A stretch of 64,000 bases of DNA, from positions 1,110 to 65,109 of the forward strand of contig CAYURP010000012.1 of assembly GCA_964447175.1 (NCBI GenBank), in the 5' to 3' direction. The notes under the pieces were generated by a model. The model ran no database searches, had not been told where the DNA came from, and worked only from the letters and a program-made list of their open reading frames with translations. Positions 1 to 64,000 of the stretch are shown in pieces (the first letter of the stretch is position 1; each line of letters opens with the position of its first letter). The stretch comes from an uncultured Ignavibacteria bacterium (GTDB lineage Bacteria > Zixibacteria > MSB-5A5 > SM23-73-2). The position numbers were made by a program, and so were the translations under genes.

Positions 1-204
1 CATAAGTTCATTTAAAATACCTGTCTGTTTTAAAGTTAGCGATCCGGCCATACCTACAGAAGAACCTGGGGGGATCATAGCTAAAACAGACTTTTTGGCT
101 TGATCTGAGCTTTCGTAGAAAAAAGCTTCCATACCGTTTCTTTTGAGGCTCTGGATCGTTTTCAAAACCAGAGTCTTATAATACCAGAATTTATTCTCAT
201 CCAT
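1..204 (-). CDS. LUD-domain (lactate utilisation/YkgG-like) protein, 5' part; runs off window edge
   Basis: Hand translation from ATG at 204: MDENKFWYYKTLVLKTIQSLKRNGMEAFFYESSDQAKKSVLAMIPPGSSVGMAGSLTLKQTGILNELM. Open to the edge, RBS-like GAGGTAGG upstream. 'L..NG..A' and 'SVG..GS.TL...G' are typical of LUD proteins. Not in ORF track. Confidence 0.75.
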   Translation of the reverse strand, partial: MDENKFWYYKTLVLKTIQSLKRNGMEAFFYESSDQAKKSVLAMIPPGSSVGMAGSLTLKQTGILNELM

Positions 205-213
205 AATACCTAC

Positions 214-290
214 CTCTTCACTCTTCACTCTTTACTCTTTACTTTCTACTCTTAACTCTCTACTCTCTACTCTTAACTCTCAACTCTTAC
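214..290 (-). repeat. Degenerate 7-bp tandem array, 11 units (CTCTTCA/CTCTTTA/CTCTCTA/CTCTTAA on + strand)
   Basis: Read directly. Begins at the argS stop codon and ends at the RBS of the next gene. Confidence 0.95.
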
Positions 291-1984
291 ATCCCCTCCG
301 GTGCCTTTATCCCCAGGATGGTCAGTCCGTTTTTCACCACAGTTTGGACTCCTTTTACCAAAAGGATCCTTGCCTGAGTGGAGATTTTATCAGAGGTAAG
401 GATACGTTCCTTCTGGTAGAATCTGTTGAAGATGGAACATAAATCAAGAAGATAAGAGCAGATGATGGAAGGCTCATAGGATTCAGCTGCTAATTTAATC
501 TGCCGGGGATAATCCAGAAGCCTTTTAGCTATTAGATTTTCCTCTTCAGTTATCAAAAGGTTAAAATCAACATCTTTGCCAGCGGGCTTACCATACTTTC
601 GCATCAGGCTGCACAATCGGGCATGGGTATACTGGATATAAGGACCGGATTGACCTTCAAAGTTTAAGACCTCCTTCCAGTCGAAATTAACATCCTTCTG
701 GCGTCGGGTGGACAAATCAGCAAAGATCACAGCACCGATCCCCACGTCAAATGCCACCTTTTCTTTATTCTCAAGATCAGGATTTTTCTCCTGGATTATT
801 TTCAGAGCCAGATCCACAGAACGGTTCAGAACGTCCTCCAAAAGAACGATGGTTCCTCTGCGGGTGGACATAACCTTCTCCTTAAAAAGAATCCATCCGA
901 AATCCACGTGCACCAGATCCTTAGCCCAGGGATAGCCCATAAGTTCCAATACCTTGAAAACCTGCTGGAAGTGAAGTTTCTGAGCAGATCCCACCACATA
1001 CAACAGCTTGTGAAAGTGATAAGTATCATACCTGTAGATAGCAGCCGTTATATCCCGGGTGGCATAAAGCGTCGCTTCATCTTTCTTCCTCAAAAGACAG
1101 GCTGGCAGGTTGTATTTCTCCAGGTTTACGATCAACGCATCCTGGCTTTTCTGGGTGAGACCAGCAGCTTTCAACTTCTCGATGGTGGAATCCATAAATC
1201 GATTGTAAAAACTCTCCCCGGTAAATGTATCAAATTCTATTCCCAGCATCTTATATATCCTTTTGAACTCTCCCATACTGTAATCTCTGAATCTTTTCCA
1301 GAGTTTAGTCGCTTCCCTTTCACCGGACTCCAGTTTTCTGAACCAGATCCTGGCTTCTTCATCCAGGTCTTGATTTTTCTCCGCTTCCTTATGAAACTCC
1401 ACATATAGATCATAAAGTGTGGTTACCGGATCAGATTTAAGTTTTCTTTCATCGCCCCATTTCTGAAAGGCTACTATCAACTTACCGAACTGAGTGCCCC
1501 AGTCACCCAGATGATTTATGCCCACGCACTTATACCCCAGGGTTTTGTATATGTTCGATATGGCGCTGCCAATAACTGTAGATCTCAGGTGACCTACTCC
1601 AAAAGGCTTGGCAATGTTGGGCGAGGAATAGTCAATAACAATGGTTTTCCCCTTTCCGGATTCATCTCCGCCATATGATTCTCTTTGTTCAAAAATCCTG
1701 GTTAAAACCTCCTGAGCCCGTTTCAATTTGTTCACTTTAAAATTTATATAGGGACCAACAGAATATATCTCATCGATCAGCTCTCTGGGCTTCAGTTTAG
1801 GGGATAGTTCAGTTGCGATTTTATCAGGTGGTTTTCTTAATCTTTTGCTTAAGACAAAACAGGGAAAAGCGTAATCCCCCAATTTCTCCTCAGGAGGGAT
1901 CTCTATGATCTTTTCCAATTCAGCAGTTGAGAGATCAATCCTCTCTTTTAGAATGTCTATTATTTCCTCTTCAAATATGTTCAT
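287..1984 (-). CDS. argS: Arginine--tRNA ligase
   Basis: IDYSSPNIAKPFGVGHLRST (HIGH region), NHLGDWGTQFG, MSTRRG, FEGQSGPYIQYTHARLCS, C-terminal DALR-type end. Confidence 0.98.
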   Translation of the reverse strand: MNIFEEEIIDILKERIDLSTAELEKIIEIPPEEKLGDYAFPCFVLSKRLRKPPDKIATELSPKLKPRELIDEIYSVGPYINFKVNKLKRAQEVLTRIFEQRESYGGDESGKGKTIVIDYSSPNIAKPFGVGHLRSTVIGSAISNIYKTLGYKCVGINHLGDWGTQFGKLIVAFQKWGDERKLKSDPVTTLYDLYVEFHKEAEKNQDLDEEARIWFRKLESGEREATKLWKRFRDYSMGEFKRIYKMLGIEFDTFTGESFYNRFMDSTIEKLKAAGLTQKSQDALIVNLEKYNLPACLLRKKDEATLYATRDITAAIYRYDTYHFHKLLYVVGSAQKLHFQQVFKVLELMGYPWAKDLVHVDFGWILFKEKVMSTRRGTIVLLEDVLNRSVDLALKIIQEKNPDLENKEKVAFDVGIGAVIFADLSTRRQKDVNFDWKEVLNFEGQSGPYIQYTHARLCSLMRKYGKPAGKDVDFNLLITEEENLIAKRLLDYPRQIKLAAESYEPSIICSYLLDLCSIFNRFYQKERILTSDKISTQARILLVKGVQTVVKNGLTILGIKAPEGM

Positions 1985-2072
1985 TGCCTATTCTAAGTTC
2001 TTCTTCTCCTTTAGATTAATAAATCACATTGAAACCTTTAATCAAGCTTTTCTGATTATTTTATTTTATTTT

Positions 2073-2915
2073 TTATAAATAATAGATTCCGGAGAAAACT
2101 TCATAGGTGGGTCCGGTAACGAAAAGATGATTGGTAAATTCATCCCATTCCACCTTCAATTTTCCGTGTGGAAATATAACCTGAGCTTTCCGGTTAGACT
2201 TCCCCTTGAAAAATGCAGTGACCAGAGAGGCGCAGGCACCCGTGCCTGAGGCTAAAGTCTCTCCGGCAGCTCTTTCCCAGACCCGGAGTTCTATTTTTTG
2301 CGGGTCAAGAATTTTGGCAAACTCAACATTGGTTTTCTCGGGAAACATGGAATGGTTTTCGATAAGGGCACCGATCCTTTGCCAATCTTTTGGAAAATTC
2401 TTTACCAGAACCACAGTATGAGGATTTCCCATGGAGAGGGAGGTAATTTCAAAAACCCTCCCCTCTATTTTCAGTTTCTCCTGAATACAGAATTTAAGAT
2501 CACCTTTAACCGGTATCTTTTTCCTGTCCAGAACCGGTTCACCCATATTCACCCTTATCTGAAAATTCTTAGGATCGGTGCTTAAGATTTCGGTCTGTAT
2601 CAGTCTGTTTTTGGTTTCAATCCATTCCCTTTTTCTTCTGGAAAGCCTGTGCTGGTACAGATATCGAGCAAAGCAGCGAACGCCATTACCGCACATCTCC
2701 GCTTCTGTTCCGTCGGGATTGAAAAATCCCATCTTGAATTTAGCTTTGGTGCCCGGTAGAATCAGAATCAAGCCATCCCCTCCCACCCCGAAATGCCTAT
2801 CGCAAATGCTTTGGGAGAGTTTTTTAAGGTTTGCACCTTTGAGATTATGTTTAAAGCAATCGATATAGATATAGTCGTTGCCCAGAGCTTGAAGTTTGCT
2901 GAATTCAATTTTCAT
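2073..2915 (-). CDS. dapF: Diaminopimelate epimerase family protein (second catalytic Cys replaced by Ser)
   Basis: GNDY, GVGGDG, NPDGTEAEMCGNGVRC, MGNPH, FPEKTNVEF, WERAAGETLASGTGA. Confidence 0.88.
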   Translation of the reverse strand: MKIEFSKLQALGNDYIYIDCFKHNLKGANLKKLSQSICDRHFGVGGDGLILILPGTKAKFKMGFFNPDGTEAEMCGNGVRCFARYLYQHRLSRRKREWIETKNRLIQTEILSTDPKNFQIRVNMGEPVLDRKKIPVKGDLKFCIQEKLKIEGRVFEITSLSMGNPHTVVLVKNFPKDWQRIGALIENHSMFPEKTNVEFAKILDPQKIELRVWERAAGETLASGTGACASLVTAFFKGKSNRKAQVIFPHGKLKVEWDEFTNHLFVTGPTYEVFSGIYYL

Positions 2916-3110
2916 TTCAATTCACCACATTACCGTTATTTATAAAATGTATTGGTATCATTTTAGGTTCTATGAATCTAACAATACATTAACTGCAATT
3001 TAAATACTAATAACCTTTTTCGCAAATAATTTTTAAAAAACCGTATAGTAAACCAAAGAATCAGATATCACAGCTTGTATTAATCTGTGATAATACAACC
3101 GGGTAGTTCA

Positions 3111-3425
3111 TTCGTTGGTGGCGGAATTGGATTTCCGCCACCAAGTCCTCAGGTTGGGCAAATCCAATTGCCCAACCAACTGGAAAATTTATGGATAAGG
3201 TCCGGAGACCTTGTCCTACCCACGGAGGTTAACATAAATGTCCACACTCCAATATCTGTCTCATCTGTTGGGAATCTCTTCTTCGTTGGTTGCGAAATTA
3301 TCGTCAAGACCCGTTTCGGGGATTTCCGCCACCAGGTCCTCAAGTTGGGCAAATCCAATTGCCCAACCAACTGGAGCTGAAGCTCGCCGCTACATATTGA
3401 TCGATCCGTTCCATCTGTTGGGAAT
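3111..3425. repeat. REP/REPIN-like cluster: two 56-bp direct repeats (3129-3184, 3320-3375) built from inverted hairpin doublets, plus two GTAG hairpins
   Basis: GGATTTCCGCCACCARGTCCTCARGTTGGGCAAATCCAATTGCCCAACCAACTGGA twice (54/56). Hairpins GGATAAGGTC-CGGA-GACCTTGTCC-TAC and GAGC-TGAA-GCTC-GCCGCTAC. CATCTGTTGGGAAT twice (3262, 3412). Confidence 0.85.
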
Positions 3426-3436
3426 AATATTAATAT

Positions 3437-3473
3437 AAAAAAATCCCGCCCCGAATTGAATCGGGGCGGGAAT
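3437..3473 (-). terminator. Rho-independent terminator of the 1026-aa dockerin protein
   Basis: Minus strand: TCCCGCCCCGA-TTCAAT-TCGGGGCGGGA followed by a T-run. Confidence 0.85.
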
Positions 3474-3501
3474 CAGTCTCCGTATCAGAATACAGGGTCA
3501 A

Positions 3502-6500
3502 TTATGGACGATAGGGGTAACATCCTACACCAAGATTCTGCCACTGCGGATCAGTAAACAGACTCGTTCTCTTGAATAACTGTTCGTATTCCTCGTCAAA
3601 GAACCGGTTCTTGTCAATAGGTGCATCAGGCTTACTTTTGAGAATGTAATTCACCAGAAAGACAACATCATCGATCTTGACCTCGCCATCGCAGTTCACA
3701 TCACCCTGATTGATGAAGGGTAGTGGAGGTGGACCGCTTCTCAGCGTGTAGCCCACTAAGTATACTATGTCAGCTATGTCCAAAAGGCCCGGTGAAGCTA
3801 CGCCAGTACCGAAGTCGCCCACGTCTCCTCTGTAGAAGCCAGCCAATCTCAGTAGCCTGTAGAGTTTGCATCTGTAGGCAGTATAGTCGGTGGACGGAAT
3901 CTGAGTGTCGTACCAGATGAAGTACTCCTGAAGATTCTTCTCTCCCGGAGCCAGGCTGAACTTCTCGGAGTTCAACAGATAACCATAGTCGAAGGTGTCA
4001 GTGTGAGCGGGTGTCTTATCCGGCACAGACCAGTAGGTCATCTCCATCATGAATTTCAGAGAATCATACGGACCGCCAGGAACGAACTCATAGAAGTAGG
4101 AGTTATGATCACCGATATCCATACCCGGAGCGATCTTGCCCAAAGAGGTCGGTGCTAAGGTCACGTAAGCCACCTTGCCTTCCTCAGTGGAGTCATATGC
4201 CCAGTAGGTATTGGTAACCGAATCTCCGCCACCAAAGGAGGTGTTAGTAGGATCGGGCACATTAACATCCCAGTCCATAAACAGTGCCCACTCTAAGTCG
4301 TCTATCTGGGTCTCTCCGGTGTTGGTGATCACAAACTTCTGGATGACCACGTCGCCTTCCGGCTCCAGATAATACACATCTCCACCTGGATCAAAACCGA
4401 CACCCAGCATCTCAATGTCCAGAGGTAGCGCATGACCCGTCACGCTGTGATAGAAGGAAGTCCGGCACTTCTCAAGCAGCACGTCATCATAATACTCATA
4501 ATCGCACACCAAATCACCGTACGGGAAGAACCCGATGTCCTCACCAACAGCAGTTATACCCATGGCCAGATCATCAGCTGAGGTTCCCAAAAGGACGGTT
4601 CCCTCGAACAGGTCATCGGTATAGTCAGGGTAGTACTCCCAGTAGACGAATCCAGGACCCTCTTCTCCGTAGTTGCTCTTGACCATAGCCACGTTCCAGG
4701 AGTCAAGCTGGTCTGAGACAAACGGTTCGGCAGGACAGATCACCACTGCATACTCGATCTCGGTATGCACTGGATACTGAGGAGTAGCTGAGGGTGCCAT
4801 GTAAGGCTCCAGCTCAGGAGTGAAGTTCATTCCGTAGAATAACGGGTCATATACATCATAATCAGGTATGAAGAGAAATCCACCCGGGCTGGGTGAGGGC
4901 CATCCTATCACGTAGTAATCGTGGGAAACGTTGCCCGCATCATAATGAAGTGGTGGATCGGTGTTTTGAGTGTGATCGTGAACATAGAATACACCACCGG
5001 AACTGTCGCCCGGAGTCAGTCCATCACAGAATCCGTTAATGAACGGGTCGCTGAAGCTGAACATGAATTGCTCGATGTTCACTCCCTCCACGTTGACATA
5101 ATGTCCACCCAGACGGTACCAGATTTCCTCTACCTCATCAAAATACCAGAAGCCTAACAGAAGGATCACGTCCTGGGACCGCCTGACCTGATACTCAATA
5201 TCCTCATAGGTGGGCTGAACTATGGTGTTCTCGGTAATCCAGAACCCATGGGCTTCGATCAAGTCCAGTATACACTGCTGCATATCATATACATCGGTTC
5301 CTTCGGGACCAGTGTTCATGCAGGCCGCCAGCTCAGCTATCATAGCCGGCGGGATGGTCGGATCCCAGCCGCCATACCAGTTGCTGATGGAATACCAGGG
5401 GAAACCTCCGGCAAAACACCACCACAGACAGTTGGACAAAGCTGCCGGTCCGCACCAGTTAGGCTCAGCCTGGTTAAAATCAGGTATCCCATCCGGAGCA
5501 TAACCGTAGTCCACCGGCTCAACCAGATAATAAGAACCCCAGGTGGTCTCCGGAGGATCACCGGTAATATCAACTATGCACAGCTCCAGATCCTCTCTAA
5601 CAGGCTCTCTGCACTCCCACTCACCAAAGGAAGCCTTGTGATACCATGCGTCTCTCAAGTCACATTCGTTCTGATCTCTGGTAAAGCCCTCTGCGCGCAA
5701 CACTACACATCCACCATAAACATCAGTTATGGAATAAACGTAAGGAAGTTCAGGACCTTTTATCTCACTGCGGTAATAACCATCGTGAAAACCAGAAATT
5801 GGCGGTGCCTGATCAAAGTATGTGGTAATCCACCAACCATATCTGGTTGTGTCTGGCCCACAGCGTTCCGGATCGGGACCCTCAGTAAAATCATCTGAGT
5901 TTAATAGTTGCCACCAAGCTAAAAATGGACCATGGACGCACGGGCGCTCTTCCTCTGGAATCTCTAAACCCACGAGAAATTGACCAGCCTCATCAAGGTA
6001 TACCCAGGTTCCTTCAGAAGGACTCCACCAATAACCATATGCTGCAACCGCAATGAGCAAGGAGCAGGGCGCAGGAACATTCATCCGAAGGTAGATACCT
6101 GAGACCTCAAAAGGATAGATCGGATAGCCGCATGCACTTATATCTGCATTAAGTTGTGGGTCCTGACGAACAAAGTATTCCACATACGAACCGCAACAGT
6201 TCAACCGATCATCGAAATAGTCTGGCCAGGGCTGATAGTAGCAACAGGGGTCAAGATTAGGATCTATCAGACACTCCGTAAGCGGCGCCTCCTCCTGCGT
6301 TCCATATTGGTTGGCATATTTGATTGTACCTTCTACATCCGCAAGTTTCACTTGGAGATCCTCAGGTGAAATACCAGAATAGGATCTAGTTATCACATCC
6401 GAATAATATGAAGAGGGAATCTCCCGCTTTGCAACCGTAGGCGTCTCAGCAAGCTTGTCTTGTCCTCTGGGGATTATTTTGCTGGGGGTCGCTTCCTTGT

Positions 6501-6582
6501 TGATCTGCTTGGCATACAATAAGGTAAAACCTCCCACCAAAATCAATCCTGCCAGAAGTATTAATAATAACTTTTTGTTCAT
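3502..6582 (-). CDS. Secreted protein: papain-fold (C39-like) cysteine peptidase domain plus C-terminal dockerin-type repeats
   Basis: Signal peptide. FNQAEPNWCGPAALSN ... GGHYVNVEG ... FSDPF gives a Q/C/H/D set. C-terminal LDIADIVYLV...GDVNCDGEVKIDDVVFLVNYI. Confidence 0.7.
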   Translation of the reverse strand: MNKKLLLILLAGLILVGGFTLLYAKQINKEATPSKIIPRGQDKLAETPTVAKREIPSSYYSDVITRSYSGISPEDLQVKLADVEGTIKYANQYGTQEEAPLTECLIDPNLDPCCYYQPWPDYFDDRLNCCGSYVEYFVRQDPQLNADISACGYPIYPFEVSGIYLRMNVPAPCSLLIAVAAYGYWWSPSEGTWVYLDEAGQFLVGLEIPEEERPCVHGPFLAWWQLLNSDDFTEGPDPERCGPDTTRYGWWITTYFDQAPPISGFHDGYYRSEIKGPELPYVYSITDVYGGCVVLRAEGFTRDQNECDLRDAWYHKASFGEWECREPVREDLELCIVDITGDPPETTWGSYYLVEPVDYGYAPDGIPDFNQAEPNWCGPAALSNCLWWCFAGGFPWYSISNWYGGWDPTIPPAMIAELAACMNTGPEGTDVYDMQQCILDLIEAHGFWITENTIVQPTYEDIEYQVRRSQDVILLLGFWYFDEVEEIWYRLGGHYVNVEGVNIEQFMFSFSDPFINGFCDGLTPGDSSGGVFYVHDHTQNTDPPLHYDAGNVSHDYYVIGWPSPSPGGFLFIPDYDVYDPLFYGMNFTPELEPYMAPSATPQYPVHTEIEYAVVICPAEPFVSDQLDSWNVAMVKSNYGEEGPGFVYWEYYPDYTDDLFEGTVLLGTSADDLAMGITAVGEDIGFFPYGDLVCDYEYYDDVLLEKCRTSFYHSVTGHALPLDIEMLGVGFDPGGDVYYLEPEGDVVIQKFVITNTGETQIDDLEWALFMDWDVNVPDPTNTSFGGGDSVTNTYWAYDSTEEGKVAYVTLAPTSLGKIAPGMDIGDHNSYFYEFVPGGPYDSLKFMMEMTYWSVPDKTPAHTDTFDYGYLLNSEKFSLAPGEKNLQEYFIWYDTQIPSTDYTAYRCKLYRLLRLAGFYRGDVGDFGTGVASPGLLDIADIVYLVGYTLRSGPPPLPFINQGDVNCDGEVKIDDVVFLVNYILKSKPDAPIDKNRFFDEEYEQLFKRTSLFTDPQWQNLGVGCYPYRP

Positions 6583-6883
6583 TTGTCGTTTCCTCCTTCA
6601 AAATGAACGATTGTCAATAACTATAATCAATCTTTCTCTTTTCCTTACTATCACCTCCTTCAACCCCCATGCAAAAAGATTTAAAGTTCTCAGTGGATAG
6701 TGATATCCACCACTTTGAGCCATTTGGGATTACCAACATCTAAACCCGGTGACCCGCGCTGGTTTTTCACCCAGCTTTAGTTAGAATATCGACACATTAC
6801 TTTTGGGTTTAACATAAAATCCAAAAGATTCAGTGTCACTTATTTAGAGGCTACTCTTACCTTGTCCCCCTCATCTATAGATA

Positions 6884-6911
6884 AATATACTTAAAACCCT
6901 TTATTTGTCAA
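6884..6911 (-). promoter_or_regulatory. Sigma70-like promoter for the 3502-6582 gene
   Basis: TTGACA-16 nt-TATATT on minus strand. Confidence 0.55.
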
Positions 6912-7032
6912 GGGAAAAAAGCTAAAAAAACAATTTTTTTTCACATTTTTCAAATTAGCAGAAATATATAAAAGTTAATGTTTTATCGTTTAAGCTGTTG
7001 TCGGACAAGATATTGGTATGCCCTTCACGTTT

Positions 7033-8238
7033 TCACTTAATATTTTCCTCAAAGACCTGTGCCAGTCTTTTTATCCCCTCTTCGATCTTTTCCGGGGTGG
7101 CATTGGAGAAATTGAGTCTCAGCGTATTATCCTTATCTCCATGAACATAGAATGGTTTTCCCGGGACATATGCCACCTTTTTCTCAAGAGCTTTCTTCAA
7201 AAGCTCAGTTGCCGATACGTGTTCAGGCAGAAAAACCCACAGGAAAAGACCTCCCTCCGCCTTAGTCCACTTCACGTAATCGGGACAGTATTTTTTCAGA
7301 GATTCTATCATCACTTTTCTTCTCTTGCTATACTCAGCCTTTATAAGCTTAATATGTTTATCCAGATTTCCAGCTTTGATGTATTCGTAAACCACAAATT
7401 GAGCAAAAGTGTTGGTGTGTAGGTCCGTGCCCTGTTTCATTCTCTCGAAAACCCCCATCACCTCTTTTGAGGTTAATATCCAACCGATCCTCAAACCCGG
7501 AGAGATGGTCTTAGAGAAGGTTCCTAATTCAATTATCAAATCACCACCCAGCTTTTTCAATGAGGGTAAGTCCTCACCAGCATATCTCAACTCCCCATAA
7601 GGATTGTCGTCTATTACTGGGATATAATATTCTTTGGCCAGCTGCACTAAATCTTCCCTTCTTTTTTTGCTCATGGTGATTCCGGAGGGATTCTGAAAAT
7701 TGGAAACGGCATATATAAATCTCGGTTTGCTCTTCTTTATTGCGTCCTCCACATTTGAAACCACCATTCCCTCATCGTCCATAGCCACGGTCTGATAATG
7801 AGGATGATAAGCTGCAAACGCTTGCAAAGCTCCCAAATATGTGGGATCCTCCACTACCACGAAACTGCCTGAATCCAGGAAAACCTTGCCTATCAGATCC
7901 AGTCCCTGTTGAGAACCAGCAGTGATCATTATATTCTCTTCGGTTGCTGGAATTCCTTTCTCTTGATACCGCCCAGCCAAAAATTCCCTTAAAGGTCTAT
8001 GACCCAAGGTCAGGCTGTACTGCAGAGATCTGGGACCAGAATTGCTCAGAACTTTATTACAAGCCTCCTTAAGCTCCTCCACCGGAAAAAGCTCGGGTGC
8101 GGGCAAACCCCCGGCAAAAGAGATGACGTCGGGAAGCTCGGTTATTTTTAAAATATCCCGGATAGCAGAGGATTTCATATCCCAGGCTCGTTCCGAGAGT
8201 ATCCAGTGATGTAATTCCTCTTTATCTTTAATTGTCAC
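7033..8238 (-). CDS. PLP-dependent class I/II aminotransferase (LysN/ARO8-like, no HTH)
   Basis: SFAGGLPAPELFP, ITAGSQQGLDL, EDPTYLGA, NFQNPSG, DDNPYGEL, GTFSKTISPGLRIGW. Confidence 0.93.
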   Translation of the reverse strand: MTIKDKEELHHWILSERAWDMKSSAIRDILKITELPDVISFAGGLPAPELFPVEELKEACNKVLSNSGPRSLQYSLTLGHRPLREFLAGRYQEKGIPATEENIMITAGSQQGLDLIGKVFLDSGSFVVVEDPTYLGALQAFAAYHPHYQTVAMDDEGMVVSNVEDAIKKSKPRFIYAVSNFQNPSGITMSKKRREDLVQLAKEYYIPVIDDNPYGELRYAGEDLPSLKKLGGDLIIELGTFSKTISPGLRIGWILTSKEVMGVFERMKQGTDLHTNTFAQFVVYEYIKAGNLDKHIKLIKAEYSKRRKVMIESLKKYCPDYVKWTKAEGGLFLWVFLPEHVSATELLKKALEKKVAYVPGKPFYVHGDKDNTLRLNFSNATPEKIEEGIKRLAQVFEENIK

Positions 8239-8422
8239 TTTTCCTCCTTTTCTAAAGAAAAACGCATTTATAAAATGATAAAAATAAACGATGTGTCAAG
8301 CCAAATCTATTCTATCTTTTGAAAATAAATGGCATCCTACTGGAGTATCAAGCTTTAGCTTGATTAAATCCTCAAGAATATTTTTTTGAACCAAAAATAA
8401 GAAATAAATGCTGTAAAAATGG

Positions 8423-10045
8423 TTATGGGCGGATTTTAAACCAGAGCACAAACTCCCGGGGTATACTCACTCCCTGGATATCTAAAGCCTTGGTGCTTAT
8501 AGTTATCGAATACTCTTCACTCAGAACTAAAAGCAAGTCCGGATCGAAGATTAACTTGTTTAGACCGGACCAGGAAAATTCTCCTTTGATTCCGGCTGAA
8601 CTTGCATCCAACATACTGAAGGCATTCACCACCGACAGCTGATCCATATCCGTGTTGAAGGTTATTTGAATATCAGCTTCTGGATCCACATAGTTTGACC
8701 CACTGGTTGGAAAAGATGAAATGATATGAATTTCCGCAGTGGTAAACGAGAAAGAATAGCTTTCCTTTAACCTGACCCCTTCCATATTCTGAGCGGAATC
8801 GTCTATGGTGATGGTGTAAAGCATATTGGAACCTAACACCTTTTCCGGATTAAACCTCAGTTGCGGCCCAAACCAGTCAAAACTTCCCTGGGTCTCAGGA
8901 TTTATGTAAAAAGCTTGCTCAGTAGCTGTTTCACTCATTGCTGAGTTAAAGTAAATGGCCAATGAACTTCCAGTCGAAACGTCAGTCCATCCGTCTTCGG
9001 GATAAGTCCACTTGATCTTCAATTCTTCGGTGGTGAAGGAAAAGCAAACAGGCTCATATAAAGCAATGCCATTTATGTCTTCAGCTGTGGTGTCCAGCTC
9101 AATTATGTAGTGGGTTTGAGTCTTGAAATAACCCTCAGGTTTGAACCTGAGGCGATCCTGTGACCTTTGCGAGTCCTTGACATTAACTCTGTGCCACTCG
9201 AATTCACCAACAGTAGGAGGATCAATGCTAAAAGCGTTTTCCACTGACTCGTGATTCATTACTGTATTGAAATTTATATAGATATAAATGCCTGTTTCCA
9301 CATCATATTGATTGTCTGGTGGAGAATAACTCTCCACCGCAACGCCCCCAGTAGTAAAAGAGAAGGAAAAAGGTTCAGTCAGGTGATTTCCAGCTGTGTC
9401 CTGTGCTGCTACATCCAGGGTAACCGTATAACACACCATCGGCAACAGGTTTAAGGTTGGATTGAATTCGAAATAACGTCCGTAAGGATACATGTTATAA
9501 TCACTCCAGGAGAAAGTGCCGTCCGTAGGTGGATCAATGGAAAAAGCATCTTCCACGCTTTCCTTATTCATGGGATTTTTGAAGTAAATCCGAACGTTGG
9601 TATATAACGGTAAATTAACTGTTTTGTCCGGGGGATAAACAGAACTGATCAGATCGGGAAACGGATTTAAGGTTATTGTACCCACGGTGGTAACGCCACC
9701 TTTGTAAACCGTGAATATCTTTGATTCATAGGTGGTATAGCCATCTGCCTCAACTTTAATGGTATATGTTCCTACATTCAAATCGGAGAGGATGAAATAC
9801 CCTATGGAATCTATAAAGGTGAAGGACACCTCCTTTCCCTGCCAGGCGGAAATCCGGGCACCGCTTTCAACCGGCTCCACCACTCCGGCTAAGGAACCTT
9901 TCTCCACTTCCAAATAGTAATTGTATGTCTTCTCAGTGCACCCACAACCAATGAGAAAAGAAATAAGAATAAACAATAATATCTTTTTGATATCAAATCT
10001 CCAAGGCTTTGTGAGACATTCCATTTTTTCATTAAGCAAGCTCAT
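8423..10045 (-). CDS. Probable lipoprotein: carboxypeptidase-regulatory-like domain plus four Big_5 (SbsA-type Ig-like) repeats
   Basis: LIGCGC lipobox-like. Four repeats of 'S.P.....V.....I.I.F...M....V..AF.I.P...G.F.W.....F.P...L......Y.ITI...A.D..G..L.....FSFTT'. Confidence 0.8.
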   Translation of the reverse strand: MSLLNEKMECLTKPWRFDIKKILLFILISFLIGCGCTEKTYNYYLEVEKGSLAGVVEPVESGARISAWQGKEVSFTFIDSIGYFILSDLNVGTYTIKVEADGYTTYESKIFTVYKGGVTTVGTITLNPFPDLISSVYPPDKTVNLPLYTNVRIYFKNPMNKESVEDAFSIDPPTDGTFSWSDYNMYPYGRYFEFNPTLNLLPMVCYTVTLDVAAQDTAGNHLTEPFSFSFTTGGVAVESYSPPDNQYDVETGIYIYINFNTVMNHESVENAFSIDPPTVGEFEWHRVNVKDSQRSQDRLRFKPEGYFKTQTHYIIELDTTAEDINGIALYEPVCFSFTTEELKIKWTYPEDGWTDVSTGSSLAIYFNSAMSETATEQAFYINPETQGSFDWFGPQLRFNPEKVLGSNMLYTITIDDSAQNMEGVRLKESYSFSFTTAEIHIISSFPTSGSNYVDPEADIQITFNTDMDQLSVVNAFSMLDASSAGIKGEFSWSGLNKLIFDPDLLLVLSEEYSITISTKALDIQGVSIPREFVLWFKIRP

Positions 10046-10154
10046 AATTCTTCAACTTCCCACATATGAATAGATTTAACTTATCCAGAATAATCAGGGA
10101 AAAGCAAAAAGTCAACTAAAACCTGTGATTATTGGGATCGAAAAAGTAGGGAGA

Positions 10155-10457
10155 TCAGGAGATGGTCTTAAGCCACCCGAATTTCTTCATTCTGTCCCTC
10201 AAGGTGTTCCGGCTTATCCCTAAAAGCCTGGAGGCTTGAACCTGGTTGTAATGGGTGGCTTTTAAAGCGGAAATAACTATAGCCTTTTCCAGAGAAGTGT
10301 GCAGATGCTCATAGACATTTCCATTAGAGGCACTAAGTATCTTTTCAAAAAGAGGGTCCAAAAACTCCTGAAACAATTTATAATAGTTCTCTTTTATAGC
10401 ATCAGGATCGGTCGATACCTTTTTATCCAGAGTTAGGGAAATTTTATTATCAATCAA
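10155..10457 (-). CDS. Stand-alone Fis-type HTH (HTH_8) protein
   Basis: LEKAIVISALKATHYNQVQASRLLGISRNTLRDRMKKFG; TTG start. Confidence 0.85.
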   Translation of the reverse strand: MIDNKISLTLDKKVSTDPDAIKENYYKLFQEFLDPLFEKILSASNGNVYEHLHTSLEKAIVISALKATHYNQVQASRLLGISRNTLRDRMKKFGWLKTIS

Positions 10458-10576
10458 AGGTTACCCCTTATCTCTAAGTAACATAAAGCATCTATTTTAT
10501 AATCGGCAGAGAAATAATTATCTGAACGAGTTTGAATTTAAAAACTTGAAAATAAGTTAAATTCCCCGGTTTAAGC

Positions 10577-10936
10577 TCATTTGCCTATGAGTAAAACCCC
10601 CGCAAAGATCAGGGCAATACCAATCCACTTAAAGGTGGAAAAGGGTTCCCTGAAGATCTGCCAGGAGAATAAGACTATTAATACAAAAGCCATGCTATTT
10701 AAAACCGGATAAGCATAGGAAAGGTGGGTTCTGGAGAGGACCACCATATACATAGCCACCGAAGCCACGTAAGCTATAAGTCCCAGAAAAATGAAGGGGG
10801 TGGAAAGAATCTTAGCAAAATCATTAAAAAGAATCGAAGGGGAGATGACTCCGATTTTATTCATCCCCGCCTTTAACAAAACATGCCCACAGACGTTCAA
10901 GATTATAACCAGAGATAATAGTAGAAACTGTGACAT
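10577..10936 (-). CDS. Small multidrug resistance/EamA-like (ArnE/F-like) membrane protein
   Basis: 119 aa, four hydrophobic helices, GHVLLK, LSYAYPV, FREPFS..KWIGIALIFAGVLLI. Confidence 0.8.
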   Translation of the reverse strand: MSQFLLLSLVIILNVCGHVLLKAGMNKIGVISPSILFNDFAKILSTPFIFLGLIAYVASVAMYMVVLSRTHLSYAYPVLNSMAFVLIVLFSWQIFREPFSTFKWIGIALIFAGVLLIGK

Positions 10937-11040
10937 AACCTGACATTTCTCCTTTAATAGAAATTAGAATGATGGTAACTAAATAGCATGATAGTGAATA
11001 TTTTGTTAAATTATTAGCTGTGAAGTTCTGAATCAAGTGC

Positions 11041-11075
11041 TAATTACCAACAACTAACAACCAATAACCAAAAAC
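11041..11075 (-). repeat. 7-bp tandem array, 5 units (TAATTAC CAACAAC TAACAAC CAATAAC CAAAAAC on + strand)
   Basis: Read directly; starts at the ccmF stop codon. Confidence 0.8.
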
Positions 11076-13213
11076 TATCCAGCTTCTTTTCTTCTTCTCC
11101 ACCAGGTGATAACCAAGCCTATCATCATAAAAATGGTTCCCAGCCAGACCAAGCCAATTAAAGGTTTTCTGCTCATCTCTAAAATTAAAGTCTCAGATGC
11201 CTCCTGGCTTATATCCACGATGCTGAGCGAGATAGCTTTGTTATCTGCATCGATCTCCTCCAGATAAACCAATCCATCCCCTTCTGGAAGCTCTGCACCT
11301 CTTTGCGTCTTTTCACCCTCCATTCCCATAATCAGAGTGGGTACAATAACCTGTTTTTCCTCATTCCATGAGACTTCCAACCTGGCTCCCACCACCATCT
11401 TGCCCTCAACAGAATGGGGTACCATATCAAACTCAAGGAATCTTATCTTATAATCTCTGAACTTTATATCCTCACCTTTTTTCATAACAAATGATTCTTC
11501 TTCTGTCTGGATCTCCAGGGGAGACAGGTAGAGATCACCCCAAATATTATAATCGATATGGGGTGTTCTGACCACTCCATCCGTGTAATCGCTGTAATAA
11601 AATTTGGGCTTGGCTATGAAGTTATCCCTTCCCTTACTTACCTCCACCCTCAGCTCCTTTTCCTCAAGCCCCTGATATCTCAGATGATATCCCCAGATAT
11701 CTTTTTCCTCTTCTTTAGGCAGATTAACTTTCACCGAGGAACTGTATGCTGAGGAAGTTATAACTCCGATCAGCAAAATGCCCAATCCAGTATGAGCAAG
11801 AAAACCTCCTGCAGTCAGTATGTTTGTCCTTATTCTTCTGATGAAGACGAAAAGATTAGCCATAAAAGCGAATATCCCCATACAGATGAATATCAGGTAA
11901 ACCAGAGATCTTACACCCATAATTAAGGCTAAAAGGGTTAAAATTATGGATAATGAAACTGGCAGTAAAATCTTTTTAGCAATTATTGAACCTTTCCAGG
12001 TTAAAAATGGTATTACCCCTAAAGTGAGTGCAATCAATATACCCAAAGGTAAGTTAGTTCTGATATAATAGATAGTACTTACTTTTGAGGGATTTCCTAA
12101 AAGTCCGGTTATTATAGGGGAAGACGTGCCCAAAAGTATCAGAACCGCACTTACGCTTAAAAATACCATTCCCAGGATCACCCCGAAGCCCTGGGACAGG
12201 ACGTTTCGATCTATTTTAGGTGAATTTATCTTTGGAGAACGCCAGAGCAACAACCCCAGGGAAAAGATAATAAGAAGGATCATTCCGAAAATCAGATACA
12301 GGTTTATCCCTAAGTCGGTGAAGGAGTGCACGGAAAAATCAGCCAGAATGCCGGATCGGGTGAGAAAAGTTCCGTAGATAACCAAAAGGAAAACAAGTAT
12401 AGCCAGAAAAAGGTTTGTTTTTCTCAAAGCCCCATCCGTTTTTTCGATTATCACGCCGTGTAGAAAGACCAAAACGAAGATCCAGGGGATTAAGGATGCG
12501 TTTTCCACCGGGTCCCATCCCCAGTATCCCCCCCAGCCTAAAACTTTATATGCCCAATAACCGCCGACAAATATACCTGCCCCCAAAAAAAGTGCACCAA
12601 AGGAAGTCCAGGGCAGTGCTCGCTTGAGCCACGATTTGTAATTGTTTTTTAAAAGGGCTGCCAGAGCATAAGAGAAGGGAATGGCTAAAGCAGCATACCC
12701 CACAAAAATCAATGGCGGATGGATAACCATCCAGAAATCCTGAAGCAAGGGGTTTAATCCTCTTCCCTGCTCCGGTGCAAATCCCGGGACCAATTCAAAG
12801 GGCGATTTCTTCAAAAGCAAAATCAACAGGAATATCTGAACCACCAGATAGAAAAACATGGTATGGGATTTTAATTCGTCGTCTTTTTTTAAAAGAAAGA
12901 CTCCCAGCCACACTCCGAAGAAAAGCCACAATAAAAACGTCCCCTCCTGTCCTGCCCAGAAGGATGACAAGAGATAAAACAAGGGTAAATCCGTGGAACT
13001 GTAACCATAAACATAGGAGAACTCAAAGTGATGACCCAGAAAAAGATAAAAAAGATAAAGGGTTGCAACTGTTATAAAGAAAACCAGAAGATAATACAAG
13101 GATTTGGCAATCCCAAAAGTCTTGGGATAAGCATCCCCGCTTTTAAGAAAATGAAAAGCCGAAAAAAGCCCGGATAAAAGGCCCAGAACTAAAAGGAGAT
13201 TTCCTAAAAACAT
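11075..13213 (-). CDS. ccmF: Cytochrome c heme lyase CcmF
   Basis: SSFWAGQEGTFLLW, GLNPLLQDFWMVIHPP, WAYKVLGWGGYWGWDPVENAS, GTFLTRSG, SVHSF. Confidence 0.97.
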   Translation of the reverse strand: MFLGNLLLVLGLLSGLFSAFHFLKSGDAYPKTFGIAKSLYYLLVFFITVATLYLFYLFLGHHFEFSYVYGYSSTDLPLFYLLSSFWAGQEGTFLLWLFFGVWLGVFLLKKDDELKSHTMFFYLVVQIFLLILLLKKSPFELVPGFAPEQGRGLNPLLQDFWMVIHPPLIFVGYAALAIPFSYALAALLKNNYKSWLKRALPWTSFGALFLGAGIFVGGYWAYKVLGWGGYWGWDPVENASLIPWIFVLVFLHGVIIEKTDGALRKTNLFLAILVFLLVIYGTFLTRSGILADFSVHSFTDLGINLYLIFGMILLIIFSLGLLLWRSPKINSPKIDRNVLSQGFGVILGMVFLSVSAVLILLGTSSPIITGLLGNPSKVSTIYYIRTNLPLGILIALTLGVIPFLTWKGSIIAKKILLPVSLSIILTLLALIMGVRSLVYLIFICMGIFAFMANLFVFIRRIRTNILTAGGFLAHTGLGILLIGVITSSAYSSSVKVNLPKEEEKDIWGYHLRYQGLEEKELRVEVSKGRDNFIAKPKFYYSDYTDGVVRTPHIDYNIWGDLYLSPLEIQTEEESFVMKKGEDIKFRDYKIRFLEFDMVPHSVEGKMVVGARLEVSWNEEKQVIVPTLIMGMEGEKTQRGAELPEGDGLVYLEEIDADNKAISLSIVDISQEASETLILEMSRKPLIGLVWLGTIFMMIGLVITWWRRRKEAG

Positions 13214-13582
13214 CTACAACTCACTTCCCTGATATTTGGAGGGGCATTTGACCAGAACCTGATTGGCTACGAATTTCCCTTCCCCGTATTTTCCAATAAC
13301 CACCACATCAGTTGCCTGCTCGAAATTGGCTGGTTTGGTCCCATCGAACACCACATCCAGAGCATCGCCTTCAGGATCCCTTAAGGTGAAATGAAAGAGG
13401 TGAGTCGTGGTATCGTAAGTACTCTCACCTTGAGCCACCTTACCGATTACCTGAACTATAGCATCCATACTTTTAGCCTCTTCAAAGCTGACATAAGGGG
13501 TTAGGCTTTTCTTGAAGGAAAATGTACCGAAAATCACAAACACTAAAATTATGATGATACCGATTAGAACTTTGATATTCAT
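13214..13582 (-). CDS. ccmE: Heme chaperone CcmE, CxxxY variant
   Basis: N-terminal TM anchor, OB-fold pattern, C-terminal KCPSKY. Confidence 0.93.
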   Translation of the reverse strand: MNIKVLIGIIIILVFVIFGTFSFKKSLTPYVSFEEAKSMDAIVQVIGKVAQGESTYDTTTHLFHFTLRDPEGDALDVVFDGTKPANFEQATDVVVIGKYGEGKFVANQVLVKCPSKYQGSEL

Positions 13583-13686
13583 CTTCTCCTCAGCTCCTTT
13601 ATTTTCCTATCCAGCCTTAAAAGATAAAAAAAGATTCCAATCCAGACAATCAATGATACGATCATAACCACAAAATTCGAGCACAT
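13579..13686 (-). CDS. ccmD: CcmD-family small membrane protein (35 aa, not in ORF track)
   Basis: Hand translation MCSNFVVMIVSLIVWIGIFFYLLRLDRKIKELRRR*. GGAG upstream; its TGA overlaps the ccmE ATG. TM plus basic tail, in the canonical position between ccmC and ccmE. Confidence 0.85.
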   Translation of the reverse strand: MCSNFVVMIVSLIVWIGIFFYLLRLDRKIKELRRR

Positions 13687-13688
13687 AA

Positions 13689-14333
13689 TCACTCCTTTTC
13701 TTTCTCTTTTGTATTAAGTAAAATCTCCAGTTTATGGATCCAAAAAAATATCAGGCTAAATCCCAGAATCGAACTCAGGAAAACTAAAAGATAAGGCAGG
13801 GGAAGCTGGAATTTAAATTGGGTATCAACTACCGATTGGGTTGGGTGAAGTGATTGGTAAACCCGGGGTATCACAAAGACCAAAAAGGGAACGGTGAGAA
13901 ATGCTAAAATGGAGTAAACAGCAGAAAGGGATGCTTTTCTCTCCTGGATTTCAACTGCTGATCGCAAGGCGAAATAAGCACCATAGATCAAAACCAGTAT
14001 GAAAATGGAGGTTTCCCTGGGATCCCAGTTCCAGAAAGACCCCCAGGTGTTTTTGGCAAATATCATCCCGGTAATCATAGCTAAAATACAAAACAAAAAG
14101 CCTAATCTGGCTGCAGCTGCTGCTTGAACATCGTATTTCAACTCTTTTTTTCTCAAAAGAAAAATGCTATTTATCATTGAAATGAAAAATGCCAGAACCG
14201 CCACCCAGGCTACCGGCACGTGAAAAAAGAAGATTCGGGAGACATCTCCTAGTTCTTTTTGAGGAGGTGACATCAAAAAAACTGCGCTTATAACAACGCT
14301 TAACAGAAATCCTGTAAGTATCTTCCAGATCAT
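13689..14333 (-). CDS. ccmC: Heme exporter/cytochrome c biogenesis protein CcmC
   Basis: RIFFFHVPVAW, WGSFWNWDPRETS (WWD domain), SLHP. Confidence 0.96.
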   Translation of the reverse strand: MIWKILTGFLLSVVISAVFLMSPPQKELGDVSRIFFFHVPVAWVAVLAFFISMINSIFLLRKKELKYDVQAAAAARLGFLFCILAMITGMIFAKNTWGSFWNWDPRETSIFILVLIYGAYFALRSAVEIQERKASLSAVYSILAFLTVPFLVFVIPRVYQSLHPTQSVVDTQFKFQLPLPYLLVFLSSILGFSLIFFWIHKLEILLNTKEKEKE

Positions 14334-14346
14334 TTTTCTGATAATC

Positions 14347-14374
14347 TAAAAACTAACAACTAATTACTAACAAC
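14347..14374 (-). repeat. 7-bp tandem array, 4 units (TAAAAAC TAACAAC TAATTAC TAACAAC on + strand)
   Basis: Read directly. Between the ccmB stop and ccmC start; same unit variants as the ccmF array. Confidence 0.8.
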
Positions 14375-14377
14375 TGT

Positions 14378-15061
14378 TCATTCTCTCCAGACATAATCGA
14401 ATAATAAAAACGAACCCACCCCCATCACCCCACAATAGGATATCAAAAACTTAAGTTCGTTTAATCCTTGAGAAAATTTAGAACCATCGAAAGCCAGGTT
14501 AGTTCCCTGAATAACCGTAATCAACAGAGGTAAAAGTATGGGAAAGGACAAAACCGCAAATAGTGCTCCCTTAACCCGGGCTTTTGACACAATAGCCGCA
14601 ATGATAGTCGTGGCACAAACCAAACCGATTGTACCTAAAATAACCACTAAAAGAAACAATCCAAAACTTCTGATCTTAACATTTAATAGAATTAGAAACA
14701 ATGGAATTATTATGATCTCCAGAAGGAACAAAAGAATTAAATTAAAGCATAATTTACCTAAAAAGATACTTTCATTGGAGGCAACCAACTTCAATAAATT
14801 CACCGTCTTGGTTTCCTCCTCCTTGATAAAGACCTGAGCTAAACCTGACATAGCCGAGAAGAAAATTATGATCCAGAAAAGTGAGGCAAGTATTTTGGCA
14901 GTTAAAAAAAACTGTCCCACTGAAAAGCTGACTACAGTTAATGTGATAACCGCAAACATCACCAGGGCATTAAGCCCGTATCTGGTGCGCAGCTCAGATT
15001 TTAAGTCCTTTTGAAAAACCCAAAAGGTTTCAATCATCCAGCTGGAGGATTTGATCTCCAT
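14378..15061 (-). CDS. ccmB: Heme ABC exporter permease CcmB (real start may be ATG 15037)
   Basis: KDLKSELR, L..LSFPILLPLLI; position after ccmA. Confidence 0.93.
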   Translation of the reverse strand: MEIKSSSWMIETFWVFQKDLKSELRTRYGLNALVMFAVITLTVVSFSVGQFFLTAKILASLFWIIIFFSAMSGLAQVFIKEEETKTVNLLKLVASNESIFLGKLCFNLILLFLLEIIIIPLFLILLNVKIRSFGLFLLVVILGTIGLVCATTIIAAIVSKARVKGALFAVLSFPILLPLLITVIQGTNLAFDGSKFSQGLNELKFLISYCGVMGVGSFLLFDYVWRE

Positions 15062-15647
15062 ATTCTTTCTCTTCCTTGTTGCTTGTAGCCCAGATTAAAA
15101 TCCCCCTTTGCTTCTGGTCCTGGACAACCCTTTCCAGATATAGAATTCCCTCCTCATCCAGATTAGCTTTTGGCTCGTCCAAAAGCAAGACCAGAGGCTC
15201 CTTTATAAGAGCACTTACATATTTCAATCGCTGCTTCATTCCCGAGGAAAAAGAGCCCAAAAGATCATAAGCCCTTTTTTCCAGACCCACCTGATCCACT
15301 TTATCAATCATATCTTTCTCTTTAAGATCAAAACCCTGGACTTTGGATAAAAACATAAGATTTTCCAGAGCAGTCAACTCATCATAGAGGTTCAGATCAG
15401 GTGCCACTAAACTAATGACCTTTTGAAGTCTTCCTCCTTTCAAATCATCTCCATTTAAAGCATAGTGTATCTCCCCATTGCTCGGGGACAGAATTCCAGA
15501 TAGAATTCTCAATAAGGTAGTCTTACCAGAGCCATTTTTGCCAATAACTACCAGGGTGTTTCCCTGGTTCAGTTCAAAATTCAATCCCCTGAAAACGCAT
15601 CTCTGTTCAAAATATCGGGTTAAGTTTTTTGCCTTTAATTCAATCAT
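15030..15647 (-). CDS. ccmA: Heme ABC exporter ATPase CcmA
   Basis: GKNGSGKT, FSSGMKQR, LLLDEP; first gene of the ccm operon. Confidence 0.93.
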   Translation of the reverse strand: MIELKAKNLTRYFEQRCVFRGLNFELNQGNTLVVIGKNGSGKTTLLRILSGILSPSNGEIHYALNGDDLKGGRLQKVISLVAPDLNLYDELTALENLMFLSKVQGFDLKEKDMIDKVDQVGLEKRAYDLLGSFSSGMKQRLKYVSALIKEPLVLLLDEPKANLDEEGILYLERVVQDQKQRGILIWATSNKEEKEYGDQILQLDD

Positions 15648-15668
15648 TTATAATATAATTTAGAGATT

Positions 15669-15696
15669 AATCTAAGGAAATAACTGGGGATGTCAA
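15669..15696 (-). promoter_or_regulatory. Sigma70-like promoter for ccm operon
   Basis: TTGACA-16 nt-TAGATT on minus strand. Confidence 0.5.
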
Positions 15697-15729
15697 GTCA
15701 AAAGGCAATGTTCAAATTATTCCTGAAAA

Positions 15730-16093
15730 GTTGTAGAAATACCCAAAACGGGTCTTGACTATAATTCCACCACCAACTAAAATAAATTGGAGAATGTTGT
15801 AGGGGAGTCCCTTGTGGGCTCCCGAAAGACATATTTACGTAACCGGTAGCCCCACCTTGCCCCCAAGGTGGGGTTTGTTATGTAGTGGAAAGTGTAGCTT
15901 TCCATTCTTTTCTTATAGTATTTATCAATAGAGGTCTAAAAACCTCCTCACATTTTTTATTTTGTCTTTCGTAGCGTTCGGGTTTATCCCGGGCATTCGT
16001 TTCTTTGGAGTGCAAAAACTTGTTTTTGCAATAGCAATCCATATGGATTACGCTTCAACAGACTCCAATTCGCCCAATGAATTGGGCAACTAC
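15730..16093. repeat. Cluster of at least 7 different REP-like hairpins
   Basis: GTAG-GGGAGTCC..GGGCTCCC (15799), GTAG-CCCCACCTTG-CCCC-CAAGGTGGGG (15846), GTAG-TGGAAAG..CTTTCCA (15882), GAGGT-CTAAAA-ACCTC-CTCAC (15931), GTAG-CGTTCGGG..CCCGGGC (15971), GCCCAAT-GA-ATTGGGC-AACTAC (16071), long-loop element at 15730-15777. Confidence 0.8.
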
Positions 16094-16113
16094 ATTTCTA
16101 TTATTTACAAAAC

Positions 16114-16148
16114 AAAAAGGGCGGAGAGAAATGTCTCCGTCCCTTTTT
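16114..16148. terminator. Rho-independent terminator (usable in both directions) downstream of the C1A peptidase
   Basis: AAAAAGGGCGGAGA-GAAATG-TCTCCGTCCCTTTTT. Confidence 0.85.
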
Positions 16149-16174
16149 AGATTCATATCCTCCAATTCAACCCT

Positions 16175-18601
16175 TTATGGGGTTGAACATAATGGTGCTG
16201 GTCCATTCCTAAAAAGATAATTGATGAGATAAACAACATCAGCTATTGTTACTTCATTATCGCCATTTATGTCACCACAGGTGGTGTATGGCTCGGGCAG
16301 GCATTTGGGTGGAACTCCGCTCTTTAGGATGTAGTTTACCAGATAAACGACATCCACTATATCAGCAACAGTATCGTTGTTTACGTCTCCGCAAAGCGGG
16401 GCACACTCAAATATCCAGACTTGGAAGTCGTCAATGCCTGCCTCCACAACCGAACCGTCGCCCAGATCCGAAGCTTCAAAACGAACCTTAACCTGATTGG
16501 TCGGAGTGACGAAATCGCCTACCATAAAGGTATGTTCATTCCAACCGTCGGAGGTTGCAGGACCAATGGTCTCAACCAGATTCCAGTTGGTACCGTCGTC
16601 GTTGGAGACATAGACTTTAAACAGGTCGTTGTTAGGATCATTCCCATAATAATTAGTATACCACAAGGCGTAATGAACTACGGCGTCACTACCCCAGGTT
16701 AGATCCAGAATTGGCGAGATTAACCAGGTAATCCCATCATCCACATCGGAGTTACCATATTCATTATCCGTGAGGTAACACTGACCCGAGCCGTCGAAAT
16801 CGGTAGGTGGATCACCTCGCTCGCCGCCGCCAGCCGGAACACCGCGATCCCATTGACCATCAGTAATATAGGGATCATTTTCCACGCTCCAGCCCAAATC
16901 GGTCTCGAAGCTATCAGCCCAGATAGGAAAAAGTTCCCCAACAATGGATGAATAAGTGTTAGCAGGAGCGTTAGCGGGTTGATACATTACCCCGGCTTCA
17001 GCAGCTTCGGCACTGAAATAGTATTCGGGCGTATCATCACAACTGGGTGCTGGTAACGTAGCCTGGTATAGATCGCCACCTAAAGGTGTCAATTCTGAGG
17101 TAAGATAGGTACCTTCATCATAACGGTAATGAAGCCTTCCTGTGCCCGGGACATAAGTATCGCCGATTTCCTCAATCTGTACTGTAATTGTGGTAGGAAC
17201 ATTGGGATCGATGTATTCAGGTGTCCCCTCTGGTAACAGTATTTGCAATGGACGTATAACCTTACTTAAACCCTTGATGCAGAAGTTTAACGTTCCGGTC
17301 CATAGTGAATCCTCATAGTAGTAGAGATCCATCCAGGTTGAGCCCTCGTGGTAATAACTCTGTCCGGGTTCGGCCACTGAATTCACAATGGCCTGATATC
17401 TTGCGCCCAATAAAACGGGAACATCCGAGGTTCGGTCATAGGCCTGACCTCCATCCGAGAGCTGCAGGTAAATATAGAAATCATCACCCTGTGTCACCGT
17501 TAGTGTGGTATCTAAATCAACTGTGTGAAATCCGGTAAACTCAATGAAGCCAGATTTTGTGGTGAGTTCGTCCAGAAGTTCTCCGCCTTCGAAACGATCG
17601 TAGATTTTCACCATGTAGTCCACGCTGTCCGTAGAGGTGTAGAAGCTGACTGCAGTTAACACTTCCTTACCCTGAGTAACCCCCACTCCAGTGAAGGCGT
17701 TGAAAGCCTCGCTACAATCCTCTTTAGTGTCCCGCCACCCGTGATAATCGTGATAGTAGACGTGATCATAAGCCATGCGTTGGACATTGTGCAAAGAAAC
17801 TGCACCCATCTCCGGATGCTGGCAGGAGTGCTTATCATAATAGGAAATCCAGAAATAGCCATCCAGACCCCAGCTGCTTCCCCAGCTGTTCTTGCACAGC
17901 CAGGCTCCGGGCTGGGGAGCCTGGGTAACCCGATTGTCATCCCATCCCACAATAGCCACAGCATGATTGGGATCATAGGTACTGCTGGGCGGCTGATAAT
18001 GGTTATAATTGGCGTCGATAAAGGATGCATCATAACACATACAGGTCCCCATAACCCCTTCATCCATTATCTTCTGTTTAATGGTATTAATGTTACTCAA
18101 ATCCGTCTGGGCCACAAACCACTCAATGTCCCGGGCATAATAGTGGTGATAACTGGTGTCGGTTCTTTCTGGGGCTGTGCCATAGGATTGTCCATCAATA
18201 TCCCTTACCGCCCCCTCACCGCGGGATAGATAGGCTGAGGTAACCAGATAATCCCCACCTTGATGTACCGTAAGACCACTACCACCCGGATCGTCATCGT
18301 TGTTGAAGGTATTGAATCCGTTCCACCAATCCAAATGGTATTCAGCCAGATTCGGCTCTCCGGTTTCACCTGCTGCTGTCCAGTTCCCCGTCATAAGCAG
18401 GTTGCCCTCCATGGAAGCCATAGCTCCATGCGTCCAGCAGGTGCCTCCGGTCTGGCTCTTAACAGAGCTCACGTAGTTATTGCCTCCCACATCTCGTAAA
18501 TCAAAGGAGCTGGGAGGATCTGCCAAAGAGGTGGTAAAAAAAGACATGGCAAAAAAGACGATTAAGACAAAGCTGACAAAAATCCTCATACGTTTCAGCA
18601 T
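16175..18601 (-). CDS. Secreted papain-family (C1A) cysteine peptidase with lectin-like/beta-sandwich domains and C-terminal dockerin
   Basis: [37 protein letters not shown]; C-terminal [21 protein letters not shown]...[23 protein letters not shown]. Confidence 0.92.
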
Positions 18602-18737
18602 GTTTAAGTCCTTTGTTAATAAATTAATGTTTATATTCTAAAGCCAAAACACTTGGCAGGTTAAATTAATATGGTAGAAGCCAACTTCTCCCTACAACTC
18701 AAAAAATCTTAAGTTGCATTCCCACTTTTATCAATTT

Positions 18738-18765
18738 AATATAACTGTTTACACAAAAATGTCAA
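18738..18765 (-). promoter_or_regulatory. Sigma70-like promoter for C1A peptidase
   Basis: TTGACA-16 nt-TATATT on minus strand. Confidence 0.5.
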
Positions 18766-18927
18766 GAGTTGTTCTTGATCTAAAAATGAGAAAATGCGAA
18801 GTGATTTGAGATAACTCCATTAACAGAAGTTTATAGAATGTTATATCTTAATTAGGACAAGTCACAACAATCTTAAGGATTTAAGATCTAAAACCTGAAA
18901 GCCCCCCATAGACAATTAAAGGAAGAT

Positions 18928-19644
18928 TTATCTTATAATGTCACCTATTCTTTCCCATCTGACCCTTTTGTAAAAATGGGTGATATTATAAAACAGGGAA
19001 CCCGGATAGGATAAGGGATTAACCCAGCTGAATTCCGGAGCTTTGGGATCCGGTGCCCAGGATAGATGCAGGACCATAGCTTTGCCCAGGAGATATTTTC
19101 TCTCCAGAGGTCCCCAGAAGCGGCTGTCGTAACTATTATCCCGATTATCTCCCATTACAAAGATATAACCCCCAGGAATCTTGTAGGGACCATAGTTGTC
19201 CCGGTTGGAAACCGTAGATTGCAGTATCCTGGGATCTGTATGCTTGAGTTCTGTAGGTTCAGGAAATTTTTCACCATCCACATAAATTACCTTATTACGA
19301 ATCTCCACCACCTGGCCCCCAACGGCAATACATCTTTTGATGTAGTTCACTGACGGATTGCCCGGATATTTGAATATCACCACATCCCCTGGCTTAGGCT
19401 CCCTGACAGCTGGTAAATGCGCATCGATCAAAGGAACCTTTGCCCCATAAATGAACTTGTTAGCTAAAAGAAAATCACCTATTAGAAGAGTATCTTCCAT
19501 TGAGCTGGAGGGAATCTTATAAGCTTCAACCACAGAACATTTTATCACCAAAGCCAGAATTAAAGCTACTGCAAAGGATTCAATATATTCCCTGAATACT
19601 GACTTTTTTCTCACCTCAGGTGTTTTTGGGATGTTCCTTTTCAT
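18928..19644 (-). CDS. lepB: Signal peptidase I
   Basis: IPSSSMEDTL, GDVVIF, YIKRCIA, FVMGDNRDNSYDSRFWG. Confidence 0.97.
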   Translation of the reverse strand: MKRNIPKTPEVRKKSVFREYIESFAVALILALVIKCSVVEAYKIPSSSMEDTLLIGDFLLANKFIYGAKVPLIDAHLPAVREPKPGDVVIFKYPGNPSVNYIKRCIAVGGQVVEIRNKVIYVDGEKFPEPTELKHTDPRILQSTVSNRDNYGPYKIPGGYIFVMGDNRDNSYDSRFWGPLERKYLLGKAMVLHLSWAPDPKAPEFSWVNPLSYPGSLFYNITHFYKRVRWERIGDIIR

Positions 19645-19720
19645 ATTCTTAAATTAATACGACTATTTGGGCGAATTGTTTCACTCTCTTATTAAATTCA
19701 ACATCAGTCAAACCAAATGA

Positions 19721-21658
19721 TTACCCTTCTTCCTCCTCCTCTTCCTCTGGGTGGGTTTCTTGTATCTGCAACCGGGTAAACTCCTTAGGATGTTTTTCCA
19801 TTAATTCCTCCTCAGAAACCCTTCCGGTCAGCATACTGAAGTTTACCGGATAGATGTCCGGATGCAGGAATACTGAAAAGAAATGCCAGACTACAATGGC
19901 AGTGGTTGCTAAAACTGCCTCGTAAAAGTGGACGCTTTTGAAAACGTCCAGAAGCCATATAGGCATAAAGCCCAGAAAGAAATTCTCAAACCACAGAGGT
20001 AAACCGGTGACAATCATCACTCCCGCTCCCCAGATCAAAGCCCAAAACTCGGCCTTCTCAGCATAATCATAATGGTCAAAACCAGGACGTTCTCGAATCA
20101 ATCCCAGATGATAGCTGATGTTCTTAATTAAAAGTATTATGTCCTCAGGTAGAGGGAATATTTTTCTAAACTGTTCCTTGCCCCTTTTAGTGAATAAGAT
20201 ATAATATAAATGATAAAGACAAACCAGAATAAAGATGACCCCCGCAATTCTGTGAACCAATCCCCTGAATGCCATTCCCGCCTCAGAATGGGTCATCCAG
20301 GAGAAAATCCACCAGTCAGGGAACCTCAAGGCTAAACCAGTATAAGCCAGGGTGGTAAAAGTTACCAGTAAGATCAGATGCTGGATTATCTCGTTTCTGG
20401 TGAATCTGATAATAGTATCACTGGCACTCCCTTTGAACCTTTTTACCACATATTTTAACATTACGATCAGGTTATGCAAAAGCATTCCGCCAATAATCAG
20501 AGGAATCAGGAGTAAATATATTCTCCTTATTAACCATACCCCGATATCCTTTTTGGTTTGGGGCTCAAGATGCAAAGAACCCTTAACGAAATTTGGACCA
20601 GCATTGGAATGACACTTACCACAGGTTTGAGAAAGATTATCTTTATGGGTGGCGGAGTTAGGATCGGATGAGGAAAGAATATTGTGATTCCCATGACAGT
20701 CAGCACAGCTGGCAGCATCCGGATCACCGGCTGTACTTACCACACCATGATAAAGATCAGTATAGGGCGTTTTTCTTTTAGTCGCCACCGCATACCTCCC
20801 TCCTATCCTTTCCTCGGAATGGCACCTGGAACAGGTAACCCGGGTGATATTAGGAGGATAAGTCAAGGAAGTTGGTTCCTTTGAAGTTTGGATGCTGTGA
20901 GCTCCGTGACAATCAATACAAACTGCAGCAGTCAAAATCCCTGCCTGGATAGCTTTTCCGTGCACATCCTTCTTGTATTCCTCATAAACATCCGGATGGC
21001 AATCCGAGCATAGTTGGGGAATCTTACCCCGGAAGCTGGGTGATTCGGGATCCAGGGAGGATCTGGTCTGGTGGCTTTGGTGACAATCAGAGCAGACTAA
21101 AATATCCACCATTCCCTCTTGCACAAGTTTACCGTGCACGCTCCTTTTATAAAGTTCTGCAGGACCCAGGTCATCCCGTTTCAACCCACCCACCAATGCA
21201 GATTTACTATGGCATTTACCGCATAATATCGGTTGATTTCCCCGATAAGCCTCAGATTCCGGATCTTCTACAGCTTTAACATTATGATAACCATGGCAAT
21301 TTATGCATCCGGGAGCTGAATTGAATCCTTGCTCATATCTTTTGCCATGGATACCGGCAAAAAACATCTGGGCTGCATTATCATGACAAGTCCCGCAGTC
21401 CACCTTCCCAGGTTTGGTTTCATGGGGTTCAGCCAAAACACCTGAATGACAGGTTATGCATTCAAATCCCCCATGTATTGAGCCCTGGAGAAAAGAGTAA
21501 TCCACAAAAAGGGATATCTCCTTACCAGCCTCATCAGTGCTGGTCAGGTCCTTCTCCCCGTGACACATCAAACACTCCTCATCGGTCTGAGCCAAAGCAG
21601 GAGAACAGGCAATTAAAAGAATTATCAGGATCACGATATTCTTGTTAAAACTCTTCAT
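19721..21658 (-). CDS. Multiheme cytochrome c (11 CxxCH) fused to a C-terminal FdnI-like cytochrome b domain
   Basis: CLMCH, CITCH, CGTCH, CINCH, CGKCH, CSDCH x2, CIDCH, CSRCH, CADCH, CGKCH; C-terminal IIQH..., LVHRIAG, YDYAEKAEFW, VHFYEAVLA..IVVWHF. Confidence 0.93.
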   Translation of the reverse strand: MKSFNKNIVILIILLIACSPALAQTDEECLMCHGEKDLTSTDEAGKEISLFVDYSFLQGSIHGGFECITCHSGVLAEPHETKPGKVDCGTCHDNAAQMFFAGIHGKRYEQGFNSAPGCINCHGYHNVKAVEDPESEAYRGNQPILCGKCHSKSALVGGLKRDDLGPAELYKRSVHGKLVQEGMVDILVCSDCHQSHQTRSSLDPESPSFRGKIPQLCSDCHPDVYEEYKKDVHGKAIQAGILTAAVCIDCHGAHSIQTSKEPTSLTYPPNITRVTCSRCHSEERIGGRYAVATKRKTPYTDLYHGVVSTAGDPDAASCADCHGNHNILSSSDPNSATHKDNLSQTCGKCHSNAGPNFVKGSLHLEPQTKKDIGVWLIRRIYLLLIPLIIGGMLLHNLIVMLKYVVKRFKGSASDTIIRFTRNEIIQHLILLVTFTTLAYTGLALRFPDWWIFSWMTHSEAGMAFRGLVHRIAGVIFILVCLYHLYYILFTKRGKEQFRKIFPLPEDIILLIKNISYHLGLIRERPGFDHYDYAEKAEFWALIWGAGVMIVTGLPLWFENFFLGFMPIWLLDVFKSVHFYEAVLATTAIVVWHFFSVFLHPDIYPVNFSMLTGRVSEEELMEKHPKEFTRLQIQETHPEEEEEEEG

Positions 21659-21836
21659 GTCAACTCCAGTCGATTGTATCTACCAAAATTATTAAATAGC
21701 GAATTAATTCACATAAGTTTTTTAAAATAACCCATCAAACTCTTTTGTCAAGATTTTTTTAGTACGTTTCCTGAAAAGACAATTTCATAATCAAAATTAG
21801 GGTGCCAGCCTGAAGCACTTTCCTTTTTCCAAATTC

Positions 21837-22117
21837 GTAGTTGCCTCATTTATGGGGCATGTATACGAGGATCGTAGTCACCCAATTTATTGGGCTTTTT
21901 TTAGCCAATCTATGTAATGCCAGAACCTGACTTAAGTCAGGTTCTGGAGATTTACATTTGGTATCACAGGTTGTTCCCCGGAACGTGCAGGCAACCTGTG
22001 TTACGAAAAAAAGACTGGAAAATGTAGCGTCCCCCTTCAGACGGGATGAAAATGGTGGGTGGCTCTGGATTTCCTGACCCAGAGGTACGAGGACAAGGTC
22101 AAAAGACCTTGTCCTAC
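21837..22117. repeat. Cluster of about 7 REP-like hairpins between divergent genes
   Basis: GTAG-TTGCCTCAT..ATGGGGCA (21837), GTAG-TCACCCAAT..ATTGGGC (21874), perfect 28-bp palindrome at 21920-21947, CACAGGTTG..CAACCTGTG-TTAC, GTAG-CGTCCC..GGGATG (22024), GGACAAGGTC-AAAA-GACCTTGTCC-TAC (22091). Confidence 0.82.
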
Positions 22118-22236
22118 CCACCTGTTTACAATCGATTTATGCATATTGGACAAAGCTTTATATTAATTGGCTTTTGGCGATTTTTTTCAAATTTTCCCTT
22201 GATTTTTTGAAACTTTCTTGTATTATATAATGAAGA

Positions 22237-23175
22237 GTGGAGAAACCTATAGATACAGTTTCTCGTCAGAGAGTGTATAAAAAACTTAGAAGTTTTTTAG
22301 GTGATAAGCTGAAACGAGATGAGATCTTAGCGCCTTATACCTATTTTAAGATCGGTGGACCTTGTGACTTCTTCTTTAATGCGGAAAAAATTGATGATCT
22401 GATCAATGCAGTTCTTTTAGCTCAGGAATTAAAGGTTAACTATTTCATTTTAGGCGAAGGAAGTAACCTTCTGGTTAGCGATAATGGTTTTAAAGGATTT
22501 ATAATAAAAAACAGCTGCCACAAAATTGAAGTAAACAAAAGCACGATTACCGCACAGTCCGGAGCTAAATTGAATGATTTAGTCAAGATGGCAACTTCTA
22601 ACTCTTTGACTGGAATGGAGTTCTGTGCCGGCATTCCGGGAACTGTGGGTGGTGCTGTGTGTGGAAATGCCGGGGCTTTTGGTCGTTCCATAGGAGAGTT
22701 TTTGAGTGAAGCTGTTTTGCTCAAAAAAGAAGGTGCAATTGATATTGTTGACAAAGACTATTTTGACTTTGATTACCGAGAAAGTGAATTAAAGAGATCT
22801 GGTGATACCCTGCTCTCAGCTTCTTTTCAATTGAAGAAGGGAAAAACGGAAAGGATAAAGTTAAAGGTGGAAAAGAATTTAGCCGAAAGAAATAAAAGGT
22901 TGCCCAAAAGAAGAAATTCCGCAGGGTGTTTTTTCAAAAATATTGTAACAGGTGATGGAAATAAGATATCTGCGGGATTGTTATTGGATCAGGTAAAAGC
23001 AAAGAAATTGAGAGTTGGTGATGCGGCTGTTTTTAACAAGCATGCTAATGTTCTGATAAACAGGGGCAAGGCTAAAGCCAAAGAGGTTAAAAAATTAGCT
23101 CGTATATTGAAGGATAGGGTAAAGAGAAGGTTTGGCCTTGAATTAGAAGAGGAAGTTAGACTTGTAGGATTTTGA
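22237..23175 (+). CDS. murB: UDP-N-acetylenolpyruvoylglucosamine reductase
   Basis: FKIGGP, LGEGSNLL, GIPGTVGGAVCGNAGAFG, FDYRES, SAGCFFKN, HANVLIN, LEEEV. Confidence 0.97.
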   Translation: MEKPIDTVSRQRVYKKLRSFLGDKLKRDEILAPYTYFKIGGPCDFFFNAEKIDDLINAVLLAQELKVNYFILGEGSNLLVSDNGFKGFIIKNSCHKIEVNKSTITAQSGAKLNDLVKMATSNSLTGMEFCAGIPGTVGGAVCGNAGAFGRSIGEFLSEAVLLKKEGAIDIVDKDYFDFDYRESELKRSGDTLLSASFQLKKGKTERIKLKVEKNLAERNKRLPKRRNSAGCFFKNIVTGDGNKISAGLLLDQVKAKKLRVGDAAVFNKHANVLINRGKAKAKEVKKLARILKDRVKRRFGLELEEEVRLVGF

Positions 23176-23224
23176 GGTGACACATAAAAAAAGGAGGTTT
23201 TCTATCGAAAATAGCTAAAGAGTT

Positions 23225-26200
23225 TTGAAAAGAGGTATTTATTTGATGTGTCTTTTTGACGAAAAGTTGAGGACCGTCAGGAGAGGTATGTTTGTCCTGT
23301 TTTTGGCGGTTTGTTTTTTTTCCCCATCACCTTTTCTTCAAGCCCAGGGGCTGAAAATCGAACTGGATTACAAAAGTCTATACATCCTTCCCCCGGAACC
23401 TCAAAAGGAGCAGGGTCTTTCCATCTCCACCTCCCCGCCTCTTCTTAAAAGCAAACTGCGTTTCAATAGAAAAGCAGATGTGGATTACGATCACGGTTAT
23501 GTTACCATTCATGATGAAATAGGATTGTATTCAATCTACCATCCTTTCAGCCTTAATCTTCACTCGTATATAGAGGCTAATAACCGGTCCAAATACAGAC
23601 AGGGCTGGCTTAATACCCTGAACAGCTCAATGAAGAAGGAGCAGAGTGAAAGAGCAGCAGGACTTTTAAATTTCGAAATACCGGTGAAATTTCCCAAGCT
23701 GGTTACCAAGATCATAGGGGAGGGGGGGCCAGGTTTAAGAGTCAATGGCTCTCGGAGGATTACCTTCTCCGGAAAAAGCAGCTGGGAGGAGGGGTTAAGA
23801 AATACCGCTACCTCGCGGCAGTCGAAATTCCCATCCCTGAATATGGAGCAAATCTCGCAGTTCACCATAACCGGAAATGTGGGAACCAAGGTATCGGTTA
23901 AGGTGGACCAGGACAGCAAACGCCAGAGCGATCTGGAAAATACCATGCACCTGAAATACACCGGCGACGAGGATGGAATTGTTCAGAGCATCGAGGCCGG
24001 TAATACTACCTTAAGTATGAGAAGCGGTCTCATGGGTTACAGCCAGAATGTGCAAGGCCTTTTCGGAATCAAAGCCCAGACCAAATTTGGAGGTTTGGAT
24101 TTGACCATGATTGCCAGCCAGGAGAAGGGTTCTACCCAGAAAGCTGAATTCCAAGCAGGAGCCGAAACCAACGTTACAATCATCCGGGATTACGAATATC
24201 TGCACCGTACCTTCTTCTACCTGGGGCAGGATGTGCTCTTAGGTCACCAGAAGGATGACTTTGGGGTGGGGGATAGCATCATCTATTTCAGACTCTACTT
24301 GAACGACAATGCGATCACCAACAACTCTGATCGCTTGCATGGTATAGCTTATGTTGATCCTGAAAATATTGACACTTCAAGTGAAGAGGTGGAATACAGA
24401 AGATTTGAGGAGATGGATTATGAGGATTATCAAGTATTTCTGGTTAAAAGCAAGACAGTCCATCCAAACGGCACTGTCACTTACCAGCTGCCTTATGTGG
24501 AGTTGAACAAGAGTCTGAATGAACAGGATGTTCTGGCAGTTTATTATGAAGTGTTGCGTGCAAATGGGAGTGTGGATACGGTAGGGAATCTGAATTACTA
24601 CAGCACTGGAAACACAGATGACGATACATCATACGTTCTGAAGTTGATTAAACACCACTATCCTAAAAACGACTACATCACCTGGGAATATGAATGGAGA
24701 AATGTCTATTACTTAAGAAGTAAGAATATGGATTCGGAGGGAATAGAAATAGACATATATAAAGGACCTAAAGGCGGGGAGAACATAAATCAGGATTTGA
24801 ATAACCAGGATGGAGTGAGGTATCTTGAGCTATTGGGCCTGGATCGATATAACACCAGAGGAGAATTGCAACCGGACGGTGTTTTCGATCAAAGCCAGCT
24901 GTTTATAGATAGAGGTTATCTGTTTTTCCCTCAAAGGCACCCCTTTGCCTCAGATTTGAGTTTTACCGGTAATCCGGAGGATACTTTGAAAGAAAAGATA
25001 TCCCAGATATATACTTCAAATGTCCAGCCAACCATAACTGAAGCCAGCAAATACTATATATACTCGAAGTCTGCTACTCGGAAATCAGAGTATTCCCTGG
25101 GTCATTCTCCCATCATTGAGGGTTCTGAAGTGGTTACCTTGAACGGAAGACATCTGACTCGGGGAACGGAATATAGCATTGTTTACGAGATAGGCTTAAT
25201 TAGATTTCTTACGGATGAGGCATTGGACCCTGATGCTCGGGTTACTATTGATTATGAATATGCACCTCTTTTTATGCCTGAAAGGAAAAGCCTTTTTGGA
25301 CTTCAGGGGAAATATGATTTTGGGGAGAAGCTGAATTTTGATTGGGTGGCTTTGTATAAAAGTGAGAAAAGTACGGAGGATCGTCCCCGGGTGGGGGAGG
25401 AGCCTACAAAGAATTTCGGTTGGGGAGGGACACTTACCTATAATTCACCGTCCCCGTTTTTGACCAATATGGTCGACGCTTTACCCCTTTTGGAAACTGA
25501 AGCTGAATCCAGAGTCAATTTCACTTTCCAGGGGGGAGGAAACGTGCCCAATCCTAACACTTTAGACAAAGCCTTTATCGATGATTTTGAATCTGCTCTG
25601 GATTACACTGATCTGGGAATCCGCAGAGGAACCTGGACCCTTTCCAGCCTACCCTATACCTCGTATCAGAGGGCTCGGATGTATTGGTATAATCCTTATG
25701 ATCAGGTGCGGATAGATGAGATCTGGCCCAACAAAGAAGCTTGGAGAGGGGAGAACAGAACCAATGTTTTAAACATTGTATTTCTCCCGGACCGGCCCCA
25801 GGCACCTGTTGATACCTTGACAGGGAAACCGGTCTGCAACGGGATAATGAGTCCCCTTTCTCAGGGTAACTATGACCAGTCAAGAAGAAGATTCCTGGAG
25901 ATCTGGGTCAGAGGTGATGTGGGAGCAATGCATGTGGATCTGGGACAGATCAGTGAGGATGTGATTCCCAATGGAAAAGTGGATACAGAGGATAAGTCAG
26001 TATATGGGCAAAGTGATGGAATCCTGGATGAGGATGAGGATACCGGATTGGATGGTTTGAGGGACAATATGGAACCAGGACATGAGGAGTATGCTGATCC
26101 CAATGGAGACGACTTTGAATATAAATCTGATGATAGATCACAAAGATACGATTACACCAGGATCAATGGCACAGAGGGAAACATCGACGATCCGGACAGA

Positions 26201-29131
26201 GGAAGGCGACCGGATACCGAAGATATCAACTACAACGGGATTTTAGATCCTTTTAATAACTATTTCGAATACACCATAGATCTGAATAGCACAGACTGGG
26301 TAGAGGGGACTTATAATAACGGATGGAGGTTATATAGAATCCCCTTGAAGGACTCATCCACCGTTTACTATTCCGAGGTGGGAAATCCCGATTGGAATAC
26401 CATACAGTTCGCCCGACTCTGGATTACCTCCCCTGAGTCCACTCTGGTTCAGATAGCATCCATCCAGCTGGTAGGCAATAAGTGGTTGAATTCCGGAATC
26501 TCAATGCCTGAGGAAAAAGAGATACCGGATATGAAACATCAGGGTTCCTTCACAGGAGGGGGGGATCATCTCAATTGGCTGGAACAGAAACCAAGCCAAA
26601 GCAAATTCGAGATATTTGTTACCAACACCCAAGAAAATGCAGACTATTACCCACCTCCCAAGGTGGCAGGGGTACTGGACAGAAAGACAAAGGTCAGAGA
26701 GAAGGAACAGTCGCTGGTTTTAAGATTTGAGGATTTAAAACCCTATTACAGTGGCTCAGCGTATAGAGTGCTTTATTCCACCGAGGACTATACTAACTAC
26801 CATTACATGAATATGTGGATCCATGGCTCTGAGAGTACTTCAGATGTTCTGTTTTTCTTCCGGATGGGATTAGATTCTACCAATTATTATGAATATCATA
26901 CCCAGGTAGCCCCCGGTTGGAATGAAATGGTAATCGATTTCACAAAGATTACCGCCCTGAAAATAGATATGGAAAAGAATTCAAAATTTATTAGCGAAAA
27001 CAACTACACGGTAAAGGGCAGTCCATCCCTGTCTCGTATAAGATGGTTCTCCTGTGGAGTGGAGAATATGAATCTGGACTCATCTATCACTGGCGAGGTC
27101 TGGATGGATGAGCTACTGGTTACTGATGTTCGAAAAGTTCCCGGTTTTGCGGGGAACGCCTCTTTAGGTTTAAATCTGGCTGATTTTTCTGCGTTCTCAC
27201 TGAAACTGTCCAAAAGGGACAGCGAGTTCAGGGACCTGGTCAGCAAAATGGGTTCAGGGGTGAATCAAACCTCCATAAACTTCCAGAACGATATACATCT
27301 GGAGAAGCTACTTCCACCTACCTGGGGGTTCAATCTTCCCCTGAGGCTATCCTGGTCCCAGGATACCTCGATTCCCAGATTGAAAACCGGATCTGATATT
27401 GTCATTCCTTCTGAATTGAGGGATTCAGAGACCACTGAGTCTGTTGGCCGATCCTTTAGTTTTAGTGAGTCATATAATAAAAATACCCAGAACTGGCTTC
27501 TAAACATGACCCTGAAAAGGATATCCACAGGTTACTCCTATAGGGACAACAGCACCAGATCCCCCCTTACTCCGGTTAATGAGAGTCGAAGTTATAATTG
27601 GAATTTGAGCTATGGTCTTTCCCCGGGCAGGAAACTGTCTTTTCCCATTTTAGGCTGGATGAAATTGCCACTTTTACCTTCCACTCTCACCGGAACCAGA
27701 TTGTACTTGTTGCCTACCAGTGTTAGGTTTGGAGGTCAAATAAATGGGAGCAGATCTCATTCCGAGAACAGTGCAGGCAACATTACGGATACAGACATTA
27801 AGGATTTTAACGGCGATGTCAATATCACTTTGAAGCCTATAAATGCTCTGGACGCAGATTACAAATTCAATACTAAAAGAGATATCCGGGGAAAAGAAAA
27901 CTTTAAACTGTCTTTCAGTCCAAAAGAATTCAGACTGGGACAGGAGATCAGCCGAGGGCAAACATTTAATCTTACCTATACTCCCACCCTGTTCAGTTTT
28001 CTTACTCATAAGTTCTCTTTTGTCTCCAATTATTCAGAGAATTCAGATCCCAAAATACTTCTGGGAACTCGATCAGCCAAGAATTCCAATTCCCGGTCCA
28101 TCGATGTCAGTCTGAATTTAAACGACCTTCTGGGCCAAACCTCATCCTCCCCCAAATCTGATACTTTGAAATCAGGTTTTAAGATTGTTCCCTTGAACTG
28201 GCTCAGGTTTTTTACCTCAAGAATCGATCCCATAACTGGAAGTTATGGCAGAACCACAAACTCCAGCGCCTCCGGGCTTTTAGATAGACCCTCCCTGGCT
28301 TACCAATTCGGCTTCACCAGTGATCCCAATGCTCGGAGACAAATTGATCCTAATAGAACCGCCAGTGACGCCTACTCGGTAGCTAAAACTTATGACCTGA
28401 GAACCGGGGCAAAAATCTCCCGACAGATTTCAGTTACCTTCAGGTATGGTTGGGGAGCTAAGTGGACTGCCTCCACCTCAAAACCGGTCAACAATATCAG
28501 TGAAACTTTTCCCGATATAATTTTTAACTGGAACGGATTGGAGAAATTCAAGTTCTTTAACCGGGTATTTTCCAGTCTATCTTACAAATTCGGTTTCACC
28601 CGTAAGGTGGACAAATCCGAGGAGCTGAGCACAAAAAAACCATTGTCCCAGGACACAGATAAAAGGTTCTCACCTCTGGCCTATTTCAACTGCAACTGGA
28701 AAAATGGAATAAAGAATACCTTTGATATAAGCAGGAGCATAAGGGAGAGTAAGGATTTAAGAGCAATAGGAGGAAGCCAGAGCATTTCCGTTAGTTATGA
28801 GACTTCATATAAAATCACTTCCAATTATTCCTTCAGTGCGCCTCAGGGAATCAAATTACCTTTTTTAAGAAACTTGAAATTTCAGAGTAATCTGAGTTTA
28901 TCCTTAGATATAACTAAAAAGGACAGCAAACAGAAAAGCTCTGTTCAGGGACAACCCTTCAACGTGAAAGCAAACTCCACTCAATTCATCCTGGGACTTC
29001 GAGGTGGTTACAGTTTTTCCTCCAACGTGAACGGAGGTCTTATGTTGGGGTGGACGGATTACCAAGATAAAAAGACAGGAGCTAAAAGACATACCCGGGA
29101 GGTGGGGATCTGGATTGAGTTCAGATTCTAA
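23225..29131 (+). CDS. sprA: SprA-family giant outer-membrane beta-barrel protein (T9SS translocon homolog); real start may be a downstream ATG
   Basis: 1968 aa. ITGNVGTKVSVKVD, IEAGN, GLFGIKAQ.KFG.LDLTMIASQ, L.EGSEVVTLNG..L.RG..Y.I.Y..G, FIDDFES, DLGQISEDVIPN, PDTEDIN, W.LYRIPL, G.VWMDEL; ends WIEFRF. Confidence 0.9.
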   Translation: MKRGIYLMCLFDEKLRTVRRGMFVLFLAVCFFSPSPFLQAQGLKIELDYKSLYILPPEPQKEQGLSISTSPPLLKSKLRFNRKADVDYDHGYVTIHDEIGLYSIYHPFSLNLHSYIEANNRSKYRQGWLNTLNSSMKKEQSERAAGLLNFEIPVKFPKLVTKIIGEGGPGLRVNGSRRITFSGKSSWEEGLRNTATSRQSKFPSLNMEQISQFTITGNVGTKVSVKVDQDSKRQSDLENTMHLKYTGDEDGIVQSIEAGNTTLSMRSGLMGYSQNVQGLFGIKAQTKFGGLDLTMIASQEKGSTQKAEFQAGAETNVTIIRDYEYLHRTFFYLGQDVLLGHQKDDFGVGDSIIYFRLYLNDNAITNNSDRLHGIAYVDPENIDTSSEEVEYRRFEEMDYEDYQVFLVKSKTVHPNGTVTYQLPYVELNKSLNEQDVLAVYYEVLRANGSVDTVGNLNYYSTGNTDDDTSYVLKLIKHHYPKNDYITWEYEWRNVYYLRSKNMDSEGIEIDIYKGPKGGENINQDLNNQDGVRYLELLGLDRYNTRGELQPDGVFDQSQLFIDRGYLFFPQRHPFASDLSFTGNPEDTLKEKISQIYTSNVQPTITEASKYYIYSKSATRKSEYSLGHSPIIEGSEVVTLNGRHLTRGTEYSIVYEIGLIRFLTDEALDPDARVTIDYEYAPLFMPERKSLFGLQGKYDFGEKLNFDWVALYKSEKSTEDRPRVGEEPTKNFGWGGTLTYNSPSPFLTNMVDALPLLETEAESRVNFTFQGGGNVPNPNTLDKAFIDDFESALDYTDLGIRRGTWTLSSLPYTSYQRARMYWYNPYDQVRIDEIWPNKEAWRGENRTNVLNIVFLPDRPQAPVDTLTGKPVCNGIMSPLSQGNYDQSRRRFLEIWVRGDVGAMHVDLGQISEDVIPNGKVDTEDKSVYGQSDGILDEDEDTGLDGLRDNMEPGHEEYADPNGDDFEYKSDDRSQRYDYTRINGTEGNIDDPDRGRRPDTEDINYNGILDPFNNYFEYTIDLNSTDWVEGTYNNGWRLYRIPLKDSSTVYYSEVGNPDWNTIQFARLWITSPESTLVQIASIQLVGNKWLNSGISMPEEKEIPDMKHQGSFTGGGDHLNWLEQKPSQSKFEIFVTNTQENADYYPPPKVAGVLDRKTKVREKEQSLVLRFEDLKPYYSGSAYRVLYSTEDYTNYHYMNMWIHGSESTSDVLFFFRMGLDSTNYYEYHTQVAPGWNEMVIDFTKITALKIDMEKNSKFISENNYTVKGSPSLSRIRWFSCGVENMNLDSSITGEVWMDELLVTDVRKVPGFAGNASLGLNLADFSAFSLKLSKRDSEFRDLVSKMGSGVNQTSINFQNDIHLEKLLPPTWGFNLPLRLSWSQDTSIPRLKTGSDIVIPSELRDSETTESVGRSFSFSESYNKNTQNWLLNMTLKRISTGYSYRDNSTRSPLTPVNESRSYNWNLSYGLSPGRKLSFPILGWMKLPLLPSTLTGTRLYLLPTSVRFGGQINGSRSHSENSAGNITDTDIKDFNGDVNITLKPINALDADYKFNTKRDIRGKENFKLSFSPKEFRLGQEISRGQTFNLTYTPTLFSFLTHKFSFVSNYSENSDPKILLGTRSAKNSNSRSIDVSLNLNDLLGQTSSSPKSDTLKSGFKIVPLNWLRFFTSRIDPITGSYGRTTNSSASGLLDRPSLAYQFGFTSDPNARRQIDPNRTASDAYSVAKTYDLRTGAKISRQISVTFRYGWGAKWTASTSKPVNNISETFPDIIFNWNGLEKFKFFNRVFSSLSYKFGFTRKVDKSEELSTKKPLSQDTDKRFSPLAYFNCNWKNGIKNTFDISRSIRESKDLRAIGGSQSISVSYETSYKITSNYSFSAPQGIKLPFLRNLKFQSNLSLSLDITKKDSKQKSSVQGQPFNVKANSTQFILGLRGGYSFSSNVNGGLMLGWTDYQDKKTGAKRHTREVGIWIEFRF

Positions 29132-30032
29132 AGGAGCTATGATTCTGAGAAAATTTGTTTGGATTTTTCTGATCATCCCCTTTTTTTCTTGCGAAAAAGG
29201 AAAAACTCCTGAATTTGACGAAAACAGAGCCTTTCAGTATCTTCTGGAGCAGTGTGAGTTTGGGCCTCGCAATCCTGGTTCTGTAGGACATCAAAGGACA
29301 AAAAAATATTTACTTGACTTACTCAAACGACATACTAAATTTGTAAAACTGCAGGATTTTGCCTATTATGATTCCTTGAGAGGTGAAGAATTGGAGCTTA
29401 CGAATATCATCGCTTCTTTTTATCCCGAAATGAAAAGAAGGGTGATTCTTTGTGCACATTGGGATACCCAGCCTTTTGCGGATAAGGATCCCCATCCCCA
29501 AAATAGATTCCAACCCATTCTGGGAGCAAGCGACGGTGCCTCTGGTGTAGCTCTGCTTTTGGAGATAGCTTCCCTTCTTCCTACCCAAAAACCCCACTTT
29601 GGGGTGGACATTATATTCTTCGATGGGGAGGATTATGGTTCTGAGGAAAGGCTTGACATGTATTGCCTGGGTTCCCAATTTTTCTCCAGGAATTTAGGAG
29701 GTTACCAACCGGAATTCGGGATTCTGGTGGATTTGATCGGAGATAAAAACCTGGAGATCTACAGGGAGGGATATTCTGATCGATATGCAAAAGAAACAGT
29801 GGATCTAATTTGGAATCGGGCAAAAGAACTGAACCTTAATAGCTTTCGAGATTCGGTCAAGCACTGGGTATTGGATGATCATATCCCTCTTATTCGCGCG
29901 GGCATCCCCTGTGTAGATCTAATAGACCTGGACTACCCTTACTGGGATACGCTTGAGGACACACCTGATAAATGCAGTCCCCAAAGCTTAAGAGAAGTAG
30001 GCCAGGTTATTCTTAAGGTTTTATATGAATAA
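29115..30032 (+). CDS. M28-family lipoprotein, glutaminyl-peptide cyclotransferase-like
   Basis: FFSC lipobox-like; FGPRNPGS.GH, AHWDT, GASDGASG, FDGED, DLIG, DDHIPL. Confidence 0.82.
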   Translation: MSSDSKGAMILRKFVWIFLIIPFFSCEKGKTPEFDENRAFQYLLEQCEFGPRNPGSVGHQRTKKYLLDLLKRHTKFVKLQDFAYYDSLRGEELELTNIIASFYPEMKRRVILCAHWDTQPFADKDPHPQNRFQPILGASDGASGVALLLEIASLLPTQKPHFGVDIIFFDGEDYGSEERLDMYCLGSQFFSRNLGGYQPEFGILVDLIGDKNLEIYREGYSDRYAKETVDLIWNRAKELNLNSFRDSVKHWVLDDHIPLIRAGIPCVDLIDLDYPYWDTLEDTPDKCSPQSLREVGQVILKVLYE

Positions 30033-30435
30033 AGTTGTGAGATTTCCCAGTTTTACATCGCAGGAAATAAAAGCATTGATTTTCCTTCTGGTGGTTATAA
30101 TCATCGGGGGAGGAATTGCCCTTTACAAAAGGTCTCATCCCCATTTTGCCCCGGAACTTATTTTAGGTCGCACGGAAAAGGCAAACATGAATTTAATTCA
30201 GAAAGAGACATTCAAATCAAAGAAACCGAAAATCAACCACAAAATCAACATTAATATCGCTTCTAACCAAGAGCTGCAAAACCTTCCAGGTATAGGTCCA
30301 GCTTTAGCTGAAAAAATAGTAGCGCTTCGGATAAGCAAAGGTGGTCAGTTCAAAAATTTAGATGAGCTTCTGGAGGTAAAGGGGATCGGCTCAAAAAAAC
30401 TGGAGGAGATCAAAGAATGGATTGTGATAGAATAA
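30025..30435 (+). CDS. comEA: ComEA-family helix-hairpin-helix DNA-binding protein
   Basis: TM anchor; ININIAS..EL..LPGIGPALAEKIV..R...G.F..LDELLEVKGIG.KKLE. Confidence 0.88.
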   Translation: MNKVVRFPSFTSQEIKALIFLLVVIIIGGGIALYKRSHPHFAPELILGRTEKANMNLIQKETFKSKKPKINHKININIASNQELQNLPGIGPALAEKIVALRISKGGQFKNLDELLEVKGIGSKKLEEIKEWIVIE

Positions 30436-30486
30436 AAAGTTAATTCCAGACATTAGGTCAAGAGGTTTCCTAAAAGGAGAAAGTAT

Positions 30487-30969
30487 ATGAAAATAGCTAT
30501 TTATCCGGGCAGTTTTGATCCCATAACCAATGGGCATCTGGACTTGATAAGAAGAGCTTTGAATATATTTGAAAAGTTGGTGGTGGCTATAGCTGACAAT
30601 CCGGAGAAGGAATATCTCTTCACCACCCGGGAGAGGGAAAAGATGGTCAAGGAGTCTTTACAGGGGATAGAGAAGGTAGAGGTTCTGATCTTCTCCGGTC
30701 TTTTAGCTGATCTGGCTAAACAAAAAAATGCGGTAGCTATCATAAGAGGGTTGAGGGCGGTTTCCGATTTTGAATTTGAGTTTCAGATGGCTCTGATGAA
30801 TCGTAACTTAGTTCCTGATACTGAGACTTTGTTTTTGGTGCCCAGTGAAAGGTTCACCTATTTAAGCTCCAGCCTGATTAAAGACATCGCCAGATTTGAT
30901 GGTAAAATAGATGAATTTGTTCCAAAGATTGTGGGAAAAGCTTTAAAGAAGAAATTTGACTTCATTTGA
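30487..30969 (+). CDS. coaD: Phosphopantetheine adenylyltransferase
   Basis: YPGSFDPITNGHLD, RGLRAVSDFEFEFQMA, SSSLIKDIA. Confidence 0.98.
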   Translation: MKIAIYPGSFDPITNGHLDLIRRALNIFEKLVVAIADNPEKEYLFTTREREKMVKESLQGIEKVEVLIFSGLLADLAKQKNAVAIIRGLRAVSDFEFEFQMALMNRNLVPDTETLFLVPSERFTYLSSSLIKDIARFDGKIDEFVPKIVGKALKKKFDFI

Positions 30970-31031
30970 TAGTAAGTCGCGCTGCCTTATTCAGCTTTTT
31001 ATTCTTTTTAATTTTAAAGTTTAGTTTAGGT

Positions 31032-31060
31032 TTGACATATAATATTCCACTATATATATT
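31032..31060 (+). promoter_or_regulatory. Sigma70-like promoter upstream of ecfT-truA
   Basis: TTGACA-17 nt-TATATT. Confidence 0.55.
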
Positions 31061-31101
31061 AATTTCTTATGTTAGGATGAAGAGTTATTTTTTGGTGAAC
31101 T

Positions 31102-31914
31102 ATGACCTTTTTGGAAAATTTCAGATTGGGACAGTTTATTCCCCAGCAGTCAATTGTACATCAACTGGATCCCAGGACCAAAATTTTAATGATTCTGGCA
31201 CCGGTTGTATTTGCTACTTTTACCTTAAACCTTTTTATCTATTTGGTCCTCTTGGGTTTTCTATTCTCAATATTCTTTTTATCCCGACTCCCTTTTGCCG
31301 TTCTTATTAGAAATTTGAGGGTTTTTATCTGGCTTTTCATTTTAATTTTCATATTACAGCTTGTTATTACCTCCGCCTTTTTTGAGATTGTTTTCAGTTT
31401 TAGATTTTTTCATCTGAGTTCAAAAGGATTTCTAAACGGGTTGATATATTCTTTGAGATTGATGGTTTTCATTATGGGGGCTGTGGTTTTGAGCTTGACC
31501 ACATCCCCCATGGATCTGACTGATGGATTGGTTAATTCTTTCTCCTGGTTGAAAAAGTTTAAGGTCCCGGTTCAGGAGCTGGGTCTTGTGGCTATGATCT
31601 CTTTGAGATTTGTACCTTTACTGGTGGAGGAGGCATTTAATTTGAGAAAAGCTCAACTCTCCCGGGGTGCTTCCTTCCAGGGAAATTTCATTCAAAGGAT
31701 CAGAAAAACTATGCCCCTTCTGATTCCATTATTTGTTTCCTCCTTCAGAAGGGCAGATGAGCTGGCTTTAGCTTTAGATGCCAGAGGTTTCAGATCTGGT
31801 CAGGAGAGAAGCTGCTATAGGATGTTGAGGTTTAACCGGACCGATTTAATATTCTTGGTAGTTATTTTACTGCTTATGATCCTGTGCTTTTCAATCGCCG
31901 GAATGAGCGGGTGA
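31102..31914 (+). CDS. ecfT: Energy-coupling factor transporter transmembrane component T
   Basis: LGQFIP..S.VH.LDPRTK, LTTSP..L..G, ISLRFVPLL.EE, AQLSRG, A.ALDARGF. Confidence 0.93.
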   Translation: MTFLENFRLGQFIPQQSIVHQLDPRTKILMILAPVVFATFTLNLFIYLVLLGFLFSIFFLSRLPFAVLIRNLRVFIWLFILIFILQLVITSAFFEIVFSFRFFHLSSKGFLNGLIYSLRLMVFIMGAVVLSLTTSPMDLTDGLVNSFSWLKKFKVPVQELGLVAMISLRFVPLLVEEAFNLRKAQLSRGASFQGNFIQRIRKTMPLLIPLFVSSFRRADELALALDARGFRSGQERSCYRMLRFNRTDLIFLVVILLLMILCFSIAGMSG

Positions 31915-31970
31915 TATATTATTCGAAAAACCTTATAGGATGAAGCTTTTAAAGATTAAGGAGTCAGAAT

Positions 31971-32699
31971 ATTAGGAATATTAAACTGGTGATAGAATAT
32001 GACGGAAGTGATTTCTCCGGTTGGCAGATACAACCGAATCAAAGAACGGTTCAGGGTGTGATAGTGGAGGTGTTAAACAAGATATTAACGGAGGAAGTAA
32101 ATTTGATCGGTGCAGGGAGGACAGACGTTGGAGTCCACGCTTTAGCCCAGGTGGCAAGTTTTCAAACCGAAACCCAACTGGATTTAAAAGCCATTCTCGA
32201 GGGAAGCAACAGCCTTCTACCTGAAGACGTGTTGATAAAGGAGATCCAGGAAGTGGATCTGGATTTTCATGCCAGATATTCAGCCAAATCAAAGTTATAC
32301 AGATATAGGATTTATCTTAAAAGAACTGCACTTCTTAAAAGATACGTGTGGGAGGTTTTATTTCCCCTGGATTTAGATAAACTAAAGGAAGCCACACGTG
32401 TAATTGAGGGGCAGCATGATTTCTCCTCATTTTGTGTTGCCAAATCCACCAAAGAAGATAACAAGTGTAACGTGATTTATGCTAAATGGATCACAAGGAA
32501 TCAGGCTTTAGTTTTTGAAATAGAGGCTGATCGATTCCTGCACTCCATGGTCAGGTCTCTGGTGGGCACTTTAGTGGATGTGGGAAGAGGCTATTTTCAC
32601 CCGTCAGATTTTATGGATATTTTAAATTCCAGAGATAGAAAAAAAGCTGGTCTTACTGCGCCAGCTAAAGGTCTTTACCTGGTTAGAGTAAACTATTAA
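31971..32699 (+). CDS. truA: tRNA pseudouridine(38-40) synthase; probable ATT start at 31971 (ORF track starts at GTG 31989)
   Basis: [51 protein letters not shown] 7 nt before ATT-AGG-AAT-ATT-AAA-CTG. Confidence 0.95.
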
Positions 32700-32716
32700 C
32701 TTTTGGAGGTTGTAAG

Positions 32717-33370
32717 ATGAAATTTTTTATCGATACGGCTAATCTGGACGAAATAAAGGAAGCTGCGAGTTTAGGGATTTTAGACGGGGTTACCACAAAT
32801 CCTACTCTTCTCTCCAAGGAAAAGGACCGGGGCGATTTCAAAACCATCTTACGTGAGATCTGTGAAGTGGTGGATGGTTCGGTATCAGCGGAAGCTATCA
32901 GTTCCGACAGGGATGGGCTGGTGAAGGAAGCAGTGGAGCTTTCCAAGATTCACAAAAATATTGTGATAAAGGTCCCTATCACTAAGGAAGGGATAAAGGC
33001 CATGAAAATTTTGTCCACCAAAGGGATCCGTACTAACTGCACCCTGGTTTTTTCCCCTATTCAGGCGCTTTTAGCAGCTAAGGCTGGAGCATCCTTTGTT
33101 AGTCCTTTTGTGGGCAGGCTGGATGATGCCTCCCATGTGGGAATGGATTTGGTGGAACAGATCGTTTCTATTTTTGATAACTACGATATATCCACTGAGG
33201 TAATCGTGGCCAGCATCAGGAATCCCCTGCATGCGGTGGAAGCTGCCCTGATGGGTGCAGACATTGCCACTATCCCCTTCAAGGTCATTGAACAATTAAT
33301 CAAACATCCCTTAACCGATGTAGGAATAAAGAAATTCCAAGAGGATTGGGAAAAAGTAAAAAAGGCTTAA
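32717..33370 (+). CDS. tal: Transaldolase/fructose-6-phosphate aldolase (short TalC type)
   Basis: [35 protein letters not shown]. Confidence 0.93.
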
Positions 33371-33373
33371 GAT

Positions 33374-34669
33374 ATGATTCCAAGATATACTCTACCCGGG
33401 ATGGGGGAGCTCTGGTCACAGGAGAATAAATACCGGAAGTGGCTTGAAGTTGAGCTCTTAGCTTGCGAAGCCAATGCAGCTTTAGGTAAGATCCCCAAAT
33501 CTGCCCTAGCTAAGATAAAAAAGAAGGCGAAATTCGATTCCGGAAGAATAGAAAAAATAGAGCAAAAGACCAGGCACGATCTTTTAGCTTTCGTTACCAA
33601 CGTGGGAGAATATGTAGGTCCGGAATCAAAATATATCCACCTGGGTTTGACCTCCTATGATGTGGTGGATACAGCTCTTTCGGTTCTCTTAAGGGAAGCA
33701 GGTGAAATCATTCTAGCTGACCTAAGGGATTTAAGTCAGGAGATAAAAAAGAAGGCTTTAAAGTACAAATACGCTCCCATGATGGGAAGAACTCACGGGG
33801 TTCATGCCGAACCTATCACCTTGGGTCTTAAATTCGCTCTCTGGTATGCGGAGACAGAGCGAAATATTCAACGTTTCAAAAGAGCAATCGAGACAATCTC
33901 TGTGGGAAAAATTTCGGGTTCAGTTGGGAACTACGCTCATGTCGATCCGCAGGTGGAAAAATATGTCTGTAAAAAACTGAAGCTAAAACCTGCTTCAGTA
34001 TCATCTCAGATACTGCAGAGGGATCGGCATGCGGAGTTTTTAACTACCCTGGCAATTATAGGCTCCTCCATTGAGAAATTCGCTACCGAGATCAGGAATC
34101 TGCAGAGGACCGAGATTCTGGAGATGGAGGAGGGGTTTGCCAAAGGACAAAAGGGATCCTCTTCCATGCCCCATAAGCGTAATCCCATTACCTGTGAAAG
34201 GCTTTCCGGTCTGGCCCGGGTGGTTCGGGGATATGCCCTATCCAGCCTGGAAAACATAGCCTTGTGGCATGAAAGAGACCTGACCGATTCATCAGTGGAG
34301 AGGGTGATCTTGCCTGATAGCACCACTCTGGTGGATTATATGTTGATCAAATTTACCCATATATTGAAGAATCTTTCGGTCTATCCGGAAAACATGCTAA
34401 AGAATATTGAAAAAACGAAGGGGTTGATTTTCTCCCAGAGGGTTTTGATGAAGTTAACCCCAACAATCGGAAAGGTAAAAGCTTATCAGGTAGTCCAGTC
34501 CAATGCCATGAAAGCCTGGAATACTGATAAAGGTTTTATGGAGTTATTGAGACAGGATAAGAGGTTGACAAAAATATTAAGCGAAAAAGAGCTTGAGGAT
34601 TGCTTCGACTTAAAATACTACTTAAAATTTGTGGATTACATTTTTAAAAGGGTTTTTGGTTCGGGTTAA
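33374..34669 (+). CDS. purB: Adenylosuccinate lyase
   Basis: MIPRY, HLGLTSYD, GRTHGVHAEP, GSSSMPHKRNP, WHERDL. Confidence 0.97.
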   Translation: MIPRYTLPGMGELWSQENKYRKWLEVELLACEANAALGKIPKSALAKIKKKAKFDSGRIEKIEQKTRHDLLAFVTNVGEYVGPESKYIHLGLTSYDVVDTALSVLLREAGEIILADLRDLSQEIKKKALKYKYAPMMGRTHGVHAEPITLGLKFALWYAETERNIQRFKRAIETISVGKISGSVGNYAHVDPQVEKYVCKKLKLKPASVSSQILQRDRHAEFLTTLAIIGSSIEKFATEIRNLQRTEILEMEEGFAKGQKGSSSMPHKRNPITCERLSGLARVVRGYALSSLENIALWHERDLTDSSVERVILPDSTTLVDYMLIKFTHILKNLSVYPENMLKNIEKTKGLIFSQRVLMKLTPTIGKVKAYQVVQSNAMKAWNTDKGFMELLRQDKRLTKILSEKELEDCFDLKYYLKFVDYIFKRVFGSG

Positions 34670-34778
34670 TTAAATAAATTCAGGAAAAGATAAGAAAGAT
34701 TAAAGATTCCCACATAGATAAAGATGGATTAAGTTTGAATATGAAAATGAATCAAAAATCTGTGACCTGGAGTAGAAA

Positions 34779-35417
34779 ATGGCAAAAGAGGGGGTAAATT
34801 TAGTTCTGGGGACGTTGATTTTTTCTTTGGTTTTGTTTTTTCTGTCATTTTTGTTGCAAGGTGAGATTCTTTTCATTGGTGGTGGGCTCTTTTTGGTTTT
34901 GTCAATTCTTTTGGCCTTTTTTTTCAGAGATCCGGAAAGGAAAATTCCAGCAGGGCGAAATTTGATACTTGCCCCAGCAGATGGCAAAATAATCTCCTTG
35001 GAAAATTTTTCGGAGAATGAGTTTTTAAAATACCCGGGTATTAAATTAAGCATATTCTTGTCCCTGTGGAATTCTCATATTAATCGAAATCCGATCTCCG
35101 GTGAAGTTAAAAAACTCAAATATCATCATGGGAGATTTCATCCTGCTTTCAAAGGAAATGCTTCCTCAGAGAATGAACAGGCTGAGATCTGGCTGGAAAA
35201 CGAGCGGGTAAGAGTGATAATGAAACAGATAGCTGGCATTTTAGCCCGTAGGATTATCTGCAGATTGAAGCCCGGGGAAAGAATTTTGGCCGGGGAGAAA
35301 TTTGGCATGATAAAATTCGGATCCCGGGTTGAGCTATGGTTGCCGGAGAAGGTAAAGATCAAGGTTCAGCTGAATGAAAAAGTAAAAGCCGGCGAGACCA
35401 TTATAGGAAGCTATTGA
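34779..35417 (+). CDS. psd: Phosphatidylserine decarboxylase proenzyme
   Basis: FFRDPER, APADGKI, QIAGILARRI, FGMIKFGSRVE (GS self-cleavage site). Confidence 0.95.
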   Translation: MAKEGVNLVLGTLIFSLVLFFLSFLLQGEILFIGGGLFLVLSILLAFFFRDPERKIPAGRNLILAPADGKIISLENFSENEFLKYPGIKLSIFLSLWNSHINRNPISGEVKKLKYHHGRFHPAFKGNASSENEQAEIWLENERVRVIMKQIAGILARRIICRLKPGERILAGEKFGMIKFGSRVELWLPEKVKIKVQLNEKVKAGETIIGSY

Positions 35418-35418
35418 G

Positions 35419-36189
35419 ATGAAGGATATGAAAGGAATTTTCCCTGGATTTTTTACCATGGGGAGTATGCTCTGCGGATTTCTGTCTATACTTCGGAGTC
35501 TGGATGGGAATGTGGTTCATGCTGTCTGGCTGGTCATACTGGCGGGTTTTTTTGATGCTTTGGATGGCAAGATTGCCCGATTTTCCGGATCTGTTTCCCA
35601 GTTCGGAAAAGAGCTGGATTCCTTTGCTGATCTGGTTTCCTTTGGCATTGCTCCGGCTGTTCTCCTTTATTCCCTCAAGATTCACTATCTGACCGAATGG
35701 GGGTGGATCCTGGGATTTGTTTTCATTTTGTGTGGAGCCTTCAGGCTGGCTCGTTTCAATCTTCGATCGAAATCAGAGCAAACCCTTTACTATATGGGTC
35801 TTCCTATCCCGGTGACAGGCATAACCATTGTCGGATATACCCTTTTCTGCTATGAGCTTTGGGGTCAGTTGAGATATCCGGAGATATTAATTGCCATGAT
35901 TGTGGTCTTCTCCGGGTTGATGGTTTCTGGGCTGACCTATGATACCTTTCCCAGATTTTCCTTGAACACTCAGAAAAATAAGGTTAAATTATTTTGTATT
36001 TTTGTTGCGGTTATAGCTGTTTTGATCAAACCCCGGTTGATGATTTTCCCTTTGGGCCTGATCTATGTGCTCTCCGGGATCGGTAGAGAGGTTTACAAAT
36101 TAGTACACATCGAACGTAAAAATAAAGTGACCCGAAGCCCTCAAAAGGAGTTCAGAGATGATGTCAAACCCTCAAGCTATGAAAAATAA
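35419..36189 (+). CDS. pssA: CDP-diacylglycerol--serine O-phosphatidyltransferase
   Basis: DALDGKIAR, FGKELDSFADLVSFGIAP, RLARFN, GLPIP; adjacent to psd. Confidence 0.93.
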   Translation: MKDMKGIFPGFFTMGSMLCGFLSILRSLDGNVVHAVWLVILAGFFDALDGKIARFSGSVSQFGKELDSFADLVSFGIAPAVLLYSLKIHYLTEWGWILGFVFILCGAFRLARFNLRSKSEQTLYYMGLPIPVTGITIVGYTLFCYELWGQLRYPEILIAMIVVFSGLMVSGLTYDTFPRFSLNTQKNKVKLFCIFVAVIAVLIKPRLMIFPLGLIYVLSGIGREVYKLVHIERKNKVTRSPQKEFRDDVKPSSYEK

Positions 36190-36442
36190 AAAGAAAAGAC
36201 ACTTTCAGGCTGTAATTTACGTTAAATTAAAGGACGGAGTACTGGATCCTCAAGGATCCACCATCAAACGAGCCCTGGGGAATATGGGTTACAGGGGGAT
36301 AGAGGATGTTAGATCAGGCAAGGTTTTCGAGATAACCTTAAACTCCAACAACAAGGAAGAGACAGAAAAGATGTTAGATCAAATCTGCAAAAAGCTTTTA
36401 GCTAACCCGGTAATTGAGAAATATAATTTTGAGGTAAAATGA
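36158..36442 (+). CDS. purS: Phosphoribosylformylglycinamidine synthase subunit PurS
   Basis: [27 protein letters not shown]. Confidence 0.95.
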
Positions 36443-37143
36443 AATTCGGAGTAATAATTTTCCCTGGATCCAACTGTGACTATGATGCCTACCGGGCAGT
36501 GAAGGATGTTTTAAAAGAGGAGGTGGAGTTTCTCTGGCACCAGGATACCTCCCTGAATGATTGTGACTGCGTGATTTTGCCCGGTGGATTTTCCTATGGA
36601 GATTATCTAAGAACCGGTGCCATTGCCCGTTTTTCTCCCATTATGCGAAGAGTGGTTAAGTTTGCCCAGGAGGGCGGATTAGTTTTAGGCATCTGTAACG
36701 GATTTCAGATACTTTTGGAATCCGGCCTTCTACCCGGCGCCATGCTCAGGAATCAAGGATTGAGGTTCGCGTGTAAATATGTGTATATAAGAACAGAAGC
36801 AACTGCTACACCTTTTACCAATCTGTGCAAAGAAAATCAAGTGCTTAAAATTCCTGTAGCTCACTCGGATGGCAATTACTATATCCCAGAACCAGAGCTG
36901 AAAAGATTAAAAGATAAAAGTCAAATAATTTTTCGATATTGCCATCCCTCTGGAAATCTGGATCCAGTTTATAATCCCAATGGAGCTTTGGACAATATAG
37001 CCGGGATCTGCAATGAAAAAAGAAATGTGCTGGGAATGATGCCCCATCCAGAGAGGGCATCAGAAAAGATCCTGGGCTCAAAAGACGGGGTATATATATT
37101 TAGATCTATTGTGAATTTCCTCAAAAGGGAGAAACGTTTTTGA
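36439..37143 (+). CDS. purQ: Phosphoribosylformylglycinamidine synthase subunit PurQ
   Basis: [35 protein letters not shown]. Confidence 0.97.
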
Positions 37144-37406
37144 AAACCCTGGATATTACTTTCGTGGTAGTAGCACTAATCCTGGCAGCTGTTATCGGAG
37201 GATTGATCGGGGATATAGTGGGCTCTTTTCTTCTGGAGGGAGCAGTTAAAACCTTATTTGAGAAGTCAATTGACATAGGTCTCAAGCCTTTCACCTGGGA
37301 GCTTTATGCCATATCTTTGACTTTTGGTCTGATGATCAAGATAAATTTCGTTAGCATATTAATGATCATTTTAGTTATAGCGTATTTTAGGTGGTGGCAT
37401 TTATGA
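37140..37406 (+). CDS. Small membrane protein, DUF4321-like
   Basis: Two hydrophobic segments; 'IGL.P....L....LTFG....IN..SI' pattern. Confidence 0.65.
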
Positions 37407-37440
37407 TTGATTTTACAACGAACAATAATCGGAGGTCAAT

Positions 37441-37665
37441 ATGCTTGGAGGAATTGGAGCACAGGAACTTATCCTGATATTTCTGGTGATCCTTCTTTTG
37501 TTTGGTGCAAAAAGGATACCGGAGATCGCATCCGGATTGGGAAAGGGGCTCAGGGAGTTTAAAAAGGCGATGAGGGAGACTCAAGATGAAATAGAGAAAG
37601 CCGGAGAGGAAAAAAAGACAGAGGATAAGAAAAGCGAAGACGAGTCACCGGAGAAAAAAACTTAG
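37441..37665 (+). CDS. tatA: Twin-arginine translocase TatA/TatE subunit
   Basis: IG..ELILI...ILLLFGAKRIPEIASGLGKGLREFKKA. Confidence 0.95.
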   Translation: MLGGIGAQELILIFLVILLLFGAKRIPEIASGLGKGLREFKKAMRETQDEIEKAGEEKKTEDKKSEDESPEKKT

Positions 37666-37680
37666 TTGGGTGGATAAATT

Positions 37681-38130
37681 ATGGCACTTTTCGATCGGAA
37701 AGATATTCAAAAAATTGCTGCCTGTCTGAAAACCACTTTGGAGAAGGAAAAGGACCATTTCCGGCTGAAGATAGAATCTGAGAAAAGGACTTTGATTCTG
37801 GAGATCTATCCCTCAGTCAAGCTGGGCAAAAAGGAGGGTTCTTTGGTTGTGGTCTATACTCCCAACTCCCATCTTCAACTTCATAACTGCTCAGGTTACG
37901 TGATCTCAGAGGAGTTAGGGGAGGTTACCTTTGTGGGCGAGACAAAAGAAAAGATCTCCGGCTTGGTGGTGGAACGCAAAGCTGCTTGTGCCCTATATGC
38001 TAATGTCAAACGGGAGCTGATCTCAGGCGATTTCACCAAATTGGGCATCGAAGTAATGCTTTCTGGAGTAGCCTTATCCCTGGCTGAGGAGATACTGGAA
38101 AAAACGCAAAAAGATAATTCCTCATCTTAG
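37681..38130 (+). CDS. Hypothetical protein (soluble, beta-rich)
   Basis: 149-aa ORF co-oriented after tatA with host-like codon usage; no motif recognised. Confidence 0.7.
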   Translation: MALFDRKDIQKIAACLKTTLEKEKDHFRLKIESEKRTLILEIYPSVKLGKKEGSLVVVYTPNSHLQLHNCSGYVISEELGEVTFVGETKEKISGLVVERKAACALYANVKRELISGDFTKLGIEVMLSGVALSLAEEILEKTQKDNSSS

Positions 38131-38279
38131 TCTGAGTTTGAGATAACCGTCTCAGATCTACGTAGGACCTCACCCTTTTTCCTTGACAACTGAGGTTTTT
38201 CTGAAGAAACGTAGAGTTGATAATCCCTTGTAAACAAAGCGAGCTTTTCTTCTTAAAACAGGGTTTTTCAGGTGAGATT

Positions 38280-38532
38280 GTAGTTGCTCGACTCATCGAA
38301 CTAACAAGCCCAATAAATTGGGCATCTATGAAAGATCAAGCGGTAGCCATGGGGTAGCCGTCCCCCTTAAGCGGGATGAGAATAATGCTTTGAGTTATGA
38401 TAATTTCGCAACCTAAAGGTTGCGGCTACCATCTTCTGCTACGTTTCATATGTTCTCTGTTAGATGTAGAGGAAAGCTTTAGCTTTCCATTATTTCTTCC
38501 CCCAATCCCTTCCACCAAGTGGAGGTCTAAAG
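38280..38532. repeat. Cluster of REP-like hairpins, last one truncated by IS481
   Basis: GTAG-TTGCTCGA.. (38280), GCCCAAT-AA-ATTGGGC-ATCTAT (38308), GTAG-CCGTCCC..GGGATG (38354), CGCAACC-TAAA-GGTTGCG-GCTAC (38407), GTAG-AGGAAAGC-TTTA-GCTTTCC (38466), half element GGAGGT-CTAAAG (38521). Confidence 0.8.
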
Positions 38533-39771
38533 TGTACTATCAACCTACATCGGTAACAGAACTATCAACTTACATGGGTGACACCTTTTGGCATGTTATC
38601 TTAGTAGTTAGAAACCAGGAGGTAGACATGCCATGGGATAATAAAACCCCATTTGAACAAGGGTGGTTCATGTTACAAAAGCTTTTTCAGGAGAAAACTC
38701 CAGTAACTAAGATAGCAAAGGGGTTTGGTGTTTCCCGTAAGACCTTCTATAAGTTCAAGCAACGTTTTGAAGCTGAGGGAGTTGCAGGTTTACAGGATCG
38801 GAGTCGTGCTCCTCACCAAAGACCCAGAAAGATTCCACAGGTAGTGGAGGAGGCGATCGTAGAACTTCGTTGTCAACATCCTGACTTTGGACCTGTTCGT
38901 CTCCAGGCGGAGCTAAAAAACTTAGGGATAGACCCCCCTTATCATCAAGGGATTCAAAATGTTTTAGTCCGTCATCATCTTAACGGCTGGAACGCTCCGG
39001 AAAAAAGGGAATACCGCCGATTTGAGTGCTCATCTCCTAATGAACTCTGGCAGTTAGATACCAAAGGCTTTTTCATCATCAAGGGTTGGGGTAAAGCTTT
39101 TCCCCTTAACATCCTGGATGGTTATTCCCGTTTTTGCATTGCCAGCCAACTTCTCCCTTTAGAAAGAAGCGAATATATCTTAGATACTTTAGAAAAAGCT
39201 ATTGCCACTTATGGAAGACCTCAATATCTTATGACCGATAACGGAGTCTGGTTTGTTCACAGAGATAAAGCCTTAACCCGAGTGCAGACGTTTCTTAAAG
39301 ATCAGGGTATTTTCCACATCCTCACCGGAGTACGTCGCCCTACTACCATAGGTAAAGTAGAACGATTTCATCGGACTTTGAATCGGGAGCTGATTAAAAA
39401 ATTTCGCTTTAAAGACTTGGTCGAAGCTCAGGAAGCTTTTGATACCTTCCGCTGGTATTATAACTATCAAAGCCACATCAGGCTCTGGATAATCTTCCTC
39501 CCATCTCTCGGTATAAGTTCGTGCAACGACAGTTTCCAAAACCTCCTGTGCCTATCTTCTATCCCCAAGGGAGCTTGTTAAGAAAGATCCGGGGCAATGG
39601 TTGTATTAGTTTCAATGGTAATGAGATTTTCATCTCCCACATACTGATTGGCAAAATTGTTAAAATTGAACAAACCCAAAAAAACTGGGAGATCTATTAT
39701 GATAAAAATCTGATTAAATCTGTAACTCATGTCAGTTGATAATCTTGTAACCTGTGTTACTTGATAATACA
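38533..39771 (+). mobile_element. IS481-family insertion sequence, 1239 bp
   Basis: TGT...ACA ends. 51-bp imperfect terminal inverted repeats (38/51 by hand), each with two internal direct repeats. Transposase inside. No target-site duplication. Confidence 0.93.
38628..39739 (+). pseudogene. IS481 transposase with a 1-bp frameshift near 39472
   Basis: AGGAGG then MPWDNK; HTH; DDE triad WQLDTKG / MTDNG / GKVERFH. After YYNYQ the frame shifts (CAA AG CCA CAT CAG GCT CTG = Q-(R)-P-H-Q-A-L), and the other frame continues to TGA 39739. Confidence 0.88.
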
Positions 39772-39794
39772 CTTTACGCCCGACGAAAATAAAC

Positions 39795-39898
39795 TTATCC
39801 CTCCGCAAAATTTTTATTTTAGGTATATAATTTCACCCACCTTGAGGGCAAGGTGGGTCTATCATATACAAAGGGGAATATTGTAATTTTGTTTTCCA
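39795..39898 (+). repeat. ~104-bp REP-containing direct repeat, copy A (upstream of fibre gene)
   Basis: About 80% identical by hand alignment to 41966-42068; core CCCACCTTGAGGGCAAGGTG hairpin. Confidence 0.85.
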
Positions 39899-40077
39899 TT
39901 CAAATCATGGTTGAGGAACTTAAGTTCAGCTTTTTCCGTTTTAATTATGTTTCAAATTCTAATACTAAAACCAGTTTAACTATTTCGATTACATTCATGT
40001 AAAATTAATCTTGATTTATGTAAAAACCTCCATTAATTATCCGAATATGTTAACTCTTAACCTTTAGGAGGTTTTCA

Positions 40078-41742
40078 GTGAAACGCTTCACTTTAATAGC
40101 TGGTCTTGTTCTTTTGGTGTTTCTTGTCAGCTTGAGTCTGGCTGAAATCCCCAGGCTGATAAACTATCAGGGGATGCTCACAACTCCAGCCGGAAACCCG
40201 GTGACGGATGGGCAATACAATTTAACTTTTAAAATCTATGGTTCTGAATCAGGAGACGATTCCCTGTGGTGGGAGCATCATAGTGGTGTGCAGGTAACCG
40301 ATGGACTGTTTAACGTGATTTTGGGGAGCATAAGTTCGATTTCCTCGTCAGTTTTCCAGGACAGCCTCAGATATCTCGGGATCCAAGTAGAAACTGATCT
40401 GGAGCTCACTCCCCGAATCAGGCTTACCAGTGTAAGTTATGCTTATCGGTCTTTGGTGGCAGATAGCGCAGTTGTAGCTGTATCTGCTCCTACTGGTGGC
40501 GGCTGGATAGATGAGGGGACAGCAGTCAGGTTGGTAACCGATACAGACAAAGTCGGCATCGGGACATCAACTCCCGGCGCACAGCTTGAAGTGTCTTCCA
40601 CTGGTGAGGTGGATATGTGGCTCAACCGCGGGGATAAATCCTGGGCCGCCGTCCTTGACTTCAGAAGAGGGGGAAGCCACGATTGGGCAATCCTTACCCC
40701 CTCGGGCGACACCAGCCTGTTAATTTTAAACCAAAACTTTGATGTAGTGCAGTCATTTCTGCAAAACGGTAATGTTGGTATCGGGACCGCCAGCCCAAAC
40801 GCGAAGCTTGATGTCAGCGGGCATATTAATACCGCTGACTCTTACTTGATAACTGGAAATCGAGTTCTTACTGCTCCGGGTAATGATAATACCTTTGTGG
40901 GTATTAATTCTGGAACTGCTAACACGGGAAACAAAAATACTTTTCTGGGAGAGTCAGCGGGTTTCTTAAATACGTCTGGAAGTGGAAACACATTCCTCGG
41001 TTCAGGAGTTGGATATATGAATACTACAGGTGGAAACAATACTTTCATTGGAAGAGAGGTGGGCAAGCTTTCTACTGGTTCGGATAACGTGTTCGTGGGC
41101 TCTGGTTCGGGTGCCTGGAATACCTCAGGCAGTTTCAATACCTATTTGGGATCAGGTGCAGGTTTTTCTAACAGCAAAGGGATTAACAATACGTTCTTGG
41201 GCTGCAATGCGGGTCTTTATGACACCGGAAGTGGGAATGTCTTTATCGGATATCAGGCTGGATACAATGAAAAAGGCTTCAATAAACTCTATATCGCTAA
41301 CAGCAATGTTAATCCCCCTTTGATTTATGGGGATTTTTCTACTGGTAATATCGGACTGGGCACCACCAATCCAACTCGCAAATTGCACATAGTAGGGGAT
41401 AATCCAAGAATCTTAATTGAGGCCAGTTCAATAAACCCGGAGGTCAACTTCAGGAACAGTGGTGATTCTGATTCAGAATTTTGGTCGTTATATAAACATG
41501 GAACAACCGATGATTTTCGATTCTACCAGAATGGTGACAAAGTCACTATTCAAAACGGCACGGGCAACGTTGGCATAGGGACGACCAATCCGCAGAGAGC
41601 TTTACATATCTCAGACGTACTCCGGCTCCAACCCCGGGGATCAGCTCCATCAAACCCGTCTGAAGGTGATATCTACGTGAGCTCATCAAATCATCACATA
41701 TATTGTTATCTGGATGGCACCTGGAAGCAGTTAGATAATTGA
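40078..41742 (+). CDS. Secreted fibre/adhesin-like protein: INYQG N-terminal domain, G(N)VGIGT repeats, 14-residue Asn/Gly repeats
   Basis: AGGAGG plus GTG start; signal peptide; IPRLINYQG.L; repeats NTFVG/NTFLG/NVFIG about every 14 aa; VGIGT/IGLGT x4. Confidence 0.78.
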   Translation: MKRFTLIAGLVLLVFLVSLSLAEIPRLINYQGMLTTPAGNPVTDGQYNLTFKIYGSESGDDSLWWEHHSGVQVTDGLFNVILGSISSISSSVFQDSLRYLGIQVETDLELTPRIRLTSVSYAYRSLVADSAVVAVSAPTGGGWIDEGTAVRLVTDTDKVGIGTSTPGAQLEVSSTGEVDMWLNRGDKSWAAVLDFRRGGSHDWAILTPSGDTSLLILNQNFDVVQSFLQNGNVGIGTASPNAKLDVSGHINTADSYLITGNRVLTAPGNDNTFVGINSGTANTGNKNTFLGESAGFLNTSGSGNTFLGSGVGYMNTTGGNNTFIGREVGKLSTGSDNVFVGSGSGAWNTSGSFNTYLGSGAGFSNSKGINNTFLGCNAGLYDTGSGNVFIGYQAGYNEKGFNKLYIANSNVNPPLIYGDFSTGNIGLGTTNPTRKLHIVGDNPRILIEASSINPEVNFRNSGDSDSEFWSLYKHGTTDDFRFYQNGDKVTIQNGTGNVGIGTTNPQRALHISDVLRLQPRGSAPSNPSEGDIYVSSSNHHIYCYLDGTWKQLDN

Positions 41743-41809
41743 AGCCCCTAACGACAAAAATAGGAATTCGGTAACCTCATCTTGTCCTTAAGTAGGGTTT
41801 TTCATTTGT

Positions 41810-42187
41810 GTAGAGGAGACCTTCAGGTCTCCAGGGGAGGTGAGAGAATCTAATTGTTTCTGACAGATCTCCGGACCTTGTCCAGCTAATTCTAGGTCAG
41901 AAGACCCAGAACTACCCAGCTAATGAATCGGAGCCATCAAGGATCTGCTACGCGTAGAGGAGGGTTTATCCCTCCGTAAAATTTCTATGTTAGATATACA
42001 ATTTAACCCCACCTTGAGGGCAAGGTGAGGTTACTGTATACAAAGGTGAATACTACAATTTTTTTCCAGAACCTAACTTAAGTTAGGTTCTGGCATTCCC
42101 TTTTTTTCTCCAAAGGGATAAATCTAATTACGCCACCAACATAAAAAATCCCATTGCAAGAAAAAGCACGGATAAATCCGTGCCTAC
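41810..42187. repeat. Cluster of about 8 REP-like hairpins including direct-repeat copy B (41966-42068)
   Basis: GTAG-AGGAGACC-TTCA-GGTCTCC (41810), TTCTAGGTC-AGAA-GACCCAGAA-CTAC (41890), GTAG-AGGAGGG..CCCTCC (41954), perfect 28-bp palindrome at 42066-42093, GCACGGA-TAAA-TCCGTGC-CTAC (42166). Confidence 0.85.
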
Positions 42188-42193
42188 AAATCT

Positions 42194-42214
42194 CTCTCTA
42201 CTCTCTACTCTTCA
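42194..42214 (-). repeat. 7-bp tandem array, 3 units (CTCTCTA CTCTCTA CTCTTCA), same family as 214-290
   Basis: Overlaps the TolC-family stop codon (42205-42207). Confidence 0.6.
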
Positions 42215-43518
42215 CCTATAGCTTTATAATACCTCACCCTGGCAACCAAATAGTCTGCCAGAGCCTGAAGATAATTGGTCTGGGCTATGGTTAGGGCAAG
42301 CTGGGTATCCATCTCCTCCAGGCTGGTGATCACCCCTTCTGCATACTGCACCTTGGCAATTTCTAAGGCTTTCTCTGCCTGGTGGACGTTCTCCCCCTGA
42401 GAGAATATGTTCTCCTTGGCCAGGTTTATATCCGATATAGCCTGGGTTACCTCCAGCTTTATTCCCTCCTGAATTTGCTTCTCAATAATATCTAATTCAT
42501 TTATACTGGATTTTGCCTGTGCCACTTTTGACCTTGTGGCAAATCCATCAAACAAATTTATATTCACCAAAAGACCTATATGCCAATCGTAATCCCACTC
42601 CTGCACGCTGTAAAACGGATTCTGATACGTGTAATTAGCTACTCCATACAAAGCAGGTTTATTATTTGCTTTTACTATGGAGATCGACTTGGAGGCTATT
42701 TTTTTCTGTATGTTAATAGACTTTATCTCCGGCCTTTGCTTAAGGGCAATGATCTCTGATTCCTCCAGTTTAAAGTCCTCAGGCTCGAATTTCAATTCCC
42801 CCAAAAGCTTTATATTTGTTTTTAAGTCAAGCCCCAACAGATTTTTGAACGCATCTAAGGTTAAGTCCTTTGAGTTTTTAGCCTGAGTCAGAGGAGGGAT
42901 GGCATTGGTACGTTGCACCTTTGCTCTTAGGACTTCAAATTCAGATGCCTGGCCAGCTCTAAATCTTGCCTCTACTGTTTTCAAATGTTCTTCCAGATTG
43001 TTCAGAGCCTGCTCTCTTACCTCAACCAGCTTTTCAGCCAGAAGGATCAGATAAAAAGAGGATTCGACCTGGTATTTCACTTCCTGTTTAACTCGATTAT
43101 ATTCCTCCTTGTAAATCTTATGACCAAGTTGTGATATCTGGTAGCTATTTCTTATTCTCCCCCAGGTGAAAAGGGGTTGCTGCAGGGACAAGCCCAAATT
43201 GTAGTTGTTGTGAAAACCGGTCTCCACTTTACTTTCAGGAGCTCCAGGGAAGGCAAAAGTGAAGCTGGGGATAACTCCTAAATATGTATAAGTTCCGGTG
43301 AAAGAGAGCTGGGGGTAAAAGCCCGATTTAGCCTCGTCAACAATAAATTTAGCGGATTCAATTTTTTCCTTCTTTTGTAGAAGAGATTTATTGTTTTTGA
43401 GTGCTATCTCAAGACTCTGATCCAGGGTAAGAAATTGCATTTCCTGAGTCTGAGCAAATCCAAAATTTACAAAAAACAATAAAACAATCAGAAATAATCC
43501 GCATGACTTAAAGGACAT
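42205..43518 (-). CDS. TolC-family outer-membrane efflux protein
   Basis: Signal peptide; L.L...L.IAL.NN, A.SGFYPQL, QPLFTWG, Y..G..T.LE, Y..ARVRY.KAIG. Confidence 0.92.
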   Translation of the reverse strand: MSFKSCGLFLIVLLFFVNFGFAQTQEMQFLTLDQSLEIALKNNKSLLQKKEKIESAKFIVDEAKSGFYPQLSFTGTYTYLGVIPSFTFAFPGAPESKVETGFHNNYNLGLSLQQPLFTWGRIRNSYQISQLGHKIYKEEYNRVKQEVKYQVESSFYLILLAEKLVEVREQALNNLEEHLKTVEARFRAGQASEFEVLRAKVQRTNAIPPLTQAKNSKDLTLDAFKNLLGLDLKTNIKLLGELKFEPEDFKLEESEIIALKQRPEIKSINIQKKIASKSISIVKANNKPALYGVANYTYQNPFYSVQEWDYDWHIGLLVNINLFDGFATRSKVAQAKSSINELDIIEKQIQEGIKLEVTQAISDINLAKENIFSQGENVHQAEKALEIAKVQYAEGVITSLEEMDTQLALTIAQTNYLQALADYLVARVRYYKAIGEE

Positions 43519-43533
43519 CTTACCTCCCGGGTT

Positions 43534-43827
43534 TTAAACGATCTCCTCAAAGGGCAAAACCAGCATTTTTACTCCCTGATCAGGAAACCGTTCTCTTAGT
43601 TTTTTTATTTCCTCAGACAGGGCGTCCTTTTTATCAGAATCCAAAGCAGACATAATCATAGTATTCCACGCAGGCCAGACCTCATCACCCATATGGGGAC
43701 CGGTCTCTCCCATTCCCTTTACCTTATCCCATCTGGTGTAGGCTTTAACCTGTACCTTTTTCAAAACATCTAAAATCTCTGGTTCTAAAGCATTGTTGAA
43801 AATGATATATACTAAGTTCTCTGCCAT
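43534..43827 (-). CDS. P-II-like (PG0541-type) transporter-associated small protein
   Basis: AYTRW..VKG.G.TGPHMG..VWP..N; inside RND operon. Confidence 0.7.
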   Translation of the reverse strand: MAENLVYIIFNNALEPEILDVLKKVQVKAYTRWDKVKGMGETGPHMGDEVWPAWNTMIMSALDSDKKDALSEEIKKLRERFPDQGVKMLVLPFEEIV

Positions 43828-46800
43828 TTATTTTCTCTTTCTGATCCTCTCCTGGACAATGGTATAAAGGGTTGGAATGAACACCAGGGTCAAAAGTGTC
43901 GAAACTAAAAGCCCGGATATGACTGCTACTGCCATAGGTGATTGAATCTCAGAACCCTCCCCTATTCCGATGGCCATGGGTAAAAGTGCAAACACAGTGG
44001 TTAGGGTGGTCATCAGAACCGGACGCAATCTGGTCCTTCCAGCAGTCACCACAGCCTCGTACAAACCCAGACCGCGTTTTAGAAGCACATTGGAATAGTC
44101 AACAATAAGGATAGCATTGGAGACCACGATCCCCGCCATCATGATTAAACCGATAAGTGACAGGACATTTACAGAAAAACCGGTGAGGAACAAACCCCAG
44201 ATAACACCCAAAATCCCTAAAGGCACGGAGAACATTATTATAAAGGGTTCTAAAAGGGACTCGAACTGAGCAGCCAGAACCATGTATACCAGAGCGACTG
44301 CCAAAAGCAAAGCCAAAAACAAAGAGGTAAACGATTCCTGTTGATCCTGATAACTTCCGGTCAGGGTTACTATAAAATTAGAGGGAATCCCTATCTCTTT
44401 TTTAATCATTGCCTGAACCTCTCGGGCCACGTTTCCAGCAGGCCTTCCCGATACCTGAGAGGTGACCGTCAATATCCTCTCCTGGTTTTTCCTCTCAATC
44501 CTTTTGGGTCCCTCTGCCTTTACCACCGTAGCCACGCTGGAAAGAGGTATCCTTCCACCTGTGGGTAAGATAAGGGAGATTCGGTCCAGATCGAAGAGGT
44601 CTTTCCGATCTTTCTCCCTTAACTGAACTAAAATATCATATTCCTTACCCAATCGGGGATCCCGGAAAAAAGAGGCGACACTTCCCTCCATGTTGGTCTG
44701 AATAGTATTGGCTATATAAGATAGATTTAATCCTAAATCGGATGCTTTTTCTCGATCTATTTTGATCTGAAGCTCTGGTGAGCCCGCTTCTCTCTCCACC
44801 CTCACATCCTTAATCCCGGGGATAGTCTGAATCAAACTGGCTATCTTTTGACCAAGATCTAAAGCAACTTTCTGGTCATATCCCCTGATCTCAACAACTA
44901 TAGGTGCTGTTGCCCCGAACCCGGACATCTGTGTCATCATTCCTGCATTAGTGTACTTGATGTCAGCATCGGGAATGTTCTTTGTTCTGGAACGCAGGGT
45001 ATCCATTATCTCAAAAACGGATCGATCTCTCTCTGAAAGATCTGATAGATAAATCCCCATCACCGCAGCATGGGGACCGGTTATATCCTGGAAAACTGAT
45101 GCCAGGGCACCAAAACCCTTACCTTCTACCCCGGCTCGAGCAGTCAGGGTTTTTAGCTCAGGGATATCTTGCAGGATCGTATTTTCTACATTGGATACCA
45201 CAGACCGGGTTTTATCCAGGTCAGTTCCCACCGGCATCTTAACCGATATATCGAACTCGCCCTCGTCGATCTCAGGCATAAACTCCGCACCTATAAACTT
45301 AACCAATGGAAGGGTAATGAGAAGAAAGGCGAAGACTATGAAGATAATAGTCTTTTTATGGGTAATGGCCCAGCTCAACACTCTTTGATAATAACTATCT
45401 ATTCCATCAAAGAACTTCTGACTTTGTCTGGATAATTTTTGGAACAGGCTTTTCCCTCCAGGATTGTTAACCTTTTTGACTTTAAGGAATCTGGAGGTCA
45501 ACAGGGGGATTAAGACCATAGCCACAAAATATGAAGCAGCCAGAGATAAGGAAATGGTATAAGCCATGGGACTGAAGAAGATTCCAGCAATTCCCTTGAC
45601 GAACAATATAGGAATGAAAACCACTATGGTGGTTACCGTAGCAGCTAAAACTGCAGAGGAGACCTCAGATGCTCCGATCTGAGCAGCCTGGGATGGTCTT
45701 TCCCCTTTTTGGCGGTGCCTGAATATATTTTCCAAAACCACAATAGAGTCATCCACCAGTCTTCCAATTCCCAGGGCTAATCCACCCAGAGTTGCGATAT
45801 TTAAGGTCATTTTCCCAAAATAAAGAAGAATGAAAGTGGCGATAACAGATATGGGTATGGCAGTTGATATGATGATGGTTGAGGAGAAGTTACGCAGGAA
45901 AAGCAATATAATGATTATAGCTAAAAGACCACCTTCCAATGCTGCCCTTTCTACGTTGCTGACCGACCTCTGGATAAAAAAGGATGCGTCATAGATGTAA
46001 TAAATTTTAACTCCCTGGGGAAGTTCCGTTTCCAGCTCAGCCAAAGTCTTTTTGACCCTTTTCGCTGCCTGAACCGTGTTGGCCTGGGATTCCTTCTGCA
46101 CCGTTAGCATCAGGGCTTCCTTACCATTAACCGTAACCATAGAAGTCTTTTCCTTGAAATCGTCCTTGATCTCGGCTATGTTTTTTAAATATATGGGAGC
46201 AGAATTATGATTGGATAAAACTACGTTTTCCAGCTGGGAAACTTCAGTGAACTGACCGGTTGTTCTTATCAGGAAATCCTTTTGACCGAATTTCAGGTGA
46301 CCTGCGGGCAAATTTAAATTAGAAGCTCCTATGGCTGAAATAACCTGCTGGGTGTTAATCCCCAAACCCTCCATTTTGGATCGGTCTAACTCCACCCTTA
46401 TTTCCCTTTCCAGCCCTCCCATCAAGGAAGCGGATGCTATCCCGTCCAGCCTTTCCAATCTCGGCTGAATCACATCCTCTGCTAAGATCCGTAATTCCGC
46501 CAGGTTCTGTTCTTCCCCGGAAACGCCCAGGAAAAAAATTGGCATCATGGATGGATCGAATTTAAATATCCAGGGGTTTTCAGCATCTTCAGGGATATAC
46601 CCTCTCACAATATCAATTTTTTCCCTTATGTCCATGGCTACCATATCCATATCAGTACCCCATTCAAACTCAAGAAATATCGTAGAAATATCCTCCAGAG
46701 AGTAGGAATATATATTCTTCAAATTCTTGACACTGGCCAGGTTCATCTCCAGTGGTTTGGTAACCATCGATTCAATCTCCTCCGGTCCTACACCATAGTA

Positions 46801-46950
46801 GTTGGTTACCACCATGGCTATGGGAAAAGTAATATCCGGATATAAATCTATGGAAAGCTGCCCAAAGGAAATCATCCCCAATACTATCACCGCAATGCAA
46901 ATCATAAAGACGGTGATGGACCTTTTGGTAGCGAATTCTGGCAAAAACAT
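43828..46950 (-). CDS. RND efflux permease (AcrB/AcrD/AcrF family)
   Basis: GRLVDDSIVVLENI, GRTRLRPVLMTTLTT, 12-TM pattern. Confidence 0.96.
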   Translation of the reverse strand: MFLPEFATKRSITVFMICIAVIVLGMISFGQLSIDLYPDITFPIAMVVTNYYGVGPEEIESMVTKPLEMNLASVKNLKNIYSYSLEDISTIFLEFEWGTDMDMVAMDIREKIDIVRGYIPEDAENPWIFKFDPSMMPIFFLGVSGEEQNLAELRILAEDVIQPRLERLDGIASASLMGGLEREIRVELDRSKMEGLGINTQQVISAIGASNLNLPAGHLKFGQKDFLIRTTGQFTEVSQLENVVLSNHNSAPIYLKNIAEIKDDFKEKTSMVTVNGKEALMLTVQKESQANTVQAAKRVKKTLAELETELPQGVKIYYIYDASFFIQRSVSNVERAALEGGLLAIIIILLFLRNFSSTIIISTAIPISVIATFILLYFGKMTLNIATLGGLALGIGRLVDDSIVVLENIFRHRQKGERPSQAAQIGASEVSSAVLAATVTTIVVFIPILFVKGIAGIFFSPMAYTISLSLAASYFVAMVLIPLLTSRFLKVKKVNNPGGKSLFQKLSRQSQKFFDGIDSYYQRVLSWAITHKKTIIFIVFAFLLITLPLVKFIGAEFMPEIDEGEFDISVKMPVGTDLDKTRSVVSNVENTILQDIPELKTLTARAGVEGKGFGALASVFQDITGPHAAVMGIYLSDLSERDRSVFEIMDTLRSRTKNIPDADIKYTNAGMMTQMSGFGATAPIVVEIRGYDQKVALDLGQKIASLIQTIPGIKDVRVEREAGSPELQIKIDREKASDLGLNLSYIANTIQTNMEGSVASFFRDPRLGKEYDILVQLREKDRKDLFDLDRISLILPTGGRIPLSSVATVVKAEGPKRIERKNQERILTVTSQVSGRPAGNVAREVQAMIKKEIGIPSNFIVTLTGSYQDQQESFTSLFLALLLAVALVYMVLAAQFESLLEPFIIMFSVPLGILGVIWGLFLTGFSVNVLSLIGLIMMAGIVVSNAILIVDYSNVLLKRGLGLYEAVVTAGRTRLRPVLMTTLTTVFALLPMAIGIGEGSEIQSPMAVAVISGLLVSTLLTLVFIPTLYTIVQERIRKRK

Positions 46951-47873
46951 TACTTTATTCCTCCCACTATACGAACCGAATCACCATGACTTAAGCTATT
47001 ATGACCGGAGACAACAAGGGTTTCCCCTGGTGTCAATCCAGCTTTGATCTCAATAAGATCACTCCCGAAATCCCCGGTTTCGACTGATTTCAAGTAGGCT
47101 TTTTGATCCCTAACCACGAAGACTGCCCTCTGATCTCCCTTTTCCAGGATTGAGTAGCTGTTAACCAGAAGGGCCTCCCTGGTCTTTTCCGTAGTTATTG
47201 AAACCTGAGCATACATTCCAGGCTTTATAAGATGTCCCGGATTAGAAAGAGTAATTTCAACCGCAGTGCTCCGGGTCAGCTGATCCACTACCGGATTTAT
47301 TAAATTCACCTTTCCAGAGAAGCTTCTATCCGGGTAGGCACCCAACGAAATCTCCGCAGTCTGCCCCATCTTTATTTTGGGGAGATCTTTTTCTATTACA
47401 TTTATCACCACCTTAACCTGATCCATATTCACAATTCTAAATATGGGAGTTCCCATCTGGGGGCTGGGAGAAGGTGGGCTCACTCCTGCTCCTTCGTCCA
47501 GAAAAACCCAACCTATAATGCCCTCAACTGGAGAGGTAACTTCAGCCAATTCGAATTTCATACCAGCAACGTCCCGATCCACCAGAGCTAAAACTTGATC
47601 CTTTTTAACCCGATCCCCCTCTGTGACATTTATTTTAACCAGCTTGCCCGATACTTTAGGGAAAACATCTATCTCTTCAATGCCTTTAACATCACCGGTG
47701 AAGGAAAGGTACTTTTTGAAAGGGGTGGTTTGGACTACCTGGATCTCTACCGGCTTGGTCTTCTCCTCAACAAAAACCTCTTTCACCTGGCTTTTTTTAT
47801 AAGCTTTATATCCCCGGTATCCGATTAAGGCAATAATTACCAGAACCACCATCCAGATCAAAGCTTTTTTCAT
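46950..47873 (-). CDS. RND periplasmic adaptor (membrane fusion protein)
   Basis: PKVSGKL..I.V.EGD.V.K.Q.LA, SPVEG, INP.VD..TRS, IKPGMYA. Confidence 0.94.
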   Translation of the reverse strand: MKKALIWMVVLVIIALIGYRGYKAYKKSQVKEVFVEEKTKPVEIQVVQTTPFKKYLSFTGDVKGIEEIDVFPKVSGKLVKINVTEGDRVKKDQVLALVDRDVAGMKFELAEVTSPVEGIIGWVFLDEGAGVSPPSPSPQMGTPIFRIVNMDQVKVVINVIEKDLPKIKMGQTAEISLGAYPDRSFSGKVNLINPVVDQLTRSTAVEITLSNPGHLIKPGMYAQVSITTEKTREALLVNSYSILEKGDQRAVFVVRDQKAYLKSVETGDFGSDLIEIKAGLTPGETLVVSGHNSLSHGDSVRIVGGIK

Positions 47874-48496
47874 CTTCCTCTCCTCTTTTTCTCATTTAAG
47901 ATACCTTCAAAAAAAATCTTACGGATTACTGAAAGTTCTTTATTTATGGGATATTTCCTGTCAGAGATCAGGTATTTGTAAAGTAAAGAATTGGTCAAGC
48001 CCCACAATGCGTAAGCACAACTTGAGGGGTCAGCTTTTTTAAGATATCCTTTTTTCATTCCCTCGGCTAATATATCCTTCAGATGGCTAATGATGGAGAG
48101 ATCTCTTTCCCTCAAAGTGCATCGGGCGGATTTCATCTCAGCCCAGGCTCTTTCCTGTACTAAAAGCCTGAAGAAATCACGATGTTTCTCAAAGAACTTA
48201 AAATGAGTGGTTAAAGCCAGCTTGAGTTTATCCATATAATCATCGACCTTAGCTATGCTGGAAAATATATTCTCTTTCAACGAATTCAGTCCCCATTCCA
48301 ATGTGGATAAAAAAAGATTTTCTTTGCTTTCAAAATACCGATAGACCGTTCCCTTTCCCAATCCAGCTAAATCAGCAATTTTTTCCACGTCCGTGTCCTG
48401 ATACCCGTATCTGGAGAATACCTTCATGGAAGCGGTCAAAATCTGCTGCTTTCTTTTGGCTGTTAGCTTTTCTCTTTTAACCTGTTTTTTATCCAT
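47870..48496 (-). CDS. TetR/AcrR-family transcriptional regulator
   Basis: IL.AS..VF...GY..T.VE.IA..AGLGKGTVYRYFESKENLF. Confidence 0.95.
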   Translation of the reverse strand: MDKKQVKREKLTAKRKQQILTASMKVFSRYGYQDTDVEKIADLAGLGKGTVYRYFESKENLFLSTLEWGLNSLKENIFSSIAKVDDYMDKLKLALTTHFKFFEKHRDFFRLLVQERAWAEMKSARCTLRERDLSIISHLKDILAEGMKKGYLKKADPSSCAYALWGLTNSLLYKYLISDRKYPINKELSVIRKIFFEGILNEKKRRGR

Positions 48497-48513
48497 TTTT
48501 ATTTTCTAAAACG

Positions 48514-48529
48514 GACGGACGAGTCCGTC
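48514..48529. promoter_or_regulatory. Probable TetR operator (perfect inverted repeat)
   Basis: GACGGAC-GA-GTCCGTC, 18-33 nt upstream of the tetR ATG. Confidence 0.7.
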
Positions 48530-48659
48530 TTGTTCTATACGATAACTATTTGAATAAGTTTAAATATTTTGAAAAAAACTAACCCATTAAAATCATTTTT
48601 GTTTTTTGCGTCTACCCGTATGTTTTGAAAATCTGGGCTATACAGCCATACAAAGCAAT

Positions 48660-49007
48660 CTACTCCGCCTTATCCCCATTTTTGTTCTCATTTTTTCCCT
48701 CGGTTTGAGTTTTCTTTTCCTCTTTTTCCTTGCCCTCTGATTTAACCTCATCTAAATAATTCATTCTGAGCTCGAAAAGGACGTGATCCAAGAATTTTTT
48801 CTCCTCCGGGGACAAGTTGCCCTGGGTCTTTTCCTGAAGCATTCCTAAAATATCAATGGAGAATTTAGCCTGATTCAAATCTTTTTCCACTTTATTGGTT
48901 AAGGGGTTCACTATCTTTCCCATCTGCTGGAGGGCAGCTGTCTGAAACATTAAAACCAGCTGCAGAAAAAGCTGAATCTTCGAATCTTTTGAGTTCCCTT
49001 TCTCCAT
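48660..49007 (-). CDS. DUF1844-like protein
   Basis: F..L.....A.QQMGKI.NP......DL.QAK.SIDIL.ML.EKT.GNL..EE...L...L.ELRMNY. Confidence 0.85.
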   Translation of the reverse strand: MEKGNSKDSKIQLFLQLVLMFQTAALQQMGKIVNPLTNKVEKDLNQAKFSIDILGMLQEKTQGNLSPEEKKFLDHVLFELRMNYLDEVKSEGKEKEEKKTQTEGKNENKNGDKAE

Positions 49008-49034
49008 TTTCCTCTCCTTCAGTTATTTCCCTTT

Positions 49035-49223
49035 TTAATCTTTAACCTTTTTCCGGGCTAAGACCAGATTGTGCCGGGCGTCAATCAATTCCGCATCCAC
49101 CTTCTTCAGAAGCCTTTCCAGGTCGTAATCTTCTGCCCCCTGGATCAACTCGTTCAATAGCCTGGCACATTCTTCTGTATCTTCTAAGAGCTTATCTAAT
49201 TTTTCCCCATATTTCATTTTCAA
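49035..49223 (-). CDS. Small hypothetical helical-hairpin protein
   Basis: 62-aa ORF filling the gap in a co-oriented run; GAGG upstream; amphipathic helices. Confidence 0.65.
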   Translation of the reverse strand: MKMKYGEKLDKLLEDTEECARLLNELIQGAEDYDLERLLKKVDAELIDARHNLVLARKKVKD

Positions 49224-49236
49224 TTTCCCTCGATTT

Positions 49237-49797
49237 TTATGATCCTATGCTTCTGGTTCTGGCTAACTTCTCTTTTATCCTACGCATATCCAGACGATAT
49301 TGATTCATTACCACCTCAGCTATATCATCCGGATCGATCCCATAATCTGAAAGACCCTTGGCTTTCACCGGAACGTTTTTGCTGGATATGTTGATCCCCA
49401 GATGAATCTTGGTGGAGACAGAGGTCTTGGTAACGGTGGAAACAGTTAATTTGAAATCCTCCTCATAGATATCATTGCCCCACCTTTGAAAGACATCTCC
49501 CTTGAGCCTGTGATTTAACTTATCCTTAAGAATGGAAACTAAGAGTTGCTGACGCAGGACAGCTTTTTCTAAATCCAGTTCAAAATGTTCCACCAGAAAG
49601 TGCAACATCATCTCCGATCTTATCTGAGTTTTCTTTTTAAGGTGGTCTATTCCTATAAGATATTTTTCCTCCAGCTCGCAAGGTCCTATGAAAGCAATGA
49701 TGCTATCGCCCAGGATGTCAAAATTCATATAGGTCCAGTGCGGCACCAGCTGTTCCCCGGTGAACTTTATCTTCTCTTTGAAATAAAGCGATCTCAT
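49237..49797 (-). CDS. DUF366-like protein (lipoate-protein-ligase-like fold)
   Basis: FTGEQL..HW.Y..F...GDSIIAF.GPC, I.SE.MLHFLVEHF, RQ.LLV, G.DIY....KLTVS, H.GINI. Confidence 0.82.
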   Translation of the reverse strand: MRSLYFKEKIKFTGEQLVPHWTYMNFDILGDSIIAFIGPCELEEKYLIGIDHLKKKTQIRSEMMLHFLVEHFELDLEKAVLRQQLLVSILKDKLNHRLKGDVFQRWGNDIYEEDFKLTVSTVTKTSVSTKIHLGINISSKNVPVKAKGLSDYGIDPDDIAEVVMNQYRLDMRRIKEKLARTRSIGS

Positions 49798-49808
49798 CTT
49801 ATACTCCT

Positions 49809-51947
49809 TTAACCGACATCCATCAGTTTATGCCTCTCCTTATATTTTCGTAAAAAATCGTTTCTCAAGCCAGAGTTTTCCTTCTTAGTTAACTGAGGAT
49901 CCTCCTCTATTATTCTGAAAGCCCATTCCCTGGCTTGATACAGCAATTTGACATCCTTTGTTATATCGGCTATTTTCAGCTCAGGCAAACCATGTTGCCT
50001 GGTTCCAAAGAATTCCCCCGGTCCCCGTAGCTTTAAATCCCATTCAGCTATCTTGAAACCATCATTGGAACTACACAAAACCTCCAGTCTTTTTTTCGAT
50101 ACATCCGACAGAGGAGGTTCAGCTTTAAGAAAACAATAGGATTGATCGGGTCCCCTGCCAATCCTGCCCCGGAGCTGATGAAGCTGGGACAGGCCGAATC
50201 TTTCCGCATGCTCGATAACCATCACTGTAGCATTGGGCACGTCCAGACCCACCTCGATTACGGTGGTACAGACTAAAACATCGAATTTCCCTTTGCGAAA
50301 ATCCTGCATTACTTTCTCCCGGGACTCGCTTTTTATCCTGCCGTGAAGCAGGGCCATCCTCCGGTGAGGAAATATCTCATTCTGCAGATGCCCAAAACTC
50401 TCCGTGGCTGCTTTAAGATCCATCTTCTCAGATTCCTCTACCAGGGGGTATACAATATAAGCTTGACCACCCTTTTTGAACTCCTCCTCTAAAAAGCTAT
50501 ACAGATGATTTGAAGAATTCTCATCTGAAAGGGTGGTTTTTATCTTTTTTCTTCCTGGGGGCATCTGATCGATCACCGAGACATCCAGATCTCCATACAC
50601 GGTCAGGGCTAATGTTCGGGGAATGGGTGTTGCGGTCATCACCAGAACATCCGGTGAAAAACCCTTTGCTTTAAGTCTGGCTCTCTGCATTACTCCGAAT
50701 CTGTGTTGTTCGTCAATCACCGCCAATCCCAGTCTATAAAAGCTAACCCCCTCCTGGATAAGGGCATGGGTTCCAATTATCACCTTAGCCTGACCATTCT
50801 CTATTTCTTTCAGAATGTCTTTTCTTTGAGTCCCGGACACAGAACCAGTCAGAAGAACCGTTTTAACTCCAAGTGATTCCAATAAATTATGAATGGTAAG
50901 ATAGTGCTGTTCAGCTAATATTTCTGTGGGAGCCATAACAGCTGCCTGGTGATAGTTTTCCACAGCCAGAAGTATTGCTACCAAAGCCACAATGGTCTTT
51001 CCTGAACCTACATCTCCTTGAAGCAAACGGTTCATCCGTTTGGGGGAAGCCATGTCATTGACTATTTCCCTTAAAACCCTTTTTTGAGCATCAGTTAATT
51101 CGAAACTAAGTTGTTTTAAAAGCCCTCTTATAAGTTTACCCGGGGGGTTGAAGAGAATCCCTTTTTCAGATTGGGAGCGTCTTTTTTTTCTTAAGCCCAG
51201 CATAAGCTCCAGGTAAAAAAGCTCATCAAAAGCCAGCCTTTGCCGGGCTTTATCTGCTGTCTCCACCGAATCGGGAAAATGGATATTTTTTAGAGCCTTA
51301 TCCAAGGGTAATAGATTTAAAAAGGAGATCATATTCTGGGGGAGTGTCTCCTTTACATAATACCGGTCCAGAAAAGGCTTCAGGATATTTCTCATTCCCC
51401 TGCTGTCCAGATGAAGTTTCTTTAAGTTTGCCGTGGATGGATATATGGGAATAACCCGACCTGTATGGACAAGCTCCTCACCCTTTTGGGAGATTATCTC
51501 AAACTCTGGATGGGGGATCTGTAAACCATCATAGAACTTAACCATCCCGGAGGCAACTACTGTATCCCCCTCTTTGAACTTACCTTTAATATATCTAATA
51601 CCTTCAAACCAGATCAGGGTTAAAACACCGGTTTTATCCTTTATAATTACCTGATACCTGTTTTTCCTTCTCCATCTTGATCCATATTTCATACCGTAGG
51701 CTTCTACTTGCCCCAGAACAGTGGCTCTGGAATTTACAGAGAGCTCATTAATTGGAGTAATAGTGCTCCTGTCCAGATACTTTCTGGGGATAAAATAGAG
51801 CAAATCTTCAACTGTTCGAATACCCTCCTCATTTAAAGCTTTGGCTTTTTTAGGCCCCACTCCTTTAAGGAACTGAACAGAATCTCCGAGTTTCGTTCCA
51901 CCGGAGCTTTGTTCTGTTTTATAAAGAAGCTGAGAAGACAAATTCAC
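49809..51947 (-). CDS. recG: ATP-dependent DNA helicase RecG
   Basis: LTDAQKR, RLLQGDVGSGKT, MAPTEILAEQH, IDEQHRFGV, MTATPIPRTL, HQLRGRIGRG, DLKLRGPGE. Confidence 0.98.
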   Translation of the reverse strand: MNLSSQLLYKTEQSSGGTKLGDSVQFLKGVGPKKAKALNEEGIRTVEDLLYFIPRKYLDRSTITPINELSVNSRATVLGQVEAYGMKYGSRWRRKNRYQVIIKDKTGVLTLIWFEGIRYIKGKFKEGDTVVASGMVKFYDGLQIPHPEFEIISQKGEELVHTGRVIPIYPSTANLKKLHLDSRGMRNILKPFLDRYYVKETLPQNMISFLNLLPLDKALKNIHFPDSVETADKARQRLAFDELFYLELMLGLRKKRRSQSEKGILFNPPGKLIRGLLKQLSFELTDAQKRVLREIVNDMASPKRMNRLLQGDVGSGKTIVALVAILLAVENYHQAAVMAPTEILAEQHYLTIHNLLESLGVKTVLLTGSVSGTQRKDILKEIENGQAKVIIGTHALIQEGVSFYRLGLAVIDEQHRFGVMQRARLKAKGFSPDVLVMTATPIPRTLALTVYGDLDVSVIDQMPPGRKKIKTTLSDENSSNHLYSFLEEEFKKGGQAYIVYPLVEESEKMDLKAATESFGHLQNEIFPHRRMALLHGRIKSESREKVMQDFRKGKFDVLVCTTVIEVGLDVPNATVMVIEHAERFGLSQLHQLRGRIGRGPDQSYCFLKAEPPLSDVSKKRLEVLCSSNDGFKIAEWDLKLRGPGEFFGTRQHGLPELKIADITKDVKLLYQAREWAFRIIEEDPQLTKKENSGLRNDFLRKYKERHKLMDVG

Positions 51948-52134
51948 ACCTCTTTACGGTTTTTCTATCTTCAATCCAAATAAAGGGCTTTCCATTATCC
52001 TGTCAAGCAAAGAATTAAAGGAATAACAGGTCAGACGAATTTTAGTGGAAATAGCATAACTTACGTAAAGACTTAGTATTAGAAAAAAGCTTATAAAACC
52101 CCAAAAAAAATACTTACAATCCGCTATTTTTCAC

Positions 52135-52163
52135 TTGACAAAAAGTGATTTTTTTCTTAAAAT
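52135..52163 (+). promoter_or_regulatory. Near-consensus sigma70 promoter for the scaffold gene
   Basis: TTGACA-17 nt-TAAAAT. Confidence 0.7.
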
Positions 52164-52303
52164 TTGATAGAACATAAGGCTTTTACGATATTAACAGAGT
52201 TCCACATAAGTTAGATTGCTGTCTTTGGAGGGGGAGGCAATCTTCACTTTAAGGAAAGTGATAGTTATATGCATTGATTTAATCTTTTCAAAAAGGAGGT
52301 TTT

Positions 52304-55300
52304 ATGAAGTTGGCTAAAGCTTCTTTGGCCATGCTTTTCCTCTTACTCTTCTACTCTGTAACTATTCCATCAATTGTATATGCGGAAGAACCAAAGGATA
52401 CACTCTGGATAGAGCCTCAAAACGACTCAACTTTAATTGATTCCATCCTGGTTGGTATAAGTTTCAGAATGTCAGTCAATGTGAGTAATCTTGACACTAC
52501 ACTTGCGGGTTTGGAAATGCGTTTCGCATTTCAAGATACGGATCTGGTTCGACTGGACTCATTTTCCTTTTCTGATCCGAGTTGTCGTTTGCTGAACCCT
52601 GACACTATGGACTATAGAGATACTAGTAGAGTATCGCCAGATACAATTTATATGGAATTTTCTGATACTGGTGAGGTCCGAAATTACCTTCCGCCTGGCC
52701 GTGGAAAAATCATAGATTTATGGTTTACCGGGATTAGGACAGGTGATTTTTTCCTTGACTCAGTTAGCACCATTACACTTGTTGAACGATGGGGTGCAAG
52801 CATCTATCCAGCTTTCTTAACTGATACTCTGACTTTACGCTCCTATGATGATCCAGGCAATGCTGATTCATTCTGGATAAAAAAGGATACAGGACTCGAG
52901 CCTGATACTGTTGGCATCCACGCTAAATTTCCACTGCCCTTCGCTATATATAATGACGAAGTACTATCTGGCTTCGAGATACCTTTACTAATAGTGGGTA
53001 AAAATATTCCTGTTTATGATACTATTTCTTTTGAAAATTCAAACCTTACGGACACACTCCTTTCACCAAAGGTATCAGACTTTCAGGATTCAAACATTTT
53101 AATCAGGTTGGAGCTCAGAAAAGAATTGAACGAAACCCTTCTCGACACTGCTGCCATAGGGAATGTGAATAATCTATTCAATCTATGGTTGCGAGCAGAT
53201 AGCTTAGCCGGAAAATGTGATATCTACACGGATTCTGTGCCTCATATCGGTAATCTCTTCTTCATTGACGATTCCGGAGGTTTCATTCCTGTATCTTATG
53301 GGATAACCTGTACAACATTTTGTTATATGCCTGGTGATATTACCAAAAATAATGTGGTCAATAATGTCGACCTCTTCTATCTGGCTGTCCATCTGTTTAT
53401 GCCGCCGAAAGAGTCCACAGGTGGTGGGTTGAGCTATGACCCTGGGGATTTAGACAAAATAAAATCTCAAAGAGTATTCCTATCCGCCCCCATCTCCTCA
53501 GAAGAATGGGATAGCACATTTTCCGAAATTCTGTTCAGAGCAGACGTAAATGCTGACAGCAGAGTGGATGTGGGTGATTATTACTTTATGTCACTGTTTT
53601 TTCAGGGAGATAATCCTCCTGACAGTCTCGGATATGGCTGGTCCTATCCTAAAGCTGCTAACCCATGCGATCCAGACACTATAAGGATAAACTTCCGAAA
53701 GGCATATCCGGGTCAGCAAATTCCCATTGTTATCGAAATCTACAATGAAGATTACCTTTCTGGTATGACCATCCCTCTCCAGATACCCGATCCCTCAAAA
53801 CTTCAGTGCGATTCCATCACTTTGGCGGGAAGATTTCGCAGTTTCCAATTTGACTGGGAATGGACGCCCTGGCAAGAAGATTATGACCAAAATCCAGACA
53901 ATCAAGATCTGCTAATTATTGTGTCCACGCTGGACACAGATGATTTCCCTTTTATAGACCCAAGTGAGACAGATCATGCTGATTCCGCATTTATCCTTTG
54001 GTGCACTGTGGATTCGCTACTTGAGACAACTGATTATATAGATACTGTTTCCCTTTTGCCGTCTCATAAACTCAGTTTCTTCGAGACAGATTCAGGACAC
54101 AGCTGCGTGCCCCGCTTACATAAGTTTATGGTGGATACGGTCTTAGCTGATTACGGGGACGCTCCGGATGCAACCGACCCCTATTGCGCTGTGGATTCCT
54201 TCTATTTCCCTACCCTGTATAATACAAAGTGCTGCAGAATTGAGGGACGATGCGGACCCTATCATCGGTATGCTTCTCCCTACACTGAGTGGTTGGGATA
54301 CTCAGCAAGTCCTCCCACTGAGGAATGGAATGCCAGGATATCAAACCTGGATCAAGACGAACTGAGCGATACTCTTTTTGTGGAAGCAAACGCAGCCTGG
54401 TATATTGCTCCGATAACAATAACTGCAGATATGGATACAATCCGTTATCTTAATGTCCTATATAATGTTATCGATGACAAAAAATGGAAAGACACACTGG
54501 ATTATAAGGAATGGGTGGTGCAGAATAAAGTAATCAAGAACTCCGGCACCACCGAAAAACTCATACTCGGGCCATTTGACATCCTGCAAATTCCTTCTGC
54601 ATCTGATACAGCCTGGGCCCGATACACACTAACCAGAGAACCAATACCAGCAGAAACCTTCAATTCTGTTGGTGGTTGGGATGGAAGCGGACCACAGGGT
54701 GGTTGGGACTACGGGGAAACAGAGGACATTCCATTTACGCATTGCACATTAATATCCGACACTGTGTGCTTTTCAGTAAGTTCAGAAAGTTCATTTTATA
54801 ACGTTCCTGAAGCGGAAATAATAAAAGTAAAGGTAATGGTTTGGCGTGTTAGCAGTACAGCTGAAAACATTACAGGTCTATCTCTAAACCCATATGTTTT
54901 CGAAACTGGCGGTGCAGAGAATGGATTGATTTTAAATTTCGATGGCGCCATCCCACACGCCATACCGAGTTCTTTTAATCTTCCTGTGGGTGATCCGCAA
55001 CAAGATACGGTCTCTTTTTTCTACAACGCCTATTTCCCGGATTTGCCTAATGCCCGCACCAGCCGCGTGTTGTGGAAGGTTAGCTATGATTTAGGAGAAG
55101 GAACAAAATTGGTAGCTACAAATGAAACAAAATTTATAGAATCCGTTGAACCTTCTTTTGTCTTTTTGGACTCCTCAGAAAACCCTATAACATTGAATGA
55201 AGATACCACTATCAGTTACTACGGTGGAGTGGTTGATCTTCGCTTCAAGGTAGTCGATCCTGACGGCGATTATCCAGTAAATGTTATCTTTGAGAGAAAG

Positions 55301-56215
55301 GTATTTCAAGATCCCGAGGTGGTATATGCACCAGTGTTTGGGATACTAAATAATTTAACAAAAGTATTAAACGATAAATCTACGGTTGAAGACATAATTG
55401 CGGTAGATAGCACTGACATCCTATTTTTCCACTGGGCAACTGACATTACTGAGATAGGTACTCGACAAGCTATATTTATAGCCGAAGATGAAGACGGAGA
55501 AAACAGCGATACTACATTAAATATAATTACAGATAATTCAGATACATTATTGCCACCAAATAAGCTTTGGGTTGGCAGAACAGGTGTGGTGGGTTCAAAG
55601 AATGTTCCCTTCTCGGTTCCCGTGGAGATACACAACACTGACAGCCTTCGTTTTGTAGACCTTCCTTTCATAATAACAGGTAATATTGACTTTTTTGATA
55701 GTATAACATATTCTAACTCACGTCTGGAGAATGAAAGTATTTTAGCAACTAGAGATGTAGAACAAGGTTGTCCGATATCCGATCCTGAAATGCTACACAT
55801 TACATTGAGTTATTGGGAGGCAAAACCAGGATTTTTACCTGCTGGTTTCGGGAAAATCTTCGATCTTTTCTTCGAAGGAGATACTACCTATTTCCAGATC
55901 AATAAATATGATACAATTCTATTAAGATCCTGGAATGGTAGCACAGACTATTACCCTGATTTCGAATCCTACGGAGTTAGAGTGATTGAGAAAGGAGCAT
56001 GGATATGCGGTGATGTGAACGGCGATAATGAAGTGACCCCTGCGGACGTAGTATATCTTATCAATTACTTATTCAGGGGTGGTTTTCCCCCAAAATGCCC
56101 ACCCTTTCCATATGTCTCCTGCGCAGATTGTAATGGAGATGGAGATGTGACAATTGCAGATGCAGTTTATTTAGTCATCTATCTGTTTAAATCCGGTTCA
56201 GCACCGATCTGTTGA
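52304..56215 (+). CDS. Secreted scaffold-like protein: four cohesin-like beta-sandwiches, two dockerins, one GEVED-like domain
   Basis: Signal peptide; repeated 'D..........F..P....N...L.G..IP........DSI.F..S.L' modules; [14 protein letters not shown]...[13 protein letters not shown]; DYGDAPD...GETED; C-terminal [21 protein letters not shown]...[18 protein letters not shown]. Confidence 0.72.
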
Positions 56216-56296
56216 ATGTGTTTTGATTTGGGATAACTACAAATGATTACAAGCTGAATTGTAGTATTGTTAGAAGGATTAAGCTCTTGACCATGT

Positions 56297-56331
56297 AAGA
56301 AGGGATGGAGTAAAAGCTCTGTCCCTTCTTT
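56297..56331 (+). terminator. Probable intrinsic terminator after the scaffold gene
   Basis: AAGAAGGGATGGAG-TAAAAG-CTCTGTCCCTTCTTT. Confidence 0.7.
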
Positions 56332-56550
56332 CAATTTAATTGTTAATTCAATTCCCTAAACAGATCAAACCCAGATCACTATAAAAATTAAAATGTTATA
56401 ACTGAAACGATCCCCTATCTGCGTCTTTACATTCGATCCAGGTAAAATTATCAGTTTTTTTAATTTTTAAATGAGCCGGACAAACCCCTGGATAACAGAC
56501 TGATGGATACTACTTTGAAGGAATGGTTGACTTGAGGGAAAGTACTTTAT

Positions 56551-57837
56551 CTAATCCTTCATTGATTCCAAAAACTCATTGTTGTTTTTGGTTTTTCTCA
56601 CTCGGTCCTGTAAAAACTCCATGGCCTCAACAGCATTCATCTCATTTAGGAATTTCCTTAGAATCCATACTTTGCTCAACTCATCCTCTGTTAAAAGAAG
56701 CTCCTCTTTTCGCGTTCCCGAACGATTGATATCTATGGCTGGGAAGACCCTTCGGTCGGAAAGCCTTCTGTCTAAAACCATTTCCATGTTTCCAGTCCCC
56801 TTGAACTCCTCAAAGATCACCTCATCCATTCTGGAACCAGTTTCGATCAAGGCGGTAGCTATAATGGTTAAACTTCCACCTTCCTCGATGTTTCTGGCTG
56901 CTCCGAAGAACCTTTTGGGTTTATGCAGGGCGTTGGAGTCTACACCTCCGGAAAGGATTTTTCCCGAATGAGGAACCACAGCATTATGAGCTCTAGCCAG
57001 TCGGGTGATGCTGTCCAGAAGGATAGCCACATCGTGTCCATGCTCAACTAATCTCTTTGATTTCTCAAGAATCATATCTGCCACCTGAACATGTCGATCA
57101 GCTGGCTCATCGAAGGTTGAGGAAACAACTTCCGCATTGACCGAACGCTTCATATCAGTAACTTCTTCAGGACGTTCGTCAATCAGAAGAACGAGTAACT
57201 TCATTTCCGGATGGTTGGTAGTGATACTGTTGGCTATCTTTTGAAGAAGTATGGTCTTTCCAGCCTTGGGCGGTGAGGTGATCAGTGCCCTCTGTCCTTT
57301 CCCGATGGGAGAGAGAAGATCCATAATCCTCATGGCCAGCTCGTCCGGGGAGACCTCCAGTTTAATTTTTTCTTCAGGAAAAAGCGGAGTCAGATTATCA
57401 AACAGGGTTTTGTGTTTTGCCACCTCCGGGTTTTCAAAATTAACCGCCTCTATTTTGAGCAGGGCAAAGTATCGTTCGCTGTCCTTGGGCGGGCGCACCT
57501 GTCCGGAGACGGTATCACCTTTCTTCAAGTCAAAGCGCTTTATCTGGGATGGAGAGACGTAGATATCATCCGGACCAGGAAGATAATTGTAATCCGGTGA
57601 TCTCAGGAAACCATAACCCTCGTTTAACGTCTCCAGCACGCCTTCAGCGAAGATCAGACCATTTTTCTCGGTCTTGGCTTCCAGGATCTTAAAGATCAGC
57701 TCCTGTTTCCTCAAACCGCTGCACTGTTCAATATCCAGATCTTCTGCCAGTTTTAGAAGTTCGGAAACGGTTTTGCTTTTAAGCTCTACTATATCCATGG
57801 AAAACACCTCTTGGTTTTTTTTGTTTTTTGTAGCCAT
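56551..57837 (-). CDS. rho: Transcription termination factor Rho (start may be ATG 57798, MDIVELK)
   Basis: [61 protein letters not shown]. Confidence 0.98.
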
Positions 57838-57945
57838 TTTTGGATCAGATCAAAGTTAGCTTATCAAATCAGGATTTTAAATATTGGGACAGAATAATGG
57901 ATTAATCTTTGTTAATATGTTAATCGGTCTCCTCTCAATTAATCT

Positions 57946-58308
57946 TTAGTTTTCCTTTTCATCTGAAAGTTTTTCAATCTCAGCATCACCCCAGAGCTTT
58001 TCTAAAGCGTAAAATTCTCTGGTCTCCTTCAAGAATATATGTACCACCACGTCCACATAATCCAAAAGAATCCACCGGGACGTTTGATAGCCCTCATTAT
58101 GCCAAACCTTTATACCTTTCTTTTCCAGATTCTTCAGGATGGAATCGGCAATGGCTTTGGCATGAATATCCACCTGAGCCGAACAGATAACAAAGAAATC
58201 ACAAACAGCAGAAAGTTTACTTAAGTCCAGAATCTCAACATCGAAAGCCTTTTTATCTAAGGCTAATCTGCCAGCCAGCTCTGCCAGCCTTCGGGGGGTA
58301 ATTCTCAA
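57946..58308 (-). CDS. rsfS: Ribosome silencing factor
   Basis: DKKAFDV.ILDL, DFFVICS, WILLDYVDVVVHIF, FYALEKLWGDA. Confidence 0.96.
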   Translation of the reverse strand: MRITPRRLAELAGRLALDKKAFDVEILDLSKLSAVCDFFVICSAQVDIHAKAIADSILKNLEKKGIKVWHNEGYQTSRWILLDYVDVVVHIFLKETREFYALEKLWGDAEIEKLSDEKEN

Positions 58309-58328
58309 TAAGTTCCTCCTGGATCCTC

Positions 58329-58841
58329 CTATTTTATGGTTTTTTCCGTTTCAAGGATTTTCTGGTAATCTTTTCCCAAAATGAGAGTTTGCTGTATTCC
58401 CAGCACTTTCAGATGTTTCTCTTTAATGGCTTGATAAGAAACATTTTCCTTACTGATATTCAATAATTGGGCTACTTTCTGGGCTGCGTCCAAGTCCCCC
58501 ACTCTGTCCCAGATCAACGTCTGAGGGATCTGGGAATCAGAGAAATTGTCCACCTCTATAACGTCGAAGGTGAAACCCTCAAATTTTTGAGTCAATATAA
58601 AATTTGTTACATCTTGAGCTGCTCCGGGTACTCCACATCCATTCAACACTTCTAACTTAATCAGAATTGGTTCGGAGCTTCCGATTGCCTCAGTTTGAGT
58701 TAATCTTTTAACAAAGGAAAATGTGTAAACCAGAACTACCAGCCCCAGAACCAGGATAAAAAGACTTAAGAACTTTGAGCCTGCTTTTCCTGAGGTCTTA
58801 CCTTTTTTGTAAAATTTACGTGTTTTCTTTTTAGGTGGCAT
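58329..58841 (-). CDS. LytR C-terminal domain membrane protein
   Basis: Single TM; LEVLNGCGVPGAA, T.I, LILGKDY. Confidence 0.85.
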   Translation of the reverse strand: MPPKKKTRKFYKKGKTSGKAGSKFLSLFILVLGLVVLVYTFSFVKRLTQTEAIGSSEPILIKLEVLNGCGVPGAAQDVTNFILTQKFEGFTFDVIEVDNFSDSQIPQTLIWDRVGDLDAAQKVAQLLNISKENVSYQAIKEKHLKVLGIQQTLILGKDYQKILETEKTIK

Positions 58842-58884
58842 AAATGGAATATTTAGCTAAAGCGGGCGATCTACAAATTTTTGC

Positions 58885-58913
58885 AGCCTAATCTGAGATA
58901 GAATGTCTGTCAA
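58885..58913 (-). promoter_or_regulatory. Sigma70-like promoter for LytR_C-rsfS
   Basis: TTGACA-17 nt-TAGGCT on minus strand. Confidence 0.45.
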
Positions 58914-59007
58914 TAACTTGCAGGAAAAGAACTTACCCAACCCACCCTGCACTCAAGCTGAGATTTTTGGAGAAATCTCCCCCCTCCACGGGTATAGATT
59001 TTTCCCC

Positions 59008-59538
59008 TCACCTCCTTTTATTCCAGAAATTATCATAAAAACTACGATCATACCACAAAGGCATGCTGCTGATGTTTATATGTAAGTAGATCTTACTGCT
59101 GGGATTGTACCAAAGCTGGAAACTGGGTAAAATCTTCCCTCCAGAGTAATTATTCCCGATTATGGAGAAGGGCTGATACAGGTATCCTAAGCTCACCTGA
59201 AGCCTGAGCGGATCTGACGGACGATATTCGATAGTGTTAAGATATAAACCGATGTTTCCACTTCCACCCCCTCCTGAGAAATAAGATAAAGTGTAGCTAT
59301 GCCACATTTTAAATCGGCTGGGATCAAGAAGGGAAAAGCTTGTGCTCTTTGAATCAAGACCCAAAAAGCTCTCACCCACATATGATTTTCCCGATCCTTG
59401 ATCTATATTTTGAGGAGACGCCAACAACGGAAAACTAACTAACAAAAATACTGAAATAAGAACAGAACCTAAAAATCTTTTCATCTGAAGCTCCTTTTTC
59501 AACTCTTTTAAAATATATCGGTCAGTTGGGTTTGTCAA
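59008..59538 (-). CDS. Hypothetical exported protein (likely start at MKRFLG)
   Basis: Signal peptide MKRFLGSVLISVFLLVSFPLLA; alternating beta-strand pattern. Confidence 0.7.
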   Translation of the reverse strand: MTNPTDRYILKELKKELQMKRFLGSVLISVFLLVSFPLLASPQNIDQGSGKSYVGESFLGLDSKSTSFSLLDPSRFKMWHSYTLSYFSGGGGSGNIGLYLNTIEYRPSDPLRLQVSLGYLYQPFSIIGNNYSGGKILPSFQLWYNPSSKIYLHINISSMPLWYDRSFYDNFWNKRR

Positions 59539-59548
59539 TAACTTTTTC

Positions 59549-60325
59549 TTATACGTTAATTTTTATTTCTCCGTTTGCTAAAAGCCTTTCAATTTGCTGA
59601 AGTTGTTTCAGGGAGTTGATCCCCATGGTCTCTCTGTAATCTTTCGCTTGAAAAGCTGATACTTTGCGGTTACTTTTTCTCAGAATCTTGACTACGTCGG
59701 TTAGATAATACTCCCCCTGCTGGTTTTCCTTTTTCACCTGGTCTAAAGCTGAAAAGATTAACCTGGAATCAAAACAGAAGGTTCCGGTATTTATCTCTTT
59801 TTCCATTCTTTCCTCAGAGGTTGCATCTTTATCCTCCACGATCTTCTCCACATAGCCATCCGAACTACGGATTACCCTTCCATAACCTTGGGGGGCCTCC
59901 AGTACTGCAGTGAGCACAGTGGCAGAGGCTTTGGTTCGCTGATAAGTTTGAATCAGATCTTTCAAAGTTTGGGTGCTTAAAAAGGGCACATCTCCGCAGA
60001 GCACCAGTATGGTTCCCACAAAATCAGATAAGATATCCCTGGTCTGAAGCAAGGCATGACCTGTTCCCAAAGGTTCTCTTTGCCATACGAATTCCACCTC
60101 ATAAGGTTTCAAGAACTCTGTGATCATTTGACCCTTATGCCCAACCACCATCACAATTTTCCTGATGTTCATCTTTTTCGCTGTTTTCACTACATATTCA
60201 ATTATAGGATGACCACCCAACTCATGCAGCACTTTGGGGATACCCGATTTCATCCTTTTGCCTTTGCCCGCAGCCAAAATCACCGCAGCGATAGACTTAT
60301 CATTTTTTATAAACATTTTCTGCAA
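59549..60325 (-). CDS. Sugar-phosphate nucleotidyltransferase = GlmU N-terminal (uridyltransferase) domain only
   Basis: VILAAGKGKRMKS..PKVLH, Q.EPLGTGHA, GDVPF, GYGRVIR, EINTG, QGEYYLTD, GINS; stops before the acetyltransferase beta-helix. Confidence 0.88.
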   Translation of the reverse strand: MQKMFIKNDKSIAAVILAAGKGKRMKSGIPKVLHELGGHPIIEYVVKTAKKMNIRKIVMVVGHKGQMITEFLKPYEVEFVWQREPLGTGHALLQTRDILSDFVGTILVLCGDVPFLSTQTLKDLIQTYQRTKASATVLTAVLEAPQGYGRVIRSSDGYVEKIVEDKDATSEERMEKEINTGTFCFDSRLIFSALDQVKKENQQGEYYLTDVVKILRKSNRKVSAFQAKDYRETMGINSLKQLQQIERLLANGEIKINV

Positions 60326-60345
60326 ATCTTATTCTGGTATCTACA

Positions 60346-60415
60346 GGTGGGATAAATTCCCACCTCTATGAAATAATAAACTAACTAACATATGCAGGGC
60401 ATTTAGCCCTGCATA
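60346..60415. repeat. Two REP-like hairpins between panD and the nucleotidyltransferase
   Basis: GGTGGGA-TAAAT-TCCCACC-TCTAT; TATGCAGGGC-ATTTA-GCCCTGCATA. Confidence 0.65.
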
Positions 60416-60433
60416 AATGTCGGGTCACAACAA

Positions 60434-60793
60434 TCAAAAATTCTTTTTGACAATTTTATTCTTCTGATCCAGAAAAATTAACCTGGGTTGGTGTTTTCTG
60501 GCATCCTCCTGATCCAGCATACAATAGGAGATGATGATAATGACATCCCCCACCTGGCCTAACCGGGCAGCAGGACCATTTAAACATATGGTTCCGGATC
60601 CTGGTTTTCCCACCAGAACGTATGTTTCAAACCTGGCTCCGTTGTTCTGGTTTAAAACATGAACCAGTTCATAGGGCAAAAGGTTTGCCTCTTTCATTAT
60701 ATCTTCGTCAATGGTTATGCTCCCCTCATAATTCAAAACTGCCTCAGTAACTACGGCTTTATGAATCTTAGATTTGCAAACATTAACCAGCAT
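60434..60793 (-). CDS. panD: Aspartate 1-decarboxylase
   Basis: [16 protein letters not shown] (G-S cleavage), [15 protein letters not shown]. Confidence 0.98.
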
Positions 60794-60805
60794 CTCATTC
60801 CTTTC

Positions 60806-61651
60806 TTACACTTTTATATTGATGTTATCAATCAATCTCGTTTTACCAATTTTTACTGCTAAGGAAATTAAAATGTTCCCCTTTATTTTCCTCAAAGTCT
60901 CAAGCGTTTCCGAGTCATTTATGGATATATAATCAATTCTTGCCTGGGGTTGCTTTTGAATGAGTTTTTTCATTTTTTCTATTATCTTTTCTGAATCCCT
61001 TTCTCCAGATTTTATCAGCTTTTTGGCTAAATTCAGGGATTGATATAAGGACAAAGCCTGAATTCTTTCTTCATCTGAAAGATACGAATTCCTGGAACTT
61101 AACGCAAGCCCGGATTTCTCCCTTATTGTAGGAGCGACAATGATCTTAACTGGAAAGTTCAGGTCTTTTACCATTCTTCTTATTACAACTGCTTGCTGAA
61201 AATCCTTCTGTCCGAAAACAGCTACATCCGGCATGACTATGTTGAAAAGCTTTGCCACGATTGTGGTCACCCCTTTGAAATGCCCCGGACGAAAAGCACC
61301 CTCTAAAATCTTGGTGGATTTTTCCACCTCTACGTAGGTCTCATATACTTCAGGATACATTTCCTTTATCTGCGGGTAAAACAGATAATCACAGCCTGAT
61401 TCCTTTAGAAGTCTTTTGTCCATTTTTAAATTCCTGGGATATCTTTTGAAATCCTCCTGGGGACCGAACTGGGTGGGATTGACAAACAAGCTAACCACTA
61501 AAACATCTGACTTTTTTTTAGCCACCCCCATCAGGCTTAAATGCCCTTGATGCAGATAGCCCATGGTGGGCACAAAACCGATGGTTTTCCCCTTTTTTTT
61601 CAGACTTGTGCAAATTCTTTGCATCTCTTTTGGAGACCTGAAGATTTTCAT
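60806..61651 (-). CDS. panC: Pantoate--beta-alanine ligase
   Basis: VPTMGYLHQGH, FVNPTQF, RPGHF.GV, FGQKDFQQ, GLALSSRN, RLIDN. Confidence 0.98.
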   Translation of the reverse strand: MKIFRSPKEMQRICTSLKKKGKTIGFVPTMGYLHQGHLSLMGVAKKKSDVLVVSLFVNPTQFGPQEDFKRYPRNLKMDKRLLKESGCDYLFYPQIKEMYPEVYETYVEVEKSTKILEGAFRPGHFKGVTTIVAKLFNIVMPDVAVFGQKDFQQAVVIRRMVKDLNFPVKIIVAPTIREKSGLALSSRNSYLSDEERIQALSLYQSLNLAKKLIKSGERDSEKIIEKMKKLIQKQPQARIDYISINDSETLETLRKIKGNILISLAVKIGKTRLIDNINIKV

Positions 61652-61711
61652 TTTGACTAATTAAGAATTCAAAAAGCAAAATTTAAAATTGCAATTAAAA
61701 AATAAAAATTA
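61652..61711 (-). repeat. Degenerate 7-bp array, T-rich on the coding strand, after the four-helix-bundle stop
   Basis: Coding strand TAATTTT TATTTTT TAATTGC AATTTTA AATTTTG CTTTTTG AATTCTT AATTAGT. Confidence 0.7.
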
Positions 61712-62092
61712 TTATTTCTTCCCTTTGAGCTTGAGAGTACTTGAAGCGAGAATATTAGCCAATTCTATGGTCTCATCGAGCAAAGGATTTACCGATTCTT
61801 TTGCTGCCTTATTAGAGTCCCTTAAAAGACCCGGCCAGAACTTGCTCTCATTAGTTGATTTGAGAGAGTGATTAAGGAAGTTAGTAAATTCTTTTTTTGA
61901 GCTGGCAGCCTGAGCTTCAACTATATTTGCGCCTATGCCGGTGGCACTGCGAATTAGTTGCTTAGCGATAACATGACAAGATAAATCATTCTTTGCTAAT
62001 TGATCCAGTAATTTGATAATATTTAAAGCATATAAATAAGCCCTCTTTTTTACATCAATTTTAGATTTTAAATTGTAATTTTTCATTTTCAT
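61712..62092 (-). CDS. Four-helix-bundle protein (TIGR02436 / 23S rRNA IVP family)
   Basis: RAY.YAL.II, IAKQLIRSATGIGANIVEA, S.KEF..FL..S.KS..ES.FW. Confidence 0.92.
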   Translation of the reverse strand: MKMKNYNLKSKIDVKKRAYLYALNIIKLLDQLAKNDLSCHVIAKQLIRSATGIGANIVEAQAASSKKEFTNFLNHSLKSTNESKFWPGLLRDSNKAAKESVNPLLDETIELANILASSTLKLKGKK

Positions 62093-62109
62093 TTTTTATT
62101 TTTTAATTT
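62054..62109 (-). repeat. Degenerate 7-bp array, A-rich on the coding strand, from the panB stop into the four-helix-bundle N-terminus
   Basis: Coding strand AAATTAA AAAATAA AAAATGA AAATGAA AAATTAC AATTTAA AATCTAA AATTGAT. Confidence 0.75.
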
Positions 62110-62913
62110 CTAATAGCTTTCTTCTTCTGAGGGAAATTCGCCAGATTTAACATCCTCTAAATACTTCTGGCAGGCTTTTTGAATTTCCTCTCCCAGGTTA
62201 GCATAGCGTCTGACGAATTTGGGTTTGAAATCTTCGAAAAGTCCTAAAATATCGTTTACCACCAAAACCTGTCCATCACAGAATTTACCTGCGCCTATTC
62301 CTATTGTGGGAATTTTAAGGGACTGGCTAATGGTTTTTGCTAAGTCTGAAGGTATCGCCTCCAGAACAATGGAAAAGCAGCCTGCATCTTCCAATGCTTG
62401 CGCACTTTTGATCAGATAATCCTTGTTTTTTTGATCTTTTCCCTGAACTGAAAAACTGCCGAATTTATGTATGGATTGGGGGGTCAAACCTATATGCCCC
62501 ATCACCGGTATGCCAGCCTGCACTACCCCTTCCACGATTCTTATCATTTCCGTCCCGCCTTCTATTTTCACCCCTTGGGCTCCCCCCTCCTTTAAAAATC
62601 TGCCGGCATTTCTTATGGCTTCGGCTTCAGATGTTTGGTAGGATAAAAACGGCATATCCCCCACTATCATGGCCCTTTCACAGGCAGAGGATACTGCCTG
62701 GGTATGATAGATCATCTGCTCCATCCCTATGGACAGGGTGGTTTTCGCCCCATAAAAGACCATATTAACCGAATCGCCTACCAGTATGCAATCAATTCCG
62801 ATCTTATCCATTATTCTGGCAGTGAAGAAATCATATGCAGTTAAAACAGCGATTTTCTCTTGGGATTTTTTCATCCGGAGAAAGGTCTTTACTGTGACTT
62901 TTTCCTTGGACAT
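62110..62913 (-). CDS. panB: 3-methyl-2-oxobutanoate hydroxymethyltransferase
   Basis: LTAYD, ILVGDS, GDMPFLSY, VKIEGG, GHIGLTPQS, IGIGAG..CDGQVLV. Confidence 0.98.
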   Translation of the reverse strand: MSKEKVTVKTFLRMKKSQEKIAVLTAYDFFTARIMDKIGIDCILVGDSVNMVFYGAKTTLSIGMEQMIYHTQAVSSACERAMIVGDMPFLSYQTSEAEAIRNAGRFLKEGGAQGVKIEGGTEMIRIVEGVVQAGIPVMGHIGLTPQSIHKFGSFSVQGKDQKNKDYLIKSAQALEDAGCFSIVLEAIPSDLAKTISQSLKIPTIGIGAGKFCDGQVLVVNDILGLFEDFKPKFVRRYANLGEEIQKACQKYLEDVKSGEFPSEEESY

Positions 62914-62958
62914 AACTACTTAATATACGAAAAGTTAGCACTACCCAGAACCAAAAAT

Positions 62959-63591
62959 CTACCCCCGGGTGTAGTATTTGGTGCCGGTGTGTGGATTTTC
63001 TATCTTCTCTAATAGATCTTTTAAGTCCGCCTCATTGTTTAAAAAGTCGAAATTATCCGTGTTTATCACCAGAAGAGGTGTCTCTTTATAATGGAAGAAG
63101 TATCGGTTATAGGCTTCATTTAAATCCAGAAGATAGTTAAGCTCAATATCCTTTTCGTATTCCTTCCCCCTCTGTTTTATTTTTTGAAAAAGCTTCTCCG
63201 GTGTGCTCTGGAGATAGATTACCAGATCGGGTCTGGGTATATTCCTTTCCAGATATGAAATCAATTTCACGTAAAGATGAAATTCCTTCTCATCCAGAAC
63301 CACCGAGGCGAAAATCTTGTCTTTTGCAAAAAGATAATCCGATACGATCCTTTGAGTAAAAAGATCATATTCTAAAAGCTCCTGTTGTTGTCTGAATCGG
63401 GACAAAAGGAAAAATATCTGGGTCTGAAAAGCACGCCTTTCCCGGTCTTTGTAGAAATCTTTGAGAAAGGGATTGCCCTCGGAATCCTCCAGAATCAACC
63501 TGGCTGGTAATCTATCAGCCAGAAGCTCAGCCAAAGCCGTTTTCCCCACACCTATTAACCCTTCGATTACTATATAATTGTTCTCCTTCAT
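62959..63591 (-). CDS. Deoxynucleoside kinase
   Basis: IEGLIGVGKT, NPFL..FY, Q.FFL..R, PRPDLVIYL, R...YE. Confidence 0.93.
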   Translation of the reverse strand: MKENNYIVIEGLIGVGKTALAELLADRLPARLILEDSEGNPFLKDFYKDRERRAFQTQIFFLLSRFRQQQELLEYDLFTQRIVSDYLFAKDKIFASVVLDEKEFHLYVKLISYLERNIPRPDLVIYLQSTPEKLFQKIKQRGKEYEKDIELNYLLDLNEAYNRYFFHYKETPLLVINTDNFDFLNNEADLKDLLEKIENPHTGTKYYTRG

Positions 63592-63597
63592 ATTATT

Positions 63598-64000
63598 TCA
63601 ATTCCTGAAAAGCTCAACCTTTGAATCTTGCTTTAAATTCTTTAGCAACTCAGAGATGGTCTGTTGCTTCAGGGGATGGATTTTATCCTTTGCGATTTCA
63701 GCTAAAGGGATTAATACGAATTTTCGGAGATGCATCTGAGGATGGGGTAAGGTTAACTCAGAGGAATTGATAATTTGTTCATCATAAAGCAGAAGATCCA
63801 GGTCGATGTTTCTGGGTCCCCATTTCTTCTCCCTTTTTCGTCCCATTTTCCTCTCAATGTCCTGAAGAAAACGGAGCAGCTCAAAGGGGGAAATTGCCGT
63901 TTCAACCTCCAGCACCATATTCAAAAAAAGGGGCTGGTCATTTATGCCCACAGGTTCTGTTTGATAGACAGAGGAGCGTTTTAATACTTTAACCATAGAA
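63598..64000 (-). CDS. folK: 2-amino-4-hydroxy-6-hydroxymethyldihydropteridine diphosphokinase (5' end outside window)
   Basis: SSVYQTEP, FLN.V, E...GR.R..KWGPRNIDLDLL, LPHP.MH.R.FVL.PL. Confidence 0.95.
   Translation of the reverse strand, partial: SMVKVLKRSSVYQTEPVGINDQPLFLNMVLEVETAISPFELLRFLQDIERKMGRKREKKWGPRNIDLDLLLYDEQIINSSELTLPHPQMHLRKFVLIPLAEIAKDKIHPLKQQTISELLKNLKQDSKVELFRN

What the first reader, a model, noticed from the sequence alone, without database searches (positions are those of the whole stretch)
38521..39784. IS481 sits exactly at REP hairpin loops on both sides, with halves from two different REPs
The left flank GGAGGT-CTAAAG is one arm plus loop of the GAGGT-CTAAA-ACCTC family seen intact at 15931. 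The right flank CTTTAC-GCCCGAC reads as loop plus arm of a different (GTCGGG..CCCGAC) hairpin. The flanking hexamers are not a direct duplication but near reverse complements (CTAAAG / CTTTAC), and intact REPs nearby share such loops (CCTAAAGG, GCTTTAGC). The best reading is an IS481 that targets REP loops (CTTTAS), followed by IS-mediated deletion or recombination between two copies. I know REP targeting mainly from IS3 and IS110 elements.
Basis: partly seen in the sequence, partly recalled or inferred. Interest (0 to 1): 0.65.

Follow-up and report, generated by a model that had tools for sequence, protein, structure and literature searches.

The report
REP-loop-targeting IS481 with mismatched flanks
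A dead copy of an IS481-type jumping gene in a Zixibacteria genome sits between halves of two different small hairpin repeats (REPs); its relatives show that this lineage lands in REP hairpin loops, a habit already described for other insertion sequences, and that about 40 bp or more was probably lost beside this copy.

Summary
One coordinate needs correcting: the IS spans 38533-39771 (1239 bp).

- **Family.** It is an IS481-family element (NF033577, 243.7 bits against a cut-off of 224). It is single-copy in this 89-contig MAG and is inactivated by a 1-base deletion.
- **Left flank.** It is the first ~70 nt of an ~85-nt REPIN. The genome holds at least 22 intact copies, four of them around a RAYT gene. 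The REPIN is cut exactly after the loop hexamer CTAAAG.
- **Right flank.** CTTTAC-GCCCGAC-G is the loop plus 3' arm of a different REP, GTAGC-GTCGGG-CTTTAC-GCCCGAC-G, which is intact on contig C46. Both GTAG heads are missing.
- **Targeting.** I collected 39 unique junctions of 72-89% related copies from Zixibacteria genomes and metagenomes. The hexamer next to either IS end is CTWWAG, almost always in a REP loop. Three intact sites show a perfect 6-bp duplication of the loop.
- **Mismatched flanks.** They most likely reflect an IS-associated deletion between two neighbouring REP loops. Two other REPIN copies, including the paralogue of this locus, are followed 16-19 nt later by a similar REP, so the loss may be only about 40 bp.
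- **Prior art.** REP targeting by an IS481-family element, including a copy without a target duplication, was published for Pseudomonas fluorescens SBW25 in 2024. This is a new member of a known kind.

The parts
38464..38532 (+). Truncated REPIN, the first ~70 of ~85 nt. It holds the outer foot ATGTAG, the first REP hairpin GGAAAGC-TTTA-GCTTTCC (38471-38488), a C/T-rich spacer, and then only the 3'-arm-and-loop half GGAGGT-CTAAAG (38521-38532) of the second, inverted REP. The expected ACCTCC-[G/T]CTACAT is missing.
   Evidence: 22-24 full copies elsewhere in the genome all continue with ACCTCC-GCTAC. The sequence was read.
38527..38532 (.). Left flanking hexamer CTAAAG. It is the loop of the REPIN's second REP and matches the target consensus CTWWAG.
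38533..39771 (+). IS481-family insertion sequence, 1239 bp. The imperfect terminal inverted repeats start TGTAYTATCAA (42 of 60 terminal positions identical). Each end holds two copies of a ~TATCAAC-N-ACATGGGT-ACA motif.
   Evidence: It is the only copy in the genome.
38628..39469 (+). Transposase, N-terminal 281 codons: HTH, IS481 leucine zipper and the rve DDE core, in frame 0 up to the frameshift.
   Evidence: HTH_32, rve, LZ_Tnp_IS481; NF033577, 243.7 bits against cut-off 224.
39468..39470 (+). Site of a single-base deletion. The window reads CAAAG-CCACAT where seven relatives read CAAAGACCACAT or similar. The deletion throws the C-terminal ~90 codons out of frame.
   Evidence: Relatives have intact 370-395-aa ORFs.
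39470..39739 (+). Out-of-frame C-terminal part of the transposase (KPHQALDNLPPISRYKF...VTHVS, then the stop codon).
39772..39785 (+). Right flank: loop hexamer CTTTAC plus the 3' arm GCCCGAC-G of a second, different REP. The head and 5' arm GTAGC-GTCGGG are missing.
   Evidence: the intact REP GTAGCGTCGGGCTTTACGCCCGACG is on C46, with variants on C5.
39798..39807 (+). A third half-REP, TTA-TCCCTCC. It is the loop and 3' arm of GTAGAGGAGGG-TTTA-TCCCTCC, which is intact at 41950-41972. Homology with the 104-bp repeat at 41966-42068 begins inside this loop.

Best explanation
This is a decayed, single-copy member of a Zixibacteria lineage of IS481-family insertion sequences. Their DDE transposase integrates into the 6-nt loop (consensus CTWWAG) of GTAG-tagged REP hairpins.

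**Inferred mechanism of targeting.** The staggered cuts fall at the two stem-loop junctions. Repair then duplicates the loop as a 6-bp target-site duplication. Because the target is palindromic, either IS end can face the REP head.

**What happened here.** The two junctions belong to two different REPs. On the left is the loop plus 3' arm of the second REP of a REPIN. On the right is the loop plus 3' arm of a GTAGC-GTCGGG-CTTTAC-GCCCGAC REP. Both junctions are in exact register with transposase-made junctions elsewhere, so both were made by strand transfer and not by a random deletion.

The most likely history is:
1. Insertion into one of two neighbouring, head-to-head REP loops.
2. A transposase-mediated adjacent deletion whose far end landed in the neighbouring loop. 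An equivalent route is recombination between two direct IS copies, one in each loop.
3. Loss of the two GTAG heads and the spacer, possibly only about 40 bp.
4. A later 1-base deletion that inactivated the transposase.

**Shown:** family membership, junction register, loop targeting in relatives, and the identity of the two half-REPs.

**Inferred:** the order of events, the size of the deletion, and the mechanism of target recognition.
For: **Family.** NF033577 at 243.7 bits against a cut-off of 224. Pfam HTH_32, rve and LZ_Tnp_IS481. The ends are TGT...ACA.

**Targeting.**
- 39 unique IS-end junctions came from 10 relatives' genomes and 8 metagenome contigs.
- The hexamer read towards the IS is C(32)/T(37)/W/W/A(42)/G(35), counted over 42 rows, three of which are internal IS repeats. 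CTTTAG occurs 17 times and CTAAAG 10 times.
- 20 of 39 junctions have a G[TG]AG head exactly 7 nt upstream of the hexamer.
- Heads occur at the left end 11 times and at the right end 9 times, so there is no orientation bias.
- In the window's genome only about 4% of the 5438 such hexamers lie between stems.

**Intact sites with perfect 6-bp duplications of the loop.**
- G006: ATAAAC, in GTAGCGTCGGG-GTTTAT-CCCTGA.
- G002:C9: CTTTAG, in CTCAAGG...CCTTGAG.
- G002:C43: ATAAAG.

**The repeats are real REPs.** Five Y1_Tnp matches in the genome. The one at C7:46244-46564 is flanked by four copies of the interrupted REPIN family.

**Local deletion is plausible.** 6 of 22 intact REPIN copies are followed within 14-50 nt by a GTAG-N7-loop REP. 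The C23 paralogue (232 bp, 77% identical to the left flank) and the C24 copy carry GTAG..CCGGG-TTTAT-CCGG REPs 16-19 nt downstream.

**No second copy.** There is no second IS copy, no IS k-mer at any contig end, no orphan partner half and no reciprocal head/head junction in the 89 contigs.

**Deletions and rearrangements at this IS are common in relatives.** There are many solo-end remnants. The hybrid-flanked copy in G012 joins prfA to a gene that lies elsewhere in four relatives. The usual prfA neighbour sits on another G012 contig with a different upstream region.
Against: - No reads could be examined, so an assembly mis-join through the IS is not excluded.
- 8 of 11 complete elements in public assemblies have mismatched flanks, whereas both short MITE-like derivatives are intact. 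That pattern would also be produced by chimeric short-read assembly of a 1.2-kb repeat.
- The ancestral state of this locus could not be recovered. The same-genus contig G001:C79 ends 1 nt past the insertion point. The downstream neighbours differ in G002 and G003.
- A second breakpoint 26 nt to the right, a third half-REP, shows that the region has a more complex history than one event.
Confidence: 0.62

Rival explanations
1. Assembly chimera. The organism, or its population, carries two or more copies of the IS, each properly inserted in a REP loop with its own 6-bp duplication. The assembler then joined the left flank of one copy to the right flank of another through the 1.2-kb repeat.
For: - The genome is an 89-contig MAG.
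- In relatives the IS is multi-copy and breaks contigs (G017, G001 and G002).
- Most full-length copies on short metagenome contigs have mismatched flanks, while the ~350-bp derivatives do not.
- L052 and G006 share a 99.7% identical IS and right flank but differ in the left flank.
Against: - BLAST at word size 7 finds no other fragment of the IS in the genome.
- No contig end carries IS k-mers, and no orphan ...IS-CTAAAG-ACCTCC or GTAGCGTCGGG-CTTTAC-IS half exists.
- The IS lies in the middle of a 67-kb contig.
- The copy is a frameshifted pseudogene, which fits an old single copy.
- In G012 the analogous hybrid is backed by an independent contig that shows the rearranged neighbourhood.
Confidence: 0.2
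2. Primary event without a target duplication. The IS was joined in one step to two different REP loops. One route is two strand transfers into two neighbouring loops with deletion polarity. The other is insertion into a DNA break formed during REP-REP recombination, as Ngan et al. 2024 proposed for the SBW25 IS481 element. In this reading no target duplication ever existed.
For: - Both junctions are in exact transposase register at loop edges.
- A direct laboratory precedent exists for an IS481-family element entering a REP cluster without a duplication, at a rearrangement junction (PMC11708052).
- Mismatched flanks are the majority state among complete copies.
- L054 and L055 lie at unrelated loci but carry the same pair of REP halves.
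Against: - It cannot be told apart from insertion followed by adjacent deletion using the end product alone.
- Three relatives show ordinary 6-bp duplications, so the normal pathway operates.
- Many of the mismatched copies may be assembly artefacts.
Confidence: 0.13
3. The hexamers belong to the IS. TAAAG/CTTTA would be the outermost part of the terminal inverted repeat, and the resemblance to REP loops would be coincidental.
For: In this copy the inverted repeat can be extended by 5 nt (TAAAG-TGTA ... TACA-CTTTA).
Against: - In relatives the same IS end is abutted by CTTTAG in some copies and by CTAAAG, CTGAAG, ATAAAC and others elsewhere.
- Intact sites show direct, not inverted, hexamer repeats.
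- The left hexamer continues the 22+ copy REPIN consensus, and the right hexamer continues the intact REP on C46.
Confidence: 0.02

Closest known systems
IS481-family element of Pseudomonas fluorescens SBW25 (Ngan, Parab, Bertels & Gallie 2024, mBio, PMC11708052)
   Same: - It belongs to the same IS family.
- All of its copies sit at a fixed position of REP/REPIN sequences.
[quoted passage not shown]
- A newly arisen copy lacked a target duplication and bridged a rearrangement junction in a REP cluster.
   Different: - The host is a different phylum, Pseudomonadota rather than Zixibacteria.
- The SBW25 element has the REP at one particular (5') end and a reported 4-bp repeat that travels with the IS.
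- Here either end can face the REP head, the duplication is the 6-nt loop CTWWAG, and the event is a loss of DNA rather than a duplication.
- I did not compare the sequences directly.
IS1397 and ISKpn1 (IS3 family), which insert into the loops of palindromic units (REP/BIME) of enterobacteria. This rests on my own knowledge of Clément 1999 and Wilde 2003, plus the summary in Tobes & Pareja 2006, PMC1525189.
   Same: - Both are DDE (rve-type) transposases.
- Integration is in the loop of REP hairpins, with a short duplication.
- Many copies sit in REP clusters.
   Different: - They belong to a different IS family, with two ORFs and a programmed frameshift.
- Their duplication is 3-4 bp.
- Their specificity has been shown experimentally to reside in the transposase, which is untested here.
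IS481 of Bordetella pertussis (type element). This comparison rests on my own knowledge.
   Same: - Single-ORF DDE transposase.
- TGT...ACA ends.
- A 6-bp duplication of a palindromic target (NCTAGN there, CTWWAG here).
- Copies with unmatched flanks arise through IS-IS recombination, giving deletions and inversions.
   Different: The Bordetella target is a bare hexamer and not a REP hairpin loop, and the copy number is in the hundreds.
REP/REPIN-RAYT systems (Nunvar 2010, PMC2817692; Bertels & Rainey 2011, PMC3116915)
   Same: - The interrupted repeats have a GTAG head, an imperfect palindrome and inverted doublets.
- They occur at 20 to over 200 copies.
- A Y1-transposase gene is flanked by the same REPIN family.
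   Different: - The two REPs of the ~85-nt REPIN have different stems (GGAAAGC and GGAGGTC).
- Many stem variants share one loop, CTTTAG or CTTCAG.

Membership tests
IS481 family | Transposase matches the curated IS481 family model above its cut-off | tested here: met
   NF033577 at 243.7 bits against a cut-off of 224, using the N-terminal 281 aa. The IS3 model scores 98 bits against a cut-off of 160.
IS481 family | N-terminal HTH and leucine zipper plus an rve-type DDE catalytic core, in a single ORF | tested here: met
   HTH_32, LZ_Tnp_IS481, rve and rve_3. Relatives have single ORFs of 370-395 aa. This copy is split by a 1-base deletion.
IS481 family | Terminal inverted repeats beginning 5'-TGT | tested here: met
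   TGTACTATCAA... and ...TTGATAATACA; 42 of 60 terminal positions identical.
IS481 family | Short direct target-site duplication, typically 6 bp | tested here: not met
   This copy has CTAAAG against CTTTAC, so there is no direct repeat. The feature is met in relatives: ATAAAC, CTTTAG and ATAAAG duplications. The absence here is attributed to a later deletion or recombination.
REP / REPIN with RAYT | GTAG-type head next to an imperfect palindrome, in high copy number and mostly intergenic | tested here: met
   22-24 full copies of the ~85-nt element. About 205 perfect hairpins with a 6-bp stem and a CTNNAG loop, against at most 3 for any single loop hexamer in shuffled sequence. 253 G[TG]AG-N7-CTWWAG sites.
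REP / REPIN with RAYT | Two REPs in inverted orientation forming a doublet (REPIN) | tested here: met
   Outer feet ATGTAGCGG...CCGCTACAT, with two internal hairpins.
REP / REPIN with RAYT | A Y1 (HUH) transposase gene flanked by its own REPs | tested here: met
   PF01797 match of 57.6 bits at C7:46244-46564 in an open 164-aa frame. REPIN copies lie at C7:45974-46141 and 46652-46859.
REP-loop-targeting insertion sequences (IS1397-like behaviour) | Independent copies recurrently inserted at the same position of REP hairpins | tested here: met
   39 unique junctions; hexamer CTWWAG; 20 with a GTAG or GGAG head at a fixed distance.
REP-loop-targeting insertion sequences (IS1397-like behaviour) | Target specificity resides in the transposase and is shown by transposition assays | not testable with these tools
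   Needs an in vivo or in vitro assay with an intact relative.

The most novel reading that the evidence does not exclude
For this IS481 lineage, joining two different REP loops in one transposition event may be a regular primary outcome rather than a secondary accident. The routes would be two-loop strand transfer, or capture of REP-REP recombination breaks. Each such event would create a deletion or inversion without a target duplication. REP clusters together with this IS would then act as a built-in rearrangement engine. The many mismatched copies seen in Zixibacteria would be natural evidence for the break-insertion idea of Ngan et al. 2024.
Probability: 0.13. Interest if true: 0.6.

Novelty: new member of a known kind. 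Interest (0 to 1): 0.38.

Why it matters
- It extends REP-hairpin targeting by IS481-family transposases from one laboratory Pseudomonas strain to an uncultured phylum.
- It gives a clean target rule: a 6-nt loop CTWWAG that becomes the target-site duplication, in either orientation.
- It supplies intact relatives and MITE-like derivatives that could be tested experimentally.
- It shows that REP clusters with this IS mark breakpoints of deletions and rearrangements. That matters for reading synteny breaks, and possible mis-assemblies, in MAGs.
- It does not reveal a new kind of system.

Tried and rejected
**Ideas rejected**
- TAAAG as part of the terminal inverted repeat. Rejected from the relatives' junctions.
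- A structured RNA at the repeat. Rfam found no match in the window at gathering threshold.
- The G012 flanks as halves of one fully palindromic REP. The pattern search found none; REP tails there lack CTAC.
- A mixed REPIN (GGAGTG-type plus GGAAGG-type) that would explain the identical hybrid flanks of L054 and L055. It was not seen in 30 G017 loci.
- An inversion in the window. No reciprocal head/head junction exists in the genome.

**Searches that found nothing useful**
- A second copy or end fragments in the genome: none.
- Ancestral empty site for the window. G001:C79 stops 1 nt past the insertion point, no orthologue of the right flank exists in G001, and the downstream genes differ in G002 and G003.
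- Independent assemblies of the junction. The Logan and JGI contigs stop before the REPIN. Exact look-ups of the fibre protein and of the two transposase ORF pieces found nothing.
- Wider distribution. The left end is found in only 5 of 285 genomes of the phylum, all in one order.

**Not possible**

Full report
**1. What is at the coordinates**

- Reading 38300-40000 shows an element with ends TGTACTATCAACC... (from 38533) and ...CTTGATAATACA (to 39771). It is 1239 bp long.
- Its ORF from 38628 carries HTH_32, the IS481 leucine zipper and rve domains. It passes the NCBIfam IS481 model at 243.7 bits against a cut-off of 224.
- The frame breaks near 39469. Alignment with eight related copies shows a single missing base: CAAAG-CCACAT against CAAAGACCACAT. 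Seven of those relatives keep intact 370-395-aa ORFs; the eighth, the G012 copy, is also broken.
- The two ends share 42 of their first 60 positions, and each holds two copies of a TATCAAC-N-ACATGGGT-ACA motif.
- The genome is a 2.73-Mb, 89-contig MAG with 42% G+C. Its relatives' records are labelled Candidatus Zixiibacteriota.
- It contains exactly one copy of the IS and no further fragment.

**2. The flanks**

- *Left flank.* BLAST of the left flank against the genome shows that 38464-38532 is the first ~70 nt of an ~85-nt repeat. Its consensus is ATGTAGCGG-AAAGC-TTTA-GCTTT-CC, a C/T-rich spacer, then ATGGAGGTC-TAAA-GACCTCC-GCTACAT.
- That repeat is two GTAG-headed hairpins in inverted orientation, which is a REPIN. 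All 22-24 full copies continue ...CT[A/G]AAG-ACCTCC-[G/T]CTAC. In the window the IS starts right after CTAAAG, and the ACCTCC-CTAC half is absent.
- *Right flank.* CTTTACGCCCGACG is the loop and 3' arm of the REP GTAGC-GTCGGG-CTTTAC-GCCCGAC-G. That REP is intact on C46, and near-identical copies lie on C5.
- Read outward from the IS, both flanks are therefore 'loop plus 3' arm' halves of two different REPs. Both GTAG heads are gone.
- *These are true REPs.* The genome has Y1_Tnp (RAYT-type) genes. The one at C7:46244-46564 is bracketed by four copies of this same REPIN family.
- Perfect hairpins with a 6-bp stem and CTGAAG, CTTCAG, CTTTAG, CTAAAG or CTTAAG loops number about 205. No single loop hexamer occurs more than 3 times in shuffled sequence.

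**3. Does the IS lineage target REP loops?**

- Related copies (72-89% identical in DNA) occur in 10 of 61 related genomes, all in one order, and on 8 metagenome contigs.
- After removing duplicates I obtained 39 unique IS-end junctions.
- Read towards the IS, the adjoining hexamer is C-T-W-W-A-G. CTTTAG occurs 17 times and CTAAAG 10 times. The rest are CTGAAG, CTTCAG, CTTAAG, ATAAAG, ATAAAC and similar. A at position -2 is invariant.
- 20 junctions have a G[TG]AG head exactly 7 nt upstream. Most of the others are recognisable REP tails.
- Heads face the left end 11 times and the right end 9 times, so the target is used symmetrically.
- The hexamer alone cannot explain this. Only about 4% of the 5438 such hexamers in the window's genome lie between stems.
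- Three complete elements have perfect 6-bp direct repeats. In G006 (ATAAAC) and in the 355-bp MITE-like derivative on G002:C9 (CTTTAG) the repeat equals the loop of an intact hairpin. The 318-bp derivative on G002:C43 (ATAAAG) lies in only a weak hairpin.

**4. Why are the flanks mismatched?**

- The outward-facing halves are what a deletion between an IS in a minus-oriented REP and a plus-oriented REP loop would leave.
- Homologous recombination between two direct IS copies would leave the same product. So would a transposase-mediated adjacent deletion, or a one-step two-loop event.
- An inversion is unlikely, because no reciprocal head/head junction exists in the genome.
- The deletion may be very small. 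6 of 22 intact REPIN copies are followed within 14-50 nt by a plus-oriented GTAG-N7-loop REP.
- The C23 paralogue shares 232 bp (77%) with the window's left flank. Both it and the C24 copy carry GTAG..CCGGG-TTTAT-CCGG REPs 16-19 nt after the REPIN.
- By analogy, only ACCTCC-CTAC, the spacer and GTAGCGTCGGG need have been lost, about 40 bp.
- I could not recover the real ancestral state. In the same-genus genome the orthologous contig G001:C79 ends one base after ...GGAGGTCTAAAG. That base is an A, as in an intact REPIN.
- The genes downstream of the tatA-X operon differ in G002 and G003.

**5. Mismatched flanks elsewhere**

- Of 11 complete elements, 8 have flanks from two different REPs. The window has two tails. 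G012:C34, L053, L054 and L055 have two heads. L049, L050 and L052 are mixed.
- *The G012 case is informative.* Its IS is also degenerate. It joins the 3' end of prfA, followed by a REP head and loop, to a REP loop and head in front of another gene.
- In G023 and G014 the right-hand REP is intact: GCGCAAT-CTAAAG-ATTGCGGCTAC.
- In G032 the left-hand REP after prfA is intact. In G028 and G032 prfA is followed by a different conserved gene.
- In G032 the two flanks lie 22 kb apart and inverted.
- In G012 that conserved gene sits on another contig behind an unrelated transposase remnant. The G012 hybrid therefore marks a real rearrangement.
- *A caution.* Many of the other hybrids lie on 1.2-3-kb short-read contigs of multi-copy elements and may be chimeric. 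L052 and G006 share a 99.7% identical IS and right flank but differ in the left flank.
- Numerous solo-end remnants show that deletions at these elements are frequent.

**6. The assembly question for the window**

- *Against a chimera:* the IS is single-copy, no contig end contains IS k-mers, no orphan partner halves exist, the copy is a pseudogene, and it lies inside a 67-kb contig.
- *Not excluded:* partner flanks could sit on short unbinned contigs.
- Independent assemblies of the same organism (Logan SRR9700688 and a JGI contig) stop in the REP-rich region before reaching the IS.

**7. Comparison with what is known**

- Tobes & Pareja 2006 listed REP targeting for IS3, IS110, IS4, IS256 and IS5 elements but not for IS481.
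- Ngan et al. 2024 showed that all copies of the IS481-family element of P. fluorescens SBW25 sit at one position of REP/REPIN sequences. They also showed that a new copy arose without a duplication, in a REP cluster at the centre of a large duplication. They proposed insertion into DNA breaks, or transposase-mediated rearrangement.
- The present case is a phylogenetically distant counterpart. Its specifics are a 6-nt CTWWAG loop that becomes the duplication, no orientation preference, and loss of DNA rather than a duplication.
- Notes from other agents of this scan report IS481-type elements in hairpin loops in other phyla. I treat these as unverified leads only.

**8. Verdict**

- REP-loop targeting is supported.
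- An IS-associated deletion is the best explanation, but its mechanism is unproven, and a mis-join remains a 20% rival.
- This is a new member of a known kind and of moderate interest.

Noticed in passing
window 39772-39808 and 41925-42075: A third half-REP lies 26 nt right of the IS. Homology between the two ~104-bp repeats (39795-39898 and 41966-42068) starts inside the loop of GTAGAGGAGGG-TTTA-TCCCTCC. That REP is intact at 41950 but lacks its head and 5' arm at 39798. A second breakpoint in a REP loop therefore sits right beside the IS.
   Followed up: partly
own genome C7:45974-46859 (outside the window): A RAYT-like Y1 transposase gene (PF01797, 57.6 bits, open 164-aa frame at 46244-46564) is bracketed by four copies of the same ~85-nt REPIN family that the IS interrupts.
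   Followed up: partly
L021 (G002:C9, 355 bp) and L024 (G002:C43, 318 bp): These are MITE-like internal-deletion derivatives of the IS that keep both ends. Each has a perfect 6-bp target duplication (CTTTAG and ATAAAG). The first lies in an intact hairpin, CTCAAGG...CCTTGAG.
   Followed up: partly
L054 (922-2162) and L055 (1405-2645): Two 94% identical IS copies lie at unrelated loci. They share the same pair of foreign REP halves: 17 nt GGAGTGYAAAS-CTTTAG on the left and 27 nt CTAAAG-CCTTCC-GCTACAAAA on the right. No intact composite element with this pair was found in 30 G017 loci, so this remains unexplained.
   Followed up: partly
L003 (G012:C34), L118-L125: The G012 copy joins prfA to a gene that has a different upstream region in G023 and G014. 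In G032 the two flanks are 22 kb apart and inverted. The usual prfA neighbour lies on G012:C38 behind an unrelated, decayed transposase.
   Followed up: yes
L035 (G001:C79, first 100 nt): The same-genus orthologue of the left flank ends its contig one base past ...GGAGGTCTAAAG. That base is an A, as in an intact REPIN. This suggests an assembly-graph branch exactly at the insertion position.
   Followed up: partly
L008, L009, L010, L011, L015, L016, L018, L026: These loci hold solo IS-end remnants of 45-325 nt in six related genomes. Most still abut a CTWWAG hexamer. Several are truncated internally next to another REP.
   Followed up: partly
own genome, whole: Many REP families with different 5-7-bp stems share one loop type, CTTTAG or CTTCAG, and a GTAG or GGAGTG head. 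G017 has about 117 copies of GGAGTGNAAAN-CTTYAG, mostly as head-out doublets.
   Followed up: partly

Follow-up and report, generated by a model that had tools for sequence, protein, structure and literature searches.

In the window, by which we mean the whole stretch of 64,000 nucleotides analysed here, the genes panB and panC are held apart by a spacer that carries a small gene encoding a four-helix-bundle (4HB) protein, with an array of heptamers on either side. The locus raises the question of what kind of unit lies between these two operon genes and what role the arrays play in it. The gene string reads folK-dNK-panB-4HB-panC-panD, the neighbours of the 4HB gene being folK, a dNK-family kinase gene, panB, panC and panD, and the hairpin 3' of panD is the only terminator-like site downstream of the cassette within this string (Table 1). 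Weak promoter-like matches occur within the 5' arm, and a promoter internal to the cassette is conceivable. Rfam and tRNA scans of the 64-kb window returned no matches, and there is no rRNA in the window; similarly, no 4HB paralogue was found among its nine other small ORFs (91-149 aa). PADLOC and PHROGs searches gave no matches, leaving a defence or phage annotation of the 4HB gene without support.

Table 1. Features of the panB-panC locus and further period-7 arrays, in window coordinates.
Feature	Position	Strand	Details
panB (3-methyl-2-oxobutanoate hydroxymethyltransferase)	62110-62913	-	TIGR00222, 4e-102, equivalog-level
panB-panC spacer	61652-62109		458 nt
5' arm, A-rich, ~8 degenerate heptamers	62057-62107	-	TRF period 7 at 62078-62103; Smith-Waterman arm -21..+30
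4HB gene, 124 aa	61712-62086	-	PF05635 / TIGR02436; S23p/Avd-like
3' arm, U-rich, ~8 heptamers (xxxxATT units)	61659-61710	-	reverse complement of 5' arm
Perfect inverted block, 16 nt	61693-61708 / 62093-62108		
Inverted block, 10 nt	61680-61689 / 62065-62074		AATTTAAAAT / ATTTTAAATT
panC (pantoate-beta-alanine ligase), downstream of cassette	60806-61651	-	TIGR00018, 5e-103, equivalog-level
panD	60434-60793	-	equivalog-level match
Terminator-like hairpin 3' of panD	60391-60415	-	
Further period-7 arrays	214-288, 11046-11075, 14346-14375, 42194-42211		intergenic, each adjoining the stop codon of a minus-strand gene

Parsed in the sense direction, both arrays start at the preceding stop codon and comprise about eight units each. 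Those of the 5' arm read TAGAAAT, TAAAAAA, TAAAAAA, TGAAAAT, GAAAAAT, TACAATT, TAAAATC and TAAAATT, the TAG stop of panB (62110-62112) being the first triplet of the array, and this arm includes the 4HB start codon and codons 1-10. The 3' arm starts 2 nt past the 4HB stop and ends 8 nt ahead of the panC ATG. Lag-7 identity amounts to 0.76 in the 5' array (P < 2e-4) and to 0.61 in the 3' array (P = 8e-4), and both arms have the three or more tandem 7-nt units near the end of the upstream ORF by which intergenic heptamer repeats (STRR-type SSRs) are recognised. The longest inverted block of 16 nt compares with a mean of about 9 nt in composition-matched shuffles (P = 0.002-0.01). Lag-7 identity and inverted blocks thus bear out what a sequence-only reading had described, namely a 458-nt insert between panB and panC with oppositely oriented heptamer arrays, and repeat mapping recovered the two exact reverse-complement blocks of 16 and 10 nt in the swapped order which that reading had reported. 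It had concluded that only an imperfect stem could form. The stem is indeed imperfect, at about 79% complementarity; the swapped order itself, however, is a register effect of the repeated units, and a nested alignment of 62057-62107 with 61659-61710 exists in which 40 of 52 positions are complementary. A pseudoknot formed by the swapped exact blocks was likewise rejected, as the blocks are register alternatives of the repeated units. The start of the 4HB gene had been placed at 62092, the first ATG of the ORF (61712-62092). We rejected this start, since that ATG lies in a window-specific 6-nt unit which is absent from orthologues; it is the second ATG, at 62086, that is conserved as the start (protein MKNYNL...).

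The assignment of the encoded protein to the TIGR02436 family, and its relation in fold to S23p and Avd, were confirmed by profile searches, AlphaFold2 modelling and Foldseek. The protein matches TIGR02436 at 1.2e-20 (73.8 bits, cut-off 24) and PF05635 at 5.8e-19 (68.7 bits, cut-off 33.8). The AlphaFold2 monomer model, which was built with alignment A3, has a pLDDT of 88 and helices at residues 6-28, 35-59, 64-90 and 96-120, preceded by a Lys/Asn-rich N-terminal tail of which residues 1-7 are disordered in the model. The nearest solved relatives are the non-DGR proteins 2RLD (Foldseek E = 2e-6, TM 0.81-0.89; 6.5e-25 for the 4HB profile against the PDB) and 2GSC (TM ~0.8); the structure of the former, from Bacteroides thetaiotaomicron, holds five chains, and the latter, from Xanthomonas campestris, has been described as a homopentamer (PMC4990558). 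Foldseek also matched the model to Avd (4DWL and 8UB7, TM 0.7-0.8) at a sequence identity of about 12%. The conserved motif of the family, given as RxxxSxxxNxxE in the available text of PMC3936711, is present in the 4HB protein, with R46, N54 and E57 invariant in alignments A1 and A3; at position 50 of the protein, most relatives have Ser, whereas the window protein and L001 have Gly. From the window 4HB sequence alone, 4,065 clusters at 50% identity can be reached.

The sequence-only reading had proposed that other members of the family be checked for flanking inverted period-7 arrays, and a survey of 91 non-redundant 4HB homologues, which represent more than 10 phyla and include one archaeon, gave a positive result. 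Lag 7 was the best lag in 92% of the 5' flanks and 89% of the 3' flanks of these genes, as against 9.5% of 294 control windows, and arrays on both sides accompany about 90% of the 4HB genes versus about 1-10% of the control windows. The three-part cassette, consisting of an A-rich arm, the 4HB ORF and the inverse arm, is family-wide, and the arms of each copy match specifically: the longest exact complementary block has a median length of 12 nt between arms of the same locus and of 8 nt between arms of different loci (P = 5e-20), and the unit consensus of the 5' arm agrees with the reverse complement of the 3' arm, with at most one mismatch, in 61 of 91 own-locus as opposed to 331 of 910 cross-locus comparisons (P = 3e-8). 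Between the stop codon on its upstream side and the start codon on its downstream side, the cassette leaves hardly any sequence unoccupied, with medians of 0.5 nt from the upstream stop to the 5' arm, 2 nt from the 4HB stop to the 3' arm and 5 nt from the 3' arm to the downstream start. On either side, 80 of 84 neighbours (95%) are co-oriented with the 4HB gene, and the A-rich arm is nearly always the upstream one (83/91 loci, 91%; P = 8e-17). The arms are AT-rich whatever the GC content of the host, at about 20% GC even in 63%-GC hosts, and the GC content of the ORF tracks that of the host. The location at operon junctions and the lack of a transposase, both noted at the single locus, hold for the cassettes surveyed; among 16 atypical 4HB loci that were checked for a location in rRNA, none was found there (0/16).

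These comparisons bear on the possibility that polymerase slippage produced the arrays as ordinary intergenic heptamer microsatellites, which have no functional tie to the 4HB gene and are complementary merely because arrays upstream are A-rich and those downstream T-rich. Such an origin would be in line with the over-representation of heptamer SSRs in many bacterial intergenic regions, just past the upstream ORF, which is described in the available parts of PMC4692102 and PMC4679880, and also with the pairing of the window arms, which does not exceed that obtained with a shuffled flank (see below). However, the presence of arrays on both sides of the great majority of 4HB genes and the conservation of the arms above the level of synonymous sites among orthologues argue against it, as does the better match of own-locus than of cross-locus arms at the level of both units and blocks. 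By these own-locus versus cross-locus tests a microsatellite origin is largely refuted, and we consider it highly improbable.

Alternatively, the arms might be rows of binding sites for a putative 4HB pentamer or another single-strand binder, serving autoregulation or the regulation of neighbouring genes, and the complementarity of the arms might be secondary. The family-wide unit consensus, A4-5N2-3, the AT-richness of the arms against the GC content of the host and the conservation of the 3' arm, although it is non-coding, would all fit such sites. The same is true of the disordered Lys/Asn-rich tail predicted for the protein and of the Avd of diversity-generating retroelements (DGR), a pentamer that binds nucleic acid within the DGR RNP (8UB7). 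Solo arrays, which were found to be 3.5 times denser in 4HB-bearing loci (11.2 vs 3.2 per 100 kb, in a comparison uncontrolled for taxonomy or composition), point in this direction as well. However, the arms are opposite on one strand, so that a single-strand binder could recognise one arm only, and the complementarity of own arms is specific beyond the common consensus. Moreover, the solo arrays of the window have unrelated units. The sequence-only reading had pointed to these four "empty" arrays, and they are real, each at a stop codon, where a Markov null predicts about 0.05 period-7 arrays per 64 kb; yet, as their units are unrelated (GAGAGTA, GTTGTTA) and an inverted partner is missing, their link to the cassette is weak. 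On balance, we regard it as unlikely that the arms are primarily binding sites.

The panB-panC cassette is a unit of the type already known as the ORF-bearing intervening sequence (IVS) of 23S rRNA, here in an ordinary operon. The 23S rRNA IVS of Coxiella burnetii has a length of 428-444 nt and carries (GACAGAT)3 immediately before the start of S23p; the 5' cut by RNase III occurs at the first heptamer repeat, beside a 28-bp terminal stem (PMC4990558). ORF-bearing rRNA IVS are also found in Leptospira and others, and in CPR bacteria in 16S rRNA too (PMC4990558; bioRxiv 10.1101/2024.02.27.582315). The IVS likeness suggested from the sequence is upheld, as the layout matches that of the ORF-bearing Coxiella IVS with tandem heptamers in its RNase III stem (PMC4990558). 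In both, a PF05635 protein is encoded in the loop, between terminal inverted repeats, within an element of similar size (~450 nt here), which appears to have no transcription signals of its own and to be read with the host transcript, and ORF-less and decaying versions exist (PMC4990558; bioRxiv 10.1101/2024.02.27.582315). As in an IVS, complementary termini enclose the element, in the form of the panB-panC arms (40/52), which make an imperfect stem. The two differ in their host, which is here a protein-coding operon junction and not an rRNA helix, and in the stem, which is longer here but ~79% complementary, whereas the 28-bp stem of Coxiella has a single mismatch and a single bulge. They also differ in the protein, which is under purifying selection here, while in Coxiella S23p shows decay and seems not to be produced. 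Cutting of the stem by RNase III is a feature of the Coxiella element and may also occur in the panB-panC cassette.

The reading we favour, and to which we would give an even chance, is that the panB-panC spacer is an old, fixed cassette of about 450 nt of the rRNA-IVS kind in a protein-coding operon, and that its arms pair in the transcript. Having no convincing transcription signals of its own, the cassette would be read within the pan operon mRNA, in which the arms would form a long imperfect A-U stem with the ORF looped out. Such a stem would place the panB stop beside the panC start, and the insert might be tolerated in the same way as an IVS, the stem of which preserves the rRNA helix. 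As ribosomes terminate at panB, they would open the foot of the stem and free the 4HB start codon, which is buried in the arm, and 4HB translation would thereby be coupled to that of panB. By analogy with rRNA, RNase III may cut the arm stem. Nucleic acid is the most likely ligand of the Avd-like, presumably pentameric protein; that it binds its own heptamer arms is possible and would be the most speculative step.

Pairing of the arms in RNA is plausible but unproven. The stem expected from the sequence is present in the predicted folds of the window transcript, as both the minimum-free-energy and the centroid fold include it as a long-range stem. However, the fold has a z-score of -1.35, which is not better than shuffles, and 23.8 long-range pairs are expected versus 17.4 ± 7.9 with a shuffled 3' flank, so that most of the pairing follows from the A-rich/U-rich composition alone. 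An RNA-specific wobble signature was sought in the arm mismatches of the family and no excess of G·U was found (G·U 151 vs A·C 146; inside helices 36 vs 28); transversions dominate among these mismatches. The arm stems are almost purely A-U, and the longest nested uninterrupted helices are short. Orthologues have in common a 32-pair nested consensus stem across the start codon, in which 1 pair is compensatory, 12 cells are maintained by G·U and 6 are broken.

The strand symmetry of the mismatch types (G·U = A·C) is what would be expected of inverted repeats in DNA. Accordingly, the arms might be DNA-level terminal inverted repeats, or a hairpin or cruciform, of a non-autonomous mobile cassette that is or once was moved by an enzyme encoded elsewhere, or that spread via heptamer-array recombination; the RNA stem would then be incidental. 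This explanation would also account for 4HB proteins that are 65-78% identical at unrelated junctions in different phyla (split metH, metK, pilin genes, NTP-transferase gene) and for the existence of decayed and ORF-less versions of the cassette, and it has a parallel in Xanthomonas, where heptamer arrays also occur as 70-75 inverted pairs according to the accessible part of PMC4692102. However, there is no transposase, and no consistent target-site duplication, that is, no direct repeat common to orthologous junctions, was seen in a check by eye in which the array boundaries are fuzzy. A recent intragenomic burst was sought, but the 4HB proteins encoded on one contig share only 30-50% identity, so that there is no sign of recent transposition and none of the several near-identical copies per genome that characterise MITE/TIR elements. 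The GC content of the ORF is ameliorated to the host and yields no evidence of recent transfer. In addition, the polarity and co-orientation of the cassettes (91% and 95%) are unexpected of a purely double-stranded DNA repeat.

The insert at panB-panC is also old. The 4HB gene occupies this junction in 9 loci (5 distinct sequences) with a gap of 457-460 nt, among which panB is 84-94% and the 4HB gene 75-86% identical, and the insert is fixed across a Zixibacteria-like lineage over dS 0.5-1.2, a stability that likewise argues against a DNA-level mobile cassette. The protein is conserved by purifying selection (dN/dS 0.05-0.16). The spreading element proposed by the sequence-only reading is weakened by this stable presence under selection, stable presence being one of the observations that the reading had itself named as evidence against its proposal, and a currently mobile element is not supported; altogether, we think a DNA-level role of the arms rather unlikely, if worth keeping in mind. 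An empty panB-panC site was sought in near relatives by a metagenome scan with PanC, in which the relatives were at most 61% identical and none was informative. The 4HB gene is in none of these 80 loci; the longer panB-panC spacers among them contain unrelated small ORFs and, in one case, an ORF-less heptamer hairpin.

Heptamer repeats between bacterial genes have been described as cyanobacterial STRR and GGGGAYT, Xanthomonas GGGAATC, Beggiatoaceae TAACTGA and Geobacter heptanucleotide elements; in the available text of PMC4692102, PMC4679880 and PMC2700814 they lie mostly between co-oriented genes. The arms resemble them in having tandem 7-nt units near the end of the upstream ORF, and some of the known repeats are inverted pairs able to form hairpins. 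Here, in contrast, a matched inverted pair surrounds one gene family, and the units are of the type A4-5N2-3 and not G-rich. Within the accessible text of PMC4679880, PMC2700814 and PMC4692102, heptamer arrays are not linked to PF05635 genes; the term 'S23' does not appear in that of any of the three, and 'four helix' does not appear in that of PMC4679880 and PMC2700814. It might be speculated that the cassette is an autonomous, transposase-free selfish element, the protein of which recognises heptamer arrays and helps to create or spread them, a proposal that we find quite doubtful. The route could involve, for example, a hairpin RNA released by RNase III, with the protein as an Avd-like cofactor for nucleic-acid synthesis; spread via heptamer arrays, as the sequence-only reading had it, is pure inference, and that reading was partly supported overall. 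If the cassette were such an element, orphan heptamer arrays and ORF-less heptamer hairpins between bacterial genes would be its footprints, and it would account for the rRNA IVS elements as well as for the long-known surplus of 7-nt repeats in bacteria.

Returning to the reading as an IVS-type unit, the survey indicates that such units are not a peculiarity of rRNA, as they are found between ordinary operon genes in more than 10 bacterial phyla and one archaeon, fitted with nucleotide precision between stop and start codons and with a protein that is kept by selection. Two old puzzles, the nature of the ORF-bearing rRNA IVS and its S23p, and the excess of 7-nt repeats between bacterial genes, may therefore be one. 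As a name for most members of the family, Pfam's "23S rRNA-intervening sequence protein" is probably misleading. With Avd the protein shares a four-helix-bundle fold of the same superfamily; the pan operon genes, in contrast to a DGR, include neither a reverse transcriptase nor a template/variable repeat. PF05635 genes have also been noted within cas operons, for example between cmr3 and cmr2, and read there as having a possible Cas-associated function, in the available text of PMC3936711, which gives their genomic context and not their flanking repeats. As at panB-panC, the PF05635 gene is wedged there among co-oriented operon genes, and we suggest that the cas operon is simply a host site for it.

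The interest of these findings lies in a regularity at the level of the class, rather than in the copy in the window. Genes for four-helix-bundle (4HB) proteins of the PF05635/TIGR02436 type commonly form the center of a cassette, in which the reading frame is preceded by an A-rich and followed by a U-rich, inverted array of heptamers. Homologues with their DNA were taken from assemblies and from a set with a single genome for each GTDB species; they stem from Zixibacteria, Ignavibacteria, Gammaproteobacteria, Omnitrophota, Pirellulales, Dehalococcoidia, Atribacteria/Caldatribacteriota, Actinomycetota, Verrucomicrobia, WOR-3, many Patescibacteria, Bacteroidota and a Micrarchaeon. Among 91 non-redundant genes, 7 was the best lag in 92% of the 5' flanks and 89% of the 3' flanks, as opposed to 9.5% of control windows from the same loci (n=294). 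The arms typically comprise about 50 nt in about 7 units, are about 79% complementary, and the 3' arm starts at a median of 2 nt behind the 4HB stop codon. They also match locus by locus: the longest exact reverse-complement block between flanks of one locus had a median of 12 nt, compared to 8 nt across loci (P = 5e-20), and the unit consensus of both arms agreed with at most one mismatch in 61 of 91 own loci, but only in 331 of 910 cross-locus pairs (P = 3e-8). Plain slippage microsatellites might account for the periodicity as such; given this locus-specific matching, we consider them highly improbable. The commonest unit is A4-5N2-3, although individual loci vary and divergent units occur (AAAACCT in locus L005, GTAAAAC with CCTAAAT in L008, GGATAGT in a Flavobacterium). 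Near-perfect long stems are present in some loci, with about 35 bp in L035 and 66 nt in L075, a Micrarchaeia archaeon MAG (positions 2141-2521, stem units AAAGTTC/AAAGTTA); provided that the binning of this MAG is right, the copy would be a cross-domain occurrence. Thus, flanking inverted period-7 arrays, for which the sequence-only reading had proposed to search, are a family trait, and that the cassette has this architecture is nearly certain.

The copy in the window is an ordinary and old member of this class. It resides between panB and panC, in a single string that comprises every gene of this end of the window, each on the minus strand (see table). Lag 7 is the maximum in both flanks (5' 0.76, 3' 0.61, each significant). 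In sense orientation the 5' array reads TAGAAAT TAAAAAA TAAAAAA TGAAAAT GAAAAAT TACAATT TAAAATC TAAAATT, its first triplet being the panB stop codon, and the 3' array, TAATAAT TTTTATT TTTTAAT TGCAATT TTAAATT TTGCTTT TTGAATT CTTAATT, opens with the stop codon of the 4HB ORF and ends 8 nt upstream of the panC ATG. The 16-nt inverted block is unusual even at these compositions (P = 0.002-0.01). Together with the 10-nt block it is present in swapped order, exactly as originally described, because repeat arms can pair in several registers; in a nested alignment of the arms 40 of 52 positions pair.

Features of the window discussed in the text
Feature	Positions	Strand	Remarks
folK	63598-63996	minus	
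dNK-family kinase	62959-63591	minus	
panB	62110-62913	minus	
panB-panC spacer	61652-62109		458 nt
124-aa 4HB ORF	61712-62086	minus	TIGR02436 1.2e-20; PF05635 5.8e-19
panC	60806-61651	minus	
panD	60434-60793	minus	
16-nt perfect inverted block	61693-61708 / 62093-62108		
Nested arm alignment	62057-62107 / 61659-61710		
Window-specific unit ATGAAA	62087-62092		in 5' array
Solo period-7 array	214-288		about 10 units AAGAGTA/GAGAGTA in sense; longest solo array of the window; occupies the entire spacer from the stop of gene 287-1984 (minus) to the next ATG near 217
Shorter solo heptamer arrays	11046-11075, 14346-14375, 42194-42211		GTTGTTA/GTTAGTA type and GAGAGTA type

The product of the 4HB ORF matches both TIGR02436 and PF05635 ("23S rRNA-intervening sequence protein"). 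Its AlphaFold2 model is a four-helix bundle (pLDDT 88, residues 1-7 disordered). It is structurally most similar to 2RLD and 2GSC, which are pentameric proteins of the S23 family, and next to the DGR protein Avd (4DWL, 8UB7) with TM 0.7-0.8, so that the initial assignment of family and fold was correct. The family is large: clustered at 50% identity, it has 4,065 clusters with a cut-off of E ≤ 1e-3 and 421 with one of E ≤ 1e-10. The upstream ATG initially chosen as start was rejected, as it sits in a 6-nt unit that is absent from orthologues, adds an in-frame ATG two codons 5' of the conserved start (ATG at 62086) and breaks period 7 once. Further insertions are found around this operon: unrelated small ORFs are located between panB and panC in loci L111, L139 and L159, and an additional 282-aa ORF without Pfam match lies between panC and panD of the orthologous operon in L004 (4356-5204), indicating that the operon has taken up other insertions too. 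In a related genome (L182, from 3375), a Y1 transposase gene (IS200/IS605-type, PF01797) is inserted directly after panD; the substrate of Y1 transposases is single-stranded DNA hairpins.

The same junction is filled in nine loci (five distinct sequences) of related Zixibacteria-type genomes, with spacers of 457-460 nt, L020, a Candidatus Zixiibacteriota MAG, being the nearest named record. PanB is 84-94% identical among these loci, PanC 76-80% and the 4HB protein 75-86%. The 4HB gene has a pairwise dN/dS of 0.05-0.16 at dS 0.5-1.2, similar to panC, and the non-coding arms of the orthologues are conserved above synonymous sites. Accordingly, the insert in the window is old and vertically inherited rather than recently transposed, and its protein is functional; the current mobility that had been suggested for the element was not borne out. 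Family-wide, ORF GC tracks host GC (slope 0.73, r = 0.84) and copies sharing one contig are only 30-50% identical, which implies that spread across phyla must have occurred; neither measure gives a sign of recent activity.

Cassettes are co-oriented with the upstream gene in 80 of 84 cases and equally often with the downstream gene (80/84); in 70 of 77 cases the genes on both sides share its orientation, compared to about 76% expected (P = 0.002). With medians of 0.5 nt from the upstream stop to the 5' arm and 5 nt from the 3' arm to the downstream start, the cassette takes up the space between the genes. The host junctions are mutually unrelated; besides panB/panC, cassettes lie, for example, between the halves of a split methionine synthase, on either side of metK, between genes for pilin-like proteins, and ahead of ligA and of an NTP-transferase gene. 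That PF05635 genes can sit between cmr3 and cmr2 had been noted before (PMC3936711). Of the 16 loci whose neighbours are atypical, not one was located in rRNA.

Several observations argue for a role at the RNA level. Polarity is strict, with the A-rich arm on the upstream side in 83 of 91 loci and in 35 of 43 whose arm is wholly non-coding; cassettes are co-oriented with their neighbours, and the arms have about 20% GC even where the host has 63%. No convincing internal promoter or terminator was found in the window cassette, only weak promoter-like matches within the AT-rich 5' arm, and the sole terminator-like hairpin downstream of it follows panD. The orthologues share a consensus stem of 32 pairs that includes the 4HB start codon, with 1 compensatory pair, 12 cells paired via G·U and 6 broken. 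An experimental precedent is the Coxiella 23S intervening sequence (IVS), in which (GACAGAT)3 precedes the S23p ORF, the ends of the element pair into a 28-bp stem, and the RNase III cut falls at the first repeat (PMC4990558). On the other hand, G·U mismatches are about as frequent as A·C mismatches (151 vs 146 overall, 36 vs 28 in solid helices), mismatches are mostly transversions, and neither the fold of the window (z-score -1.35) nor its expected long-range pairs (23.8 vs 17.4 ± 7.9 with shuffled flank) are significant. Pairing potential is therefore largely that of A-rich opposite U-rich sequence; the locus-specific match contributes further, but is not clearly under RNA-level selection. 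As to the proposal that the arms pair and loop out the ORF, a nested pairing is plausible, but the window folds no better than shuffles. The mismatch pattern leaves room for an inverted-repeat element acting at the DNA level, which we regard as unlikely in view of arm polarity and co-orientation; that the arrays are protein-binding sites, as arm conservation might suggest, appears quite unlikely next to the locus-specific complementarity of the two arms.

We see about an even chance that the cassette is an operon-borne counterpart of an ORF-bearing rRNA IVS. As such a counterpart, it would be transcribed as part of the host operon, and pairing of its arms would give a long but weak A-U stem with the ORF in its loop. 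This would set the upstream stop codon next to the downstream start codon, rendering the insertion nearly neutral for coupled panB/panC expression. The 4HB start codon is located within the arm, 21 nt past the panB stop, and a ribosome terminating at panB may melt the stem and so make 4HB translation possible. By analogy, the stem might be cleaved by RNase III, and the most economical guess at the putative role of the conserved protein would be binding of heptamer nucleic acid by an Avd-like pentamer. The earlier idea of an IVS-like mRNA element thus holds in part: the architecture is confirmed and general in the family, but current mobility is not supported, and spread through the arrays and processing of the RNA are conjectural.

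PF05635 ORFs are known in rRNA IVSs, including 16S and 23S insertions of CPR bacteria (bioRxiv 10.1101/2024.02.27.582315), as Avd relatives and in cas operons (PMC3936711). Heptamer repeats between genes have been described, but not explained, in many bacteria, such as GGGAATC in Xanthomonas with 70-75 inverted pairs and GGGGAYT/STRR in Nostoc (PMC4692102), TAACTGA in Beggiatoaceae (PMC4679880) and the Geobacter elements (PMC2700814). Full-text searches, in which subscription journals were thinly covered so that an earlier description is possible, yielded no paper tying non-rRNA PF05635 genes to flanking inverted heptamer arrays.

Decay products of the cassette do exist as truncated, ORF-free and hairpin-only forms. 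The 5-kb locus L059 holds, besides two intact cassettes, an apparently decaying one (1272-1774), in which a truncated 83-aa PF05635-type ORF of another subfamily (...QMRRAVVSLTSNIAEG...) lies between inverted heptamer arrays 426 nt apart. L071 has an ORF-free inverted array pair, and short ORF-less inverted heptamer hairpins occur in L023, L061, L119, L046 and L107. The latter (about 1077-1140, GACAGAC ... GTCTGTT) lies in the panB-panC spacer of an unrelated lineage, and its unit resembles the Coxiella IVS heptamer GACAGAT. On Patescibacteria contigs, several divergent cassettes (2 or 3, 30-50% protein identity) lie within 2-5 kb (L070 from Saccharibacteria, L008, L012, L042, L062, L093), which is very dense for genomes this small.

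The four solo arrays reported at other stop codons of the window are real, intergenic and stop-codon-initiated; each of the three shorter ones starts at or on the stop of a gene on the minus strand. None of the four is paired with an inverted array, and their units bear no relation to the A/T-rich cassette arms. Solo arrays are 3.5x denser in 4HB-bearing loci (11.2 per 100 kb) than in panC-selected contigs (3.2), but as this comparison does not control for taxon or composition, a link to the cassette is only suggestive. The final units of the longest array (GAAGAGG) look like reiterated Shine-Dalgarno-like motifs.
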